Assembly: GCF_020103695.1 (NCBI RefSeq)
Contig: NZ_JAHXBF010000014.1
Coordinates: 236,297-300,296 of the forward strand
Origin: Hyalangium versicolor
GTDB lineage: Bacteria > Myxococcota > Myxococcia > Myxococcales > Myxococcaceae
Length of the DNA: 64,000 nucleotides
Direction: 5' to 3'
Shown: piece by piece, positions 1 to 64,000 of the stretch
Numbering within the stretch: position 1 is the first letter of the stretch
Layout: each line of letters begins with the position of its first letter
Program-made: the position numbers and the translations under genes
The notes under the pieces: model-generated
The model's database searches: none
What the model saw: only the letters and a program-made list of their open reading frames with translations
What the model was told of the DNA's origin: nothing

Positions 1-1449
1 CCCCTCACCGCGTCCCTGCTGGCGAGTTCCAGCGAGTTCTTGAAGAAGGGCGACTTCGGCCGGGCGAAGCAGCTGGCCGAGGCGGCGTTCGAGATGGCGG
101 AGAAGACGGGCCGGAGCGGCGCGCTCGTGGAGGCCATTACCACCGCGGAGACGGATCCCGCCTCGCTGAAGGACGAGCTGATCAACTTCACCGAGAAGGC
201 GGCCAGCGAGGCCCCTCCGAGCAAGGGCAGCCTGGGCTATGTCATCGCGTACCGGGCTCCGGTCCGCGAAGGGGCGGATGAGCGGGATGACATCCTCACC
301 ATGCTTCCCGCGGATGCGGCGGTGAACGTGCTGAACATCCAGGGACAGTGGGCCCAGGTGGAGCTGGTGGCCAAACGGACGCCGTGGATGGCCGTGGAGC
401 TGGGGGATCTGGCGAAGGTCTCCGCGGGAGAGACCGCGGCGCTGTCTCCCGCCCAGCGGAGCGGACGTTCACGCGGGTTCATGACGCTGTCCGCGCTCCA
501 GTCGAAGCACTCGAGCGCCACAGAGCACCTCGCCAAGGTGAAGGCCCTCGCCCAGGACGAGCACGCCGAGCAACGGCTGGAGCTGCTCAAGCGGGCCTTG
601 ACCATCGCCGAGCCCAAGGAGGTGCCTGCTGTCGCCCCGGCGCTGATCGATGAGGCGTTCCAGCAGCAACGGTACCGGCTGGCGGTCGCGGCGGCCGTCC
701 GGCTGGTGGAAGAGGGACACGGCACCGCGCAGAAGCCTCGGGGTTCGGGGTGGAAGATCGAGACGGTCACCAGCATCTACGGGTGCTCGGGCTCTCCGCT
801 GGAGTCCCAGATCGAGCAGGTGGACTTCGAGCCCACTGGAGACATCTCGAAGCCCTCGGGCAGCGTCTGTGCCCTGGTGACGGGGCTGTCATCCCCCTGC
901 GACGTGTGCCTCTCGGATCTCTCCGAATACGACGCCGAGGAGCGCCAGCACGTGCTGCGCAACAAGGTCGCTGTCGACGGCGCCCTCACCAACCACGAGG
1001 ACGTGATCACGAACTACCTGAAGGCGACCTCCCGCCTCGAGGACGCGTTCCCTCGGCCCTCGCGGATGAAGGTGACGGTGCGCGCGGCCTCCGGCTCACC
1101 TCCCGGGCGGCTCTTCGTTTTCGAGCTGCCGCTCGAGGTGGAGCGCTACGAGTCCCAGTTGGGCGTCAAGCCGCTGTTCAGGGAGGCCCGTGTGTCCGAG
1201 GTGGCCCTGCCCGAATCCGCTGCCGATGGGCGCTGGGAGTACTGGATGAGCACCCTGCAGTGGGAGGACTCGGCCCACGGGGCGATCTTCTCCTCGGATC
1301 CCAAGTCCGCGTGGAAGTCGGTCCACGAGTTCGCGCGGGCGCTCGCGGCGAAGCCCAAGGAACTGCTCACGCGAAACGAGGCGGCGGGAGTGGTGTACTC
1401 GCTCCACATCTCGGAGGCCTGCGGCCGGTGCCCGAACCGGCGCAAGTGA
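1..1449 (+). CDS. hypothetical protein, 5'-truncated at the window edge (frame open from nt 1; first ATG at 40)
   Basis: 469-aa ORF with GC3-rich codon usage. Frame 1 has no stop between nt 1 and 40, so the gene probably starts upstream of the window. I recognise no catalytic motif; the segment GQWAQVEL..WMAVELGDLAKV resembles a bacterial SH3-like fold. Confidence 0.5.
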   Translation, partial: PLTASLLASSSEFLKKGDFGRAKQLAEAAFEMAEKTGRSGALVEAITTAETDPASLKDELINFTEKAASEAPPSKGSLGYVIAYRAPVREGADERDDILTMLPADAAVNVLNIQGQWAQVELVAKRTPWMAVELGDLAKVSAGETAALSPAQRSGRSRGFMTLSALQSKHSSATEHLAKVKALAQDEHAEQRLELLKRALTIAEPKEVPAVAPALIDEAFQQQRYRLAVAAAVRLVEEGHGTAQKPRGSGWKIETVTSIYGCSGSPLESQIEQVDFEPTGDISKPSGSVCALVTGLSSPCDVCLSDLSEYDAEERQHVLRNKVAVDGALTNHEDVITNYLKATSRLEDAFPRPSRMKVTVRAASGSPPGRLFVFELPLEVERYESQLGVKPLFREARVSEVALPESAADGRWEYWMSTLQWEDSAHGAIFSSDPKSAWKSVHEFARALAAKPKELLTRNEAAGVVYSLHISEACGRCPNRRK

Positions 1450-1503
1450 GCCGGTACAGGCCCTGTCCGGCTCCCTGCACGCACGAACCGTGGGGAGGAC
1501 GGC

Positions 1504-1926
1504 CTACGCCTTCACCAGCACGATGGGCTGGCCTTCCTTCACGTGCTTCATCGCCACCGAGTTCATGCAGTAGCGCAGCCCGGTGGGGGGCGGACCGTCC
1601 GGGAAGACGTGTCCCAGGTGGCCATCGCAGCGGGCACAGCGCACCTCGGTGCGCACCATGCCGTGAGAGCGATCGTGGTACTCCGTCACCGAGTCCGGGC
1701 CAATCGGCTGGTTGAAGGACGGCCAACCCGTACCGGACTCGAACTTCGTTCCCGACTTGAAGAGCGCGTTGCCACAGCCCGCGCAGACGTAGGTGCCCGG
1801 CTCCTTTGTGCCGAGGAAGCAGCCCGTCCCCGGATACTCCGTGCCGTGCTTGCGCAGCACGTCGTACTCCTCGGGGGTCAGACGATTGCGCCACTCGGCA
1901 TCGCTCAGCGTCAGCTTTTCCACCAT
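1504..1926 (-). CDS. msrB: peptide-methionine (R)-S-oxide reductase MsrB (SelR domain)
   Basis: Carries both Zn-binding CxxC pairs (CAGCGNALF and [17 protein letters not shown]) and GTGWPSF, the MsrB signature. Start set at the internal ATG 1924-1926, preceded by GGAGAGGAG, because the conserved region begins at [24 protein letters not shown]. The ORF stays open up to 2022. Confidence 0.9.
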
Positions 1927-2039
1927 GCGATCTCGCTCCTCTCCAACGGTGAGATCCGCCAGTGCTCGGCGGTCTCCTTCTCTATAACGCACGGCTGCCT
2001 CCTTGGCTGCGAAGCCAGCCATCCCGAGTGCTGGAGTGT

Positions 2040-2855
2040 ATGCTTCCTCGCCTCATGCCCACCCTGCAGAGCGAGCGGGAGCCAGGCCCCACCATCCCTG
2101 ATCGACTCCGGCTGCCGCTGCGCTTCGATGCGGCGCGCCTCCAGGAGGATCTGGACCGGTTGGCACCGGAAGACTGGGTGCCGCACTTCAACAAGGGCTA
2201 CTACCAGGGCGAGTGGAGCGGTGTTGCCCTGCGCGCCGTGGGAGGCAGGGCGGGCGGGCTCTATCCCGATCCCGCCGCCCAGGAGCCGTTCGCCGACACT
2301 CCGATGCTCGATCGCTGTCCCGCGGTGCGCGAGGCCTTGAGCACCTTCGGATGCCCCCTGCTCTCGGCCCGGCTGTTGAAGCTGGCGGCAGGCGCCCGGA
2401 TCCGGGAGCACCGTGACTACAACCTGGGCTACGAGGACGGAGAGGTCCGCCTCCACATCCCCATCACCACCAACCCGGAGGTGGAGTTCCACCTGGAGGG
2501 CCGGCGCATCCCCTTCGTGCCGGGAGAGTGCTGGTACCTGAACTTCAACCAGCCCCACCGGGTGGAGAACCTCGGGAGCACGGATCGCGTCCACCTGGTG
2601 GTGGACTGCGTGCTGAACGACTGGCTGCGGACACTCTTCGCTCGCGCGGTGGCGCGGGAAGAGCTGGATCGCTTCATCCAGCATGTCCTGTCGGAGCCCA
2701 CGCTCCAACGGCAGCTCCTGGAGACACCCGAGCCCAAGGTCTTCGCCGAGATGGTCCAACGAATGGGCACGGAGCTGGGCCACGTGTTCTCCGCGGAGGA
2801 TCTCCAGTCCGCGCTCCAGGAGGCTCGGCGCACCTGGCGGGAGCGGTGGGTATGA
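2040..2855 (+). CDS. aspartyl/asparaginyl beta-hydroxylase-family (cupin, 2OG/Fe) protein with a C-terminal Nif11-like domain
   Basis: [17 protein letters not shown]...HRDYN...VRLHIPI...[14 protein letters not shown] is typical of the AspH/LpxO-type hydroxylase family. The last ~55 aa ([48 protein letters not shown]) match the Nif11 domain pattern F..V...P.LQ..L.......V..M...G.ELG..FS.EDL. The start is ambiguous among GTG 1962, ATG 2040 (GGAG 4 nt upstream) and ATG 2055. The stop overlaps the next gene's start (ATGA). Confidence 0.7.
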
Positions 2856-3868
2856 CGGAGCCCGAGCAGGGAGCTCTCCCCTCCGCCGAGTGGATTCCCA
2901 TCCGGCTCTACTCGAAGGACTCCCGATTCTTCGTGGACTGGTGCCACCTGCGGGGGATGCGCCTCACCGAACCCTTCTACGATCAGAGCATCGAGCGCTG
3001 CCTGCGCCATCCGTTCTCCCTGCTGTTCCGCCCGCAGACTCCCGTCGAGAGGCTGGTCGAACCTCGGGCCCTGCAAGGCTCGCTGGCGCCTCGGGGGTTC
3101 ATCTTCCACCTGTCGCGCTGTGGCTCGACGCTGGTCTCGCAGATGCTGGCGGCGCTCCCGCGCAACGTGGTCCTGTCCGAAGCGGGCCCCATCGACTCGG
3201 TGCTCCGTGCGCACCTGCACGTGCCTGGCGTCACCGACTCACAGCGCATCGAGTGGCTGAGGGGCATGGTGGCGGCGCTCGGTCGCCAGCGCCACGCGGA
3301 GGAGCAGCACCTCTTCATCAAGTTCGACGCCTGGCACGTGCTGGAATTGCCGCTGCTCCAGCGAGCCTTTCCCGGTGTCCCGTGGATCTTCCTCTACCGG
3401 GATCCGGTGGAGATCATGGCCTCGCACCAGGGCCACAAGGGCGCTCACATGCTGCCCGGGGTGCTCGAACCATCGCTCCTGGGACTGGAGCCCGAGCAGG
3501 TGAAGGCGATGGCGCTGGAGGAGTACGGCGCGCGCGTCCTGGCCCACCTGTGTGAGACCGCCCTGAAGGCCTGGCGTGAGCGAGTCAGCCCCGCGCTCCT
3601 GGTGCACTACCAGCAGCTTCCGGAAATCGTCCTGGACACCCTGCCGACACACTGGGGAGTCGGCTTCACGGCGGAGGAACTCGATCTCATGCGCGAGGCT
3701 GCGCGGCTCGACGCGAAGAACCCTGTATTGCCCTTCGCGGACGACACGGCTGCCAAGCAACGGGCACTCAAGTCACCTGCCCGAGAGCAGGTGGAGCGAT
3801 GGGTGCGTCCTCTCTATGAGGCCCTCGAGGCCGTGAGGAATGAGGCGCTCGGGCCGGCCTCATCCTGA
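2852..3868 (+). CDS. sulfotransferase-family protein
   Basis: FIFHLSRCGSTLVSQML is a 5'-PSB-like P-loop, and an RDP motif lies downstream (IFLYRDPVEIMAS). The ATG at 2852 overlaps the hydroxylase stop (ATGA, translational coupling). The longer ORF from 2528 is an in-frame upstream extension through the hydroxylase gene. Confidence 0.75.
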   Translation: MTEPEQGALPSAEWIPIRLYSKDSRFFVDWCHLRGMRLTEPFYDQSIERCLRHPFSLLFRPQTPVERLVEPRALQGSLAPRGFIFHLSRCGSTLVSQMLAALPRNVVLSEAGPIDSVLRAHLHVPGVTDSQRIEWLRGMVAALGRQRHAEEQHLFIKFDAWHVLELPLLQRAFPGVPWIFLYRDPVEIMASHQGHKGAHMLPGVLEPSLLGLEPEQVKAMALEEYGARVLAHLCETALKAWRERVSPALLVHYQQLPEIVLDTLPTHWGVGFTAEELDLMREAARLDAKNPVLPFADDTAAKQRALKSPAREQVERWVRPLYEALEAVRNEALGPASS

Positions 3869-5236
3869 GCCCACAATCCGATTCTTCAACCGGTTGAGCA
3901 CCTGATCGTACAGCTGTCGACGCCGGGTGTCGGGCACGGCAACGAACTGATCCTTGAGCCTGCGCACCCATCCCACGGCCATCCAAGCCAGACTCCTCTG
4001 GATGGCTTCCAGTTCACGGTCCAGGTTGGAGCTGCGGGAGCGCTCGGCTTCGAGGGAGTCCCGAAGGCGCTTCAGCTCCGCGGCATTGGCCTCCACTTCC
4101 GCCGAACGCTCCTGAGCTTGTGTCCGGACCTCAGCCAGGAGCCTCTCGATTCTGGCCTGGCGGGACTGCGCCTCCCGCAACGCATGCTCCTGCTGCCGCA
4201 ACAGCGCCTGAGCCTGCAACCGCCCCGCCGTGGCCTCCGCATGGACCTGACCCTCTCGGCCATAAGCGCTTCGGGACTGCTCGCCGAGGGCCACTCCAGA
4301 CTGCCGTACTCTCGCGTAGAGCGCCGACAGCTCCTCCACCCTCCGGCTGAGGCTGTACTCGCGCCAGACCCGCTCGGCGAGCCGCGCGACATCCACCTGC
4401 CTCGCCTCCTCGAACAGCAGGTGCTCCAGTTCCTCCCGAGATGGGCGCGAGCGGGTGAACCGTCCGGAGAAATTCACGGAGGCCAGGCTCTCCAAACGCT
4501 CCGCCGTCAACAGCCCGTCACAGCCATGCACGTCGTACACCAGACAGGGACGCTGGAGCGCCGCCGCCAGCAACACGGTTCGGCCAATGGTGATGACACG
4601 ATCAAAGCCGCGCAGCAGTTCCGGGGTGATCTCCACGGAGTTCTCGGGCAACCCCAGATGCGTCCAGGTCATCTCCGGATGCGCGGTGCGAATGGTCTCG
4701 AGATCCCGAGCCAGCGTCTCATCCAGGTGATTGGTCACCACCGCGATGCGACGGGCCTCACCAGGCACTTCGGGTGAGAGGGGCTGCATTGCGGTGTCAT
4801 CGAACCAGTTCCGGAAGACGGAGAGCGGCGCCGCAGCCCCGAACCGAGAGCGCCGCAGCACGGCTTCCACCTCCTCCGAGACCGCCAACCCGTGGGCGAC
4901 GCCCTCCCAGCAAAGAGGCGCTGCCTCGAGAGGAGGCGTCACCCCGAGCGAGGAAAACACCCCGGTCCCTCGCACCTGGAGAGCCCCCAGGAAGTAGAGG
5001 CAAGGTGCGTGGTGGATGTGGAGAATCTCGGGATCGAACGCTTCGATCCGCGCGACATCTCCCGGCAGGAACACCGTCACCCCTCGCCGCGCCATCTCCT
5101 CGGAGACAAGCCCTGACTCAAAGGTGAAGACGGCGACCTGGTGACCCGCGCGTCGCAGGGCCGAAGCCAGTTCCAGGGAGTACAGCTCGGATCCTGCCCG
5201 GCTGTTCAGGTGGTGGTTGGCGAAAAGGATCCTCAT
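3860..5236 (-). CDS. GT-B fold glycosyltransferase (GT4-like N-terminus) with a ~150-aa C-terminal coiled-coil tail
   Basis: The N-terminus MRILFANHHLNSRAGSELYSLELASALRRAGHQVAVFT is a typical Glyco_trans_4 start. The C-terminal third is heptad-rich and charged (REAQSRQARIERLLAEVRTQAQERSAEVEANAAELKRLRDSLEAERSR). It converges on the sulfotransferase with a 9-nt overlap. Confidence 0.65.
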   Translation of the reverse strand: MRILFANHHLNSRAGSELYSLELASALRRAGHQVAVFTFESGLVSEEMARRGVTVFLPGDVARIEAFDPEILHIHHAPCLYFLGALQVRGTGVFSSLGVTPPLEAAPLCWEGVAHGLAVSEEVEAVLRRSRFGAAAPLSVFRNWFDDTAMQPLSPEVPGEARRIAVVTNHLDETLARDLETIRTAHPEMTWTHLGLPENSVEITPELLRGFDRVITIGRTVLLAAALQRPCLVYDVHGCDGLLTAERLESLASVNFSGRFTRSRPSREELEHLLFEEARQVDVARLAERVWREYSLSRRVEELSALYARVRQSGVALGEQSRSAYGREGQVHAEATAGRLQAQALLRQQEHALREAQSRQARIERLLAEVRTQAQERSAEVEANAAELKRLRDSLEAERSRSSNLDRELEAIQRSLAWMAVGWVRRLKDQFVAVPDTRRRQLYDQVLNRLKNRIVGSG

Positions 5237-5313
5237 GACTGTTGGACGTCATAACGTCCACTTGCAACTCAAACAATCCGGATTTTCCCCAAACCGAAGG
5301 TGACGCTGGGGGC

Positions 5314-6864
5314 TCAAGGAGAGCCAGCAAACGGCCAGAGGAACCCCGGTTGGCGGATGAGCGCTGGAGCCTTCCGGCCCTGCCAGCGGACGCCCTCTCC
5401 AGGCCGCAGCAGCAGTGCACGAGGGCCGCGCCTCCTCTGCCGGTGGATCTGCTCCAGCCGCTCCGGATACGGGTCCGCATCCGGATTCTCATCCAGGGTG
5501 CTGGCACCGCTCACGGGCTCACCGGGATAGCCCGGGTAGCGCGGGCCCATCCCTTCCCGCCAGTACCACGGCGCCCCTCCGTCCGCACACGGGACCACAT
5601 AGCGCGCACCGAGCAGCTCACCGAACTCCAGCGCTTCCTCGGGCCCCGCCATGAGCTGCTGCGGCCGGGTGAGCGCATTCCGAGGCACATCCACCAGGAA
5701 CGCATCCAGCGTGGTGAACCCGAAGAAGAGCGGCTTGAGCCGGAAGCCGCGCACGCCACAGAACAGCACGTCAACGGGCCCCTCTTCGCGAACACGGCGG
5801 CAGACGGTCCGCATGTTGCCCCGCACATCGTGCCCGGCATCCGCGAAGAAGGCCGCCGAGAAGCCCGGCGTGCGCACCAGCCACGTGTTCCCCTCGTTGA
5901 AGAGATCCGGGTAGAGGCCCTGCTCATCGGTCGGCTGCTCTCCATGGAACGGCAGGGCGCGCACTGTGAGATCCCCCACCTGACGCTCCTCACCCCAGCA
6001 CAGCGGCTCCACGCGCGTGAAGCCGAGCTGGCCCAGCCGCAGCGCACAATCCGTGGAGAAGAGACTCTCGCGCTCCACCGCGGGAACGAAGATCCGCGTA
6101 TCCCTCGGAAGCTGCAGCAGGGATCCCAGGTGGAAGTGATCCCCATGGGAGTGAGTGATGAGCACCGCGTCGATCTGGCCGAGATCTCTCGGGTGCACTG
6201 GCGGATAGCCTGGCAGATCAATCCCACTCATGGGCCGGAAGTACGGATCCACCAGGACCCGCGCCTCACGGCCGGCGACGAGCACCGTGTTGTGGCCAGC
6301 GAAGAGCGCCCCCGGGGAGGGAATCTCTAGGGCCCCCTCGTGGCGTACCAACCACCCTGCCCCCGCCATGTCGTTGATCAGCTCCGCCACGGCAGGAACC
6401 GCGGAGAGGGTCCTCAGCTCGGCACGGCTGGCCCCACGTGCGAGTGCGGCGAACAGATCCGAGATCGCCGGCCACTCACCCTTGCCGACGGGGACATCCA
6501 GCCCGAGCTGCTCCTGGCGCAGGTGCAGCACGCGAGGCTGGTGGCGCCTCGCATCGGGGAACAGCACCTCGCGCCGCAGCACCCGACGTCCGCCGCGCCG
6601 TTTCTTGCCCTCACAGAGCGCGGCGTAGCGAGGCGTCTCCTCCAGCCAGCGCACCAGCGAGCGCGCCTCACGAAGCGCCCGATCCGGCCCCAGTACGGCG
6701 AGCTGCCGCTTCAGCGCGACATGGGCCCGACGCACCGGCCGCGAGGCAGGCCCCTGGATGCTGCACCCCAGATCCTCATGGTGCTCCGCCTCGGTCCGAG
6801 CCGAGGCCAGGACCGCCAGACTGACGCCGCGATGGAGGGTGATCCGCATGGAGCCAGAGCCCAA
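5314..6864 (-). CDS. MBL-fold metallo-hydrolase with a ~180-aa N-terminal extension
   Basis: Carries the HSHGDH metallo-beta-lactamase motif (VLITHSHGDHFHLGSLL) and downstream His/Asp ligands. Lies 78 nt upstream of the glycosyltransferase on the same strand. The start could also be the ATG at 6849. Confidence 0.7.
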   Translation of the reverse strand: MGSGSMRITLHRGVSLAVLASARTEAEHHEDLGCSIQGPASRPVRRAHVALKRQLAVLGPDRALREARSLVRWLEETPRYAALCEGKKRRGGRRVLRREVLFPDARRHQPRVLHLRQEQLGLDVPVGKGEWPAISDLFAALARGASRAELRTLSAVPAVAELINDMAGAGWLVRHEGALEIPSPGALFAGHNTVLVAGREARVLVDPYFRPMSGIDLPGYPPVHPRDLGQIDAVLITHSHGDHFHLGSLLQLPRDTRIFVPAVERESLFSTDCALRLGQLGFTRVEPLCWGEERQVGDLTVRALPFHGEQPTDEQGLYPDLFNEGNTWLVRTPGFSAAFFADAGHDVRGNMRTVCRRVREEGPVDVLFCGVRGFRLKPLFFGFTTLDAFLVDVPRNALTRPQQLMAGPEEALEFGELLGARYVVPCADGGAPWYWREGMGPRYPGYPGEPVSGASTLDENPDADPYPERLEQIHRQRRRGPRALLLRPGEGVRWQGRKAPALIRQPGFLWPFAGSP

Positions 6865-6917
6865 GAGCGGGGCCGAGGACCCGCGCCCCCAGTCGAGACC
6901 AGGAGCGCGACGCCCGC

Positions 6918-8690
6918 TTACGGCACGCGCGTGATCCGGCCCGTCGTGGGCGGAGTCAGCGGGTTGTTGGTGCGCAGGTAGGCATCCACCGCGTCGAGAT
7001 CGATAGGGCCGGTGAGAACATCCGTGCCCTGGGTGAACGTCGCGTAGCCGTCTCCACCGGAGGCCATGAAGTTGTTCACCGTGACGCGGTAGGTCGCCAC
7101 CGGATCGATGACCACGCCGTTGAGCTTGATGGAAGCCGGGTCGATCTTGTCACCGGCCGGGCCCGACGCCTTCCAGGTGTAGGAGAAGCCCTGCGACGCC
7201 TGCATGATGAGCGGGAAGCCACTCGTCTGGTTCGGCGGGAACTGCTCCTCCAGCACCTTCTCGATCTGCGCGCCGGTGAGCGTGAGCGTCGTCAGGTTGT
7301 TGGCGAAGGGCTGCACGGCAAAAGCCTCGCCGTAGGAGATCTCCCCTTCGTTGATGTCCGCGCGCACGCCGCCCGCGTTCTGGAAGGCGATGACGGCCTT
7401 GCCTGTCTGATCGTTGCTCGTGGCCGCGAGCATCGCATCCGCGATGACGCTGCCCAGCGAGTACTCGCCCGACGCGCTCGCTGGGAGCGGACGCACCGGC
7501 GCCTTCAGCGCCACGGGGGTGTTGCCGATGACGCGGTTGGCCAGCGGCGCAGCCTTGGCGACGAAGTCCTTCACGACCGCATCTACGGGCATGTCCGCGT
7601 TGTCGCGGGTGACGACGATGTTGCGCGCGGTCACCTCGATCACGTCGTGCGAGACGGGGTCCAGCTTCAGGTCGATATCAGTGATGACACGGCCGAAGCT
7701 GGCGGCGCTCGTCACGCGCTTGTTGTTGATGACGCAGTTGTAGGCCGCGTGAGTGTGGCCGGAGACGACCACATCCACCGCAGGATCGAACCGGTTGACG
7801 ATGTCCAGGATGGCGCCCGAGACGCCATCGCAGTTGTCGGCGAGGCCCGGCGGGGCCAGCTGGGCGCCACCCTCGTGGATCAACACCACGATGGCCTCCA
7901 CACCCTGCTGCTTCAGCTCGGGAACGAGCGCGTTGACCGTGTCCGCCTCGTCCTGGAAGGTGAGGCCCACGATGCCAGCCGGGTTGACGATCTTCGACGT
8001 GCCCTCCAGCGTCATCCCCACGAAGCCCACCTTCACGCCGTCGAACTCGCGGATCGTGTAGGCCGGCAACAGCGTCTTCCGGGTGGCGACATCGGTGAAG
8101 ACGTTGGCCGAGAGGAACTTGAACTTCGCGCCGGTGAACGTGGTGCCGGCCTGACAGCCCTCCACGGGGTGGCAGCCGCCATTCTGCATGCGCAGCAGCT
8201 CTTCGCGGCCGTCATCGAACTCGTGGTTGCCCACCGTGTTGATGTCCAGCCCGATCATGTTCATCACGTCGATGGTGGGCTCGTCGTGGAAGATGCCCGA
8301 GATCAGGGGCGAGGCACCGATCAGATCTCCCGCCGACACGACCACCGTGTGCTCGGGGTCTTCCTGGCGCAGCTGGTTGATGTGGTACGCGAGGAAGGCC
8401 GCGCCGCCCGCATTCACCTCGGTGGTCGAAACGCCGCCATCCTCGAGGGTGGTCCCGCCATCCGCGAGGGGGGAGATCACCTTGACGCGCCCGTTGCTTC
8501 CCGAGGGAGGCTCCAGGTTGCCGTGGAAGTCGTTGAGGCCGATCAGCTGGACGTGGACCGGTGAAGCACTGGGAACCGGATCATCGTCCCCACAGCCGAT
8601 GTAGATGAGCAAAGAGCCTACAACGAGCGTCCCAAGGAGAAGGAGGGCACGATAGCGCCCCTGATCAGAGGGGGAATGGGAGTGGGTCAT
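6918..8690 (-). CDS. bifunctional metallophosphatase/5'-nucleotidase (UshA-like), lipoprotein
   Basis: Calcineurin-like motifs GLNDFHG, GNHEFD and GHTHA are followed by a 5'-nucleotidase C-terminal domain. The preferred start MTHSHSP...LLIYIGCGDD gives a lipoprotein signal with lipobox IGC. The ORF is open to 8819. Confidence 0.8.
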   Translation of the reverse strand: MTHSHSPSDQGRYRALLLLGTLVVGSLLIYIGCGDDDPVPSASPVHVQLIGLNDFHGNLEPPSGSNGRVKVISPLADGGTTLEDGGVSTTEVNAGGAAFLAYHINQLRQEDPEHTVVVSAGDLIGASPLISGIFHDEPTIDVMNMIGLDINTVGNHEFDDGREELLRMQNGGCHPVEGCQAGTTFTGAKFKFLSANVFTDVATRKTLLPAYTIREFDGVKVGFVGMTLEGTSKIVNPAGIVGLTFQDEADTVNALVPELKQQGVEAIVVLIHEGGAQLAPPGLADNCDGVSGAILDIVNRFDPAVDVVVSGHTHAAYNCVINNKRVTSAASFGRVITDIDLKLDPVSHDVIEVTARNIVVTRDNADMPVDAVVKDFVAKAAPLANRVIGNTPVALKAPVRPLPASASGEYSLGSVIADAMLAATSNDQTGKAVIAFQNAGGVRADINEGEISYGEAFAVQPFANNLTTLTLTGAQIEKVLEEQFPPNQTSGFPLIMQASQGFSYTWKASGPAGDKIDPASIKLNGVVIDPVATYRVTVNNFMASGGDGYATFTQGTDVLTGPIDLDAVDAYLRTNNPLTPPTTGRITRVP

Positions 8691-8754
8691 TCGCGCCAAG
8701 GGAAATACCTGAAAATGGATCCTTGCGGAACCAAGTAAGAGCGAAGGCCGAGGG

Positions 8755-10056
8755 CTATCGATCTCCCCAGGCCAACCCCATGCCCAGAGTGAAAGCGATC
8801 CCATGGGCCCACGCCGCATCAGGTGGCTTCAGGCCCTGGTAGCGCACCTCGGCGTTGAGGGAGAACGGGCTCGCCCAGGCCGCATGCACGCGCAATCCGA
8901 GCGGCACGCCCACTCGCCGTTGTCCCTCCCAGGGGAGCAGCCCGATCCCCGCTGAGGCCCGCAGATCGAGGCCCAGCGCATAGCCCGGCCGCGCAGTCCA
9001 CAGCGGAGGAGAGAGCACGACGAGGCTCCCGCCGGCTGGCCGAGCCAGACCGTGTCCGCCGCCTGCACTCCGAGTCCAATCAACTGACAGCCCGAATGAG
9101 CGCGGGAGCGGGAGCACCGCGCGCAGACCGACGATCGGGGTGGTCCCCCGCGAGTCCCGCGTGAGCCCACCCAGGAATTGAGCAGAGAGCTCGGGCGCGG
9201 GGTGGAAGCCTCGCAGCGCCACGGGGTTGTCGGAGGCCGCCGCCTCGAACTGCTCACTCGCCCATTCAAGGAAGGCCCGGGTATAGGCCACAGCGCTGGA
9301 GACCCGCGCGTCCACGAAGGCCGCATAGGTTGCGGGTTCGACCGAAAGCGCTTTCCCCTTCCAGTGCACGGTGCTCGCGCCGAAGGCATTGCCGACCTCG
9401 GCGCCGTAATGTCCGAAGGAGCCGGGGCCCCGGGTGGAGGGCTCGGTCCAGAAGGCGCTCCAGGGAATGGGACCCTGGGCGGTGGCCAGGGTTTCGTTCC
9501 TCACGGTGGCCAGGGTCTCTCGCGCGAGCTGCTGCTGCGCCTCGTCCCCCGGGAGCGGAGGCACTTCGCGGAGAGCGATCCGAGTCAGTGCCGCGTGGAT
9601 GCCGTACCGCTCGAAGCGATCAGTGAGGCCGTGGTTCACCGGCACCACGTGGGGCGGCGATGCCATGTCCTGGATGTGGTGGGCAAGGTGCCCGGCGCGA
9701 TCGAAGGCCCGATCCAGGTCCCCGTGGCGGGCAGCCTCCAGTGCCTCCTGCCAGAGCTCGCGGACCCTCGAATCCGAGGCCCGCCGGAGCGGCGTATCGA
9801 GCGAGCCCTCTGGAAAGTAGAAGTGGTGCCAGCCCGTCCACTTCACGTGGAGGTTGAGATCCTCGGCCGTGGCGCCGTGCATCACCTCGGCCCGGTGCGC
9901 CTCGAGCCATGGGCTCCCCTTCGATCCTCGGGCGGCGTCCAGTGCGGCCTCGGTGAGGGCCCGGTGGGACTCCACCGAGAACGCTGATGCCCTTGGCGAG
10001 ACGGCCAGGAGCAGGAGCAGCAAGGTGGCTGGGCAAGCGAGCTTCACGAGGCGCAT
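8755..10056 (-). CDS. secreted zinc-dependent phospholipase C / S1-P1 nuclease-like protein with a C-terminal Gly/Ala-rich beta-strand domain
   Basis: A signal peptide (LLLLLLAVSPRASA) is followed by His-rich helical motifs resembling the Zn-PLC/P1 nuclease fold (HRALTEAA, WLEAHRAEVMHGATAED, HHFYF, HHIQDMASPPH). The C-terminal ~130 aa form alternating hydrophobic beta-strand-like repeats. Confidence 0.55.
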   Translation of the reverse strand: MRLVKLACPATLLLLLLAVSPRASAFSVESHRALTEAALDAARGSKGSPWLEAHRAEVMHGATAEDLNLHVKWTGWHHFYFPEGSLDTPLRRASDSRVRELWQEALEAARHGDLDRAFDRAGHLAHHIQDMASPPHVVPVNHGLTDRFERYGIHAALTRIALREVPPLPGDEAQQQLARETLATVRNETLATAQGPIPWSAFWTEPSTRGPGSFGHYGAEVGNAFGASTVHWKGKALSVEPATYAAFVDARVSSAVAYTRAFLEWASEQFEAAASDNPVALRGFHPAPELSAQFLGGLTRDSRGTTPIVGLRAVLPLPRSFGLSVDWTRSAGGGHGLARPAGGSLVVLSPPLWTARPGYALGLDLRASAGIGLLPWEGQRRVGVPLGLRVHAAWASPFSLNAEVRYQGLKPPDAAWAHGIAFTLGMGLAWGDR

Positions 10057-10146
10057 TCTGGAACCAACGCCTCATGGGGTCACGAGCTCCCCTGCCCTAT
10101 CACCGCCTGGCCGCGGAGCAGCCGAGGCAGCTCCGAACGGTGGGAC

Positions 10147-10368
10147 TCAAGAGATGCGCCGGCGGGTGGGCGGCCAGTTTCGCCGGGAGATGACAGCCGA
10201 ACTCACGATGAAGGCCACCACCGCGACGGCAACAGCTACGAGCCAGTACCAGGTGAGTGGGCTCCTGGCGACGATATCGTTGTCGGTGGGTCCCAACCCG
10301 GGCTGGGCGAGCGCGAGCAGGGGCGTCAGAAGGCAGAGCACTGCGGCGGGAATCGGAAGCGTTCGCAT
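10147..10368 (-). CDS. small membrane/secreted protein (signal peptide, C-terminal TM helix and Arg-rich tail)
   Basis: MRTLPIPAAVLCLLTPLLALAQP is signal-like and WYWLVAVAVAVVAFIVSSAVISRRNWPPTRRRIS gives a TM helix plus basic tail. The ORF is open to 10458; the start is chosen at the internal Met. Low information. Confidence 0.35.
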   Translation of the reverse strand: MRTLPIPAAVLCLLTPLLALAQPGLGPTDNDIVARSPLTWYWLVAVAVAVVAFIVSSAVISRRNWPPTRRRIS

Positions 10369-10491
10369 GATCGTCCTCTCTGGGAGAACGTTGGCATCCC
10401 GGGTCCCGACCACAAGCCAACGAACGGAAGCTGGCCCGCTGCCCCCTCGGGGACTCATTCCGGTCCCATTCGAGCGCTCTAGCCGTTAGCC

Positions 10492-11355
10492 TTGCGGCGC
10501 ATGCTGACCGAAGTGCAGGCAGGGCCGTACACCGTCCGAGGGATCTCAGTGGCCGGGGTGTACACGTCGCTCCAGGTTCCGGAGTTGAGCGTGGTGCTGG
10601 ACGCGGGAGTCCCCCTGCGGAGCTTCGCGACGACGGACCACATCTTCCTGAGCCACGGGCACTCGGATCATTCCAGCTCTTTGGGCTCGCTGCTGGCGCT
10701 CCGGGGGCTGATGGGCAGGCATTCGCCCGCCCAGGTGTTCCTCCCGGCGGAGATCGAGTCCGCGGTCCAGGAGGCACTGGCGTCACTCAGCCGGCTGCAT
10801 CGTTCGGTCGTGACCTTCGAGACCATCCCGATGCGCCCAGGCGAGACGCGGAAGATGTACCGCGACATCTGGGTGCGGGCCTTTCGCACGCACCATGCGG
10901 GCCCGTCGCTGGGCTACCAGTTCTTCCGCCGCATCACGAAGCTGAAGCCCGAGCACCAGGGCCTTCCGGGAGAGGAGATCGCCCGCCTGCGTCGAGAGGG
11001 CGTGCCTGGAGTCTTCGAGGAGCAGGAGCGGCTGGAGCTGGCCTACGCCACGGATACGTTGTCGCGGGTGCTGGAGACAGCGCCGGAGATCCTGGAGAGC
11101 CGGGTGTTGATCCTCGAGTGCACGTACCTGGATGACAAATGGACGGTGGAGGAGACGCAGGAGCGCCTGCACACGCACCTGGACGAGATCATCGCTCGGG
11201 CGGACCTGTTCCAGAACGAGGCGCTGGTACTGATGCACTTCAGCCAGGCCTACGGGCCGGAGCGCGTGCACGACATCATCCGTGAGCGAGTGCCTCCGGC
11301 CCTGCTGGAGCGGATCCGGGTTTTCGCGCCGAGTTCCAGCCAGTGGTTCGGGTAG
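10492..11355 (+). CDS. MBL-fold metallo-hydrolase (RNase Z/ElaC-like)
   Basis: The HGHSDH motif (IFLSHGHSDHSSSL) and C-terminal His/Asp ligands (RTHHAG, LMHFS) match a short tRNase Z-like architecture. Confidence 0.7.
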   Translation: MRRMLTEVQAGPYTVRGISVAGVYTSLQVPELSVVLDAGVPLRSFATTDHIFLSHGHSDHSSSLGSLLALRGLMGRHSPAQVFLPAEIESAVQEALASLSRLHRSVVTFETIPMRPGETRKMYRDIWVRAFRTHHAGPSLGYQFFRRITKLKPEHQGLPGEEIARLRREGVPGVFEEQERLELAYATDTLSRVLETAPEILESRVLILECTYLDDKWTVEETQERLHTHLDEIIARADLFQNEALVLMHFSQAYGPERVHDIIRERVPPALLERIRVFAPSSSQWFG

Positions 11356-11370
11356 AGCCCGCCTGCGTTC

Positions 11371-11979
11371 TCATGAGCCCGAGGTTCGCGGAGGCCGCAG
11401 GGCCTGGAGTTCCGTGAGCACGGACTGGAGCTGGGGCGTCTCCATGACCTTCTGCGCCGAGGCGAAGAACTGGGAGAGGTCGCCCATGCCCTGGTACTCG
11501 TAGACGCAGGCCTGGAGCGACATCTCCAACCGGTCCACCTGTCGTACCAGTCGAGCCTCGAAGGAGGCGCCGCGCTCGTACTCTTCCCAGAGCGCGAGGT
11601 ACTCGGAGCCGCGCGGCAGCCGTCCGAGGATCTGCTCCACGGCCTGACGTTCCAGCGCGTGCTTCTGGGTGGGGTTCACGCCATCGTGGGGAGTGATGTC
11701 ACCGACACGGGCCTCGCCGAGATCATGCAGGAGCGCGATGCGGACGAGCTTGGAGGCATCTGCCTCGGGGAACCAGCTATCGGCGATGAAGAGGCACAAC
11801 AGGGCCACGCCCAGGGAATGCTCCGCGACGCTCTCGCAGCGCTCCGGAGGAACGCCCACGCGCAGCCAGCCCTGGCGGTAGAGCTGCTTGAGGTGGTTGA
11901 ACTCGAAATAGGCCTCGATGAGAGGCAGCGTCGCCTTTCCGCTCAGGTGGGCAACGGGGGGCGTGGCCTTGGTCCGCAT
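11371..11979 (-). CDS. HD-domain phosphohydrolase, YfbR-like 5'-deoxynucleotidase family
   Basis: An H..HD...E arrangement (ESVAEHSLGVALL...LLHDLGEARVGDITP...D) is typical of YfbR/HD_3 nucleotidases. The start lies 9 nt after the stop of the upstream TPR gene, so it is the last gene of a three-gene operon. Confidence 0.75.
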   Translation of the reverse strand: MRTKATPPVAHLSGKATLPLIEAYFEFNHLKQLYRQGWLRVGVPPERCESVAEHSLGVALLCLFIADSWFPEADASKLVRIALLHDLGEARVGDITPHDGVNPTQKHALERQAVEQILGRLPRGSEYLALWEEYERGASFEARLVRQVDRLEMSLQACVYEYQGMGDLSQFFASAQKVMETPQLQSVLTELQALRPPRTSGS

Positions 11980-11988
11980 GGGGAAAGA

Positions 11989-14601
11989 CTATGACGATTG
12001 ATTCCCCGAGCTCTCTTCCAGAATGCGGTTCAACTCAGGGAGTGCCTGCCGGGTGATGGGGTGATCTGGGCCCACAGAGTGGAGCAGTGCCTCCACTGCC
12101 TGCCGAGCCGTCGTGACAGCCTCCTTCTCTTTCAAGGCAGCCTGAACCTGCGCCAAGCGATGAAGCGCCTGAGCCGTCTCAGCGTGGTGCGTTCCCCAGC
12201 TTGCAGCAGCAATCTCGACGGCCCGACGTAGGAACGGCTCCGCTTCCTTGGGGCGATCTTGTCTGGCCAGGGTAAATCCCAGCAACGTGAGTGTGGCGCA
12301 AAGATCAGGATGTGTTGCGCCAAGCGCGTTCTCCTCAAGAGAAAGCACCTGATGCAGTAAAACTTCTGCTTCTGGGTACCGCCCCTGTCGCTCTAGCACT
12401 CGTGCCAGTTCGCGCAGCGAAACGGCGTAGCTAGGGTGAGCAGTCCCGAGCGCCGTCCTATCGGTGGCAAGCACTTGGCGCAGCAATACCTCCGCCTCCA
12501 CGTACCTTCCCTGGCGTCCTAGCACTACAGCCAAGGCGTGCAGCGAAGCGGCGTAGCCAGGGTGTGCAGTGCCCAGCGCCCTCTCTTCAATTTCTAGAAC
12601 CTGCCGCAGCAATACCTCCGCCTCTGTGTACAGTCCCCGCCTGTCCAGCACTCCAGCGAGTTCGTGCAGCGAAGCAGTGTAGCTAGGGTGTACCGTGCCG
12701 AGTGTCTTCTCCTTACTGGCGAGTACTTGCCGCAGCAATACCTCCGCCTCCATGTATCTCCCCTGCCGCTCCAACACTCCGGCGAGTTCGTGCAGCGAAG
12801 CGGCATAGCTAGGGTGTGCAATGCCCAGTGCATTTTCCTTGCTGGCAAGTGCTTGCCTCAGCAACACCTCCGCCTCCATGTATCTCCCCTGCCGCTCCAA
12901 CACTCCGGCGAGTTCGTGCAGCGAAGCGGCATAGCTAGGGTGTACGGTGCCCAGTGCATTTTCTTTGTTGGTAAGTGCTTGTCTCAGCAATACCTCCGCC
13001 TCCATGTATCCCCCCTGCCGCTCCAACACGGTAGCGAGTTCGTGCAGCGAAGCGGCATAGCTAGGGTGTGCAGTGCCCAGTGCATTTTCTTTGCTGGCAA
13101 GTGCTTGCCTCAGCAACACCTCCGCCTCCATGTATCTCCCCTGCCGCTCCAACACTCCGGCGAGTTCGTGAAGAACCCTTCCGTGCTCTTCGCCGGATGC
13201 AGAGGCAAGCAACCTTCGGAAGATCGACTCAGCCTCTCCCCACCGTCCCTCTTCAAGAAGTACGCGAGCGAGGATCCCTAACCAGCGCGGAGCCAGTTCA
13301 GCCGCACGCCGAGCCCACAACTCGGCTACTGCCAAGTCCCCTATGTCCAGTGCCTGGGATGAACTCTGCCCCCACATCTCATCATTGACAGGTTCGTGTC
13401 TGAGCCAGACTTCAACCACATCGGCGCGCCGCCCCAACCCTTCAGGGCTGGCCGAGAATGGGAGGGTCTTCGTTGTCGAGGCCGCCCACCAGGATGCCTC
13501 TTCCGGGTCCAGTGATTCTCCACGCATCACCTTCTGGGTCACAGCTTCCACTTCCAGAGCCCGAAGGCGGCGGGCCTGCTTGCCATCCTCGCTGAACGCG
13601 CGCATCGCAGGAGCAAGTGCCTGCCCGCGCACCAGTTCCTTCTCCGGGATCAACTGACGCGCCACAGCCAGCCGTCCTACCGCCGCTCCACCATCCGTCC
13701 CCCGTGCCATTTCCTTCTCTACTGTCCGCTCGGGTGTCCCCTGCTCGAGCAACGTGCTGAGAAGATCGATGGCTTCCGGCTCAAGGTCCACCAATGCCGC
13801 CAATCGCCCAGGACGGCGCGCCCCCGCCCGCTCCAACCGTTCCCGCGCCGTTTGAAAGTCAGCCACCTGCCCATGAACCGCCCACCATCCCGGAGAGGGC
13901 ACGGCAGGCTCCACGAGAATGCTCCTCCCCCTGCGCCGGGCCTCAGCCAGGGCCCAACGCACCCGCCGCAACCGGAAGTCCCCATCCACGTCCGTCCAGG
14001 CCAACCAGTCTCCACGGGCCGCACGAACCTCCGAGACCATCTCTTCGTACGGCCGTGCAGCGCTCACCCTCCGCAGTTTCCGGCGCGGACGCGCCACACG
14101 AAAGGCCGCCTCCAGATCTCCTCCCTTCCACACCACGCCCGGCGCTCGCACAGCCAGTGCCCGCCGAAGCCCCGTCACCGCGAAGGGCGCAGGTCCAGGG
14201 CGACACTCCAGCCTGTGGGAGATCCAATCGAAGAAATCCACGGACCGCTGGGCCAGGACCACCGACGTCTCTCGCGAGGAGAACAACACGACCCGCAGCG
14301 CACGCGCGGCGAAGAGGGGACGGTTGATGTTCAGCCAATCCGCATCCTCAGCGCGGGGTATCAGGACGAGGGTCGATCCCGGTTCCGCCTCCATCAGCCG
14401 ACGTGCATCGCTGTGGACCTCCAACTCTGGATAATCGGGCAACAACACACGCACCAGTTCCCCCAACCGCTCGGGGCAGGCGTGGTCGACCCAGACCAGC
14501 ACCCCCATCCGAGACAGCCCCAGAAGGACGCTCAGGCGCCGGAGCCAGACGGGGATGTCCGGACCAGGTGCATCGTCAGCAACGGATGGGGGTAGTACCA
14601 T
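11989..14601 (-). CDS. large TPR-repeat protein: ~450-aa N-terminal domain of unknown function plus about 8 tandem 42-aa TPR_10/12-type repeats
   Basis: The C-terminal half is near-identical repeats of LHELAGVLERQGRYMEAEVLLRQALASKENALGTAHPSYAAS, kinesin-light-chain-type TPR. The start is either ATG 14601, overlapping the upstream NTPase stop by 70 nt, or the internal ATG at 14508. Confidence 0.8.
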   Translation of the reverse strand: MVLPPSVADDAPGPDIPVWLRRLSVLLGLSRMGVLVWVDHACPERLGELVRVLLPDYPELEVHSDARRLMEAEPGSTLVLIPRAEDADWLNINRPLFAARALRVVLFSSRETSVVLAQRSVDFFDWISHRLECRPGPAPFAVTGLRRALAVRAPGVVWKGGDLEAAFRVARPRRKLRRVSAARPYEEMVSEVRAARGDWLAWTDVDGDFRLRRVRWALAEARRRGRSILVEPAVPSPGWWAVHGQVADFQTARERLERAGARRPGRLAALVDLEPEAIDLLSTLLEQGTPERTVEKEMARGTDGGAAVGRLAVARQLIPEKELVRGQALAPAMRAFSEDGKQARRLRALEVEAVTQKVMRGESLDPEEASWWAASTTKTLPFSASPEGLGRRADVVEVWLRHEPVNDEMWGQSSSQALDIGDLAVAELWARRAAELAPRWLGILARVLLEEGRWGEAESIFRRLLASASGEEHGRVLHELAGVLERQGRYMEAEVLLRQALASKENALGTAHPSYAASLHELATVLERQGGYMEAEVLLRQALTNKENALGTVHPSYAASLHELAGVLERQGRYMEAEVLLRQALASKENALGIAHPSYAASLHELAGVLERQGRYMEAEVLLRQVLASKEKTLGTVHPSYTASLHELAGVLDRRGLYTEAEVLLRQVLEIEERALGTAHPGYAASLHALAVVLGRQGRYVEAEVLLRQVLATDRTALGTAHPSYAVSLRELARVLERQGRYPEAEVLLHQVLSLEENALGATHPDLCATLTLLGFTLARQDRPKEAEPFLRRAVEIAAASWGTHHAETAQALHRLAQVQAALKEKEAVTTARQAVEALLHSVGPDHPITRQALPELNRILEESSGNQSS
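12170..13240 (-). repeat. tandem array of ~126-bp near-identical direct repeats (~8 units) encoding 42-aa TPR units inside the 870-aa TPR gene
   Basis: The unit ...gcagcaacacctccgcctccatgtatctcccctgccgctccaacactccggcgagttcgtgcagcgaagcggcatagctagggtgt... recurs with only a few substitutions per unit. GC is locally lower than the flanks (about 55-58%). It produces the artefactual repetitive plus-strand ORF 12664-13281. Confidence 0.9.
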
Positions 14602-15887
14602 TCCGAATCGTTGGGATAGGGCAACAGGTGTTGGTAGTTGAGCAGCTCATGCGCCAGCGCGTTGGCTGGCAGGCGATGCATCGGATCCTTCGCGACTTCC
14701 TCCAGCAGTTGGATGTGGCCCGTGTTCAGTCCAGTCTCCTGCCGCAGGCGCCACTCATCCAGCACCTGCTTCACGGCCTCGAGCGTCGCGGCCGGAGCAT
14801 CCCGGTCCCACCCCACCTCCGCCAGGGAGCGGATGAAACGCACGAAGTCTCGCGCACGCCCACCGGAGCGATAGGCCAGCTCCACCAGGAGCTCCCGGCT
14901 GACGAGCCCCTGAACCTGAGCTCCGAGATCCTTCACCCGCTGCGCATACATCTCGCAGAAGAACTCGACCCCCTTGCCTGGCCTCTCAGGATGATCGTGG
15001 TCGAGGACGGGCTCGTTCACCAGTGCCATGGGTTTGAAGCCACGTACTCCCGCCGTAGCCAGGTGGTGCCGGAGCGCGAATGGGCCACACACCACCACGG
15101 GACAGTCGAGCTGTGAGAGCAACTGGGACTCGACGAAGAGGGCCTTGGCTCGCTCCACATCCCGGATTCGATCCAGCCCATCGATGACGAAGACCACCTT
15201 CCTGTGCTTCGACTGAACCTCGCCGACCAACAGGTTGACGGCCCCCAGCAGATCCTGCACGCGGCGGTCCTGATCCGGCAGAGGCTTCTCGCTCCTCCCC
15301 AGGGGCAGGTTCCAGGCCTTCACGGCGCCAACCACCGATTTGACGGCCTTGAGCCCCAAGCCCAGCCCCACGACTTCCGGACTGGCCGCAGCCAGGGTGG
15401 CGCCCAGGTCCAGCGCGTCCTTGGCGAAAGAGCCCAGATCCAACTGGGGCTCCGGAGCCCCCGTGGCCACAGCCAGGCCCTGCCAGGCCCTGCCCAGTTG
15501 CTTCACCATCTCCGGGTCCAGCTCGAACTGGAGCCGCTGCTTGAAGCGCGAAACCAGCCCCAGCCCGGCCAGGAAGCACACCTCCCACGAGTGGATCCGA
15601 TCCAACGCGTGGGGATCCTTGACGACCTCGGCGAAGTGCCGAGCCAGATCCAGGAAGACAACGAGCTCCCGCTCCTCCCGCTCCTCCGCGATGTGAAGCA
15701 ACTCGGTCGTCTTGCCCGTGCCCACCGTCCCCGCCAGAAGGATGCGAGGCGTACCGAAGGGCCGGTCCAACGTATCCAGGATCTTCTGAGCCGGACTGTG
15801 CGGCCGAGGCGCACGCCAGGGCAGCGGCGCAGGCAATTCGGGATCGAAACGCTCATAGAGCGTCCGCCACAGGTCACGGCTCGACAT
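14532..15887 (-). CDS. P-loop NTPase, KAP/STAND-like (Walker A GTVGTGKTT; Walker B VVFVIDGLDR)
   Basis: Walker A is ILLAGTVGTGKTTELL. Walker B, about 190 aa later, is KVVFVIDGLDRIRD (hhhhDGLDR, KAP/NACHT-like), followed by a helical C-terminal domain. The start is chosen at MSSRDLW (ATG 15885-15887); the ORF is open to 15929. Confidence 0.7.
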   Translation of the reverse strand: MSSRDLWRTLYERFDPELPAPLPWRAPRPHSPAQKILDTLDRPFGTPRILLAGTVGTGKTTELLHIAEEREERELVVFLDLARHFAEVVKDPHALDRIHSWEVCFLAGLGLVSRFKQRLQFELDPEMVKQLGRAWQGLAVATGAPEPQLDLGSFAKDALDLGATLAAASPEVVGLGLGLKAVKSVVGAVKAWNLPLGRSEKPLPDQDRRVQDLLGAVNLLVGEVQSKHRKVVFVIDGLDRIRDVERAKALFVESQLLSQLDCPVVVCGPFALRHHLATAGVRGFKPMALVNEPVLDHDHPERPGKGVEFFCEMYAQRVKDLGAQVQGLVSRELLVELAYRSGGRARDFVRFIRSLAEVGWDRDAPAATLEAVKQVLDEWRLRQETGLNTGHIQLLEEVAKDPMHRLPANALAHELLNYQHLLPYPNDSEWYYPHPLLTMHLVRTSPSGSGA

Positions 15888-15983
15888 ATCCCTCAACCTA
15901 CCACCCGCCTCCCACCCTCGCGAACACATGCCGCAGGTCTTTCACTGCCAGCGCCCCGCTTGCACCCGAATATCCGCAGAAGC

Positions 15984-16499
15984 TCAAGGCTTCGCGGCGG
16001 GAGGGGACTTCGCGCCGCCTCCCCCCGGGTTCACACCGGCGGGAGTGAATTCCCCATTGGGATCGGCAGCCCACAGCGAGTAGCGGCGCGTGGACATGTC
16101 GTGGAGCACGCCGTTCGTGTAGCAGAGCAGGTAGACGGTGGTCTGCGGCTCGGTCATCGAGAACATCCCGTGCAGGAAGCACTCGGCGCCGTCCGCCGCC
16201 CGCATCTCCTTGCCGATGGGCCGCCCGATCAAACCGATGACGTCCTGCTGCGCCATGCCCGGATTGACCACCTTGATGCCATGGGCGGTGATGATGCGCA
16301 TCGCATCCTCCTGCCCCAGCATGGACACCCAAGCCGCCACCACGGCGATCAGCGGGATGAGGGGCACCATGGCGATGTACACCCAGCGCCGATAGTTGAT
16401 GCGCTCCTCCTTGCGGAAGGCGGTGAAGAGGCCCTCCGCGTCGGAGTTCGTCTGCTCGGCCACCATGGAAGGATTCATGCCCGTCTCTGGCGTAGTCAC
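15984..16499 (-). CDS. hypothetical membrane protein (single TM, C-terminal Gly/Pro-rich tail)
   Basis: A TM segment (WVYIAMVPLIPLIAVVAAWVSML) precedes a soluble domain. I recognise no motif. It lies 54 nt upstream of the NTPase gene on the same strand. Confidence 0.45.
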   Translation of the reverse strand: MTTPETGMNPSMVAEQTNSDAEGLFTAFRKEERINYRRWVYIAMVPLIPLIAVVAAWVSMLGQEDAMRIITAHGIKVVNPGMAQQDVIGLIGRPIGKEMRAADGAECFLHGMFSMTEPQTTVYLLCYTNGVLHDMSTRRYSLWAADPNGEFTPAGVNPGGGGAKSPPAAKP

Positions 16500-16558
16500 G
16501 CCGCCTCACATGCCGTTGTAGACCCCAGGAATGCAAGGAAACCCGCATCCCGGAAAGC

Positions 16559-16981
16559 TCATTCCACGACGCTCCGCCGAGCAAGCAGTCCATCCACCCC
16601 CGCGGCCAGGAGCACTCCCACGGTGTAGCAGACCAGGTCCGAGGCGAGGAACCCCCGCCCCAGCACCAGCGCTCCCAGCCAGTGCGCACGCACCGAGTCA
16701 AGCCACGGCACGTGGTACAGCTGGCTGAACTCCACGAGGAACGAGATCCCCCACGCCAGCCCCGCCACCCGGGCAATCGGCATGCGCGGCCACAGGAAGA
16801 GCAGCCCCACGTACATCATCATCGTCCACAGCGTGTCCCCCGCATAGGCCGCGAGGAAGGCCGGCACCGGGACCGCCCTGGAGCGAGACCCCAGGCCCAG
16901 CACCGGGAGCACGAGCAACAACAACGCAAGCCCCCAACGCGGGCGTGCAGGCACCACGGGAGCAAAGAGATCCACCCTCAC
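16559..16981 (-). CDS. DUF2809-family small membrane protein
   Basis: A 140-aa protein with 4 predicted TM helices (LALLLLVLPVLGL, LWTMMMYVGLLFLW, LAWGISFLVEF, VGVLLAAGV), typical of this family. Abuts the AlaX-like gene, 1 nt apart. Confidence 0.55.
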   Translation of the reverse strand: MRVDLFAPVVPARPRWGLALLLLVLPVLGLGSRSRAVPVPAFLAAYAGDTLWTMMMYVGLLFLWPRMPIARVAGLAWGISFLVEFSQLYHVPWLDSVRAHWLGALVLGRGFLASDLVCYTVGVLLAAGVDGLLARRSVVE

Positions 16982-18184
16982 CTACCCGAGCAGCGACGTG
17001 ACGAGCGCCGGGAAGTCCGTGGCCGCAGGCAAGCGGCCCTCTGCGTGCTCAGGTCGACCGCCGCCTCGCCCTCCAGCGGCCTCCGCCAGACGCTTGAGGA
17101 AGGCACCGCACCCGAAGCTCGAGCCACTCCCCCGGGCAATCAGCACCGCGAGCCCCTCGGGAGTACGGCCCGCGAGCAACACCACCGCCTCGGGCTTGGA
17201 CGTGAGCCTGGCCGCGATCGCACGCAGCGACTCGGGGCCGGCGCCATCGAGCACCGCCACCACCCGGTGCTCCGGAGACTTCTCCAGCGCAGCGGCCAGC
17301 TCCACCGCGGCCTGATCGGCCAGCTTCGCCCGAACCGCTCCCAGCGCCTCGCGCGCATCCGTCAGCTCCCGGCGGATCTTGTCGATGACCACTGGCACTT
17401 CGCCCGGGCCGCACGTGAAGGCACGGCTCAGGCCTCGGAGCGTCCCGGCCTCCTGCCACAGCTCGCTCCGAGCCCGGCGCCCCGCGGAGAACACAACGCG
17501 CCCCTTGCCCTTGTAGCGCTCCACCGCCAGCACCCGGATCATCCCCACCTGCGCCGAGCCCGTGCAGTGCGTCCCACCACACGGAGACACATCGAAGTCC
17601 CCGATCTGCACCACGCGGATGTTCTCGGTCACCTTCGGCTTGCGCCGCAGCGGCAGCTCCGCCAGCTCCTCGGGCGTGGGGAAGAAGGACCGGATCCTCA
17701 CGTCGTCATCGATGACGGCGTTGCATAGCTCCTCCGCCTCGGCGACCTTGGATTCCTCGAGCACGTCCACATCAAAATCAATGGTGCACAGCGTCTCGCC
17801 CAGGCGCGACGACACGGTGTTCGCGTTCGCCACATCCACGAGCGCACGCGAGAGCATGTGCTGGCCGGTGTGCAGCGCCATGTGCACGCGGCGGCGAGCC
17901 TTGTCGATCTCGCCCGCCAGCTCGGCTCCCAGCTCGGGGAGCGTCTTCCCCTCGGGAATTTCCAGCACATGGTGAACGACGCCCGCGTCATCCACCTGCA
18001 CATCCTTCACCGCGAGGCCGCCCAGCACCCCGCGATCGGCCATCTGGCCTCCCGCCTCGGGATAGAAGGCCGTGCGATCCAGCACGACGGACGGAGCCCC
18101 GTTCCACGAGGCGTGGGCCACCACCCGACCCGTGAAGTGGTGCAGGAAGGGATCGGCGAAGTAGAGACGTTCCGAGGGAGACAT
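16982..18184 (-). CDS. alanyl-tRNA editing protein AlaX-L-like (AlaRS second-additional-domain family)
   Basis: The Zn-binding editing motifs HxxxH (HTGQHML) and CGGTHC are present, with a C-terminal DHHA1-like Gly-rich region. The start is chosen at ATG 18182-18184, preceded by GGAGGA; the ORF is open to 18205. Confidence 0.75.
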   Translation of the reverse strand: MSPSERLYFADPFLHHFTGRVVAHASWNGAPSVVLDRTAFYPEAGGQMADRGVLGGLAVKDVQVDDAGVVHHVLEIPEGKTLPELGAELAGEIDKARRRVHMALHTGQHMLSRALVDVANANTVSSRLGETLCTIDFDVDVLEESKVAEAEELCNAVIDDDVRIRSFFPTPEELAELPLRRKPKVTENIRVVQIGDFDVSPCGGTHCTGSAQVGMIRVLAVERYKGKGRVVFSAGRRARSELWQEAGTLRGLSRAFTCGPGEVPVVIDKIRRELTDAREALGAVRAKLADQAAVELAAALEKSPEHRVVAVLDGAGPESLRAIAARLTSKPEAVVLLAGRTPEGLAVLIARGSGSSFGCGAFLKRLAEAAGGRGGGRPEHAEGRLPAATDFPALVTSLLG

Positions 18185-18354
18185 GGGTTCCTCCAGGGAT
18201 AACACGTGCCTGCGCCCCTTCTTCCGCCCCCTCCCCCTTCCCTGACGCAGTGCGAAACGAGTTCAGCATTGAAAGCGCTTGCTTTCATACCTCGTTCCCC
18301 TGTTTCCATAGCAGCCAGACCGAGTGGCCTTTTCCCACTCGTTGCTTTCCCAGG

Positions 18355-18390
18355 TTGACGCGACGCATTAGCATGGGGCGTCGCGCAGTG
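18355..18390 (+). promoter_or_regulatory. inverted repeat CGCGACGC-N11-GCGTCGCG overlapping a TTGACG -35-like hexamer in the alaX-like/gltB divergent intergenic region
   Basis: TTGACG lies at 18355-18360. The 8-bp perfect inverted repeat arms lie at 18359-18366 and 18378-18385, 48 nt upstream of the gltB start. It is a candidate operator or 5'-UTR hairpin. Confidence 0.3.
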
Positions 18391-18432
18391 AACAAACTTG
18401 AGCCTCACCACAGAGCAGGAGGGAGTCAGCTG

Positions 18433-22992
<4,560 letters not shown>

Positions 22993-22995
22993 GTC

Positions 22996-24459
22996 ATGGG
23001 CAAGCCTACGGGTTTCATGGAGTGGTCCCGGGTGCCCGCCCCCAAGCGGGAGAAGGTCGAGCGCGTCCGCGATGCGCGCGAGTTCGTCCTCCCCCTGGCT
23101 CCCGACGAAGCGAAGCGGCAGGCCGGGCGCTGTATGGACTGTGGTGTCCCCTTCTGCCAACAAGGCTGTCCGCTGGGGAACCCCATCCCGGACTTCAATG
23201 AAGCGGTCTACCGGGGCCGCTGGAAGGCGGCGTTCCTCGCGCTGAGCAGCACCAACAACTTCCCGGAGTTCACGGGACGGTTGTGCCCGGCGCCTTGCGA
23301 GGCCGCCTGCGTGCTCTCCATCGATCAGAGTCCGATCACCATCGAGCAGATGGAGAAGGAGATCTCCGAGCGGGCCTTCGCGGAGGGTTGGGTCCAGCCG
23401 CAGCCTCCCGCGCGGCGCACCAGCAAGCGCGTGGCGGTGGTGGGCTCGGGGCCCGCGGGGTTGGCGGCGGCGGTCCAGCTCAACCGCGCCGGGCACTCCG
23501 TCACCGTGTACGAGCGGGACGATCGGCTCGGCGGACTGCTGCGCTACGGCATCCCGGACTTCAAGATGGAGAAGGGCGTGCTGGATCGGCGCCTGGCCAT
23601 CATGGAGGCCGAGGGCGTGGTGTTCCGCACGGGCGTGGACGTGGGCAAGGAGCCCGGCTATCGCGCCCTGCGCGAACAGTATGACGCGCTCGTGCTGGCA
23701 ATCGGGGCGCGCAAGGCTCGCGAGCTGGAGGTGCCGGGACGCGAGCTGGCGGGCGTGGTGCCAGCGATGGAGTATCTGGAGCACCAGAACCGGGTGGTCT
23801 CCGGGCTGGCGACGCTGGAGCCCCGGTGGAATGCCGAGGGTAAGCGAGTGCTCATCCTCGGCGGTGGCGACACGGGCTCGGACTGCCTGGGCACGGCGCT
23901 GCGGCAGGGCGCCAAGAGCGTGACGCAGGTGGAGCTGCTCCCGGCTCCGCCGACGATTCGAGCCGCGGACAATCCCTGGCCGCGCTGGCCGATGGTGTTC
24001 CGCACCTCCTCCAGCCAGGAGGAAGGCGGCGAGCGCTCGTTCGGGCTGATGACGAAGAGCCTGTCCGGGAGTGATGGACGGCTCCAGAAGCTTCACTCGG
24101 TGAAGGTGGAGCTCCTGCGACAGCCCAATGGAGGCACCCGGCTGGTGGAGGTGCCCGGCTCCGAGGAAACGCATGAAGTGGATCTGCTGATCCTCGCCAT
24201 GGGCTTCACGGGGCCGGACACGTCTGGGCTCCAGGAGGAGCTTGGAGTCCGGCTCACGCCTCGAGGTGCCGTGCAGGTGGATGCGCGCTTCGCGACCTCG
24301 GCGGATGGGGTGTTCTGCGCGGGGGATGCGAACCGGGGCGCCAGCCTCATCGTCTGGGCCATCTCGGACGGTCGCGAGGCAGCACGCTCCGCCGATGCCT
24401 GGCTCTCGGGTTCTTCGTCCGCACTGCCGACCCGCGGCAAGGACGCGTCGTTCGGCTGA
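22996..24459 (+). CDS. gltD: glutamate synthase small subunit (NADPH-dependent oxidoreductase)
   Basis: An Fe-S Cys cluster region (CMDCGVPFCQQGCP...CPAPCEAAC) is followed by a dinucleotide-binding site (VAVVGSGPAGLAAA). It starts 3 nt after gltB. Confidence 0.95.
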   Translation: MGKPTGFMEWSRVPAPKREKVERVRDAREFVLPLAPDEAKRQAGRCMDCGVPFCQQGCPLGNPIPDFNEAVYRGRWKAAFLALSSTNNFPEFTGRLCPAPCEAACVLSIDQSPITIEQMEKEISERAFAEGWVQPQPPARRTSKRVAVVGSGPAGLAAAVQLNRAGHSVTVYERDDRLGGLLRYGIPDFKMEKGVLDRRLAIMEAEGVVFRTGVDVGKEPGYRALREQYDALVLAIGARKARELEVPGRELAGVVPAMEYLEHQNRVVSGLATLEPRWNAEGKRVLILGGGDTGSDCLGTALRQGAKSVTQVELLPAPPTIRAADNPWPRWPMVFRTSSSQEEGGERSFGLMTKSLSGSDGRLQKLHSVKVELLRQPNGGTRLVEVPGSEETHEVDLLILAMGFTGPDTSGLQEELGVRLTPRGAVQVDARFATSADGVFCAGDANRGASLIVWAISDGREAARSADAWLSGSSSALPTRGKDASFG

Positions 24460-24480
24460 GCCTCCCAGGATGGAGCGTCT

Positions 24481-25317
24481 TCACCCTCCGCGGTGCTGAA
24501 GGCGCTCCATCTCGGCTTGGAGTTCCGTCAGGCGGCGCTCAATCTCCCTGCGCCTCCGCTCCTCCTCCTCGCGCCGCCGCTCCTCCACGGCAAGCCGACT
24601 CTCGGCCTCCTCCCGCCGCCTTACTTCTGTCTCGCGTTGCCGGGCCGTCTCCTCCAACTTCTCCAACGCCCGAGCCAGCAGTTCCTCGGACTCCAGCAGC
24701 AGCGCGTTGCCGGCCCAGACCTGCAGCCGCGCATTCACCACCTCGAACTCCAGTCCCAGCACCTCGGAATGAAACCGGCCCTGCCGCGGCTCCATGCGTG
24801 TGTACTTCCGCGCTCCCAGAGAGGCCAGATGGTAGGCCTCCAGCTTCTCCCGGGAGCGGTCGTAGATGAAGTACTCGGGGATGCCCACGCGCGCGTAGCG
24901 CTCCACGTTGTACTCGGCGTCCTTCTTCCGGTCGCCGCCCACGTGCACCTCCAGCACCCAATCCAACCCCTTGCCCTCATGGCTCACCACCCACTTGCCC
25001 CGCTCGTGCGGTTCCACATCCAGCACCGCCAGCAGGTCCGGCGCGAACCTCCGCTCGGCCGGGTAGTAAACAGCGACCTCCGAGCCCAGGTACACCTTGC
25101 GCCGCTGGTGGCGGAAGTAGCCCGCCAGCAGATCCTTCGCCCTCGCCTTGGCTCCGGAGTGCTTGTCGCCCTCCGGCATCGCCATCTCGTCCCACGTCAC
25201 CTCTCCAGGCAGTGACTCCACCACCTGGGCCTGCTCCTCGGACCCCATCGCCTCCCACTCTTCCTGCGTGGGGGCCTGGGGGAAGGTGCCTCCACGCTCA
25301 TCTGCGTGCCGTCCCAT
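24481..25317 (-). CDS. Uma2-family (DUF820) putative restriction-endonuclease-like protein with a charged coiled-coil C-terminal extension
   Basis: The Uma2 core is conserved (APDLLAVLDVEP...DAEYNVERYARVGIPEYFIYD). The C-terminal 60 aa are an E/R-rich heptad repeat (RREEAESRLAVEERRREEEERRRREIERRLTELQAEMERLQ). The start is chosen at the ATG at 25317; the ORF is open to 25368. Confidence 0.65.
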   Translation of the reverse strand: MGRHADERGGTFPQAPTQEEWEAMGSEEQAQVVESLPGEVTWDEMAMPEGDKHSGAKARAKDLLAGYFRHQRRKVYLGSEVAVYYPAERRFAPDLLAVLDVEPHERGKWVVSHEGKGLDWVLEVHVGGDRKKDAEYNVERYARVGIPEYFIYDRSREKLEAYHLASLGARKYTRMEPRQGRFHSEVLGLEFEVVNARLQVWAGNALLLESEELLARALEKLEETARQRETEVRRREEAESRLAVEERRREEEERRRREIERRLTELQAEMERLQHRGG

Positions 25318-25663
25318 GCTCGTAAGCGTGCGGTGGACAGGCTCGCGCGTCAATCGCCCCCGTCGCATCCCATGAGCAAGGTGTGGGCCATACGTCGCAA
25401 TTCGTGCTCTCCGAGCGACACCGTGCGGGGCTGTCTCTGATTGCGTTCTTTCACCGTCTCATTCCGCGGACTCCAATCCACGAAGCTGGACGGCGGGCGA
25501 GTCGTCACGGCACTCAGAGCCGCTTCAGACACTTTGTCACGCGGGAGGAGACGAAACCCGGCCTGACTCCAACTGTGCCGCTCGGAGGACCGCTGGGAAT
25601 CGCGGTTGGTACTGGCCTTGCTCTGGGTGGTCCTCGTCCACGCCCACACCCCGGAGGCCGCTC

Positions 25664-26557
25664 ATGTCCGCTCTCGTCCGCAGTTCATTCCACGCGTTCA
25701 CCCTCGCCATGCTCGCGTGCGCATGCACGCTCGTGGCGCAGACGATCAACACCGTGGTGAGCACCTCCCTCCTCCCGCTGCCCACGGCTCCCATCCTGTC
25801 TGGCCCCAAGCCCCCCGCAGCCACAGCTGGCACGACCCCTCCGCTCTCCGCGGAGCTGATGGCCCGGCAGATGGGCCTGTCGCTGAAGGAGCCCTCCCAG
25901 GCCATCGCCGAGCCCCCCGTCGAAGCGCAACCGTCACAGCTGGCGCTCAAGCTGCTCGGGACGATGACGTCGACCTCGTCGGGCCTGTCGCTGGCTTCCA
26001 TCTACGATGATGCCCAGCGCCGCACCCGCACCGTGTGGGCGGGCAGCATGCTGCAAGGAGCCGAAGTCCTGAGCATCGAGCGCACGCGCGTACTGCTCTC
26101 GAATGGAGGCCGAGTGGAGATCCTGGACATCCTCTCCGTCCCCGCCACTCCTGGATCGACTCCCCCTCCCCCGTCTCCGTCCGCACTGGCTGGAGCCTCA
26201 TCGGGGTTCGGCTCCACCATCCGGCAGACAGGGCCAGAGTCCTACTCGATCCAACGCCAGGACGTGGAGAACGCGCTCGCCAACATGAACCAGCTCGCCA
26301 TGCAGGCTCGGATCGTCCCCTCCTTCCGCGGTGGGACAGCCCAGGGCTTCAAGCTCTTCGCCATGAAGCCGGACTCCCTCTACGCCCGGCTCGGCATGAA
26401 GAACGGGGATATCCTCCAGCGCATCAACGGCTTCACGATGGACGATCCGGCCCGAGCCCTCGAAGCCTACAGCCACCTGAAGGGCGCCTCCCGCATCGAA
26501 CTCGAGATCGAGCGCGACGGACAGCCGCTGCGCAAGACGTACACCGTGGAGAACTGA
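25664..26557 (+). CDS. GspC-like protein (N-terminal TM anchor, Pro-rich linker, C-terminal PDZ domain)
   Basis: An N-terminal hydrophobic anchor and Pro/Thr-rich linker lead to a C-terminal PDZ-like region (FKLFAMKPDSLYARLGMKNGDILQRINGFTMDD). SD GGAGG lies 8 nt upstream. No other T2SS genes are adjacent. Confidence 0.5.
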   Translation: MSALVRSSFHAFTLAMLACACTLVAQTINTVVSTSLLPLPTAPILSGPKPPAATAGTTPPLSAELMARQMGLSLKEPSQAIAEPPVEAQPSQLALKLLGTMTSTSSGLSLASIYDDAQRRTRTVWAGSMLQGAEVLSIERTRVLLSNGGRVEILDILSVPATPGSTPPPPSPSALAGASSGFGSTIRQTGPESYSIQRQDVENALANMNQLAMQARIVPSFRGGTAQGFKLFAMKPDSLYARLGMKNGDILQRINGFTMDDPARALEAYSHLKGASRIELEIERDGQPLRKTYTVEN

Positions 26558-26567
26558 TGTCCCTGGC

Positions 26568-27737
26568 TCACTGAGCCGGAAGATTAGAGCGCAGGACCCT
26601 CACGGCGTTCTCTCCCGCGATCTTCCGGATATCTCCTTCGCCGAGTCCCTCCGCGATCAGCGCGTCCGTCAGCTCGACCAGACCCGACACATCGAACGGA
26701 GCCTCCACGGCTCCGTCGTAGTCCGAGCCCAACCCCACGTGATCGATCCCTGCCACAGACACCGCGTGCCGGACCGCTCGGGCAATGGCCCTCGCGTCCT
26801 TTCCACACGTCGCGGTGCTCCAGAACCCGATCCCGACGACGCCCCCGTTCCGCGCCACCGCGCGGAGCTGCTCATCGCTCAAGTTCCGGTTGTTGTCGCA
26901 CGTGCCCTTCACCCCTGTGTGAGAGACCACGACGGGATGGGTGGCGATGGCAAGCACCTCCGAGATCGTCTGCCGGGATGCATGCGCCAGATCGAGCGTC
27001 ATCCCCTTCTCCTCCATCCGCTTCAAGACGGCACGCCCGAGCTCCGTCAGGCCTCCCTTCTTGACGCCATGGGCCGACCCGCTGATCTCGTTGTCGAAGA
27101 AGTGGGCGAACCCCAACATCCGGAACCCGGCGGCGTAGAGCTCATCCACCGCCTCGACACGCCCCTCCAGCGCATGCATCCCCTCCAGCGCCAGGAACGC
27201 GCCCACCCGGCCCTTGTCCTTCTCCCGCTCGGCCAGGAACTGGTCCAGCTCCGCCCGCGTTCGGATGAACACGAGCTTCCCGTCCGAGTCCTCCGCCGTC
27301 CTTGCGAGCTTCTTCGCCTCGTACAGCGCGCGGGCCTCCAGGCTGAACCACGTCGGCGGCGGCCAGCGCTGAGCCATCGAGAGCAACCGGACGTCATCCG
27401 TGGTGTCGTCGTTGCGCTCGGTGTTCATGTTCTTTGGCGTCTTGGTGACGACGCCAAAGACCTGAAGGGCGACGTTGCCCTCGATGAGGCGAGGCACATC
27501 GACGTGCCCTTGCGTCGATCGCTTGTTCAGATCCCGGTTCCACAGCAGCGGGTCCGCGTGGAGATCCGTGATGAGCAGTCCCGAATGGAGCGAGGCCCCG
27601 CGCTTCGTCGGGGTGTAGGGCGTCTTCCGGATGACGCCATTCATCCGCGCAGCGACGCGGCGGGCCTGGATGTCCAGCCCTATGAGCACGCCGGAGAGCA
27701 CGACGACGACAGCTCCCAGGATGATCCACTTCTTCAT
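26568..27737 (-). CDS. membrane dipeptidase (peptidase family M19)
   Basis: M19 signatures are present (HxD region ITDLHADPL, EGMHALEG, VVVSHTGVKG, GIDHVGLGSDYDG). The start is chosen at MKKWIILGAV, an N-terminal TM anchor; the ORF is open to 27827. Confidence 0.8.
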   Translation of the reverse strand: MKKWIILGAVVVVLSGVLIGLDIQARRVAARMNGVIRKTPYTPTKRGASLHSGLLITDLHADPLLWNRDLNKRSTQGHVDVPRLIEGNVALQVFGVVTKTPKNMNTERNDDTTDDVRLLSMAQRWPPPTWFSLEARALYEAKKLARTAEDSDGKLVFIRTRAELDQFLAEREKDKGRVGAFLALEGMHALEGRVEAVDELYAAGFRMLGFAHFFDNEISGSAHGVKKGGLTELGRAVLKRMEEKGMTLDLAHASRQTISEVLAIATHPVVVSHTGVKGTCDNNRNLSDEQLRAVARNGGVVGIGFWSTATCGKDARAIARAVRHAVSVAGIDHVGLGSDYDGAVEAPFDVSGLVELTDALIAEGLGEGDIRKIAGENAVRVLRSNLPAQ

Positions 27738-27845
27738 GGCATCCTCCACGACTGAGACATGCGCATCATCGTCCAGAGTGCCAGTGCCTTGTCGGGCAGG
27801 CATGTATCGGCGAGGCTCCCTCGGCACTCTCTACACCGAGGCTCC

Positions 27846-29645
27846 ATGTACACGCTGCGTGCACCGGTCTCCCTCTTCGCGTTCCTACTGCTGTCTTCCG
27901 CCTGCACCGCTTCGCACCCACCCTCTCAGACCGAGGCCACCGCCTCCGTCTCCGCCCGTTCGGAGAAGGCCGGGAGCCTGTCCCCCGCCCAGGTAGCGCT
28001 GCGCTCGTTCGTGGGTGCCCACTTCCAGGACACCTTCCGGCGCAACTCCACCCAGGCCACCCAGGCCGGCATCCACTCCTATGACGGGGAGCTTCGGGGC
28101 TTCACCCCCGAGGAGCGCGCCGCCTATGTCGCTCAGCTCCAGGCCGAACTCAAGGCCCTGCCGCAGCAGGTGGATCGCACCGCCCTGCCCCCGCTCGACC
28201 AGGCTGACTACGACATCCTCGAGAACCACCTGCGCGCTCGCATCCTGGAGATCGACACCATCCGGGCCTGGGAGCGCAACCCCAACAGCTGGCTCAGCAC
28301 CGCCTCGATCGCTGTCTTCCAGCTCATCAATCGGGACTTCGCCCCGCTCGACGAGCGCATGCGCTCGGCCGTGAGCCGCATGAAGCAGATCCCCGCCGTG
28401 TTCGCCACGGCCAAGGCCACGCTGAAGGACACGCCGAAGCTGTGGACCGAGATCGCCATCATGCAGGCCCAGGGCACCCGCGGCCTCTACGCGGACACGC
28501 TGCCCAAGGCCTTCGCCCCGGTGCAGGATGCCGCCCTCCAGGAAGCCTTCCGCCAGGAGCAGGCCCGCTGCCTGGCGGCCATCGACGACTTCATCCGCTT
28601 CCTGCGCGAGGAGCACCTGCCGCGCTCGAAAGGGGACTTCGCCATCGGCGAGGACCTCTACCGCCAGAAGCTCCAGTACGAGGAGGGCGTCACCGAGAGC
28701 ATCGACTCACTGCTCACGTGGGGCCGGGCGGAGATCCAGCGCACCCAGGCCCAGTTCCGAGAGGTGGCGGCCCGCCTCGCTCCCGGCAAGGCCCCCATGG
28801 ACGTGTACCGCGACCTCGGCAAGGAGCACCCCACCCCGGCCGAGCTGGTCCCCACCACGCGCGCCACGCTGGAGGAGATACGCCAGTACCTCGTGGACAA
28901 GCACATCATCACCATCCCCAGCGAGGTGCGCGCCCTGGTGGCCGAGACACCCGCCTTCAGCCGATCGCTCTCGTTCGCCAGCATGAGCATGCCCGGCCCC
29001 TTCGAGACGCGCGCCACCGAGGCCTACTACTACGTGACTCCGCCGGAGCCCACGTGGAACGCCGAGCAGACCGAGCAGCACATGAGCTTCTACAACCGCT
29101 ACGCCCTGCCGCTCGTCTCCATCCATGAGGCCTACCCAGGCCACTACGTGCAGTTCCTCTGGACGAACCACAAGGTGGATTCGAAGGTGCGCCAGTTGCT
29201 GGGATCGAACTCCTTCACGGAGGGCTGGGGCCTCTACACCGAGCAGATGATGCTCGACGAGGGCTTCGGTGGCACCGGAGCCAGCGCGGACAAGCTGCGG
29301 CTCAATCAGCTCGCGCTCTACCTGCAGCGGCTGGCCCGGTACATGGTGGGCCTCTCACTCCACACGCGCGGGATGACCTATGAGCAGGCCGTGCGCTACT
29401 TCGAGGAGGAGGCGTACATGACGCACGTCAATGCCGAGAGAGAGGCGCGCCGTGGCACCTCGGATCCCACCTACCTCGTCTACGTGCTGGGCAAGAAGAT
29501 GCTGATGGAGCTGCGCGAGGAGGCCCGTGCGAAGTGGGGCGCGGACTTCACGCTCCAGCGCTTCCACGATCAGGTCGTCTCCTACGGCTACCCGCCCGTG
29601 CCCATCCTGCGCCGGCTGATGTTCGGCGAGGAGCGCGCCCCCTGA
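27846..29645 (+). CDS. DUF885-family lipoprotein (putative metallopeptidase-like)
   Basis: The start MYTLRAPVSLFAFLLLSSACTAS gives a lipoprotein signal. The conserved C-terminal motif IHEAYPGHYVQF is characteristic of DUF885. The ORF is open from 27759. Confidence 0.7.
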   Translation: MYTLRAPVSLFAFLLLSSACTASHPPSQTEATASVSARSEKAGSLSPAQVALRSFVGAHFQDTFRRNSTQATQAGIHSYDGELRGFTPEERAAYVAQLQAELKALPQQVDRTALPPLDQADYDILENHLRARILEIDTIRAWERNPNSWLSTASIAVFQLINRDFAPLDERMRSAVSRMKQIPAVFATAKATLKDTPKLWTEIAIMQAQGTRGLYADTLPKAFAPVQDAALQEAFRQEQARCLAAIDDFIRFLREEHLPRSKGDFAIGEDLYRQKLQYEEGVTESIDSLLTWGRAEIQRTQAQFREVAARLAPGKAPMDVYRDLGKEHPTPAELVPTTRATLEEIRQYLVDKHIITIPSEVRALVAETPAFSRSLSFASMSMPGPFETRATEAYYYVTPPEPTWNAEQTEQHMSFYNRYALPLVSIHEAYPGHYVQFLWTNHKVDSKVRQLLGSNSFTEGWGLYTEQMMLDEGFGGTGASADKLRLNQLALYLQRLARYMVGLSLHTRGMTYEQAVRYFEEEAYMTHVNAEREARRGTSDPTYLVYVLGKKMLMELREEARAKWGADFTLQRFHDQVVSYGYPPVPILRRLMFGEERAP

Positions 29646-29682
29646 GGCAGGCGCGCTCCGGATCCGTGCAAGTGCGCCGCGG

Positions 29683-32922
<3,240 letters not shown>

Positions 32923-33054
32923 CGGGGGGGACCCCATAGCAACGTCTGTCCGCACATGCACGCGGTGAGTGAACCGGCTTCGCCGCCTGCTTCAGGCTGA
33001 ACCGGGCCATCCGGGCGAGGCTCTGGTAGAACGCGGGCGCTCCCTGGAGGTCCC

Positions 33055-33777
33055 ATGCGTCGCTGGTTCCTGGCCTTGCTCGTCATCGTCGCTTCTTCCG
33101 CCCTCGCCCAGGCTCCCGAGGCCGCCGCCACACCCACACCGGAGGCCCCCAAGGAAGCACCCAAGGAAGCACCCGCCCCTCCAGCCGAGGCCAAGCCGAC
33201 TCCGAGCGCGCCAGCTCCGAGCGCACCAGCTCCGAGCACACCGGCTCCCAGCGAGCCAGCTCCGAGCGCACCGGCTCCCACTCCGAAGGCGCCGCCTCCC
33301 GCCCCTGCGGCTCCCCCGACTCCTGCGGCGAAGCCACCGGCTGCCCCGCCGACAGCCCCTCCAGCGGCGGCGCCTCTGACGGATGACGAGGCCTCCCGGC
33401 GCGACAATGTGAAGACCGCGGCCCGTTACATCTTCGAGAACTTGCTGAACGGAGATGTCCGGAAGGTCACGAGCGAGCTGCTCTACCCGTTCCAACTCGA
33501 GGACAAGCGGTACAACACCCCCGAGGAGCTGGTGGCGGCGTGGGTGAAGCAACTGCGCACGAAGCGCACGGACCTCATCACGCTCTACGACATCGAGGTC
33601 CTCTCCCTCGCGGAGATGGAGAAGAAGTACGGCAAGCCTCCGGCGCGGCTCGGGATTGGCAACCTGAGAGAGCCGGACATCTATGCGGCGGTGGGCAACC
33701 TCTCCGGGCATGCGGCGGTGCTGCTCTTCCGCGCCTCGACGGCCGCTCCTCCGAAGGCCTTCGCCTACACGGACTGA
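33055..33777 (+). CDS. secreted Pro/Ala-rich protein of unknown function
   Basis: A signal peptide (LALLVIVASSALAQA) is followed by a ~100-aa PAPS/APAP low-complexity linker encoded by 18-nt DNA repeats, then a ~120-aa globular C-terminal domain. Confidence 0.55.
   Translation: MRRWFLALLVIVASSALAQAPEAAATPTPEAPKEAPKEAPAPPAEAKPTPSAPAPSAPAPSTPAPSEPAPSAPAPTPKAPPPAPAAPPTPAAKPPAAPPTAPPAAAPLTDDEASRRDNVKTAARYIFENLLNGDVRKVTSELLYPFQLEDKRYNTPEELVAAWVKQLRTKRTDLITLYDIEVLSLAEMEKKYGKPPARLGIGNLREPDIYAAVGNLSGHAAVLLFRASTAAPPKAFAYTD
33185..33300 (+). repeat. 18-nt tandem repeats (gcgccagctccgagc-type) encoding (A/S)PAPS units
   Basis: gcgccagctccgagcgcaccagctccgagcacaccggctcccagcgagccagctccgagcgcaccggctccc is a low-complexity coding repeat. 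Confidence 0.7.
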
Positions 33778-33871
33778 AGTGCTCCGCTGACCTACCAGCC
33801 CGCCGTGGAGTTCACTGCGGGCTCGGGGAATGCGAGCAGGCAAAGCCCGAGCAGATTAGAGACCTCTCGTC

Positions 33872-34960
33872 ATGGCGAGACGAACCCGGCTCCGAGGCCG
33901 CTTCCAGTTGCTGGCGACCCTGCTGACCGCCATCGTCCAGCTCCCCGTGGTGCTCTGGCTCTGCTGGTTCACTCGGACGCCCGTACCTGCGCTGGGAGCG
34001 GTGTTGGTTTCGTCACCGTACCTGCGCCAGTTGCAGAGCCCCTGGCACTCCACCTCCCCTTCGCTCTCGACCTACCTGGCGCTGGGCTGGTGGGCGGCCT
34101 GCCTGGTGTTCGACCTGCTCATGATTCCCAGCGCACTGGCCGTCCGGGCAGGCGTGCCCATGGGGGTGGCCTGGGGACTGGCCGGAGCCATCTCGGTGGC
34201 CCTGGGCGTGGACGCCGTGCTCGGCCGGCCAAGGATCCGGAAGCGCGTGGTGCGAGTCCCCGGGCTCGCGCCGGAGCTAGATGGGTACCGCATCGGCCAG
34301 ATCTCGGACGTGCACTGCGGGCCGAATACCCCGGAGGATCGGGTGGCGGCCTGGGTCAAGCGCCTCAACGCGCTCGATCTCGACCTGGTCACCGTCACGG
34401 GTGATCTGATCACCCATGGCTCCTCGCACGTCGAGGCCGTCGCTCGGGCCCTGGGCGAGCTGCGCGCGAAGGATGGTGCGTTCGCATGCATGGGCAACCA
34501 CGACTACTTCACCGATGGCGAGCACCTCGTCCAGGCCCTGGAGCGACGCGGCCTCACGGTCCTGCGCAATCGCGGAGTGGTGCTGCAACGGGAGAGCGCT
34601 CGGCTGTACGTGGCCGGCGTGGACGACACCTGGACCTCGCGCCATGACGTGGGCCGGGCCCTGGCGAATCGCCCCGAGGGCGTCCCCACCGTGCTGCTCG
34701 CGCACGACCCGAACCTGTTCCCAGAGGCGCAGGCCCGTGACGTCGAGCTGACGTTGTCGGGCCACACTCACGGGGGGCAACTCGCGGTCCCGGGCGTCCG
34801 TCGCCTCTCGCTGGCCCGGTTCGTCAGCCGGTGGACCGCGGGGCTGTACCGGCAGGGGCGCTCGTGGCTCTACGTGAACCGGGGCGCTGGAACCACGGGG
34901 CCTCCGGCTCGATTGGGTGCTCCGGCCGAACTGGCGGTCATCACGCTGCGAAGCGCCTGA
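33872..34960 (+). CDS. membrane-anchored metallophosphoesterase (YkuE/YaeI-like)
   Basis: N-terminal TM helices precede calcineurin-like motifs DVHCG, GDLITHG, GNHD and GHTHGGQ. Confidence 0.8.
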   Translation: MARRTRLRGRFQLLATLLTAIVQLPVVLWLCWFTRTPVPALGAVLVSSPYLRQLQSPWHSTSPSLSTYLALGWWAACLVFDLLMIPSALAVRAGVPMGVAWGLAGAISVALGVDAVLGRPRIRKRVVRVPGLAPELDGYRIGQISDVHCGPNTPEDRVAAWVKRLNALDLDLVTVTGDLITHGSSHVEAVARALGELRAKDGAFACMGNHDYFTDGEHLVQALERRGLTVLRNRGVVLQRESARLYVAGVDDTWTSRHDVGRALANRPEGVPTVLLAHDPNLFPEAQARDVELTLSGHTHGGQLAVPGVRRLSLARFVSRWTAGLYRQGRSWLYVNRGAGTTGPPARLGAPAELAVITLRSA

Positions 34961-35020
34961 GCGCGCCCGGCTGTTGGCGAACGGGTCCGACAGGTAGACC
35001 CGTTCGCAAGCACCGGCGCC

Positions 35021-36211
35021 TCAGCTCAGCGTGGCAACGAAGTCCTTCATCCGCGACAGGCCCTTCTCGATGACCTGGCGCGAGGTGGCGAAGCTCAGCC
35101 GCAGGAAGCCCTCGGCCCCGAATGGCGCGCCCGGCATCACCGCCACCCGGAAGTCGTCCAGGAGGATCTCGGACAGCCGGCTCGAGGTGCCCACCGGCGC
35201 CCCCTTGTACGAGCGCTCCAGCAGGCCGCGCATGTCCGGGAACACGTAGAACGCGCCCTCCGGCTTGCGACAGCGGACCCCGTTCAGCGAGTTGAGCCCC
35301 GAGACGATCAGCTCCCGCCGAGCCCGAAACTCCTCCACCATGGTGGAGATGAAGTCCGTGGGGCCCTTGAGTGCCGCCAGCGCCGCCTTCTGCACCACGG
35401 AGGTGGGGTTGGACGTCGACTGGTCCTGGATCATCTGCATGCCCGCGATGAGCGGCTTCGGCCCCGCCGCGTACCCCGAGCGCCAGCCCGTCATCGAGTA
35501 CGCCTTGCTCAGGCCGTTCACCACCACCAGCCGCGGGAACAGGTCCGGCGCCACGTTGGCGATGTTCGCGAACTGGCCCTCATAGAGCAGCTTCTCGTAG
35601 ATGTCGTCGCTGACGATCAGGCAGTCGTGCCCGCGGATCGCCGAGGCGATGCCCTCCAGCGCCGCCCGCGACAGCACCGCGCCGCTGGGGTTGCTGGGGC
35701 TGTTGATCACGATGGCCCGCGTGCGCGGCGTGAGCGCCTTGCGGATGGCCTCGGGGTCCGGCGCGAAACCGTCCTCCTCGCGCGTCTGGACGAAGACGGG
35801 CTTGCCACCGGCCAGCATCACCATGTCCGGGTAGCTCACCCAGTACGGCGTGAAGATGATGACCTCGTCACCCTCGTTCAGCAGCGCCTGGAAGATGTTG
35901 TAGAGCGAGTGCTTGGCACCCGTGGACACCAGCACCTGATCCGGAGCGTAGGTGAGCTGGTTGTCCTTCTGGAGCTTGGCGCAGATGGCCTCGCGCAGCT
36001 CGGGGATACCCGCCGTCGGCGTGTACTTGGTGAAGCCCGCCTTCAAGCTGTCGATGGCGGCCTGCTTGATGAACTCGGGGGTATCGAAGTCCGGCTCGCC
36101 GGCCACGAAGCCCGCCACGTCCACACCTTGAGCCGCCAGCGCCTTCGCTCGCGCATTCAGCGCCAGCGTGGGGGACGGCTTGATCAGTTTGATGCGCTGA
36201 GCCAATTGCAT
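35021..36211 (-). CDS. class I pyridoxal-phosphate-dependent aminotransferase (aspartate/aromatic type)
   Basis: A PLP-lysine motif (NGLSKAYSMTGWRSGY) sits in an AAT_I fold across 396 aa. Confidence 0.85.
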   Translation of the reverse strand: MQLAQRIKLIKPSPTLALNARAKALAAQGVDVAGFVAGEPDFDTPEFIKQAAIDSLKAGFTKYTPTAGIPELREAICAKLQKDNQLTYAPDQVLVSTGAKHSLYNIFQALLNEGDEVIIFTPYWVSYPDMVMLAGGKPVFVQTREEDGFAPDPEAIRKALTPRTRAIVINSPSNPSGAVLSRAALEGIASAIRGHDCLIVSDDIYEKLLYEGQFANIANVAPDLFPRLVVVNGLSKAYSMTGWRSGYAAGPKPLIAGMQMIQDQSTSNPTSVVQKAALAALKGPTDFISTMVEEFRARRELIVSGLNSLNGVRCRKPEGAFYVFPDMRGLLERSYKGAPVGTSSRLSEILLDDFRVAVMPGAPFGAEGFLRLSFATSRQVIEKGLSRMKDFVATLS

Positions 36212-36262
36212 GTCCGGTTGCTACCGCGAGTTGCCCCGGCCGGACAAGCACTACCGCGTATT

Positions 36263-36745
36263 TCAGGGCTTCCGCGCGAACTTCTCCTTCAGCTTCGCGT
36301 GCACGTTCTCCGGCACCATCCCCGTCACATCCCCGCCGAACGAGGCCACTTCCCGAACGAGCTGTGACGAAATGTAGAAATAATCCTCACCCGTCATCAT
36401 GAAGACGGTCTCGATACCGGGTGCCAGCTTGCGGTTCATGTTGGCGAGCTGGAACTCGTATTCGAAGTCGGAGACGGCACGCAGCCCGCGGATCAGCACG
36501 TTCACCTTGCGGCTCTTGGCGTACTCCACCAGCAGGCCCTCGAAGTAGTCCACCTCCACGCGCTCGTCCGGGCAGGCGTCCCGGATGAGAGCGCGCCGCT
36601 CCTCCAGCGAGAAGAGTGGCACTTTCTTCGGGTTCACAGCGATGGCCACGATCAGCCGATCGAACATCTGGAGGCCGCGCTGGATGAGGCTGACGTGCCC
36701 GTTGGTGAGTGGATCGAAGGAACCTGGATAGATGGCCACCGGCAT
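36263..36745 (-). CDS. coaD: phosphopantetheine adenylyltransferase
   Basis: [12 protein letters not shown] at the N-terminus is the nucleotidyltransferase HxGH-type motif. The 160-aa length is canonical for CoaD. Confidence 0.9.
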
Positions 36746-36778
36746 GGCGGAGGAGTCTCGGATGCCCGCAAGGGACGG

Positions 36779-37336
36779 TCAAGGAATGCGGTAGAAGCTC
36801 ACCAGCGTGTCTCCGAACCGGCGCTGATCGTCCCGGGCGAAGCCTTCATGAGACTCCGGAGCTGGCTCGCGTTTATCGTGCTCGATGACAAGTAGCCCTC
36901 CGGGCGCCAGCAGCCCCGCCCTCCCCACCTGCTCCAGCACTTCCTCCACCACCCGCGCCGCATACGGTGGATCCGCGAAGATGAGCTCGAAGCGCTCGCC
37001 CCGTTTGCCCAGCGCCTCCACCGCTCGCGCCACCGGCTGACCGAGGACCTCTACCTGGGACGTGAACCCCAGCGCCTCCGTGTTCTGCCGGCACAGCCCG
37101 AGCGCCTCGCGGTCCGAGTCCACCAGCACCGCGCGCCCCGCTCCGCGTGAAAGCGCTTCCAACGCCAGTGCGCCCGTGCCCGCGTAGAGGTCCAGCACGG
37201 TCTGTCCCTCCAGCCACTGGCCGAGCACGTTGAAGAGCGTCTCGCGCACGCGGTCCGCCGTGGGGCGGATGTGCCGGGACGTCGTCTTGGGCCCTTGGAT
37301 CGCGCGGCCCTTCGCACTGCCTGCGACGATGCGCAT
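36779..37336 (-). CDS. rsmD: 16S rRNA (guanine966-N2)-methyltransferase RsmD
   Basis: A SAM-binding motif (VLDLYAGTGALALEALSRGA) and the DPPY catalytic motif (IFADPPYA) are present. Confidence 0.85.
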   Translation of the reverse strand: MRIVAGSAKGRAIQGPKTTSRHIRPTADRVRETLFNVLGQWLEGQTVLDLYAGTGALALEALSRGAGRAVLVDSDREALGLCRQNTEALGFTSQVEVLGQPVARAVEALGKRGERFELIFADPPYAARVVEEVLEQVGRAGLLAPGGLLVIEHDKREPAPESHEGFARDDQRRFGDTLVSFYRIP

Positions 37337-37340
37337 CGGC

Positions 37341-38384
37341 TCAATCGCCCCGGTTCTCGGCCAGCCACACCATGGAGCGCCATCCCGTCCGGGACACGCC
37401 CAGCAGGGACAGCACCTCGGTGGCCTCCGTGAAGGTCAGCGCCTCCAGCTTGTCGCGCGCGGCGGACTCCAACGGAGGCAATTGCTCCTCGATGAGCCCC
37501 AGCAATTCGCCGGGCGGAACACCCGTGGCCTCCGCCTTCTGCTCCACGACGCCCCGAGCCTCCGCCGGCCATGCGGCCAGAGCGATACGCTCGAAGGGGC
37601 CCGCGCAGTCCACCTTGCGTACCCCGGCGGCGACAAAGGTCGGCAGCGATCGCAGCGATCGCTCCCCCACCTCCGCCACCGTCACGCTCACGCCGTACTC
37701 CGTGGCCAGCTCCACCAGCAGGTGCAGCATCCCCACGTCGAGGTCCTCTTCGCCAAACGCCGACGACGGCACCCGCAGGAATCGAACCGGCACGCCGCCC
37801 TTGCTCAACCCCTCGAGCAACGGACGGGCCTTGTCCGTCACGGTATCCCACTCCTGGGCGGAGGCCGGCAGGGTGACTTCCAGGGGCAGCTCGCGCTCTC
37901 GCAGGGGCGCGGACAACGAGCGGACCACCTCCACCGCCGAAGCCGCGTCCAGCCGGGATACATCCAGCGACACCAGGGAGAACCCGTCATCCACCAGCCG
38001 GAAGATGGCCTCCTGCTGCACGGCCACGCCCTCCGGCTTGGGTTTGGCCACGCGCACCGGCCCGGCCTGCAGGAAGAGCGGGCGCGCATGCTCCGACTCC
38101 GCGGCGGCGGCCTTCACGGTGGCCAGGAAGCGCTCGGTGGCGCCTCGATCCGCCAGCGGGTGCGAGCACGCCAACCCCAGCACCGAGTCCTCGGCCCGCG
38201 CCGCCGCCAACAACCCCGGTACGGACGCCTTGGCCCGCACGGGGATGCAGGGCAGCGCCACCGGAGCGCCCTCCAGGGCCCGGAGCAGCTCGCTCGGGCT
38301 GAGCAGCGGCAACCGGGAGCCCTGCCCCAGCCGTGCCACCGCGTTCGCTGGCCGTAGCGCCAGCACCTTGTCCAGCACACTCAT
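37341..38384 (-). CDS. hypothetical protein
   Basis: The ORF is open to 38435. I recognise no motif. It lies 5 nt upstream of rsmD in the same operon. Confidence 0.45.
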   Translation of the reverse strand: MSVLDKVLALRPANAVARLGQGSRLPLLSPSELLRALEGAPVALPCIPVRAKASVPGLLAAARAEDSVLGLACSHPLADRGATERFLATVKAAAAESEHARPLFLQAGPVRVAKPKPEGVAVQQEAIFRLVDDGFSLVSLDVSRLDAASAVEVVRSLSAPLRERELPLEVTLPASAQEWDTVTDKARPLLEGLSKGGVPVRFLRVPSSAFGEEDLDVGMLHLLVELATEYGVSVTVAEVGERSLRSLPTFVAAGVRKVDCAGPFERIALAAWPAEARGVVEQKAEATGVPPGELLGLIEEQLPPLESAARDKLEALTFTEATEVLSLLGVSRTGWRSMVWLAENRGD

Positions 38385-38490
38385 CGGCCGACGAGGATGG
38401 TCCGACTCTCTGGCCTCTGCAAGACAACTGCGCACGGAGCGTCGTCTCCCTACCGGTCAGGTCCGCCTGGAGGGAGCCCCGCCGCGGGCC

Positions 38491-39537
38491 TCAGTGCACC
38501 TCACCCACGTGGGCGTAGGCCTCGCTCTCGATCTGGATCGTGGTGTGATCGATCCCGAACCGATCGAACAGCTCGTGCTTCACCGCCGAGAGGATCTCAT
38601 CGTTGTTGCACGCCAGCGCGTTCACCACCACCAGGTGCACCGAGAGTGCGTACAACCCGCTGGAGATCGTCCACACGTGGAGATCGTGCACGGCGCTCAC
38701 GCCGTTGACGTTCAGCAGCAGCCCGCGCACCGCCTCGAGATCCACGTGGGCGGGCACGGCCTCCAGCAGCACGTCCACCGCGTCCTTCACGAGCCGGATG
38801 GCGCCCACCACGATCACCACCGAGATGAGCACGGAGATGATTGGATCCACGACGAACCAGCCCGTCAGGGCCATGATCCCCGCGCCCGCGAGCACGCCCA
38901 CGCTGGACAGGGTGTCCCCGAGCACGTGCAGGAACGCTCCACGCACGTTCAGCGAGTGCGTCCGGTGCAGGAAGCCCAGCGCGCCCAGGTTCGCCACCAG
39001 GCCCACCAGCGCCACCACCGCCATGGTGCCCAGGTTCACGGGCGTCGGCGTGCGGAAACGCTCCCAGGCCTCGATGACGATCACCACCGTGATCCCCAAC
39101 AGCAGCACGCCATTGAACAGCGCGCTGAGGATCTCCATCCGGTAGTACCCGTACGTCTTCTTCACGGTGGCCGGCTTGCCCGCGAACCACAGCGCCAGCA
39201 GGCTCAGCGCCAGCGCCGACACATCCGTGAGCATGTGGCCCGCGTCGGACATCAACGCCAGCGAGTTCGTCAGGAAGCCGCCCACCGCCTCGGCCAGCGC
39301 GATCGTCGCCGTCAGCACCAGCGCGAACAGCAGCCGGTTCCGATCCTTGCGCCGCTCGTCCGCCAGGTTGGACGGCCTGCGAGGCGGGTGACCGTGCCCA
39401 TGACCGTGCCCATGGTCATGATCGTGGTCATGGTCATGCCCGGCATGATCATGCCCGTGTCCGCCACTGTGGGCCTGCCTCGAACCGCCTCGGTTATGCG
39501 CCGATGTAGTCACGGGAGAGAACCCTGCGGACAGCAC
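38491..39537 (-). CDS. cation diffusion facilitator (CDF) metal exporter with an N-terminal His-rich metal-binding tail
   Basis: Six TM helices, a conserved HxxxD-type site in TM2/TM5 (LMSDAGHMLTDVS, LHVLGDTLSSV) and a C-terminal cytoplasmic domain are present. The N-terminal tail reads HGHDHAGHDHDHDHDHGHGHGHGH. Confidence 0.85.
   Translation of the reverse strand: MLSAGFSPVTTSAHNRGGSRQAHSGGHGHDHAGHDHDHDHDHGHGHGHGHPPRRPSNLADERRKDRNRLLFALVLTATIALAEAVGGFLTNSLALMSDAGHMLTDVSALALSLLALWFAGKPATVKKTYGYYRMEILSALFNGVLLLGITVVIVIEAWERFRTPTPVNLGTMAVVALVGLVANLGALGFLHRTHSLNVRGAFLHVLGDTLSSVGVLAGAGIMALTGWFVVDPIISVLISVVIVVGAIRLVKDAVDVLLEAVPAHVDLEAVRGLLLNVNGVSAVHDLHVWTISSGLYALSVHLVVVNALACNNDEILSAVKHELFDRFGIDHTTIQIESEAYAHVGEVH
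39375..39470 (-). repeat. simple-sequence (catggt/catgat/catggg) repeat encoding the His-Gly/His-Asp tail of the CDF transporter
   Basis: The plus strand reads ccgtgcccatgaccgtgcccatggtcatgatcgtggtcatggtcatgcccggcatgatcatgcccgtg, a microsatellite-like region with slippage potential. Confidence 0.7.
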
Positions 39538-39626
39538 GCCGCTCTCAGTATATGAGCATCGGCTGAAATTCGGACACTCAGCGGCCCCGAGATGTCCTGG
39601 CCCCGGACAAGGGGACGAGGAGCGGG

Positions 39627-41207
<1,581 letters not shown>

Positions 41208-41211
41208 GCCC

Positions 41212-42138
41212 ATGAGCCACTACTTCCGTCAGGACTTTCTGCGCGTGCCCGATGGGGCCGAGCTCTACTTCCAGGTGCTCGGCGAGGGCGAACCGGGGAT
41301 GGTGCTCTGCGATGGGCTCGGGTGCGATGGCTTCGCCTGGAAATACCTCACGCCCTACCTGGCCCGGCAGCACCGCGTGCTGCGCTGGCACTACCGCGGC
41401 CATGGCCGCTCCGGGCTGCCGCAGGATCGCACCCGCTTCGGCATGCTCTACACCTGCGAGGACCTGGACCGCCTCATGGACGCGGCCGAGGTGAAGCAGG
41501 GCATCATCTTCGGCCACTCCATGGGCGTGCAGGTGGCCCTGGAGTTCCACCGCCGCTACGCCCACCGCGTCCGGGGCCTGGTGCTCATCTGCGGCAGCTA
41601 CGGCAACCCGCTGGACACCTTCCACGACTCCACCTACCTCAAGCGCGTCTTCCCCCTCATCCGCCACCTCGTGGAGCGCTACCCGCAGCGGGCCAGCCGG
41701 CTCATCCACTCGCTGCTGAGGACGGAGCTGGCCATGCAGGTGGCCCTCACCGTGGAGGTGAACCGCGATCTGCTCTCTCGCGCCGACTTCGCCCCCTACT
41801 TCGAGCACCTGGCCAACATGGATCCCGTGGTCTTCGTCCGGACGCTGGACTCCATGGCCAACCACACCGCCTGGGACCACCTGCCCCACGTGGACGTACC
41901 TACGCTCATCGTCGCCGGCGAGCGGGACAAGTTCACCCCAGCCTGGCTGTCCCGGAAGATGGCCGAGCGCATCCCCGACGCCGAGCTGATGCTCGTACCC
42001 TTGGGTACCCACACCACGCCCCTGGAGTACAAAGAGCTGGTGGAGCTGCGAGTCGAGCGCTTCCTGCGCGACCGGCTGGGCATCCAGCTGCCCTCGGGGG
42101 CTCGCCTGCCCCCCGAGAGGGATGTCACGTCTCGGTAG
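41212..42138 (+). CDS. alpha/beta-fold hydrolase
   Basis: A GHSMG nucleophile elbow (IIFGHSMGVQVAL) and C-terminal Asp/His (GERDKF, GTHTTP) are present. It starts 5 nt after the bEBP gene, probably co-transcribed. Confidence 0.75.
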   Translation: MSHYFRQDFLRVPDGAELYFQVLGEGEPGMVLCDGLGCDGFAWKYLTPYLARQHRVLRWHYRGHGRSGLPQDRTRFGMLYTCEDLDRLMDAAEVKQGIIFGHSMGVQVALEFHRRYAHRVRGLVLICGSYGNPLDTFHDSTYLKRVFPLIRHLVERYPQRASRLIHSLLRTELAMQVALTVEVNRDLLSRADFAPYFEHLANMDPVVFVRTLDSMANHTAWDHLPHVDVPTLIVAGERDKFTPAWLSRKMAERIPDAELMLVPLGTHTTPLEYKELVELRVERFLRDRLGIQLPSGARLPPERDVTSR

Positions 42139-42149
42139 CACCCGGCGGG

Positions 42150-42200
42150 AGGTCGGGGGATACCCCAGCGGGGGAAGCCTGCTTCCCCGCCCCCCTGGAC
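42150..42200 (+). terminator. GC-rich hairpins immediately after the alpha/beta-hydrolase stop, putative factor-independent terminator without a clear U-tract
   Basis: GGGGAAG-CCTG-CTTCCCC (stem 7, loop 4) sits at 42171-42188, preceded by GGGGGATACCCC. It lies 12-60 nt after the stop at 42138. Confidence 0.4.
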
Positions 42201-42354
42201 TCTGAGAGAGGGCCCCCTGGGGCTCAAAGTACCGGCGTTCATTGCGGACGGGGGGGCTGCGGCATATAAGCCCCCGCCTCGTGCGTTCCGGTGGGATTCG
42301 GGGCGTTTCTGTTCCACGGAAGGCCCTGCCCTTCAGCATTGATTCTTCGTCCGT

Positions 42355-44196
42355 ATGATTGCTCGCGAAAACATCCGAAACGTCGCCATCGTCGCTCACG
42401 TTGACCATGGCAAGACCACTCTCGTCGATCACATGCTCCGCCAGGCGGGCATCTTCCGCACCAACGAGGCCGTCGTTGAGCGAGTGATGGACTCCAACGA
42501 CCTCGAGCGCGAGAAGGGCATCACCATCCTCGCGAAGAACACGGCCGTTACCTACAAGGGCCACCAGATCAACATCATCGACACGCCGGGCCACGCGGAC
42601 TTCGGCGGCGAGGTGGAGCGCGGCCTGCGTCTGGTGGATGGCGTCATCCTGCTGGTGGACGCCGCCGAGGGCCCCCTGCCCCAGACGCGCTTTGTGCTCA
42701 GCAAGGCGCTGGGCATGGGCCTGAAGACGGTGCTGGTCATCAACAAGATCGACCGCCAGGACGCTCGGGCCAAGGAAGTGCTGGATCAGGTGTACTCGCT
42801 GTACATCGATCTGGGCGCGGATGACACGCAGCTCGAGATGCCGGTGCTCTACACGATCGCCCGCCAGGGTCAGGCGTCCACGCAGCTGGACGTGCCGGGC
42901 AAGACGCTGGAGCCCCTGTTCTCGGCGATCCTCGAGCACATCTCTCCCCCGCCCCAGAGCACGGAGACCGTTCCGCAGCTGCTGGTGGCCAACCTGGACT
43001 ACGACGACTACGTGGGCCGCCTCGCGGTGGGCCGCATCCTGTCGGGCCGGCTGACCCCGAACATGCCGGTGTCCGTGGTGCGTGAGGGCGGCAAGATCGA
43101 GAAGGGCAAGATCGTGAAGCTGTACGGCTTCTCGGGCCTGAAGCGCACCGAGATCGCCGACGCGGGCCCTGGGGAGATCGTCTCCATCGCGGGCATCGAG
43201 GACATCTCCATCGGAGACACGATCTCGGACATCGAGAAGCCGGTGGCCCTGCCGCGCATCACCGTGGAAGAGCCCACGATGATGATGATCTTCCGGGTGA
43301 ATGACGGGCCTTTGGCGGGCAAGGAGGGCAAGTACGTCACCTCTCGCCAGCTGCGTGAACGTCTGTACCGCGAGTCCTACCGCAACGTGGCCATCCGCGT
43401 GGAGGACACGGCGACGCCGGATGCCTTCAGGGTGGTGGGCCGTGGTGAGCTCCAGTTGGCGGTCATCATCGAGACGATGCGCCGCGAGGGCTACGAGCTG
43501 ACGGCGTCGAACCCGGAGCCGATCACCAAGGAGGTCGAGGGCCAGGTCCACGAGCCGATGGAGCTCTTGGTGTGCGACGTGCCCGAGAACAGCGTGGGCT
43601 CGGTGACGGAGCGGCTGGGGCCTCGCAAGGGGCGCATGGTGGACATGACGCAGCTGGGCTCGGGCCGCACGCGGCTCCAGTTCCGCATCCCGGCGCGTGG
43701 GCTCATTGGCTTCCGCTCGGAGTTCCTCACGATCACGCGTGGTGAGGGCATCATGAGCAGCCAGTTCGACGGGTACGAGCCGTGGTTCGGCTACATCCCG
43801 AAGCGCAGCAACGGCGCGATGGTGTCCGACCGGTTGGGCGAGACGGTGCCCTACGCTCTGTTCAGCATCCAGGAGCGCGGGGCGCTCTTCATTGGCGCGG
43901 GCGTGACGGTGTACGAGGGGATGATCATCGGCGAGCACGCCCACCCCTCCGAGCTGAACGTGAACTGCTGCCGCGAGAAGAAGCTCACGAACATCCGCGC
44001 CGCGGGCCGTGACGAGAACGTCATCCTGACTCCGCCGCGAGAGATGGGGCTGGAGAAGGCGCTGGAGTGGATCGCCGACGACGAGCTGGTGGAGGTGACG
44101 CCGAAGTCGGTGCGCCTGCGCAAGAAGGCACTCGCGGTGGGCGAGCGCTACCGCGCCGAGCGCGACCGCAAGCGCGAGGAGCGCGAAGAGGCGTAA
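42355..44196 (+). CDS. typA: translational GTPase TypA/BipA
   Basis: G1 is [10 protein letters not shown], followed by DTPGHADF and NKID. The EF-G-like domains and characteristic TypA C-terminal domain are recognisable across 613 aa. Confidence 0.95.
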
Positions 44197-44211
44197 CGAA
44201 GGGACCTGGGC

Positions 44212-44760
44212 TCAGGCCCAAAGCCGAGCCAGGTCCAGCTCGAGTGCCTCGAAGGGCGCTGCGCGCACGCGAACTGCGCCCTCATGCACGCCGAGCTGCA
44301 CGTAGCGGCCCTCCCCGAGTCGCAGCACTTCCAACGTGCGCGCCTCGGGATCCACCAACCACAGGTGACCCACCCCTTCTCGGGCATAGACAGGCACTTT
44401 GACCTTCCGGTCCAGGCGTGACGTAGAGGGAGAGAGCACTTCGCAGGCCCAGTCGGGAGCCAGATTGAACGCGGCTCCTTTCGGCAGCACAGGGAGCCGC
44501 TCACGCCGCCATCCGGCCAGGTCCGGCACCAACACGTCCTGGCCCAGGTGCAGCTCGGGCTCATCGAGAAGGAGCCAGCCGCCGGGACCTCCCTCCCCTA
44601 GATCGAATGGACCTCCCAGCATGACTCCCAACCGCGAGGAGGCAAATGCGTGAGGGACTGCCGGTCGAGGGCTGGCGTATAGCTCCCCGGCGATGATCTC
44701 CCCCACCACACCTGCGGGAAGCGCTTCGAGATCCGCATATGTGGCGGGTTTGCGTCCCAT
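44212..44760 (-). CDS. Uma2-family (DUF820) endonuclease-like protein
   Basis: Conserved Uma2 blocks are present (VPDLAGWRRERLP, PDWACEVLSPST, YAREGVGHLWLVDP). The start is chosen at MGRKPATYADLEALP; the ORF is open to 44799. Confidence 0.65.
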   Translation of the reverse strand: MGRKPATYADLEALPAGVVGEIIAGELYASPRPAVPHAFASSRLGVMLGGPFDLGEGGPGGWLLLDEPELHLGQDVLVPDLAGWRRERLPVLPKGAAFNLAPDWACEVLSPSTSRLDRKVKVPVYAREGVGHLWLVDPEARTLEVLRLGEGRYVQLGVHEGAVRVRAAPFEALELDLARLWA

Positions 44761-44926
44761 TGCTTCCCCATGTTCCCCAACACCCATCCCCATTTCCATG
44801 AGGAGGGTCTAACACTTGGGTCTGACGCTGTAGGTTGCGCCAGTGCTTCCTACCCTTCAGGTTGCATCTGGCTCCCATCAAACGCAAGAGACAGCATCCC
44901 TCATTCGGGGCTCCCCCGAGCTGAGC

Positions 44927-45490
44927 TCAGCGCGCCCAGAGCTTGCCCAGCTCGAGTGCAAGCGCTTCGAAGGGCTCGGCACGCACCTCTAATGCCCCTA
45001 CGTGCGTGCCCAGCATCAACCACCGTCCCCCCTCCAATCGGTAGACCTCGAGCATCTGCGCTGCCGGATCCACCAACCACACGTGCTTCACGCCTTCGCG
45101 GGCGTACACTCCCATCTTTCGTCCGCGATCCAGCACCGTCGTAGAAGGCGAGAGCACCTCACAGACCCAGTCTGGTGGAAGCTTGAAGCCCACGGTGTCC
45201 GGCATCTCCGGCATCCGCTCGCGCCGCCACCCCGCCATGTCGGGAACCAGGACGTCCTTCCTCAGATGCAACTCCGGCTCGAACAGGAGCAGCCATCCCC
45301 CAGGACCGCCCTTCCCATGCCCAAACGGCCCCATCAGCTCGCCTGCCAGCACCGTCGTCGCCAGTGCGTGCCGTGATGCAGGCCTCGGGCTCACGTAGAG
45401 CTCGCCCCCCACCAGCTCACCTACGACGTTGGATGGAAGCTTCTCCAGATCCTCGTAAGTTGCGCCGCTCCGAGGCGACTGGTCGCTCAT
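44927..45490 (-). CDS. Uma2-family (DUF820) endonuclease-like protein, tandem paralog of the preceding gene
   Basis: The same conserved blocks are present (VPDMAGWRRERMP, PDWVCEVLSPST, YAREGVKHVWLVDP). It is about 55-60% identical to the adjacent gene by eye. Confidence 0.65.
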   Translation of the reverse strand: MSDQSPRSGATYEDLEKLPSNVVGELVGGELYVSPRPASRHALATTVLAGELMGPFGHGKGGPGGWLLLFEPELHLRKDVLVPDMAGWRRERMPEMPDTVGFKLPPDWVCEVLSPSTTVLDRGRKMGVYAREGVKHVWLVDPAAQMLEVYRLEGGRWLMLGTHVGALEVRAEPFEALALELGKLWAR

Positions 45491-45855
45491 GCGCCCAGGA
45501 TGCTATGCGCCCTTGGCAACCGCAAGCCCCTCCTCCCACACCCCACCCGCTTGCTCATTCATGCAGCCAGGATGGATCCTACCTCTGACATCCTGTGAAC
45601 CACGCCCCAGTCAAGAGGTCACCGTCGGGCTGGCGCTCCGTGAGCGGAATCGAAGCGGGCTCCTCATGCAGGAACTCCGCCTCCAGACTCCGTCCGCAGG
45701 GAACTCGACTCGGGACTCGCTCGTGGAATCCCAGAGTCACGGCACTTCCAGACAAAGAGGAGCGGACAACCCACTCTCCACTTGCCGCACTTCAGGAATC
45801 ACCTGCCCAGGAGGGAGGAGTCTGGCTCCTCACCTCCAGGCTTCCCACGTCCCGG

Positions 45856-47250
45856 CTAGGCCGGGACCGGGATCTGCGGCTGCTGCGGCGAAGACGAAAC
45901 GGTGCTCGGGGTAGCCTCGGCGTGAGCAGCCTCCGGCGCCATCGGAGCCACCGCCGTCTCGCCCACCGTCTCTCCGTGCTGGCTGAGATCGAGTCCCTCC
46001 TCCTCGTGCTCCTTGGTGACGCGCAGCGGGATGATGCGATCCACCACCTTGTAGAGCACGTACGAGCCCACGAAGGAGAAGACCGACACGATCACCAGCG
46101 CCAGCATGTGCATGAGGAACGTCCGCGTCTGCCCGTGGATCAGCCCCACGTCCTTGGCCAGCGCGCCCGTGAGGATCATACCCACCACACCGCCCAGGCC
46201 GTGGCAGGGGAACACATCCAGCGTGTCATCCAGCGCCGTGCGGCTCTTGAACGCCACCGCCGCGTTGCTGACGAAGCTGGCCACCAGGCCCACCATGATG
46301 CTCTGGCCCACGGTGATGAAGCCAGCTGCCGGAGTCACCGCCACCAAGCCCACCACCGCGCCCACGCAGGCGCCCATGGCGCTCGGCTTGCGGCCGCGCA
46401 GCCAGTCGAAGGCGAGCCAGCCCAGCATGGCCGCCGCTGAAGCCGTGTTGGTCGTCGCGAACGCCAGCGTCGCCAGCGACGAGGCCGACAGCGCCGAGCC
46501 CGCGTTGAAGCCGAACCAGCCGAACCACAGCATGCCCGTGCCCAGCAGCACGAACGGCAGGTTGGCCGGAGTATGGGTCACGTTCTCCACGTGGACCTTG
46601 CGCCGCCCGAGCACCATCGCGCCCGCCAGCGCCGCGAAGCCCGCGGACATGTGCACCACCGTGCCGCCCGCGAAGTCCAGCACGCCCCACTGGCGCAGGA
46701 AGCCCTCCGGGTGCCACGTCCAGTGCGCCAGCGGCGCGTAGATGAACAGGCTGAAGAGCACCATGAAGACCACGTAGGCCTTGAAGCGCACGCGCTCGGC
46801 GAACGCGCCGGTGATCAGCGCCGGGGTGATGATCGCGAACTTCAGCTGGAACAGCGCGAACAGCATCAACGGGATGGTGGGCGCCAGATCCGGGTGCGTC
46901 TCCCCACCCACGCCGTTGAACATGAAGAACGTGCGCGGATCTCCGATGATCCCGTGGATGCTGTCACCAAAGCTAAGACTGAAACCCACAGCCACCCATA
47001 GCAGGCTGATGACCGCCATGGCCATGTAGCTCTGCATGAGCGTGGAAACCACGTTCTTCAGCCGGACCATGCCGCCGTAGAAGAACGAGAGTCCCGGCGT
47101 CATCAGCAGCACCAGCGCGGTAGCCGTGAGAACCCAAGCCGTGTCCCCTGCATTGATGGGGCTGCCCTGCTTCACTTGGGCCGAGGGCTCGACCACCAGG
47201 CCCAACACTCCCATTCCAGCCAGGACAGCAACCGCCAGCCACTTCTTCAT
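45856..47250 (-). CDS. amt: ammonium transporter (Amt family)
   Basis: It has 11 TM helices and Amt signature regions (DFAGGTVVHMSAGFAALA, GWFGFNAGS). The N-terminal signal MKKWLAVAVLAG is chosen as the start; the ORF is open to 47292. It has a ~40-aa hydrophilic C-terminal tail. A hairpin CCCGGC-TAG-GCCGGG spans the stop codon. Confidence 0.9.
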   Translation of the reverse strand: MKKWLAVAVLAGMGVLGLVVEPSAQVKQGSPINAGDTAWVLTATALVLLMTPGLSFFYGGMVRLKNVVSTLMQSYMAMAVISLLWVAVGFSLSFGDSIHGIIGDPRTFFMFNGVGGETHPDLAPTIPLMLFALFQLKFAIITPALITGAFAERVRFKAYVVFMVLFSLFIYAPLAHWTWHPEGFLRQWGVLDFAGGTVVHMSAGFAALAGAMVLGRRKVHVENVTHTPANLPFVLLGTGMLWFGWFGFNAGSALSASSLATLAFATTNTASAAAMLGWLAFDWLRGRKPSAMGACVGAVVGLVAVTPAAGFITVGQSIMVGLVASFVSNAAVAFKSRTALDDTLDVFPCHGLGGVVGMILTGALAKDVGLIHGQTRTFLMHMLALVIVSVFSFVGSYVLYKVVDRIIPLRVTKEHEEEGLDLSQHGETVGETAVAPMAPEAAHAEATPSTVSSSPQQPQIPVPA

Positions 47251-47376
47251 GCGCTCCTCCAGCACGTGAGGCGACGCATTGCATCGTGACAATTGGCCAG
47301 CTTAATTTCAAGCACCTTTAGACTTAAAGACGGAAACTTAAGCCTAGCTGTCCGGTCCCCTGGGGTAGTTCTTGGT

Positions 47377-48678
47377 TCATTGGGTCATATAGAAGGTTCC
47401 CAGGCACATCTCGTCTTCGGTGCCCTCCCCCCACATGACGTCCTGCGCCATGGGCAGGCTGTTGTCCCAGTGGCACTCGATGGCCATGCGATCGCCTGCC
47501 GTGAGGACCTTCGGCTGGGCGAACGCGTAGCTGCCCTGCCAGTGGAAGTCCCAGCGGGGGATGTCGAGCATGCAGTCGGTGCCGCCCGTCTTCCGCTCGA
47601 TCTCCATGCGTCCCCACGAGCCGAGCGTGTGCATGTGCAACCCGGCCGAGTACACGGTGATGGGCACTCCGTTCACGAAGACGCCCCGCGTCACGTTCGA
47701 GAGCAGCGGCACCAGATCGAACGAGAAGCGATAACGGACATCCGCCTGCCCCGCGGGGATGAGCATGGCATCCGACTGGCGCCAGCTCGGATTCGTCCAC
47801 GGCTGCATGATGGCCACCTTCTGCACCGAGGACTCCAGGCGCACGGAGACCGAAGTCGTGTCGGCCGCCGCGTTCGCGCTGCTCAGGTTGTAGTGGACCT
47901 GCAGGACGATCTTGGAGCCGGGCTCCACCTGGATACCCGTCCCATCGGGGTAGTCCATACCGCCGCTGCCCGGCACCCAGCTGCCAATCCAGGACACCGT
48001 GTTGCCGAGCAGCCCAGGGCCTCCGAAGCAGGTGTACCCCGGCTTCGGATCCGCGTCGTCCAACGCCTGGTAGGTGGCCACTTCGTCGGGCTTCGCCAGA
48101 AACGCAATCACGTGGTGCACGATCGACGGCCGCCCCGGATTGCCTCGGAAGCCACTGATGTAGCGCGTGGCCGTCTCCGGCCAGTCGAGCACGAAGCAGC
48201 GATACTCATCCGGAGACTGCGTGGGCGAGTACGCCTCGGGCATTGCCAGCGTCAGGTCCGCACGTGACAGCCCTCCCTGGCTCACCCTGGGGACAGTGGG
48301 CTCGTCCACGGGATCGCCCTCGGCTCCGCCCTCTTCCACCCAGCGGGAGATCAGCGCGATCTGCTCATCCGAGAGCGAGCGATCCTGCTGGTACTCCGTG
48401 CAGTCCCGCGCCGGCATCCACGGCGGCATGATGCGCGCCTTCACCGAGGCCTTGATGGCTCCGCGCATGGCGAAGACCTGCTCGTAGTTCTGGAGCGGAA
48501 ATGGCGCGATGCCTCCCTCGACATGACACCCGCCACACTTCTCCTGGACGAGCGGCGCGATATCCCGATGGTAGGTGGACGGGACGGGCGGCGGCAGCGG
48601 GGTCTCCTCCGCCGCGTCTCCACAAGCGATCAGCAGGATCGCGATCAGGCCCGTGCCCAGTCCCAACAATCGGCGCAT
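47377..48678 (-). CDS. lipoprotein: c-type heme motif (CGGCH) fused to a PHM/DBH-like copper type II monooxygenase domain
   Basis: The lipobox is LIACGD and the N-terminal heme motif is QEKCGGCH...MPPWMP. Histidines and a Met sit at PHM-like spacing: HH (SIVHHVIAF), H (LQVHYN), HxH (GLHMHTLG), M (EDEMCLGTFYMTQ). Confidence 0.6.
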   Translation of the reverse strand: MRRLLGLGTGLIAILLIACGDAAEETPLPPPVPSTYHRDIAPLVQEKCGGCHVEGGIAPFPLQNYEQVFAMRGAIKASVKARIMPPWMPARDCTEYQQDRSLSDEQIALISRWVEEGGAEGDPVDEPTVPRVSQGGLSRADLTLAMPEAYSPTQSPDEYRCFVLDWPETATRYISGFRGNPGRPSIVHHVIAFLAKPDEVATYQALDDADPKPGYTCFGGPGLLGNTVSWIGSWVPGSGGMDYPDGTGIQVEPGSKIVLQVHYNLSSANAAADTTSVSVRLESSVQKVAIMQPWTNPSWRQSDAMLIPAGQADVRYRFSFDLVPLLSNVTRGVFVNGVPITVYSAGLHMHTLGSWGRMEIERKTGGTDCMLDIPRWDFHWQGSYAFAQPKVLTAGDRMAIECHWDNSLPMAQDVMWGEGTEDEMCLGTFYMTQ

Positions 48679-48818
48679 GGCAACCCCTCGGAGGTGCTCG
48701 GAACGAGCCGGTCCATCCGGCTTCGTCCGGCAGTGCCTTCACTGGCTGGCACAGGGATGGACGCGCGTCGGCATGGATGTGAATTCCGAAGGACCCGGAA
48801 AGGCCGAGGAGTGAAGTC

Positions 48819-48893
48819 TCAGGCCAGCGCTTCGGTCGTGAGGATCAGCACAAGGACGAACAGGAAACGCGCAAGGCCCACAAGCTCTCTCAT
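48819..48893 (-). CDS. possible small hydrophobic peptide (24 aa) MRELVGLARFLFVLVLILTTEALA
   Basis: A short ORF, found by hand, in a locally AT-richer intergenic stretch. It has no clear SD and was not in the ORF track because it is below 60 aa. Speculative. Confidence 0.2.
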   Translation of the reverse strand: MRELVGLARFLFVLVLILTTEALA

Positions 48894-49069
48894 GATTGCA
48901 CCCAGATGAAGATGAGACCCGGGCCCACTGCAGGCCGGATGCCAAGGCGTGCTCACTGTGAATTCAGGCTGTTACGAGGTACCGGCCATCCATCACCGTC
49001 CCGCAGCGCGGGCGGCACGCTCTCCAGACGCGGGCGGCACGCGGCTGCTCGCAGTCGCAGCTCGGCGGC

Positions 49070-49651
49070 TCAGAACGTGTACTTCACTCTCGGGAACAGC
49101 GCGAAGGTGGGGATGTTCGGACCAATGACATAGCGAGCCAGGAAGTCCGCCCCCACCGAGAAGTGATCCATCATCGTCCCGTACTCGATGCCAATGCCCA
49201 CGCCCGCATTGAGCGCGTTGACGGAGCGGCCCGGATCTCCCTCCACATCCACCGGCGCCGGATCCAGCCGCGTGTACCCGGCCGCCACCTTCGGCGTCAG
49301 GTAGAGCCGATCCGTCATCCGCACGTGGTAGGCCGCCGTCATGTCTCCGAAGGCCACCGTGAAGTTGTCCGACAGTGCGCAGATGTCCGAGTCTGGCAGG
49401 TAGCCCGCGAAGCAGTTCGCCGCCGACGAGCCCAGCCCGAAGTGCAGCCCGAGCGAGATCGTCTCCGTCAGGTCATACCCCACGCCGAGCTGCAGGTACG
49501 ACTGCGCGTTCGAGTACGTGTTCTCCCCGCCGAGCGTGAAGAACATGCCGATGTCCGTCTCGGTGAAGAAGCCGCGGCGCGGTTTGAACTCCACGCCTTC
49601 AGGCGGAGGACCCGCCAGGGCAGAGGTGGACACAGCGAGCGCGGCGACCAT
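49070..49651 (-). CDS. small outer-membrane beta-barrel protein, NfsH/GltH-like (last gene of the Nfs/Glt-type operon)
   Basis: A signal peptide (MVAALAVSTSALAG) and alternating beta-strand pattern end in an aromatic C-terminus (RVKYTF) typical of OMPs. Its position matches the nfs/glt gene order. Confidence 0.55.
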   Translation of the reverse strand: MVAALAVSTSALAGPPPEGVEFKPRRGFFTETDIGMFFTLGGENTYSNAQSYLQLGVGYDLTETISLGLHFGLGSSAANCFAGYLPDSDICALSDNFTVAFGDMTAAYHVRMTDRLYLTPKVAAGYTRLDPAPVDVEGDPGRSVNALNAGVGIGIEYGTMMDHFSVGADFLARYVIGPNIPTFALFPRVKYTF

Positions 49652-49888
49652 CAGGTACTTCCTCACAGAACCTCCCACGCAGGCACTCCCTGGCTCATCC
49701 GGGAGCGGCGCTGGACGTTAATGACGCCTCCCGCGCAACGGCAACGCCTGACGTGAAAACTCTTCAGGGCGAACGTCTTCCACCCCACGACTCCGGAACC
49801 TCGAGCCCCACTTCCCGCAAAGAGGAGAGCCCCCAGGCACCCGGAGGCGCGCTGGAGGCTCTCGGACTTCAGCTCCGAGGGGAGTGGC

Positions 49889-51907
49889 TCAGCCCTCGCC
49901 CTCGCTGCCGGCGGGAGAGAAGAGCCACGGGTAGGTGACCGCCACCACACCGCCGCCCTTGGGCTCGGGGAACTTCCAGCGGCGGATGCGCGACAGCATG
50001 CAGTTCTCCGCCGTGGAGTTGTTGAGCGTCGTCTCCGTCACCGAGGCGTCCGCCACCGCACCCGCCGGGTCGATGGTGAAGGCCACCGCCACCTTACCGG
50101 CCAGGCTCGGGTTCTTGTTCAGCTCGGACTCGTAGCAGTATTTGATCTCGTTCTGGTGCTGCCGGATGATCTTGGCGATCACGTCCTTGTCCAGGCCGCC
50201 CACCACCGTGGTTTTGCCCGGGATGATCTTCGTGGTCGCCTTGCCCTTGCCGCCCAGGTCGATGCCGCCGTGGCCACCGGTACCGCGGCCGTTGCCCTGG
50301 GTGCCCAGGCCACCGATGCCCAGCGCCGTGCCGCCACCGCCCGAGCCATTGCCGCGCGAGCCCAGGCCGCCCACGCCCTGCGCATCACCCAGCCCCGCGC
50401 CCGACTTCAGGCCGCCGAGCGAGTTGTTGATACCCGTACCCAGACCGCCGGGCCCGAACACGTCCGAGGCTCCACCCTTCAGGCCCTTGAAGGCGCCGAG
50501 CAGACCGACCTTGCCCACCACCTGCCGGTCCTTCTCGCGCTTGGTCTTGTCCACCACCGGAGTGCCCGGCTTGGAGGGATCGGCCTCTTCCTTCTTGGCC
50601 TCCTGCTTGCCGAACTTGCCCTCCTCGTCCTTGGCCTTGGCGCCCTCCTCCACTCCGGAGAGCTTCAGCTTCTTCACCTCGACCTTCTTCTCGGGCTTGA
50701 TGAGGAACTTCGCCACCCGCTGCTGATCCTGGAGGATGTCATCCGCGTTCGGCGTGTCCGAGCGCGGCGTCAGCAGCATCGCGACGATGACCGCCGCCGA
50801 CGCCATCAGCGTGATGCAGGTGATCTTGAAGTAGGTGAAGTCCGCCTCGTTCAGCGTGTTCACCTTCAAGGCCGGCGAAGGCTTCACGTACCGCACCACG
50901 AAGGCGATCGTCCCGAGCGACACCTCCGCCCGGTCGTGCAGCCCCAGGGAGAAGACCTGGCCCTGGTTCGCCACCGAAGACGCCAGCTTCCCCGCCGCGC
51001 GCAGCGCATCCTTCGTCCGCACATCCCCCTGGTTGGTGACGAAGACGCCACCGCCCGCGGGCACGCGCAGCTCCACCTTGCCGCCCTCGCCCACCGCCAG
51101 CACGTGGCGCTTGCCCACCGCGGAATCGAAGACGTGGAAGAAGTTCTTCTTCGCCTCGCCGATGGTGACCGGCACCCCATCCTTGAAGTGCTGCACCTCG
51201 AGGATCTGATCGCCCCAGAGCATCGCCACCTGGAGCACCTTCGCCTCGGGCGTGGGCATCGCGTCCGGAGGCAACGGCTCCTGCAGGTGCGCCGCCGGCT
51301 GCGGCTTCTTCGCCTGCGGAGGCACTGGAGTCGCCGCCGGGGCCGTCGCCGGAGCCTTCGTCGGCAGAGGGACCGGCGTCGGCGTGGCCTTCAGCCGCAG
51401 CCCCGGAGGCGTCAGCGTGCGGCTCGACGGAGGCACGACGACTTCCGGAGCCGCGTGCATCGAAGGCACCGGCGCCGGCACCGGCGTGCGCTGCGTCACC
51501 GAACCCTGGAAGGCCGGTCCGCTCACCTGCGCACCCACCGGCACCTTGGGAGCAGGAGGCTCGGCCTCGCCAAAGAGCACCTCCACTCGAGAGGAGCCCA
51601 CCGACAGCACATCTCCGGACGCCAGTGGCTTGGGCACCATCAACCGCTGCCCGCCGACCGCCGTTCCGGACTCGCTGCCGAGATCAATCGCGGTGACTCC
51701 GCCGTCCCTGTCCACCTTCAACATCACGTGAAGGTTGGAGACACTCGGGTCTGGAATCTTCACCGCCGCCTGTGCGCCCGAACCGACAATGATGCTCTCC
51801 GCGTCCGCGATGGTCTCCATCGTGGACCCGTCCGGTCCGGTGATACGCAACCTCAATCCGTTGTTCTTCGCCGCCGCCATGAGGATCGTTCCCTTCCCCT
51901 TCCACAC
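49889..51907 (-). CDS. FHA-domain / TonB-C-domain inner-membrane protein, NfsG/GltG-like
   Basis: The N-terminal FHA reads LRLRITGPDG...SNLHVMLKV...DLGSESGTAVGGQRL. A Pro-rich spacer, a TM helix (ITCITLMASAAVIVAMLLTP) and a long Gly-rich repeat region follow. The C-terminal TonB_C-like fold reads GKVAVAFTIDPAGAV...GGVVAVTYPWLFSP. Confidence 0.65.
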   Translation of the reverse strand: MWKGKGTILMAAAKNNGLRLRITGPDGSTMETIADAESIIVGSGAQAAVKIPDPSVSNLHVMLKVDRDGGVTAIDLGSESGTAVGGQRLMVPKPLASGDVLSVGSSRVEVLFGEAEPPAPKVPVGAQVSGPAFQGSVTQRTPVPAPVPSMHAAPEVVVPPSSRTLTPPGLRLKATPTPVPLPTKAPATAPAATPVPPQAKKPQPAAHLQEPLPPDAMPTPEAKVLQVAMLWGDQILEVQHFKDGVPVTIGEAKKNFFHVFDSAVGKRHVLAVGEGGKVELRVPAGGGVFVTNQGDVRTKDALRAAGKLASSVANQGQVFSLGLHDRAEVSLGTIAFVVRYVKPSPALKVNTLNEADFTYFKITCITLMASAAVIVAMLLTPRSDTPNADDILQDQQRVAKFLIKPEKKVEVKKLKLSGVEEGAKAKDEEGKFGKQEAKKEEADPSKPGTPVVDKTKREKDRQVVGKVGLLGAFKGLKGGASDVFGPGGLGTGINNSLGGLKSGAGLGDAQGVGGLGSRGNGSGGGGTALGIGGLGTQGNGRGTGGHGGIDLGGKGKATTKIIPGKTTVVGGLDKDVIAKIIRQHQNEIKYCYESELNKNPSLAGKVAVAFTIDPAGAVADASVTETTLNNSTAENCMLSRIRRWKFPEPKGGGVVAVTYPWLFSPAGSEGEG

Positions 51908-51934
51908 CCAGAAAACGCGCGCCCCCTTCAGGCG

Positions 51935-52210
51935 CTAGAGGTTGTCCACCGACTTCTGCAACTCAGGGTTGAAGTTGTCCCGGACCTTGATGAGGCTTTG
52001 AAAGTCCGTCTTCTTCCGGTTGAGGACGTAGGAGCCTTCCGGCTTGGTGAGCTCGCCCTCCACCGTCACATCCGTGAAGTCGATGACGGTCTTCTTCCGA
52101 TAGACCGTCTTGTCTTCCTCCTGGATGATCTTCACTTCGTCCTTCTCCTGAGCCACCGCAGGGCCCGCCCACAACGCCGCCGCCACCACCGCCGATGCCA
52201 GTCGCTTCAT
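51935..52210 (-). CDS. small secreted protein, NfsF/GltF-like
   Basis: The start is chosen at MKRLASAVVAAALWAGPAVAQ, a signal peptide, with SD GGAGG 6 nt upstream. The ORF is open to 52381. The 91-aa length matches the small F component of the nfs/glt operons. Confidence 0.5.
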   Translation of the reverse strand: MKRLASAVVAAALWAGPAVAQEKDEVKIIQEEDKTVYRKKTVIDFTDVTVEGELTKPEGSYVLNRKKTDFQSLIKVRDNFNPELQKSVDNL

Positions 52211-52399
52211 CTTCAGCCTCCGTTCACCCATCGGTTTCGACAGCGAGCCCTGGAAGAGGTTCCCGCAGGTTCTTGCAGGAGTCGATCCAAGCCCAATTCC
52301 CAGGATCGTAGGGAACTTGGCCCTCGCCTGCCACGTTGCCCGGCCCCCATCGGGAAAAATCTTCCCACTGCTTCCAGTCATTTGTCCCGTCCGAGGTGC

Positions 52400-53824
52400 T
52401 CAAGGTGCAGGCGAGGGAGCAGGCGCACCGGCCGGAGCCGTCTCGTTCGCGGGAGCTGCCTCCTCGGGCTCGGGCGCGTTGCCTTCCTGTTGCGCCGCGT
52501 CCTCCGACACCTTGTCCAGCAGCGAGTTGTCACCGCCCTGAGCCGGGGTGGCCGCCTTCTTCTCCTCGGCCGTGGGCTGGGGCGCGCCGTTCTTCTGCAT
52601 CGCCTGGATGCCCTGCACCTTGGCCTCGATCATCTGCTTGTCCTGCGCCGAGGTGCTCTGCAATCCCTTGCAGCGTTCGAGGAAGCCGAGCGCCTTGTCC
52701 CAGCCAGCGCGGTCCGACGCATAGGCCCAGCCCGCGCCGCAGACGGCATCCGGTTGCTCCGGACGCAGGACGAGCACCTTCTCGTAGGCCTCACCCGCGA
52801 CGATGCCCTTCTTCGGATCGCGGCCCTTCTGCCCATCGAGCGCGTAGGCGTAATAGAGGTGGCCCTCGTAGGCGGCGGGATCGAGCTCCACCGCCTTGGA
52901 GAAGGCCCGCTCGGCGCCCTGATAGTCCCGGTAGGACAGCGCCATGGCGCCGATGTTCAGGTAGCCCGGAGCGAACTTCTGATCGAGCGACACGGCCTTC
53001 TGGAACTGGGCCAGCGCGCGAGGACGATCGTTCAGCTTCAGGTAGATCATCCCCAGGTTGTTGTAGACGCCCGGATCGTTCTCCGCGAGCTTGCGAGCGT
53101 TGGCGCTCACCACCTCGGCCAACCGGTAGTTGCCCTGGTCGTAATAGATGAGGGCCAGGTTCTTGTAGGCCTCAGGGTTGTCCTTGCTGCGCGCGAGCAC
53201 GCGACGCGCGGTGGCCTCGGCCTCGTCGAACCGGCCCGCCAGCCGGTAGGCCACGGTGAGGTTGTTGAGCAGCGCCACGTCATGCTCGTGGCCCGGAGCC
53301 TTCAACGCCTTCTCGTACAAGCTGATGGCGTCGTCGAACCGATCCTGCAGCCGGTACAGCCGGCCCAGGTTCAGCAGCGAGGGCTGGTGGTTCGCATCCA
53401 CCGAGAGGACCTTCTCATAGGCCGCCTGGGCATCCGGGAGGCGGCCCTGGCGCTCGGCGATGAGGCCCAGGTTGAACTGGGCGTTGAGGCTCTGCGGAGC
53501 CCTCGCCACCACCTCCTCGAAGGCCTTGCGGGCCGCGTCGTAATCCCCGGCATCGAACGCCGCGAGCGCGGCCTGGAACCGCTCCTGCGCTCCGGAGTCC
53601 GTGGCCCCCGGCCCAGCGGCCGGCGTGGGCGACGCAGCCGGCGAGGCAGGCTGAGCCGCGACCTGCGTGGGCTGCTGCTTCGGCGCCGTCTCGGTGAGAG
53701 GCGTCGGCTTGATCTGCGAGCCCGTGGCACACGCGGTCGTGAAGGCGAGCGCGGCGGCTGCGAACGTGCGAGCGATCGTCATGGCGTTCTTCCCTGAGGA
53801 TTCGATGGATGAAGTGCGCTTCAC
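52400..53824 (-). CDS. TPR-repeat lipoprotein, NfsE/GltE-like
   Basis: The lipobox is ALAFTTACATG and the Ala/Pro-rich linker is followed by about 9 TPR repeats. Its start overlaps the upstream gene's stop (ATGA). Confidence 0.65.
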   Translation of the reverse strand: MKRTSSIESSGKNAMTIARTFAAAALAFTTACATGSQIKPTPLTETAPKQQPTQVAAQPASPAASPTPAAGPGATDSGAQERFQAALAAFDAGDYDAARKAFEEVVARAPQSLNAQFNLGLIAERQGRLPDAQAAYEKVLSVDANHQPSLLNLGRLYRLQDRFDDAISLYEKALKAPGHEHDVALLNNLTVAYRLAGRFDEAEATARRVLARSKDNPEAYKNLALIYYDQGNYRLAEVVSANARKLAENDPGVYNNLGMIYLKLNDRPRALAQFQKAVSLDQKFAPGYLNIGAMALSYRDYQGAERAFSKAVELDPAAYEGHLYYAYALDGQKGRDPKKGIVAGEAYEKVLVLRPEQPDAVCGAGWAYASDRAGWDKALGFLERCKGLQSTSAQDKQMIEAKVQGIQAMQKNGAPQPTAEEKKAATPAQGGDNSLLDKVSEDAAQQEGNAPEPEEAAPANETAPAGAPAPSPAP

Positions 53825-56800
53825 GGCCGGACCTCCCCCACCGTGGCGGCAGGCGAAGGCGTGGCCTGAGGAACAGCCCGCGGAGCCTGCTGTTGCTGCT
53901 GCGGCTCAGGCGTTGCCGGAGCGGGCGCCGGAGTGCCAGGAGCAGCAGGCTGGGCTCCCGCTGTGGCGGCGGCCGACATCCCCGGATCCTTGGCCACGTC
54001 CGAGGTGGCGAAGAACTCGCTGCCGCGGAAGGGCACCTGCCGCACCTGCGCGTAGGCTCCTGGACGGTACTTGTTCACCTGGTCCTGCGCCGCGAGCGTC
54101 CACTCGTTGTAGATGGACAGCTCGTAGGCCTTGTCGAGCGCCTTCTCCAGCGCCTCGGTGGACTTGTCCTCGAGCGGGAGCGCCAGATTCTCCAGCTCGC
54201 TGCGGTACATGGCGAGCTGATCCTCATCCAGCCCCTTGGGATCCGGAGACTCGAGGATGTTGCGAGCGAAGTCCGAGTACGCCAGCCCGATCCGCGTGAG
54301 CGCCGCGATACCCCACTCGCCCGAGCCGACGGCCAGCACCGCCGCGTACTCCTTCTCGAGCTTCTGCATCTCTCGCTGCTTGGCGGCCAGGTCGCGCCGG
54401 ATGGTTGCCACGCGCGAGAAACGGATGTCCGTGTAGCGCTTCCACAGGAAGTCCAGCTCCAGGAACCGGGCGTGGGCGTAGGCATCCAGCAGGCTGACGT
54501 TCTTCTTGTCCTCCTCCGAGAGCCGGGCCCATCCGCGCACCATGTCGCCCTGGACGCGCTCCATCTCCTTGGCGTTCTTCAACTGCCGGTACGCCAGCAG
54601 CTCGTGGTACTTCGCCAGGTAGGCCTGGCCGGAGGCGATGCGCGAGTCCTGCCCGTACGTCGCCGCGAAGGAGGCAAACGCCCTCGCTGCCTCGGACCAG
54701 CGGGCATCCTTCTCGTGGACGAGCCCGATGTTGAAGGCGAGCTGCGGCACGTCCTTGCGATCCCGGAAGCGCGAGATGTACGCGCTGTAGGCGACGACAG
54801 CCTTCTGGGACTCGCCCACGCCCTCCCACCAGAGACCGGCGTTGAAGAGCGCGTCGGCCACCCAGCCCTCGGCCTCCGTCAGGAGCTGCTCACGCTCGGA
54901 CCCGGGCTGCCCCTCCGGCTTCTTCGCCGGAGCCGCCGCAGTCTTCGCGCCCTTCTTCGCGACCTTGGCCTTCTTCGCGCCCGAGTCCTTCCCCGTGGCG
55001 GTGTCATAGGCGGCGACGAAGCCCTCATACGCCTCGGCGGCCTTCCGGAACTCGGCCATCTTCTCGTAGAAGCCCGCCAGCGTGAAGCGGACCTTCAGCG
55101 CGAAGGGGCTGTCCGGGTACTCCGCGAGGACACGTTCGCCGGCCTCGACGCCGCGATCCAGCTCCGCGGCCTCCTGGAAGATGATCATCGCGTAGGTGAG
55201 CGCCCGGTCCGCGTTCTCCGACTTGGGGAACTCGGTGACGAACTGCTGGAAGAGCTCGGCGGCCTTCTTCGGGTTCTTCTCCTGGCGGTAGACGACCTCA
55301 TCCACGTACTTGTACTGGCTGCCCTCCACCACCTTGGCCACGCGCACAGCGAAGTCCGTGCCCGGCTTCGTCAGCTTCTTGTTGGACAGGAACTGACGAG
55401 ACAGCTTGCTGAGTTCGAGCCACTCCTCGCGGCTCTCCAGCACGAACATCGTCAGGTCCGCCGCGTCCCGCGAGCGCCGCTCCTCCGGGTACTTGGCGAT
55501 GATCTCGCCGAAGCGCCGCGCCGCGTCCACGAAGTGGTTCCGGTCATACAGGATGACGGCGGCCTGGTAGCGCAGGTCCACCTCGTCCGGATTGTCCGGG
55601 TAGAGCTTGTTGTAGACGTCGCAGGCGGCGACGAGGCGATCCTCGAAGCGGGTGAGCGGCTGCTCCTGCTGCTCCTTCGCGTTCTTCTTGACGATGCGCT
55701 TCTTCTCGACGTCGCCCTTGTACTTGTTCTCGTCGACCTTCTGGCCGTCCTTGAGGTTGCTCTGGGTGAGCTGGCCGCGCTCGATCTTCACCAGCTTGTC
55801 GTAGGCGAGCACCGCCGCGAACGAGGCGCTCTTGCGGTAGGACTCGTTGGAGACCTCCTTGGCCGAGTCCCGGTCCGGGATCTTGAACGCCACCACCGCG
55901 TCGTACTGAGCGGCAGCCGCCTCCCACTCCTCGAGCGTCCAGAGGATCTCCGCGTAGAAGAAGCGCAGGTTGAAGGCCGAGTCCGAGACGAACTCCGGAT
56001 CCGCGCTGGACGCGAACGTGTCCACGTACTCCTTGTAGATGTCGCGGGCAAGCCGGTAGGTCTCCACCTGGCGCGTCTTCTGCGCCTCCTGGTGGTACTC
56101 GGTCACCATCACGCGCATGGCCTCTTCGGTGACGTTGAACGCGTTGCGCAGCACCGTCTTGCTGCCCGTGTTGGCCTGCCACCACGAGCCGCCCGGACGG
56201 TAAAGCTCCACCATCTTCTTCATCTCGGAGCGGACCTGCGTGCGCTGGCGCAGCCCCTCGTAGGCGCGGACGATGGCCTGCTGGTACTCGGGCGCGCCCG
56301 GGCCCATGGGCTTGTCGTCGATCAACCAGTGGAACATGAGGATCGCGCTGTCGAAGTGACCCGCGTCCGCCAGCCCCACCGCTGTCTTCGAGATCAGCCG
56401 CGACTGCCGCTTCGCAGGCGCCTTCTGCTTGAAGTAGGCAATCGCCTCCTTCGGCTGATCCAGCTGCACGTAGAAGACCGTCAGGTCGCTGAGCGCCTCC
56501 GTCTTGAGGTCGCCCAGCTCCTCGCCGCGGGTCTCCGCGAACTCCACCGCCTCCTGCAGCTTCTTGAGGCCAGCGTCGTACTCACCACTGTTGAAGTCGC
56601 ACCAGGCCAGCTTGTAGATGGAGTAGGCGTAGATCTTCGGCACGCCCGTCTCGCGCGCCTTCTCGTAGTTCTTCCGCGCCGGGGCCAGCTTGTTGTTGTC
56701 GAAGTAGTAGTTGCCCAGCTGGATGTACGCGTCCGGCACGAACTGCGACTTCGGGAAGTCGCGGATCAGCTCCTCGTAGCGCTTCACCGCCTCGGGGCCG

Positions 56801-57480
56801 CGGTTGAGCTCCTGGAGGTTGTAGGCCTGCGAGAAGAGGACCTCATCCCGGAGCTCGTACTGCGGATAGTCGCGCAGGATGTCCTCGTAGAGGCTCATCG
56901 TCTCGGCGCGGTAGCGCTCGCTGTCGCGGTGATCCTCCTTGGGGGCATCGATCTTGTCGCCCCGGGCCACCGCCGCGTCGTACTTCTTCTCCTCGGCCAG
57001 GTACCGGTCCATCTCCAGCCGGTAGAGGTACTTGGACTTCTCCCAGTACAGCTCCGAGAGCCGGTAGAGCAGATCCGCCTTGCGCGAGGTACCGTCCTGG
57101 ATCTTCGGGATCAGCCGCTTGAAGCCCTCGATGGCCTCGTCGCGCTTCTTGTCCGCCAGCGCGTCCTTCTTGCTGTCGGCGATGCGCGGCAGATCGGCGA
57201 ACTTGGCGCTGGCGGGGCTCACCCGCGCCGGGCCATTGCGCCGCTCCTTCTCCTCGGGCTCGCCCGGGATGGCCGACGGCGCCTTGGCCGTGGCCTCCTT
57301 GGCCGTAGCCTCCTTGGAGGCGCCAGCCTTGGAACCCGCCTTGGCCTTTGCCGCCGCCGCTGGAGGCTTCTTCGCCGCCTTTCTAGGCGCCGCCGCCTCC
57401 CCCACCCCACTCGCGGTGAGCGCTACGCCCACCGCCAGCGCACCAAAACGAAGGAACGCCTTCATGCGAACTCCTGCCAT
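53821..57480 (-). CDS. large (1219 aa) secreted TPR-repeat protein, NfsD/GltD(AgmU)-like
   Basis: A signal peptide and Lys/Ala-rich N-terminal region lead to TPR-like repeats throughout and a Pro/Ala-rich C-terminus. Size and position match NfsD/AgmU. The competing plus-strand 1230-aa ORF is an Arg/Leu-rich antisense artefact. Confidence 0.65.
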   Translation of the reverse strand: MAGVRMKAFLRFGALAVGVALTASGVGEAAAPRKAAKKPPAAAAKAKAGSKAGASKEATAKEATAKAPSAIPGEPEEKERRNGPARVSPASAKFADLPRIADSKKDALADKKRDEAIEGFKRLIPKIQDGTSRKADLLYRLSELYWEKSKYLYRLEMDRYLAEEKKYDAAVARGDKIDAPKEDHRDSERYRAETMSLYEDILRDYPQYELRDEVLFSQAYNLQELNRGPEAVKRYEELIRDFPKSQFVPDAYIQLGNYYFDNNKLAPARKNYEKARETGVPKIYAYSIYKLAWCDFNSGEYDAGLKKLQEAVEFAETRGEELGDLKTEALSDLTVFYVQLDQPKEAIAYFKQKAPAKRQSRLISKTAVGLADAGHFDSAILMFHWLIDDKPMGPGAPEYQQAIVRAYEGLRQRTQVRSEMKKMVELYRPGGSWWQANTGSKTVLRNAFNVTEEAMRVMVTEYHQEAQKTRQVETYRLARDIYKEYVDTFASSADPEFVSDSAFNLRFFYAEILWTLEEWEAAAAQYDAVVAFKIPDRDSAKEVSNESYRKSASFAAVLAYDKLVKIERGQLTQSNLKDGQKVDENKYKGDVEKKRIVKKNAKEQQEQPLTRFEDRLVAACDVYNKLYPDNPDEVDLRYQAAVILYDRNHFVDAARRFGEIIAKYPEERRSRDAADLTMFVLESREEWLELSKLSRQFLSNKKLTKPGTDFAVRVAKVVEGSQYKYVDEVVYRQEKNPKKAAELFQQFVTEFPKSENADRALTYAMIIFQEAAELDRGVEAGERVLAEYPDSPFALKVRFTLAGFYEKMAEFRKAAEAYEGFVAAYDTATGKDSGAKKAKVAKKGAKTAAAPAKKPEGQPGSEREQLLTEAEGWVADALFNAGLWWEGVGESQKAVVAYSAYISRFRDRKDVPQLAFNIGLVHEKDARWSEAARAFASFAATYGQDSRIASGQAYLAKYHELLAYRQLKNAKEMERVQGDMVRGWARLSEEDKKNVSLLDAYAHARFLELDFLWKRYTDIRFSRVATIRRDLAAKQREMQKLEKEYAAVLAVGSGEWGIAALTRIGLAYSDFARNILESPDPKGLDEDQLAMYRSELENLALPLEDKSTEALEKALDKAYELSIYNEWTLAAQDQVNKYRPGAYAQVRQVPFRGSEFFATSDVAKDPGMSAAATAGAQPAAPGTPAPAPATPEPQQQQQAPRAVPQATPSPAATVGEVRP

Positions 57481-57668
57481 CGAAGGGACGACCGAAGGTA
57501 GACGCGCACTCTTGGAATGAGAAGTGCTGCAACCGTGCCAAGACGACAGAATGCGCCCCAGAGGGCATTGGAGGGTTCAGCAGCTGAACACGAAAAAGGG
57601 GCGGCCACGGCGCGGAACAACGCGCGGACTCGCCCCCTTACTCCTGACTGCTCGAACGCCGATCAAGC

Positions 57669-59285
57669 CTACCGCGAGCCCAGCTCCTCACGATCCTCGT
57701 CGCGCCCCTGCTGGCTCCGCTGCTCCTGGCCAGGCTTCGCCGGACAGCCCCGCTTGAGCGTGTACTGGTAGTAGCCGATCTCGTCGATCCAGAACTCGCC
57801 CTGGAACTTCCAGTAGTTCCAGGCGGCGCCGGGCATGGCGGGCCGATAGAGCGACTGCCGCTTGAGCAGGGCCTTTTGATCCACGCCCGCCTGGAGCAGG
57901 TCCTTCTGATCGAGCGCAGTCTGCACGCGGATGATCTCGGCCTGGTCGGAGAAGGTGCGCAGGTTGTCGGAGGCCTCGCGGAGCCGACTCTTGGCCAGGG
58001 TGCCGCCCACCTGGAGCAGCGTGTTGCGGACATCCTCCAAGGAGGCCACCGTCTGCGTCGCCAGAGCGCTCCCCTTCCAGGACGACGAGCCGACGATGGC
58101 CCGCTTCTCCGAGTCCACGTTGGCCAGCACCCGCATCACCTCGCGGATGCGCTCGTTGTTGCGGATCCACAGGTACACCGGGCGAGGCAGCCGCCGGTTC
58201 TCCGAGGCGGACACCATGTTGAAGGTGGGGATCAAGTCCACGTCGTCGCCGGTGAAGGGCTGCAGCTGCTTCGCCATCGGCCCGTACACGTCGTCATACG
58301 CGGCCAGCGTCGTCTTCACCTCGTCGAAGAGGCAGCTGTAGTAGTAGACGGTCGCCTTGAGGATCCACGACTCGGGCTGGAAGGCGCCGGCGAACTGGGG
58401 CGCATGCAGTGCCTGGAGGCTGCCGAGCGCTCCGCCGAAGTCCTCGTTCTGGAAGCGGGAGAAGCCATTCTCGAAGAGGGCCTGATCCCAGTAGCGCGAG
58501 TAGCGCGGGACGGCCTCGTAGGCCTCGCTCGCTTCCTTATACTCCCCGCGCCCGTAGTGGAGGCGCCCGAGCCCCAGCATCGCCAGCTCGCGCGTCTCCT
58601 TGAACTCGAGCTGCCGCTCGGCCTTCTCGCCTTTCTGCTTCAAAACCGTCTGGAACGCGGCCAGGGCAGCCTTGTCCAGCGCATCCGCCTCGCCCGGGCG
58701 GCCCGGGAAGCGCGGATCAGCCAGCACGATGCCCAGCAGATACTGCGACTTGGCATAGACTCGGCTGTCGGGTGGCACCGCCTCCAGCAGCGAGCGCGCC
58801 TCCTCGAAGCGGCCACGGCGGTGGCTGATGGTGCCCACCAGGAAGTTGATGCGCGCGAGCACCTCGCGAGGCAGCGTCACCCACTGATCCCGCACCTCAT
58901 CCGTGTAGGCCTGGTTGAGCAGGCTGGGGATCAGGTTCTGCTCATCCAACTGCTGCTGGATGTCGACAAGCCCCTCCACTCCCTTGAGGTACGAAGGGTG
59001 CTTCGGGCCGGCTTTGACGATGGCGGCATAGGTGACGAAGGCGGCCACTGGGAGGCCCTTCTTCGCGAAGGTCTGCGCCAGGTAGTACTCGGCCTTGCCC
59101 TTCGTCTCCGGATCCGAGGCCCGCTCGGAGGTCTCGAAGAAGAGCGGCGCGGCCGCGTCGAGATCACCCGCGTTGAAGGCGGAGAGCGCGCGGTTGTAGG
59201 CATTCACATCCTGGGCGGACGCCGCGAGCGGTGCCAGGACGACGGCGACGAGTGCGAGCAGTCGGGACATGACAGAGGTTTCCAT
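57669..59285 (-). CDS. secreted TPR-repeat protein, NfsC/GltC-like
   Basis: Signal peptide (MSRLLALVAVVLAPLAASAQD) and TPR repeats. Its start codon overlaps the upstream gene's stop by 1 nt. Confidence 0.6.
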   Translation of the reverse strand: METSVMSRLLALVAVVLAPLAASAQDVNAYNRALSAFNAGDLDAAAPLFFETSERASDPETKGKAEYYLAQTFAKKGLPVAAFVTYAAIVKAGPKHPSYLKGVEGLVDIQQQLDEQNLIPSLLNQAYTDEVRDQWVTLPREVLARINFLVGTISHRRGRFEEARSLLEAVPPDSRVYAKSQYLLGIVLADPRFPGRPGEADALDKAALAAFQTVLKQKGEKAERQLEFKETRELAMLGLGRLHYGRGEYKEASEAYEAVPRYSRYWDQALFENGFSRFQNEDFGGALGSLQALHAPQFAGAFQPESWILKATVYYYSCLFDEVKTTLAAYDDVYGPMAKQLQPFTGDDVDLIPTFNMVSASENRRLPRPVYLWIRNNERIREVMRVLANVDSEKRAIVGSSSWKGSALATQTVASLEDVRNTLLQVGGTLAKSRLREASDNLRTFSDQAEIIRVQTALDQKDLLQAGVDQKALLKRQSLYRPAMPGAAWNYWKFQGEFWIDEIGYYQYTLKRGCPAKPGQEQRSQQGRDEDREELGSR

Positions 59286-60514
59286 CAGAAGAGGACCGAG
59301 AAGCCGGCGTAGAAGCTCACGTTGTTGAGGACGTCCGAGGAGGGCTCGGCCACCAGATCCCTCCCGAGGATGATGTCCTCGCGGTAGTTCTTCTTGGTCT
59401 TGGGGTCCACGCCGTCGAACTTCTGGAACTGGCAGCCACCGCTGAGGCCCAGGTTGGAGAACGGAGCATCACTGGCGCGCGCGGCCTCCATCGCCTCGAA
59501 GTCGGCCAGGTTGCAGCCGTCCACGCGATCCACCCGAGCGGTGTAGACGACGTCCTTCACCTCGAGGCGCACCGAGTACGAATCACCAAACTGGACGCGG
59601 AAGCCGCCGCCCACCGAGCCGAGGAACTTGGTCCCCGTGTAGCCGAAGCGCGCCGGGACGTCGTACGTCTGGCCATCCACCTCGTTGGCCACCTGCGGGC
59701 GGATCAGATGCCGCGTGCCGCCGAAGCCCGCGCCGCCGTTGATGATCAGGCTGAACTGCGCCAGGTGGTTGTCGTAGAAGGCGAATTTGCCGTAGAGCGG
59801 CGTCACCTCGACGCCGGCCTGCGCGCCCCACGTCAGCAGCAGCGACGAGGCCGCCTGAGCCTGCTCGCGAACCTTGTCGATCAGCTCCAGGTTGAAGTGG
59901 CTCTCGTTGGAGTGCCAGTTGTACTGGCCCGTCAGCTGGACGGCGAAGTTCTCCTGCAGGTGATACGTGTAGTTGAGCGCGCTGCCCGCGTGGTTGGTGA
60001 ACCGGCCGTTCACCTGCACCGCCACCGGATAGAGCGCGAACTCATGCCGGCCCTCGTCCGCGAAGCGCTTCTTCTGGACGATGTGGACGGACACGTTCGG
60101 GTTGTAGAGCGGCGCGCCGTTCACCAGCCGCTGCTGCTCCGGCGTCGTCGTACTCAGCTCGTTGTCCACGTCCCCCATCGCCACGGGAGCATCCGAAGCG
60201 GGCTGCTGCGGAGCCGAGGCCTCGGCGGGAGGCGGAGCCTCATTCGAAGAAGGAGCCTGATTCTCGGACTCCTCTTCCTCCTCCTGCACCGGCTTGCGGG
60301 CCGCGGGAGTGGACTGCTCGGCGGGCACGGCCGAGCCCATCTCGTGCGGAGTCGTCGGCTGAGGCCGTGCCACCGGATCAGCCGGAGCAGCCACCGAGGG
60401 AGGAATGGAGCTCTCGGCTCCGGGCGCGGGCACCGTGGGCTTGGCTTGAGCCACCGCGGGCTCGGCACCAACAAGGGTCGACAGGAAGACCGCGAAGGAC
60501 AGGATCGTTCGCAT
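59285..60514 (-). CDS. outer-membrane beta-barrel protein with a Pro/Ala-rich N-terminal region, NfsB/GltB-like
   Basis: A signal peptide, a ~110-aa Pro/Ala/Glu-rich linker and a beta-strand-rich domain end in an aromatic C-terminus (AGFSVLF). Confidence 0.6.
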   Translation of the reverse strand: MRTILSFAVFLSTLVGAEPAVAQAKPTVPAPGAESSIPPSVAAPADPVARPQPTTPHEMGSAVPAEQSTPAARKPVQEEEEESENQAPSSNEAPPPAEASAPQQPASDAPVAMGDVDNELSTTTPEQQRLVNGAPLYNPNVSVHIVQKKRFADEGRHEFALYPVAVQVNGRFTNHAGSALNYTYHLQENFAVQLTGQYNWHSNESHFNLELIDKVREQAQAASSLLLTWGAQAGVEVTPLYGKFAFYDNHLAQFSLIINGGAGFGGTRHLIRPQVANEVDGQTYDVPARFGYTGTKFLGSVGGGFRVQFGDSYSVRLEVKDVVYTARVDRVDGCNLADFEAMEAARASDAPFSNLGLSGGCQFQKFDGVDPKTKKNYREDIILGRDLVAEPSSDVLNNVSFYAGFSVLF

Positions 60515-60519
60515 GGGTT

Positions 60520-61338
60520 CTAGAAGAGGAAGGTGTAGCCGATGTCGAACTGGACGAGATGAGTGAGGCCCGGGTGAGACGCGGGCGAGCCCGTTTCGCG
60601 GCCCGCCTCCCAGTCATCCCGAGACAGCTCCACGCGGTAGGCGTCGCGGAACACCCAGTCCCGCAGCTCGAACTTCACGCCGTGCCGCTCGAAGGCGAAG
60701 AACCGGAAGCCCACCGCGGCGCTCACCACCGGGGCCACCCGCGTCTCCTTCACCCAGAAGTTCTCGTTGGCCGTGGAGCGATCGAACGGATCCGAGCGGT
60801 CGTCGCAGATGCCCAGCCCCCGGTCCACCACCTGGCCGCACTGGATCAGCGACTGGCGCTTGAACGAGCCCACCCCGCCGCCGCCCCACAGGTAAGCCTG
60901 GAAGTGGGCGGGCACCTCGGCCATCAGCGACAGCTTCCCGTACACGGGCGCCCACCGCAGGCCGACGACACCGTGGGCGTTCATCCGCCACAGGTCCTCC
61001 AGCTCGTCGGTGATCTTCTTGTCGTCCCGGCCGAGGAAGCTCTCGGAGATGGAGCGCGCCAGGCCCGTCTGCCGGCTGAAGGAGTAGCCGGCGCGGCCCT
61101 CCACGGCGAAGGTGTCGAAGAGGTTGTAGGCCACACCGATGTCCAGCGTGTAGTGGGCCGTGAGGTACGTGAGCATGGAGACGCCCACGCTCGGAGAGAA
61201 CTCGAGGTTGCCCGCGGGGCGGTAGAGCCGGTTGCGGACAACGGCTGGCTCCAGGAGTTGCTCCTGCCCGGCGGCGCTCAGGGCCGTCAGGGCCAGGATC
61301 ATCGAGGAGAGCACGCGAAGTAAACGCACGGTCAACAT
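60520..61338 (-). CDS. outer-membrane beta-barrel protein, NfsA/GltA-like (first gene of the operon)
   Basis: A signal peptide (ILALTALSAAGQ), amphipathic beta-strands and a C-terminal GYTFLF are present. It lies 5 nt upstream of the next gene. Confidence 0.6.
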   Translation of the reverse strand: MLTVRLLRVLSSMILALTALSAAGQEQLLEPAVVRNRLYRPAGNLEFSPSVGVSMLTYLTAHYTLDIGVAYNLFDTFAVEGRAGYSFSRQTGLARSISESFLGRDDKKITDELEDLWRMNAHGVVGLRWAPVYGKLSLMAEVPAHFQAYLWGGGGVGSFKRQSLIQCGQVVDRGLGICDDRSDPFDRSTANENFWVKETRVAPVVSAAVGFRFFAFERHGVKFELRDWVFRDAYRVELSRDDWEAGRETGSPASHPGLTHLVQFDIGYTFLF

Positions 61339-61580
61339 AGGGTCCTGGTGCGGCCGTGGGGGCTGGCCGCGATGTAGCTGTGAGGATCAGCGCCCCCTTG
61401 GAAGCCGAGCGTCCCAGCGACGCGCGACCCCTTGTTGGCGCATCCAAGTGCACATCCGATGCCCGACGGGCAAGGTGCGCAGAACCCCCGACCGTGCATT
61501 TTTTTCACGGCTGAAGCCAGCACCGCTTGATGGATGACGTTTCGAGGCCCCTCCCCTCCAGGTTGTGGGCCTCCAGACTG

Positions 61581-61625
61581 CAAAAACGAGCGCCCCGCCC
61601 CCGAGCAACTGTTGGCTCGGGAACG
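61581..61625 (-). terminator. putative intrinsic terminator downstream of the Hint-domain gene
   Basis: The minus-strand RNA reads CCCGAGC-CAACAGUU-GCUCGGG, then GGCGGGGCGCUCGUUUUUGC. A 7-bp stem is followed closely by a U5 tract, 65-110 nt after the stop at 61690. Confidence 0.5.
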
Positions 61626-61689
61626 GGGCGCTGGAGGGTGGGGATCACGGTGAAGCTCGATTCCCCCCTTACACCTGCTTACCTGGAGG

Positions 61690-63567
61690 CTACTTGCGGG
61701 CGGCGCCGCGCTTCACGTCGAGCCGCTGGGCGAAGTCCTTCCGCCAGTCCTTGGACAGGGCGACCTGCGGGTGCTTCGGCGTCTCGAGCTGGATCTGCAT
61801 GGAGTTGTCACCGACCAGGAAGCCACCGGCGAACATGGTGCGCTCCTCCTTGCTCAGCGCGGCCAGCTCCGCGTCCGTCCCCAGGGTCAGGTTGAAGACC
61901 TGGCCCTCGGTGGGCATGCGCTCGATGGAGGTGATGGTGGTGGTTCCACCCTTCGCCTTGACCTGATCCTTCACCTTCAGCGCCACCGCAGGCACCACCT
62001 TGCCGGAGGCGGTGATGACCGGGTGCTGCTCGGTGAGGCGCACGTCGTGGCCCGCGCTGTCGCGCACGTGCACGAGCGGCTTGTCCTCGTTGCCGCGGGA
62101 GATGTCCATCACCGTCAGCGCCACGCCCTTGTCGTTGGCGATGACCTTGTCCCCCACCTTGAGCTGCTCGATCGCGCTGCTGCTGCCGTCCGCGCGCAGG
62201 ATGCTCGTGCCCGCCGCCATGCAGCTGTTGCGGTAGAAGATCTTCTGGGTCACCAGCGCCTTCAGATCCGGGGTGGTGGCGGTGTAGCGGTTCTCGATCA
62301 GGCCGCCGCCGCAGTCGGCCTTGGCCTTGATCTGCATCCAGAGCGCGACGGGCTCGTTGAGGATCGTGTCCGTGGTGCAGTTGCCCGGACCGCTGGCCAC
62401 GTTGGTGAAGTCCGCCAGGAACGAGAAGGCGGAGTAGCGCGAGCCGGTGACCAGGTTGTTCAGGAAGTCCGCCTCCACGTAGCAGACCTTGCCCGTGTTC
62501 ACGAGCTGCAGGCGCAGCTTGGCCGACTCGAACTGGGTGATGCGGCAGTCGGTGGACTTCGCGCCCGCGTCATAGATGCCGTTGACCGGCAGGTAGATCC
62601 GCGACTGCGAGTAGGGCAGGCGCACCGGCCAGTACGCACCCGGATCCCGCGAGCCGTCCGCCTTGGCGCCGGCCAGGCCCGTGATCTGGCCAGTGGACGG
62701 GTAGGCCTGCAGCAGACCGTTGACGTAGCCCGAGATGGCGTAGTCGCAGTCGCTGCCACCGCGCTGCTGGCAGACCACGATGTCCGAGCCCGCGCCGCCC
62801 AGCAGCTGCGCCGGGTGGAATACGCTGATGCCCTGCGGGGCCGGCGTGGAGACCGTCTGCGCCTGCGTGTACGTGTACTGCTCGGCGCCCGTGCGGCTGT
62901 CCATGGCGATCATCAGCGACTCGAGGTTCAGGTGCCTGTCGCCACGCGCCGGAACGCTCGGGTAGATGAGGAGGTCGCCAACGAAGTTCGTGCCGCCGCT
63001 GTAGTCCTCACCCGCCGCGGAGTCGATGGGGATGTTGTCCGTCAGATCGCGGTTCGAGTCATAGGCAATGACATCGGTATAGACGTAGTCAGAGCCGCCC
63101 TCACAGGCCACCACCGGAGTGACTTCATAGGTAGTGCTGGAGCCGTCGCCCTTCTCGCCGCCCACATAGAGGAAGTGGGTGCACCACTGGCCCTGCTCCG
63201 TCGCCCCGGTCTGCTCGATACCCGAGGCCCGCCCGCCGGCCAGCGCCTTCTCCCGGGCCACGGTCAGCCGCGAGAAGAGGTTGGGAGAGTTCTTCGGAGT
63301 CTTTCCAGAAGCCCGGAGCCGGTTCTCCACGAAGCGGTACTGCGCCGGATCCGTCAGATCGATGCGCATCGAGTCCGCGGTCTGCAGGCCGCGAGCCTGG
63401 AACTTCTGGCGCATGTACAGCGCATCCGCGGCCAGTGCGGCCCGATCAGGGCTGGCAGCGGGCTCTCTCAAGCCGCTGGTCCACCCCGCGGATAGCAATG
63501 CAACAGTAGAGAGCGAGCCCACGGAGACAAAGGAACGCAACGCCTTCGACACCTTCTGGTTCTTCAT
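61690..63567 (-). CDS. secreted Cys-containing protein with a C-terminal Hint (Hedgehog/intein-like, Hint_2-type) domain
   Basis: The Hint N-terminal block CMAAGTSILRADGSSSAIEQLKVGDKVIAND matches C-x-A-x-GT-x-I...G....V..L..GD.V. A signal peptide follows the start MKNQKV (SD GGGAGAAAGA upstream); the ORF is open to 63600. The N-terminal 400 aa carry many paired Cys residues. Confidence 0.65.
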   Translation of the reverse strand: MKNQKVSKALRSFVSVGSLSTVALLSAGWTSGLREPAASPDRAALAADALYMRQKFQARGLQTADSMRIDLTDPAQYRFVENRLRASGKTPKNSPNLFSRLTVAREKALAGGRASGIEQTGATEQGQWCTHFLYVGGEKGDGSSTTYEVTPVVACEGGSDYVYTDVIAYDSNRDLTDNIPIDSAAGEDYSGGTNFVGDLLIYPSVPARGDRHLNLESLMIAMDSRTGAEQYTYTQAQTVSTPAPQGISVFHPAQLLGGAGSDIVVCQQRGGSDCDYAISGYVNGLLQAYPSTGQITGLAGAKADGSRDPGAYWPVRLPYSQSRIYLPVNGIYDAGAKSTDCRITQFESAKLRLQLVNTGKVCYVEADFLNNLVTGSRYSAFSFLADFTNVASGPGNCTTDTILNEPVALWMQIKAKADCGGGLIENRYTATTPDLKALVTQKIFYRNSCMAAGTSILRADGSSSAIEQLKVGDKVIANDKGVALTVMDISRGNEDKPLVHVRDSAGHDVRLTEQHPVITASGKVVPAVALKVKDQVKAKGGTTTITSIERMPTEGQVFNLTLGTDAELAALSKEERTMFAGGFLVGDNSMQIQLETPKHPQVALSKDWRKDFAQRLDVKRGAARK

Positions 63568-63635
63568 TCTTTCTCCCTCTGGATGACCCATACACATCAC
63601 TCGTGGTCGTCACGCCGAGATGAGACGGCCCTTCC

Positions 63636-63657
63636 GTGTCGCCATCCGCGGCGACAC
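63636..63657 (-). promoter_or_regulatory. perfect 8-bp inverted repeat GTGTCGCC-N6-GGCGACAC between the Cys-rich partial ORF and the Hint-domain gene
   Basis: It sits 70 nt upstream of the Hint gene start, in a region that includes an AT-richer stretch (63760-63830) unusual for this genome. It could be an operator or attenuator hairpin. Confidence 0.3.
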
Positions 63658-63836
63658 GGTCTCTGCCTGCACAAGAACTGTTGGAATTGGCCCCTGGGCC
63701 CGGCGCTCGGCGTGAGCGGCACGTGAGGGCAGCTTTTACCAAAGGCAAACCCGAAAGTCCAAGGTTTCTTCTATATTACGATAATGCTGGAATCCGGGAC
63801 TTCTTCGGTTTTGCGAAGATTTGACTGGACCTGGGC

Positions 63837-64000
63837 TCACCACGCCACGGGGGCAATGCAATAGTAAAAGGTGGAGTCCCGGCAGCAGTTGTCCACGCAC
63901 TGTCCACCGGCCCTCGAGCACCAATCGTCATAGACGCAGCCCTGATAGGGATCACAGCCGTAGGACTGCTGGCAGGGATCGTAGGGGCAAACGAGGTTCT
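63837..64000 (-). CDS. partial CDS (3' end only; start beyond the window) encoding a Cys-rich secreted-type peptide tail
   Basis: Hand translation of the minus strand gives ...NLVCPYDPCQQSYGCDPYQGCVYDDWCSRAGGQCVDNCCRDSTFYYCIAPVAW* with stop at 63837-63839. It has 9 Cys in 53 aa and G/C-rich third positions consistent with genuine coding. The track omits it because no start codon lies within the window. Confidence 0.4.
   Translation of the reverse strand, partial: NLVCPYDPCQQSYGCDPYQGCVYDDWCSRAGGQCVDNCCRDSTFYYCIAPVAW

Follow-up and report, generated by a model that had tools for sequence, protein, structure and literature searches.

Two separate things probably lie side by side in the region of the Hyalangium versicolor genome studied here: a two-gene accessory cassette specific to Myxococcota and an ancestral housekeeping gene of the HD_3 family. 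The cassette encodes an AAA+ NTPase and a TPR protein (referred to as the partner), which are supported as a functionally linked, previously undescribed STAND-like pair by their co-conservation across the phylum, their overlapping genes and one fusion protein. This link was already part of the original prediction, made on the 64,000-nucleotide stretch of DNA analysed as a whole (the window), which had counted the HD gene as third member of a conflict- or defence-type operon. The candidate system now comprises two genes only, and the HD gene drops out. Both the NTPase and the N-terminal module of the partner represent protein domains outside any Pfam family, and literature searches retrieved neither a description of the pair nor a paper naming the family. 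A defence role of the cassette is a candidate reading that is unsupported, the immediate neighbours at 46 loci being miscellaneous housekeeping genes.

Gene organization

All three predicted ORFs were found on the minus strand, in the following arrangement:

15888..15983, minus strand: spacer of 96 nt separating the NTPase start from the stop codon of the 160-aa gene upstream (sequence read)
14532..15887, minus strand: gene 1, 451-aa AAA+ NTPase of the ORC/Cdc6–STAND branch (WP_224366620.1)
14532..14601, minus strand: out-of-frame (-1) overlap of 70 nt, holding the partner start codon
11989..14601, minus strand: gene 2, 870-aa partner (TPR protein)
11371..11979, minus strand: HD_3/YfbR-like HD phosphohydrolase (WP_224366618.1; Pfam HD_3), not part of the cassette, 9 nt downstream of the partner stop

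The gap of 9 nt between the TPR and HD genes was correctly predicted; the first junction, left as either a 0-70 nt overlap or a 24-nt gap, is a true overlap of 70 nt. The NTPase starts at 15887 (MSSRDLW) and not at 15929, as indicated by the family alignment and RefSeq (WP_224366620.1). No sigma-70 promoter consensus was detected in the scan, and the cassette's own putative promoter is presumed to lie within the 96-nt spacer. Terminator-like matches occurred only antisense, inside the repeats of gene 2, and none before the HD gene. An Rfam scan of the whole window revealed no RNA families.

The NTPase

Four conserved motifs were identified, with invariance scored in 20 diverse homologs:

15705..15731, minus strand: Walker A GTVGTGKTT (G53-T61), with G53, T54, G56, G58, K59 and T61 invariant
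15168..15197, minus strand: Walker B strand and NACHT-like acidic pair VVFVIDGLDR (V231-R240), with D236, G237, D239 and R240 invariant
14850..14867, minus strand: SGGRAR motif (S341-R346) of the lid helix, with S341, G342, G343, R344 and R346 invariant
14577..14624, minus strand: C-terminal Pro/aromatic motif LPYPNDSEWYYPHPLL, with L422, P423, Y424, P425, S428, E429, W430, P433, H434, P435, L436 and L437 invariant

The Walker A and the distant Walker B had both been recognized beforehand and are separated by ~175 residues. They carry the signature of STAND NTPases (a Walker B of hhhhD[GD]xD[ED] type that includes a second acidic residue), G53, K59, D236 and D239 being invariant, and the gene 1 product is, by these motifs, apparently an active AAA+ ATPase. 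The proposed STAND/NACHT-likeness is borne out by the motifs, but not by the curated STAND-clade models, all of which scored below their cut-offs (AAA_16, 25.9 vs 32.6 bits; NACHT, 17 vs 26.7; nSTAND5, 16 vs 34; likewise the Pfam model NB-ARC). The faint NACHT match covers residues 234-261, and precomputed AAA_16 or NACHT matches exist for some homologs. No curated Pfam or NCBIfam family claims either cassette protein, and PADLOC-DB 2.0 returned only noise (E ~0.05) for the NTPase. Membership in the KAP group, also proposed, was rejected: no KAP_NTPase match was among the Pfam matches at E≤0.1, and the Gly/Ala-rich insert contains Lys and Glu residues and no transmembrane helix (highest Kyte-Doolittle mean over 19 residues, 1.39).

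The predicted structure displays an AAA+ core with lid and putative sensor-2 arginine. Its nearest structural class is that of the ORC/Cdc6-type initiators; the best neighbours are Cdc6/ORC, TnsC and MuB, and the fold appears closer to ORC/Cdc6 and TnsC than to NLRs. For this reason, a DNA-associated role of the NTPase is possible. The model contains a large helical insert (~150 aa) between β2 and the Walker B strand, which would occupy the position of the initiator-specific motif. The SGGRAR motif, located within helix 345-361, may be sensor-2-like by analogy to the GDAR motif of ORC/Cdc6. At the sequence level, the family profile retrieved only noise from PDB sequences (E>0.05; best E 0.059, HflX), and Pfam detected no Cdc6 or ORC match and no recognizable DNA-binding or winged-helix domain in the NTPase; the helices at 369-417 are a possible winged helix at most.

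The NTPase is conserved across orders with 50-87% identity. Its C-terminal motif LPYPNDSEWYYPHPLL is not predicted as folded (pLDDT <50 at 421-431); since wobble positions vary, selection on it acts at the protein level. It is proposed to represent a putative docking peptide for the partner.

The partner protein

Three features were assigned within gene 2:

13282..14601, minus strand: conserved N-terminal module (aa 1-440), consisting of a pair of α/β domains with five strands each, neither bearing a P-loop, and a helical domain
12022..13281, minus strand: array of TPR_10/TPR_12 type (aa 441-860) with ten in-register units of 42 aa, of which the nine at aa 483-860 are recognizable repeats
12382..13170, no strand assigned: tandem DNA repeat of 126 bp underlying the near-identical TPR units (TRF: 6.3 copies, 83% matches)

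The N-terminal 440 aa, corresponding to the ~450-aa domain described as unknown in the original prediction, matched no Pfam family at E≤0.1, and a Foldseek comparison of the module with PDB yielded nothing significant. Its origin as a decayed paralog of the NTPase was considered and discarded, profile–profile comparison of the two showing no relationship. The array is readily recognized by Pfam (TPR_10, 2e-63; TPR_12, 4e-62). About eight near-identical units had been counted; nine 42-aa units are present, seven of them near-identical. The lowered GC content over the repeats proved to be real (0.59-0.61), with a GC3 of 0.63-0.66 vs 0.85-0.89 in the flanking genes.

Among 60 homologs, the C-terminus of the partner is variable, with TPR in 45 and Pkinase plus FGE-sulfatase, NACHT, or NACHT plus Metallophos modules as other forms. 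An enzymatic effector is absent from the present copy of the cassette. PADLOC returned no matches for the partner, and scans of all three proteins with PADLOC, Pfam and NCBIfam revealed no named defence system, in agreement with the original statement on the operon. In one case (P0267), the first α/β domain of the partner is joined to the NTPase in a fusion protein.

Overlap and start of gene 2

The ATG of the partner (14601-14599) is formed by the codons GAA|TGG of NTPase Glu429-Trp430, belonging to the invariant Ser-Glu-Trp codons within LPYPNDSEWYYPHPLL. In about 65 of 72 loci the two genes overlap by 49-100 nt, always 1 mod 3 (-1 frame). The Glu429 codon is GAA in 55 and GAG in 9 cases, vs 98 GAA and 307 GAG at other Glu columns (Fisher p=1.7e-21), and W19 of the partner, encoded within the overlap, is at least 90% conserved. 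RefSeq annotates a partner of 839 aa starting from 14508 (M32; annotated form P0472). The codon bias supports initiation at ATG 14601 instead, as far as can be judged from sequence. On this evidence, the start annotated for the TPR gene in RefSeq, as in many other records, needs correction to the conserved internal codon, and the overlap represents a clean example of a long overlap maintained by selection.

Distribution, neighbourhood and insertion site

Among 82 Myxococcota loci, the NTPase is present in 78 and the partner in about 70, an N-domain homolog being encoded directly downstream of the NTPase gene in about 70 of the 82; no other neighbour is conserved. When all flank ORFs from 81 loci were clustered against one another, no third conserved gene emerged, the extra clusters consisting only of antisense shadow ORFs of NTPase or partner. 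At 50% identity, the NTPase family (E<1e-30) falls into ~240 clusters, which all appear to come from Myxococcota. At least 13 genomes possess two or more copies of the cassette, and the flanks vary from locus to locus with unrelated neighbourhoods. At a few loci the NTPase occurs solo or fused to an AAA_21 ATPase; the TPR partner is hence not obligatory for the family.

At 46 loci, the genes next to the cassette include none from mobile elements or phages, and transposases are missing from the neighbour families listed. Defence-island context was likewise negative: of 87 immediate neighbours analysed with PADLOC and Pfam at these 46 loci, only three, all generic Ser/Thr kinases, matched PADLOC models, and the remainder are housekeeping or miscellaneous genes.

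The insertion site was encountered in three states. The cassette is absent, leaving the 160-aa gene next to the HD gene, in L085, L090 and L091; it lies between the two in the window and in L088, a close metagenomic relative; and it follows the 160-aa gene with HD absent in L083 and L084. In the empty site L090 only 4 nt separate the 163-aa gene from HD; the 96-nt spacer is part of the inserted segment. When this empty site was compared with the occupied one, neither target-site duplications nor att-like repeats were seen at the boundaries of the insertion.

The adjacent HD gene

The HD protein (~200 aa, single domain) matches Pfam HD_3 with E=1e-37 (130 bits vs a cut-off of 22.5) and the YfbR-like family with 7e-9, and possesses the metal ligands H…HD…D (H54, H85-D86, D148). 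The predicted YfbR-like HD domain was thereby confirmed, but not identity with YfbR: against NCBIfam PRK03826, the E. coli YfbR equivalog, the protein reached 22 bits vs a cut-off of 122, for which reason it is placed as an HD_3 family member and not as a YfbR equivalog.

No HD homolog was found within 8 kb of the cassette at 84 other loci; two of these belong to relatives whose NTPases are 82-85% identical. Orthologs of 70-90% identity exist in genera whose examined HD loci have no cassette, among them cassette-free loci of Stigmatella, Pyxidicoccus and Archangium (72-84% identical), and the protein is ~60% identical in cyanobacteria. The 90% cluster of the window's HD protein also holds those of L090 and L091. 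The synteny 160-aa gene–HD–MBL-fold hydrolase is ancestral and kept with or without the cassette, and by gene order the adjacency of HD and MBL-fold hydrolase appears older than the insertion. On these sequence comparisons, the HD gene is an ancestral neighbour, of housekeeping 5'-deoxynucleotidase type by family, and not a component of the cassette. Co-expression in H. versicolor is possible owing to the 9-nt gap devoid of a terminator, and HD is probably co-transcribed with the cassette by read-through.

Function of the cassette

The following scenario is proposed. The cassette probably inserted just upstream of the ancestral HD gene. The gene overlap may couple translation of NTPase and partner such that both proteins are made together, and these would assemble into a hetero-complex, i.e., a split STAND/NLR-like nucleotide switch. 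Within it, the ATPase would provide nucleotide binding and hydrolysis, and the partner the scaffold and the ligand-binding repeats, with the C-terminal peptide of the NTPase probably docking on the conserved N-module. Complex formation, peptide docking, the switch or sensor role and translational coupling are all inferred. Weighing against the scenario are the absence of a profile-level relationship between N-module and NTPase, the ORC/Cdc6- and TnsC-like fold of the NTPase, the loci with a solo or AAA_21-fused NTPase, and the negative results for effector, PADLOC models and defence-island context. If the split STAND-like switch applies, NLR-type receptors could consist of two subunits, an active ATPase and, separate from it, a dead-ATPase sensor. 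To our knowledge, such an architecture has precedents in ORC and clamp loaders and none among bacterial NLR-like proteins. Carried further, the cassettes might be undescribed, phylum-wide split NLR-like receptors of Myxococcota, in which overlapping genes supply an ORC/Cdc6-like ATPase and, in fixed ratio to it, a TPR sensor based on a dead ATPase. Such receptors would function in immunity or in self/non-self conflict, with no enzymatic effector linked to them, and the ATPase could alternatively be wired to an ABC-type (AAA_21) ATPase. This wider picture is speculative and regarded as unlikely in its entirety.

An anti-phage or conflict function, with the hypervariable TPR array of an NLR-like sensor recognizing an invader protein and an ATPase-driven oligomer killing or arresting the cell alone or via effectors elsewhere, is possible if somewhat doubtful. 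It is consistent with the accessory, multi-copy and presence/absence-polymorphic distribution, the recent homogenization of the TPR repeats, a cassette GC3 below that of the flanks and the confinement to a multicellular phylum, as in the systems of Kaur et al. 2020 (PMC7159879). Furthermore, the C-terminal modules of the partners are of conflict-system type (TPR, NACHT, kinase, FGE-sulfatase, calcineurin-like phosphoesterase), and fusions join relatives of the NTPase to ATPases of the AAA_21/AAA_15 type, which is frequently met in defence systems. Against this stand the lack of an effector domain in most copies, the PADLOC results for both cassette proteins, and the neighbourhood with its three generic kinases and no mobile-element or phage flanks.

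Considerably less probable is a cellular role as an AAA+ machine that uses the TPR protein as adaptor, acting as DNA loader or remodeller (ORC/Cdc6-, TnsC- or MuB-like) or as assembly chaperone with TPR selecting the clients. Here, the best structural neighbours are DNA-binding initiator-clade AAA+ proteins, the helical insert sits where the initiator-specific motif does (an inferred positional equivalence), NTPase conservation is high and the neighbours are mostly housekeeping genes. Core machines, however, seldom show so patchy, multi-copy and polymorphic a distribution; no conserved client or gene of DNA metabolism accompanies the cassette, no transposase occurs among the neighbour families, and Pfam recognizes no DNA-binding domain.

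The three-gene defence operon, in which NTPase and TPR sensor would activate HD as a nucleotide-depleting or nucleic-acid-targeting effector, is highly improbable. HD-family enzymes are effectors in some known systems, the three genes share one strand with the short terminator-free gap before HD, and the same order recurs in L088. Absence of the trio as a conserved unit had been named beforehand as evidence against it, and this is what was observed: NTPase and TPR protein are co-conserved across Myxococcota, whereas HD is not conserved with them, being missing at all 84 other cassette loci and retained with its own synteny at cassette-free ones. Its adjacency to the MBL-fold hydrolase predates the insertion in this comparison, and its only PADLOC match is at noise level (Cas3 HD, E=0.008). 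Hardly credible, finally, is programmed ribosomal frameshifting at the conserved -1 overlap to yield a single NTPase–scaffold–TPR polypeptide in the manner of a canonical one-chain STAND protein: the constant frame and overlap length would suit it, yet no canonical X XXY YYZ slippery heptamer was seen in the window's overlap, the selection for GAA, by which the ATG arises within the Ser-Glu-Trp codons, argues for separate initiation, and none of the best 150 family representatives is an in-frame NTPase→partner fusion, the long ones being AAA_21 fusions or of reversed order.

Comparison with known systems

No PADLOC-DB 2.0 model of the named systems Avs, bNACHT, Septu, Gabija, Lamassu or PARIS matched the cassette. 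Compared to KAP P-loop NTPases (e.g., RdrA of RADAR), the fold match of the NTPase is weaker than to ORC/Cdc6 and the insert contains no transmembrane helices. The neighbouring HD protein shares the HD_3 domain, metal ligands and size of ~200 aa with YfbR/HD_3 (HDDC2-type) 5'-deoxynucleotidases, but remains below the E. coli YfbR equivalog cut-off.

ORC/Cdc6, TnsC/MuB and archaeal ATPase_2 (PF01637) proteins are among the closest known systems, without a sequence-level relationship; the NTPase differs from them by its ~150-aa insert and by a TPR partner in place of replication or transposition genes. The same holds for STAND/NLR-like NTPases that carry TPR sensors (Avs, bNACHT, bacterial NB-ARC–TPR proteins) as regards closeness, but here ATPase and repeats reside on two polypeptides from overlapping genes, an N-terminal effector is lacking and PADLOC yielded no Avs or NLR matches. 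The cassette likewise departs from the one-polypeptide NTPase–arm–repeats layout of STAND proteins (Leipe et al. 2004), the repeats being on the product of the next gene.

The iSTAND ternary conflict systems consist of MoxR, vWA and an inactive STAND protein (Kaur, Burroughs, Iyer & Aravind 2020, PMC7159879). Differences to these are that neither a MoxR nor a vWA gene is linked to the cassette (flank ORFs, 81 loci), that the active ATPase is ORC/Cdc6–STAND-like and not MoxR-like, and that the N-module of the partner matches no Pfam model at E≤0.1, any Pfam iSTAND model included. Shared with them (PMC7159879) are the pairing of an active AAA+ ATPase and a protein in which variable modules are attached to a catalytically dead NTPase-like core, a similar module repertoire (FGE-sulfatase, kinase, calcineurin-like phosphoesterase, TPR) and the concentration in multicellular prokaryotes.

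Gene content of the region

Three minus-strand ORFs were identified in the window, as located by the original prediction of a candidate defence-type operon, the upper coordinate of which was corrected by 42 nt:

14532-15887 (-), NTPase
11989-14601 (-), partner protein with TPR units
11371-11979 (-), HD_3/YfbR-like (HD) protein, 9 nt downstream of the partner stop

The NTPase is 100 % identical to WP_224366620.1 of Hyalangium versicolor and carries the predicted Walker A (GTVGTGKTT) and Walker B (VFVIDGLDR) motifs. Translation starts at the ATG at 15887 (MSSRDLW…), not at the ATG at 15929; all homologs have the matching N-terminus, and RefSeq annotates the same start. For the TPR protein, the N-terminal 440 residues (predicted as a ~450-aa unknown domain) gave no Pfam match, and the count of about eight near-identical repeats was revised to nine TPR_10/12 units of 42 residues, seven of them nearly identical. 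In the underlying DNA, a 126-bp unit is repeated 6.3 times in tandem (12382-13170), and the lower GC content of the repeats was confirmed (0.59–0.61). The third protein possesses a clear HD_3 domain (E=1e-37) with H…HD…D ligands. None of the three proteins was assigned to a named defence system by PADLOC, Pfam or NCBIfam.

Conservation of the NTPase-partner pair

A first homolog search yielded 463 NTPase relatives (~450 aa, 50–87 % identical) from Archangium, Stigmatella, Cystobacter, Sorangium and Polyangium, and an exhaustive profile search (E<1e-30) resolved the family into 240 clusters at 50 % identity. From species-representative genomes, 80 loci were retrieved; wherever the taxonomic label is informative, they belong to Myxococcota (Nannocystineae, Polyangia and Bradymonadia among them), and a few come from MAGs with no label beyond "Proteobacteria" or "bacterium". 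In about 70 out of 82 loci, the NTPase gene is directly followed, in the same orientation, by a homolog of the partner N-terminus (300–440 residues). All-against-all clustering of every flank ORF retrieved only NTPase and partner, plus antisense shadow ORFs, as common to the loci; the best cluster outside the pair occurred in just 7 loci at scattered positions. The conserved unit is therefore two genes, NTPase and partner, which are tightly co-inherited and form a real cassette, undescribed so far as the searched libraries and literature show. At least 13 genomes harbour two or more cassette copies, and the flanks vary from locus to locus.

Long antisense ORFs overlie the cassette (window 15204-16628, 13852-14595 and 12664-13281, all +); they do not count as evidence of genes, their cross-loci "conservation" mirroring the sense genes as high-GC shadow ORFs. 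Truncated partner ORFs of 270–368 aa suggest decay of individual paralogs:

4124-4984 of locus L015
9188-10000 of locus L043
9320-10426 of locus L041

Insertion site next to the HD gene

In none of the 84 other loci did tblastn (E<1e-3) detect an HD homolog at 8 kb or less from the cassette; these loci include two close relatives with NTPases 82–85 % identical. HD orthologs (70–90 % identical) are present in Stigmatella, Pyxidicoccus, Myxococcus, Archangium, Melittangium and Vitiosangium, with relatives of ~60 % identity in cyanobacteria. In Stigmatella erecta, HD is flanked by the same genes as in the window (GltB, AlaX-like, 159-aa gene, HD, MBL-fold hydrolase on the opposite strand, 5'-nucleotidase), the cassette being absent. 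Two metagenomic contigs likewise display a 163-aa gene 4 nt ahead of HD (belonging to the window's 90 % cluster) without the cassette, contig L088 is arranged as the window, and L083 and L084 contain the cassette without HD. These three states at one site show the insertion of a ~4.0 kb segment (11980-15983) between the 160-aa gene and HD; no target-site duplication was found at the junctions. Hence the proposed trio is not conserved as a unit, an outcome which the original prediction itself had named as refuting: NTPase, TPR protein and HD protein are not a system, and the HD protein belongs to the HD_3 family as an ordinary member.

The conserved ~160-aa protein (window 15984-16499, -) lacks a Pfam family and has homologs in L083, L085, L088 and L090. 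Its gene always has the AlaX-like gene on one side and either HD or the cassette on the other; at sites lacking the cassette, 4 nt separate its end from HD. This gene is probably the true operon partner of HD. The ancestral neighbourhood comprises three nucleotide- or phosphoester-related hydrolases (HD_3, MBL-fold Lactamase_B_2, Metallophos/5'-nucleotidase), and a faint Pfam match to Anti-Pycsar Apyc1 was obtained for the MBL ortholog of Pyxidicoccus. The hydrolase group occupies:

6918-8819 (-)
10492-11355 (+)
11371-11979 (-)

Gene overlap and partner start

The partner ORF begins 49–100 nt (most commonly 70 nt) ahead of the NTPase stop in about 65 out of 72 loci, without exception in the -1 frame relative to the NTPase. 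In the window, the partner ATG at 14601 straddles the GAA|TGG codons of the invariant Ser-Glu-Trp in the NTPase. The Glu codon at this position is GAA 55 : GAG 9, versus GAA 98 : GAG 307 at other conserved Glu columns of the same sequences, used as internal control (Fisher p=1.7e-21, only indicative since the sequences are related). This bias, the conservation (>=90 %) of partner W19, which is encoded within the overlap and starts a confidently modelled helix, and the lack of any other in-frame start in the stretch from codon 1 to codon 18 support the ATG at 14601 as a selected start codon. The RefSeq/PGAP call of 839 aa from M32 (14508) is therefore probably 31 codons short, the true start lying inside the NTPase ORF. 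Many public gene calls of homologs likewise begin past the NTPase stop.

Wobble positions across the NTPase motif LPYPNxSEWYYPHPLL still vary, so that its invariance reflects selection on the NTPase protein. Translational coupling is favoured over frameshifting, since no slippery heptamer was seen in the overlap and no in-frame NTPase-partner fusion among the best 150 family representatives.

Protein features

The NTPase model (pLDDT 78, pTM 0.80) comprises an AAA+ core and lid, with no sequence-level relative in the PDB. A largely helical, partly low-confidence insert of ~150 residues between β2 and the Walker B strand is devoid of transmembrane character, and the suggested KAP-like affiliation was therefore abandoned. 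K59, D236, D239 and R273 are among the invariant residues, as is the lid motif S341-G-G-R-A-R346, a putative counterpart of the Cdc6/ORC GDAR sensor 2; the protein is an active-looking ATPase. Its C-terminal Pro/aromatic peptide is conserved and unstructured (pLDDT below 50). In a family branch without TPR partner (L009, P0121, P0127, P0244, P0246), the NTPase is C-terminally fused to an AAA_21/AAA_15 (ABC/SMC-type) ATPase, followed in L009 by an overlapping 268-aa ORF without Pfam match:

7932-10628 of locus L009, NTPase–AAA_21/AAA_15 fusion

The very confident model of the partner N-module (pLDDT 91, pTM 0.88) displays two five-stranded α/β domains (~30–135, 150–245) and a helical domain (249–440), with N91, R94 and D122 invariant. 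Foldseek returned no significant structural relatives, hhalign no relation to the NTPase, and a GxxxxGK[ST] motif is absent. With moderate confidence, the module is regarded as a P-loop-less, AAA+-like scaffold. A Rosetta-stone link to the NTPase is given by a single sequence, metagenomic P0267 (700 aa), a fusion in reversed order: the first α/β domain of the partner, with 37 % identity (E=2e-15), lies at the N-terminus of a degenerate NTPase. The replaced Walker A lysine (GSGTST) and a DGLN Walker B suggest a fully inactive derivative.

Partner C-termini differ among homologs, with TPR in 45 out of 60 and some short or domain-less forms. NACHT- and kinase-type copies originate from some Polyangia and unclassified MAGs; the window's copy of the cassette has no effector domain. 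Non-standard C-termini are:

9244-14991 of locus L045, NACHT and calcineurin-like phosphoesterase after the N-module
3092-5851 of locus L042, NACHT after the N-module
9299-13324 of locus L048, TPR, Ser/Thr kinase and FGE-sulfatase (L054 similar in length)

Within 11989-15887, GC3 declines from NTPase (0.82) via partner N-module (0.72) to the TPR part (0.63), as it does in cassette copies of Archangium, Sorangium and Hyalangium sp.; HD, 160-aa and AlaX-like genes have 0.86, 0.89 and 0.85, respectively.

Possible function and relation to known systems

NTPase and partner would be co-produced and assemble into a complex, the Pro/aromatic peptide probably docking on the partner N-module. This complex could operate as a STAND/NLR-like nucleotide switch split over two proteins, in which the TPR array would bind the ligand. 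A role in conflict or immunity would agree with the accessory, multi-copy and polymorphic distribution, the variable C-terminal modules, the recently homogenised repeats, the GC3 of 0.63–0.82 against 0.85–0.89 in the flanks, and the limitation to a multicellular phylum, in which the cassette resembles the systems described by Kaur et al. 2020 (PMC7159879). It lacks contextual support, however: PADLOC matched nothing in the cassette and, of the 87 genes directly adjoining it at 46 loci, just three generic kinases, the remainder being DNA polymerase, PEPCK, Sua5, TonB receptors, esterases and the like. A cellular role, DNA-associated or chaperone-like, is possible, given the predicted ORC/TnsC-like fold of the NTPase.

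Among known systems, Avs and bNACHT models do not match the cassette, and its NTPase is no member of the KAP group. The combination of active AAA+ and dead NTPase-like scaffold recalls the ternary iSTAND systems, but the cassette is without their MoxR or vWA genes. The closest working analogue is a STAND/NLR receptor with TPR sensor, yet several membership tests failed: the cassette reaches the threshold of no curated STAND model and does not have the single-chain architecture. With its unusual architecture and conserved overlap, the cassette is best filed with the STAND/AAA+-plus-repeat-sensor kind.
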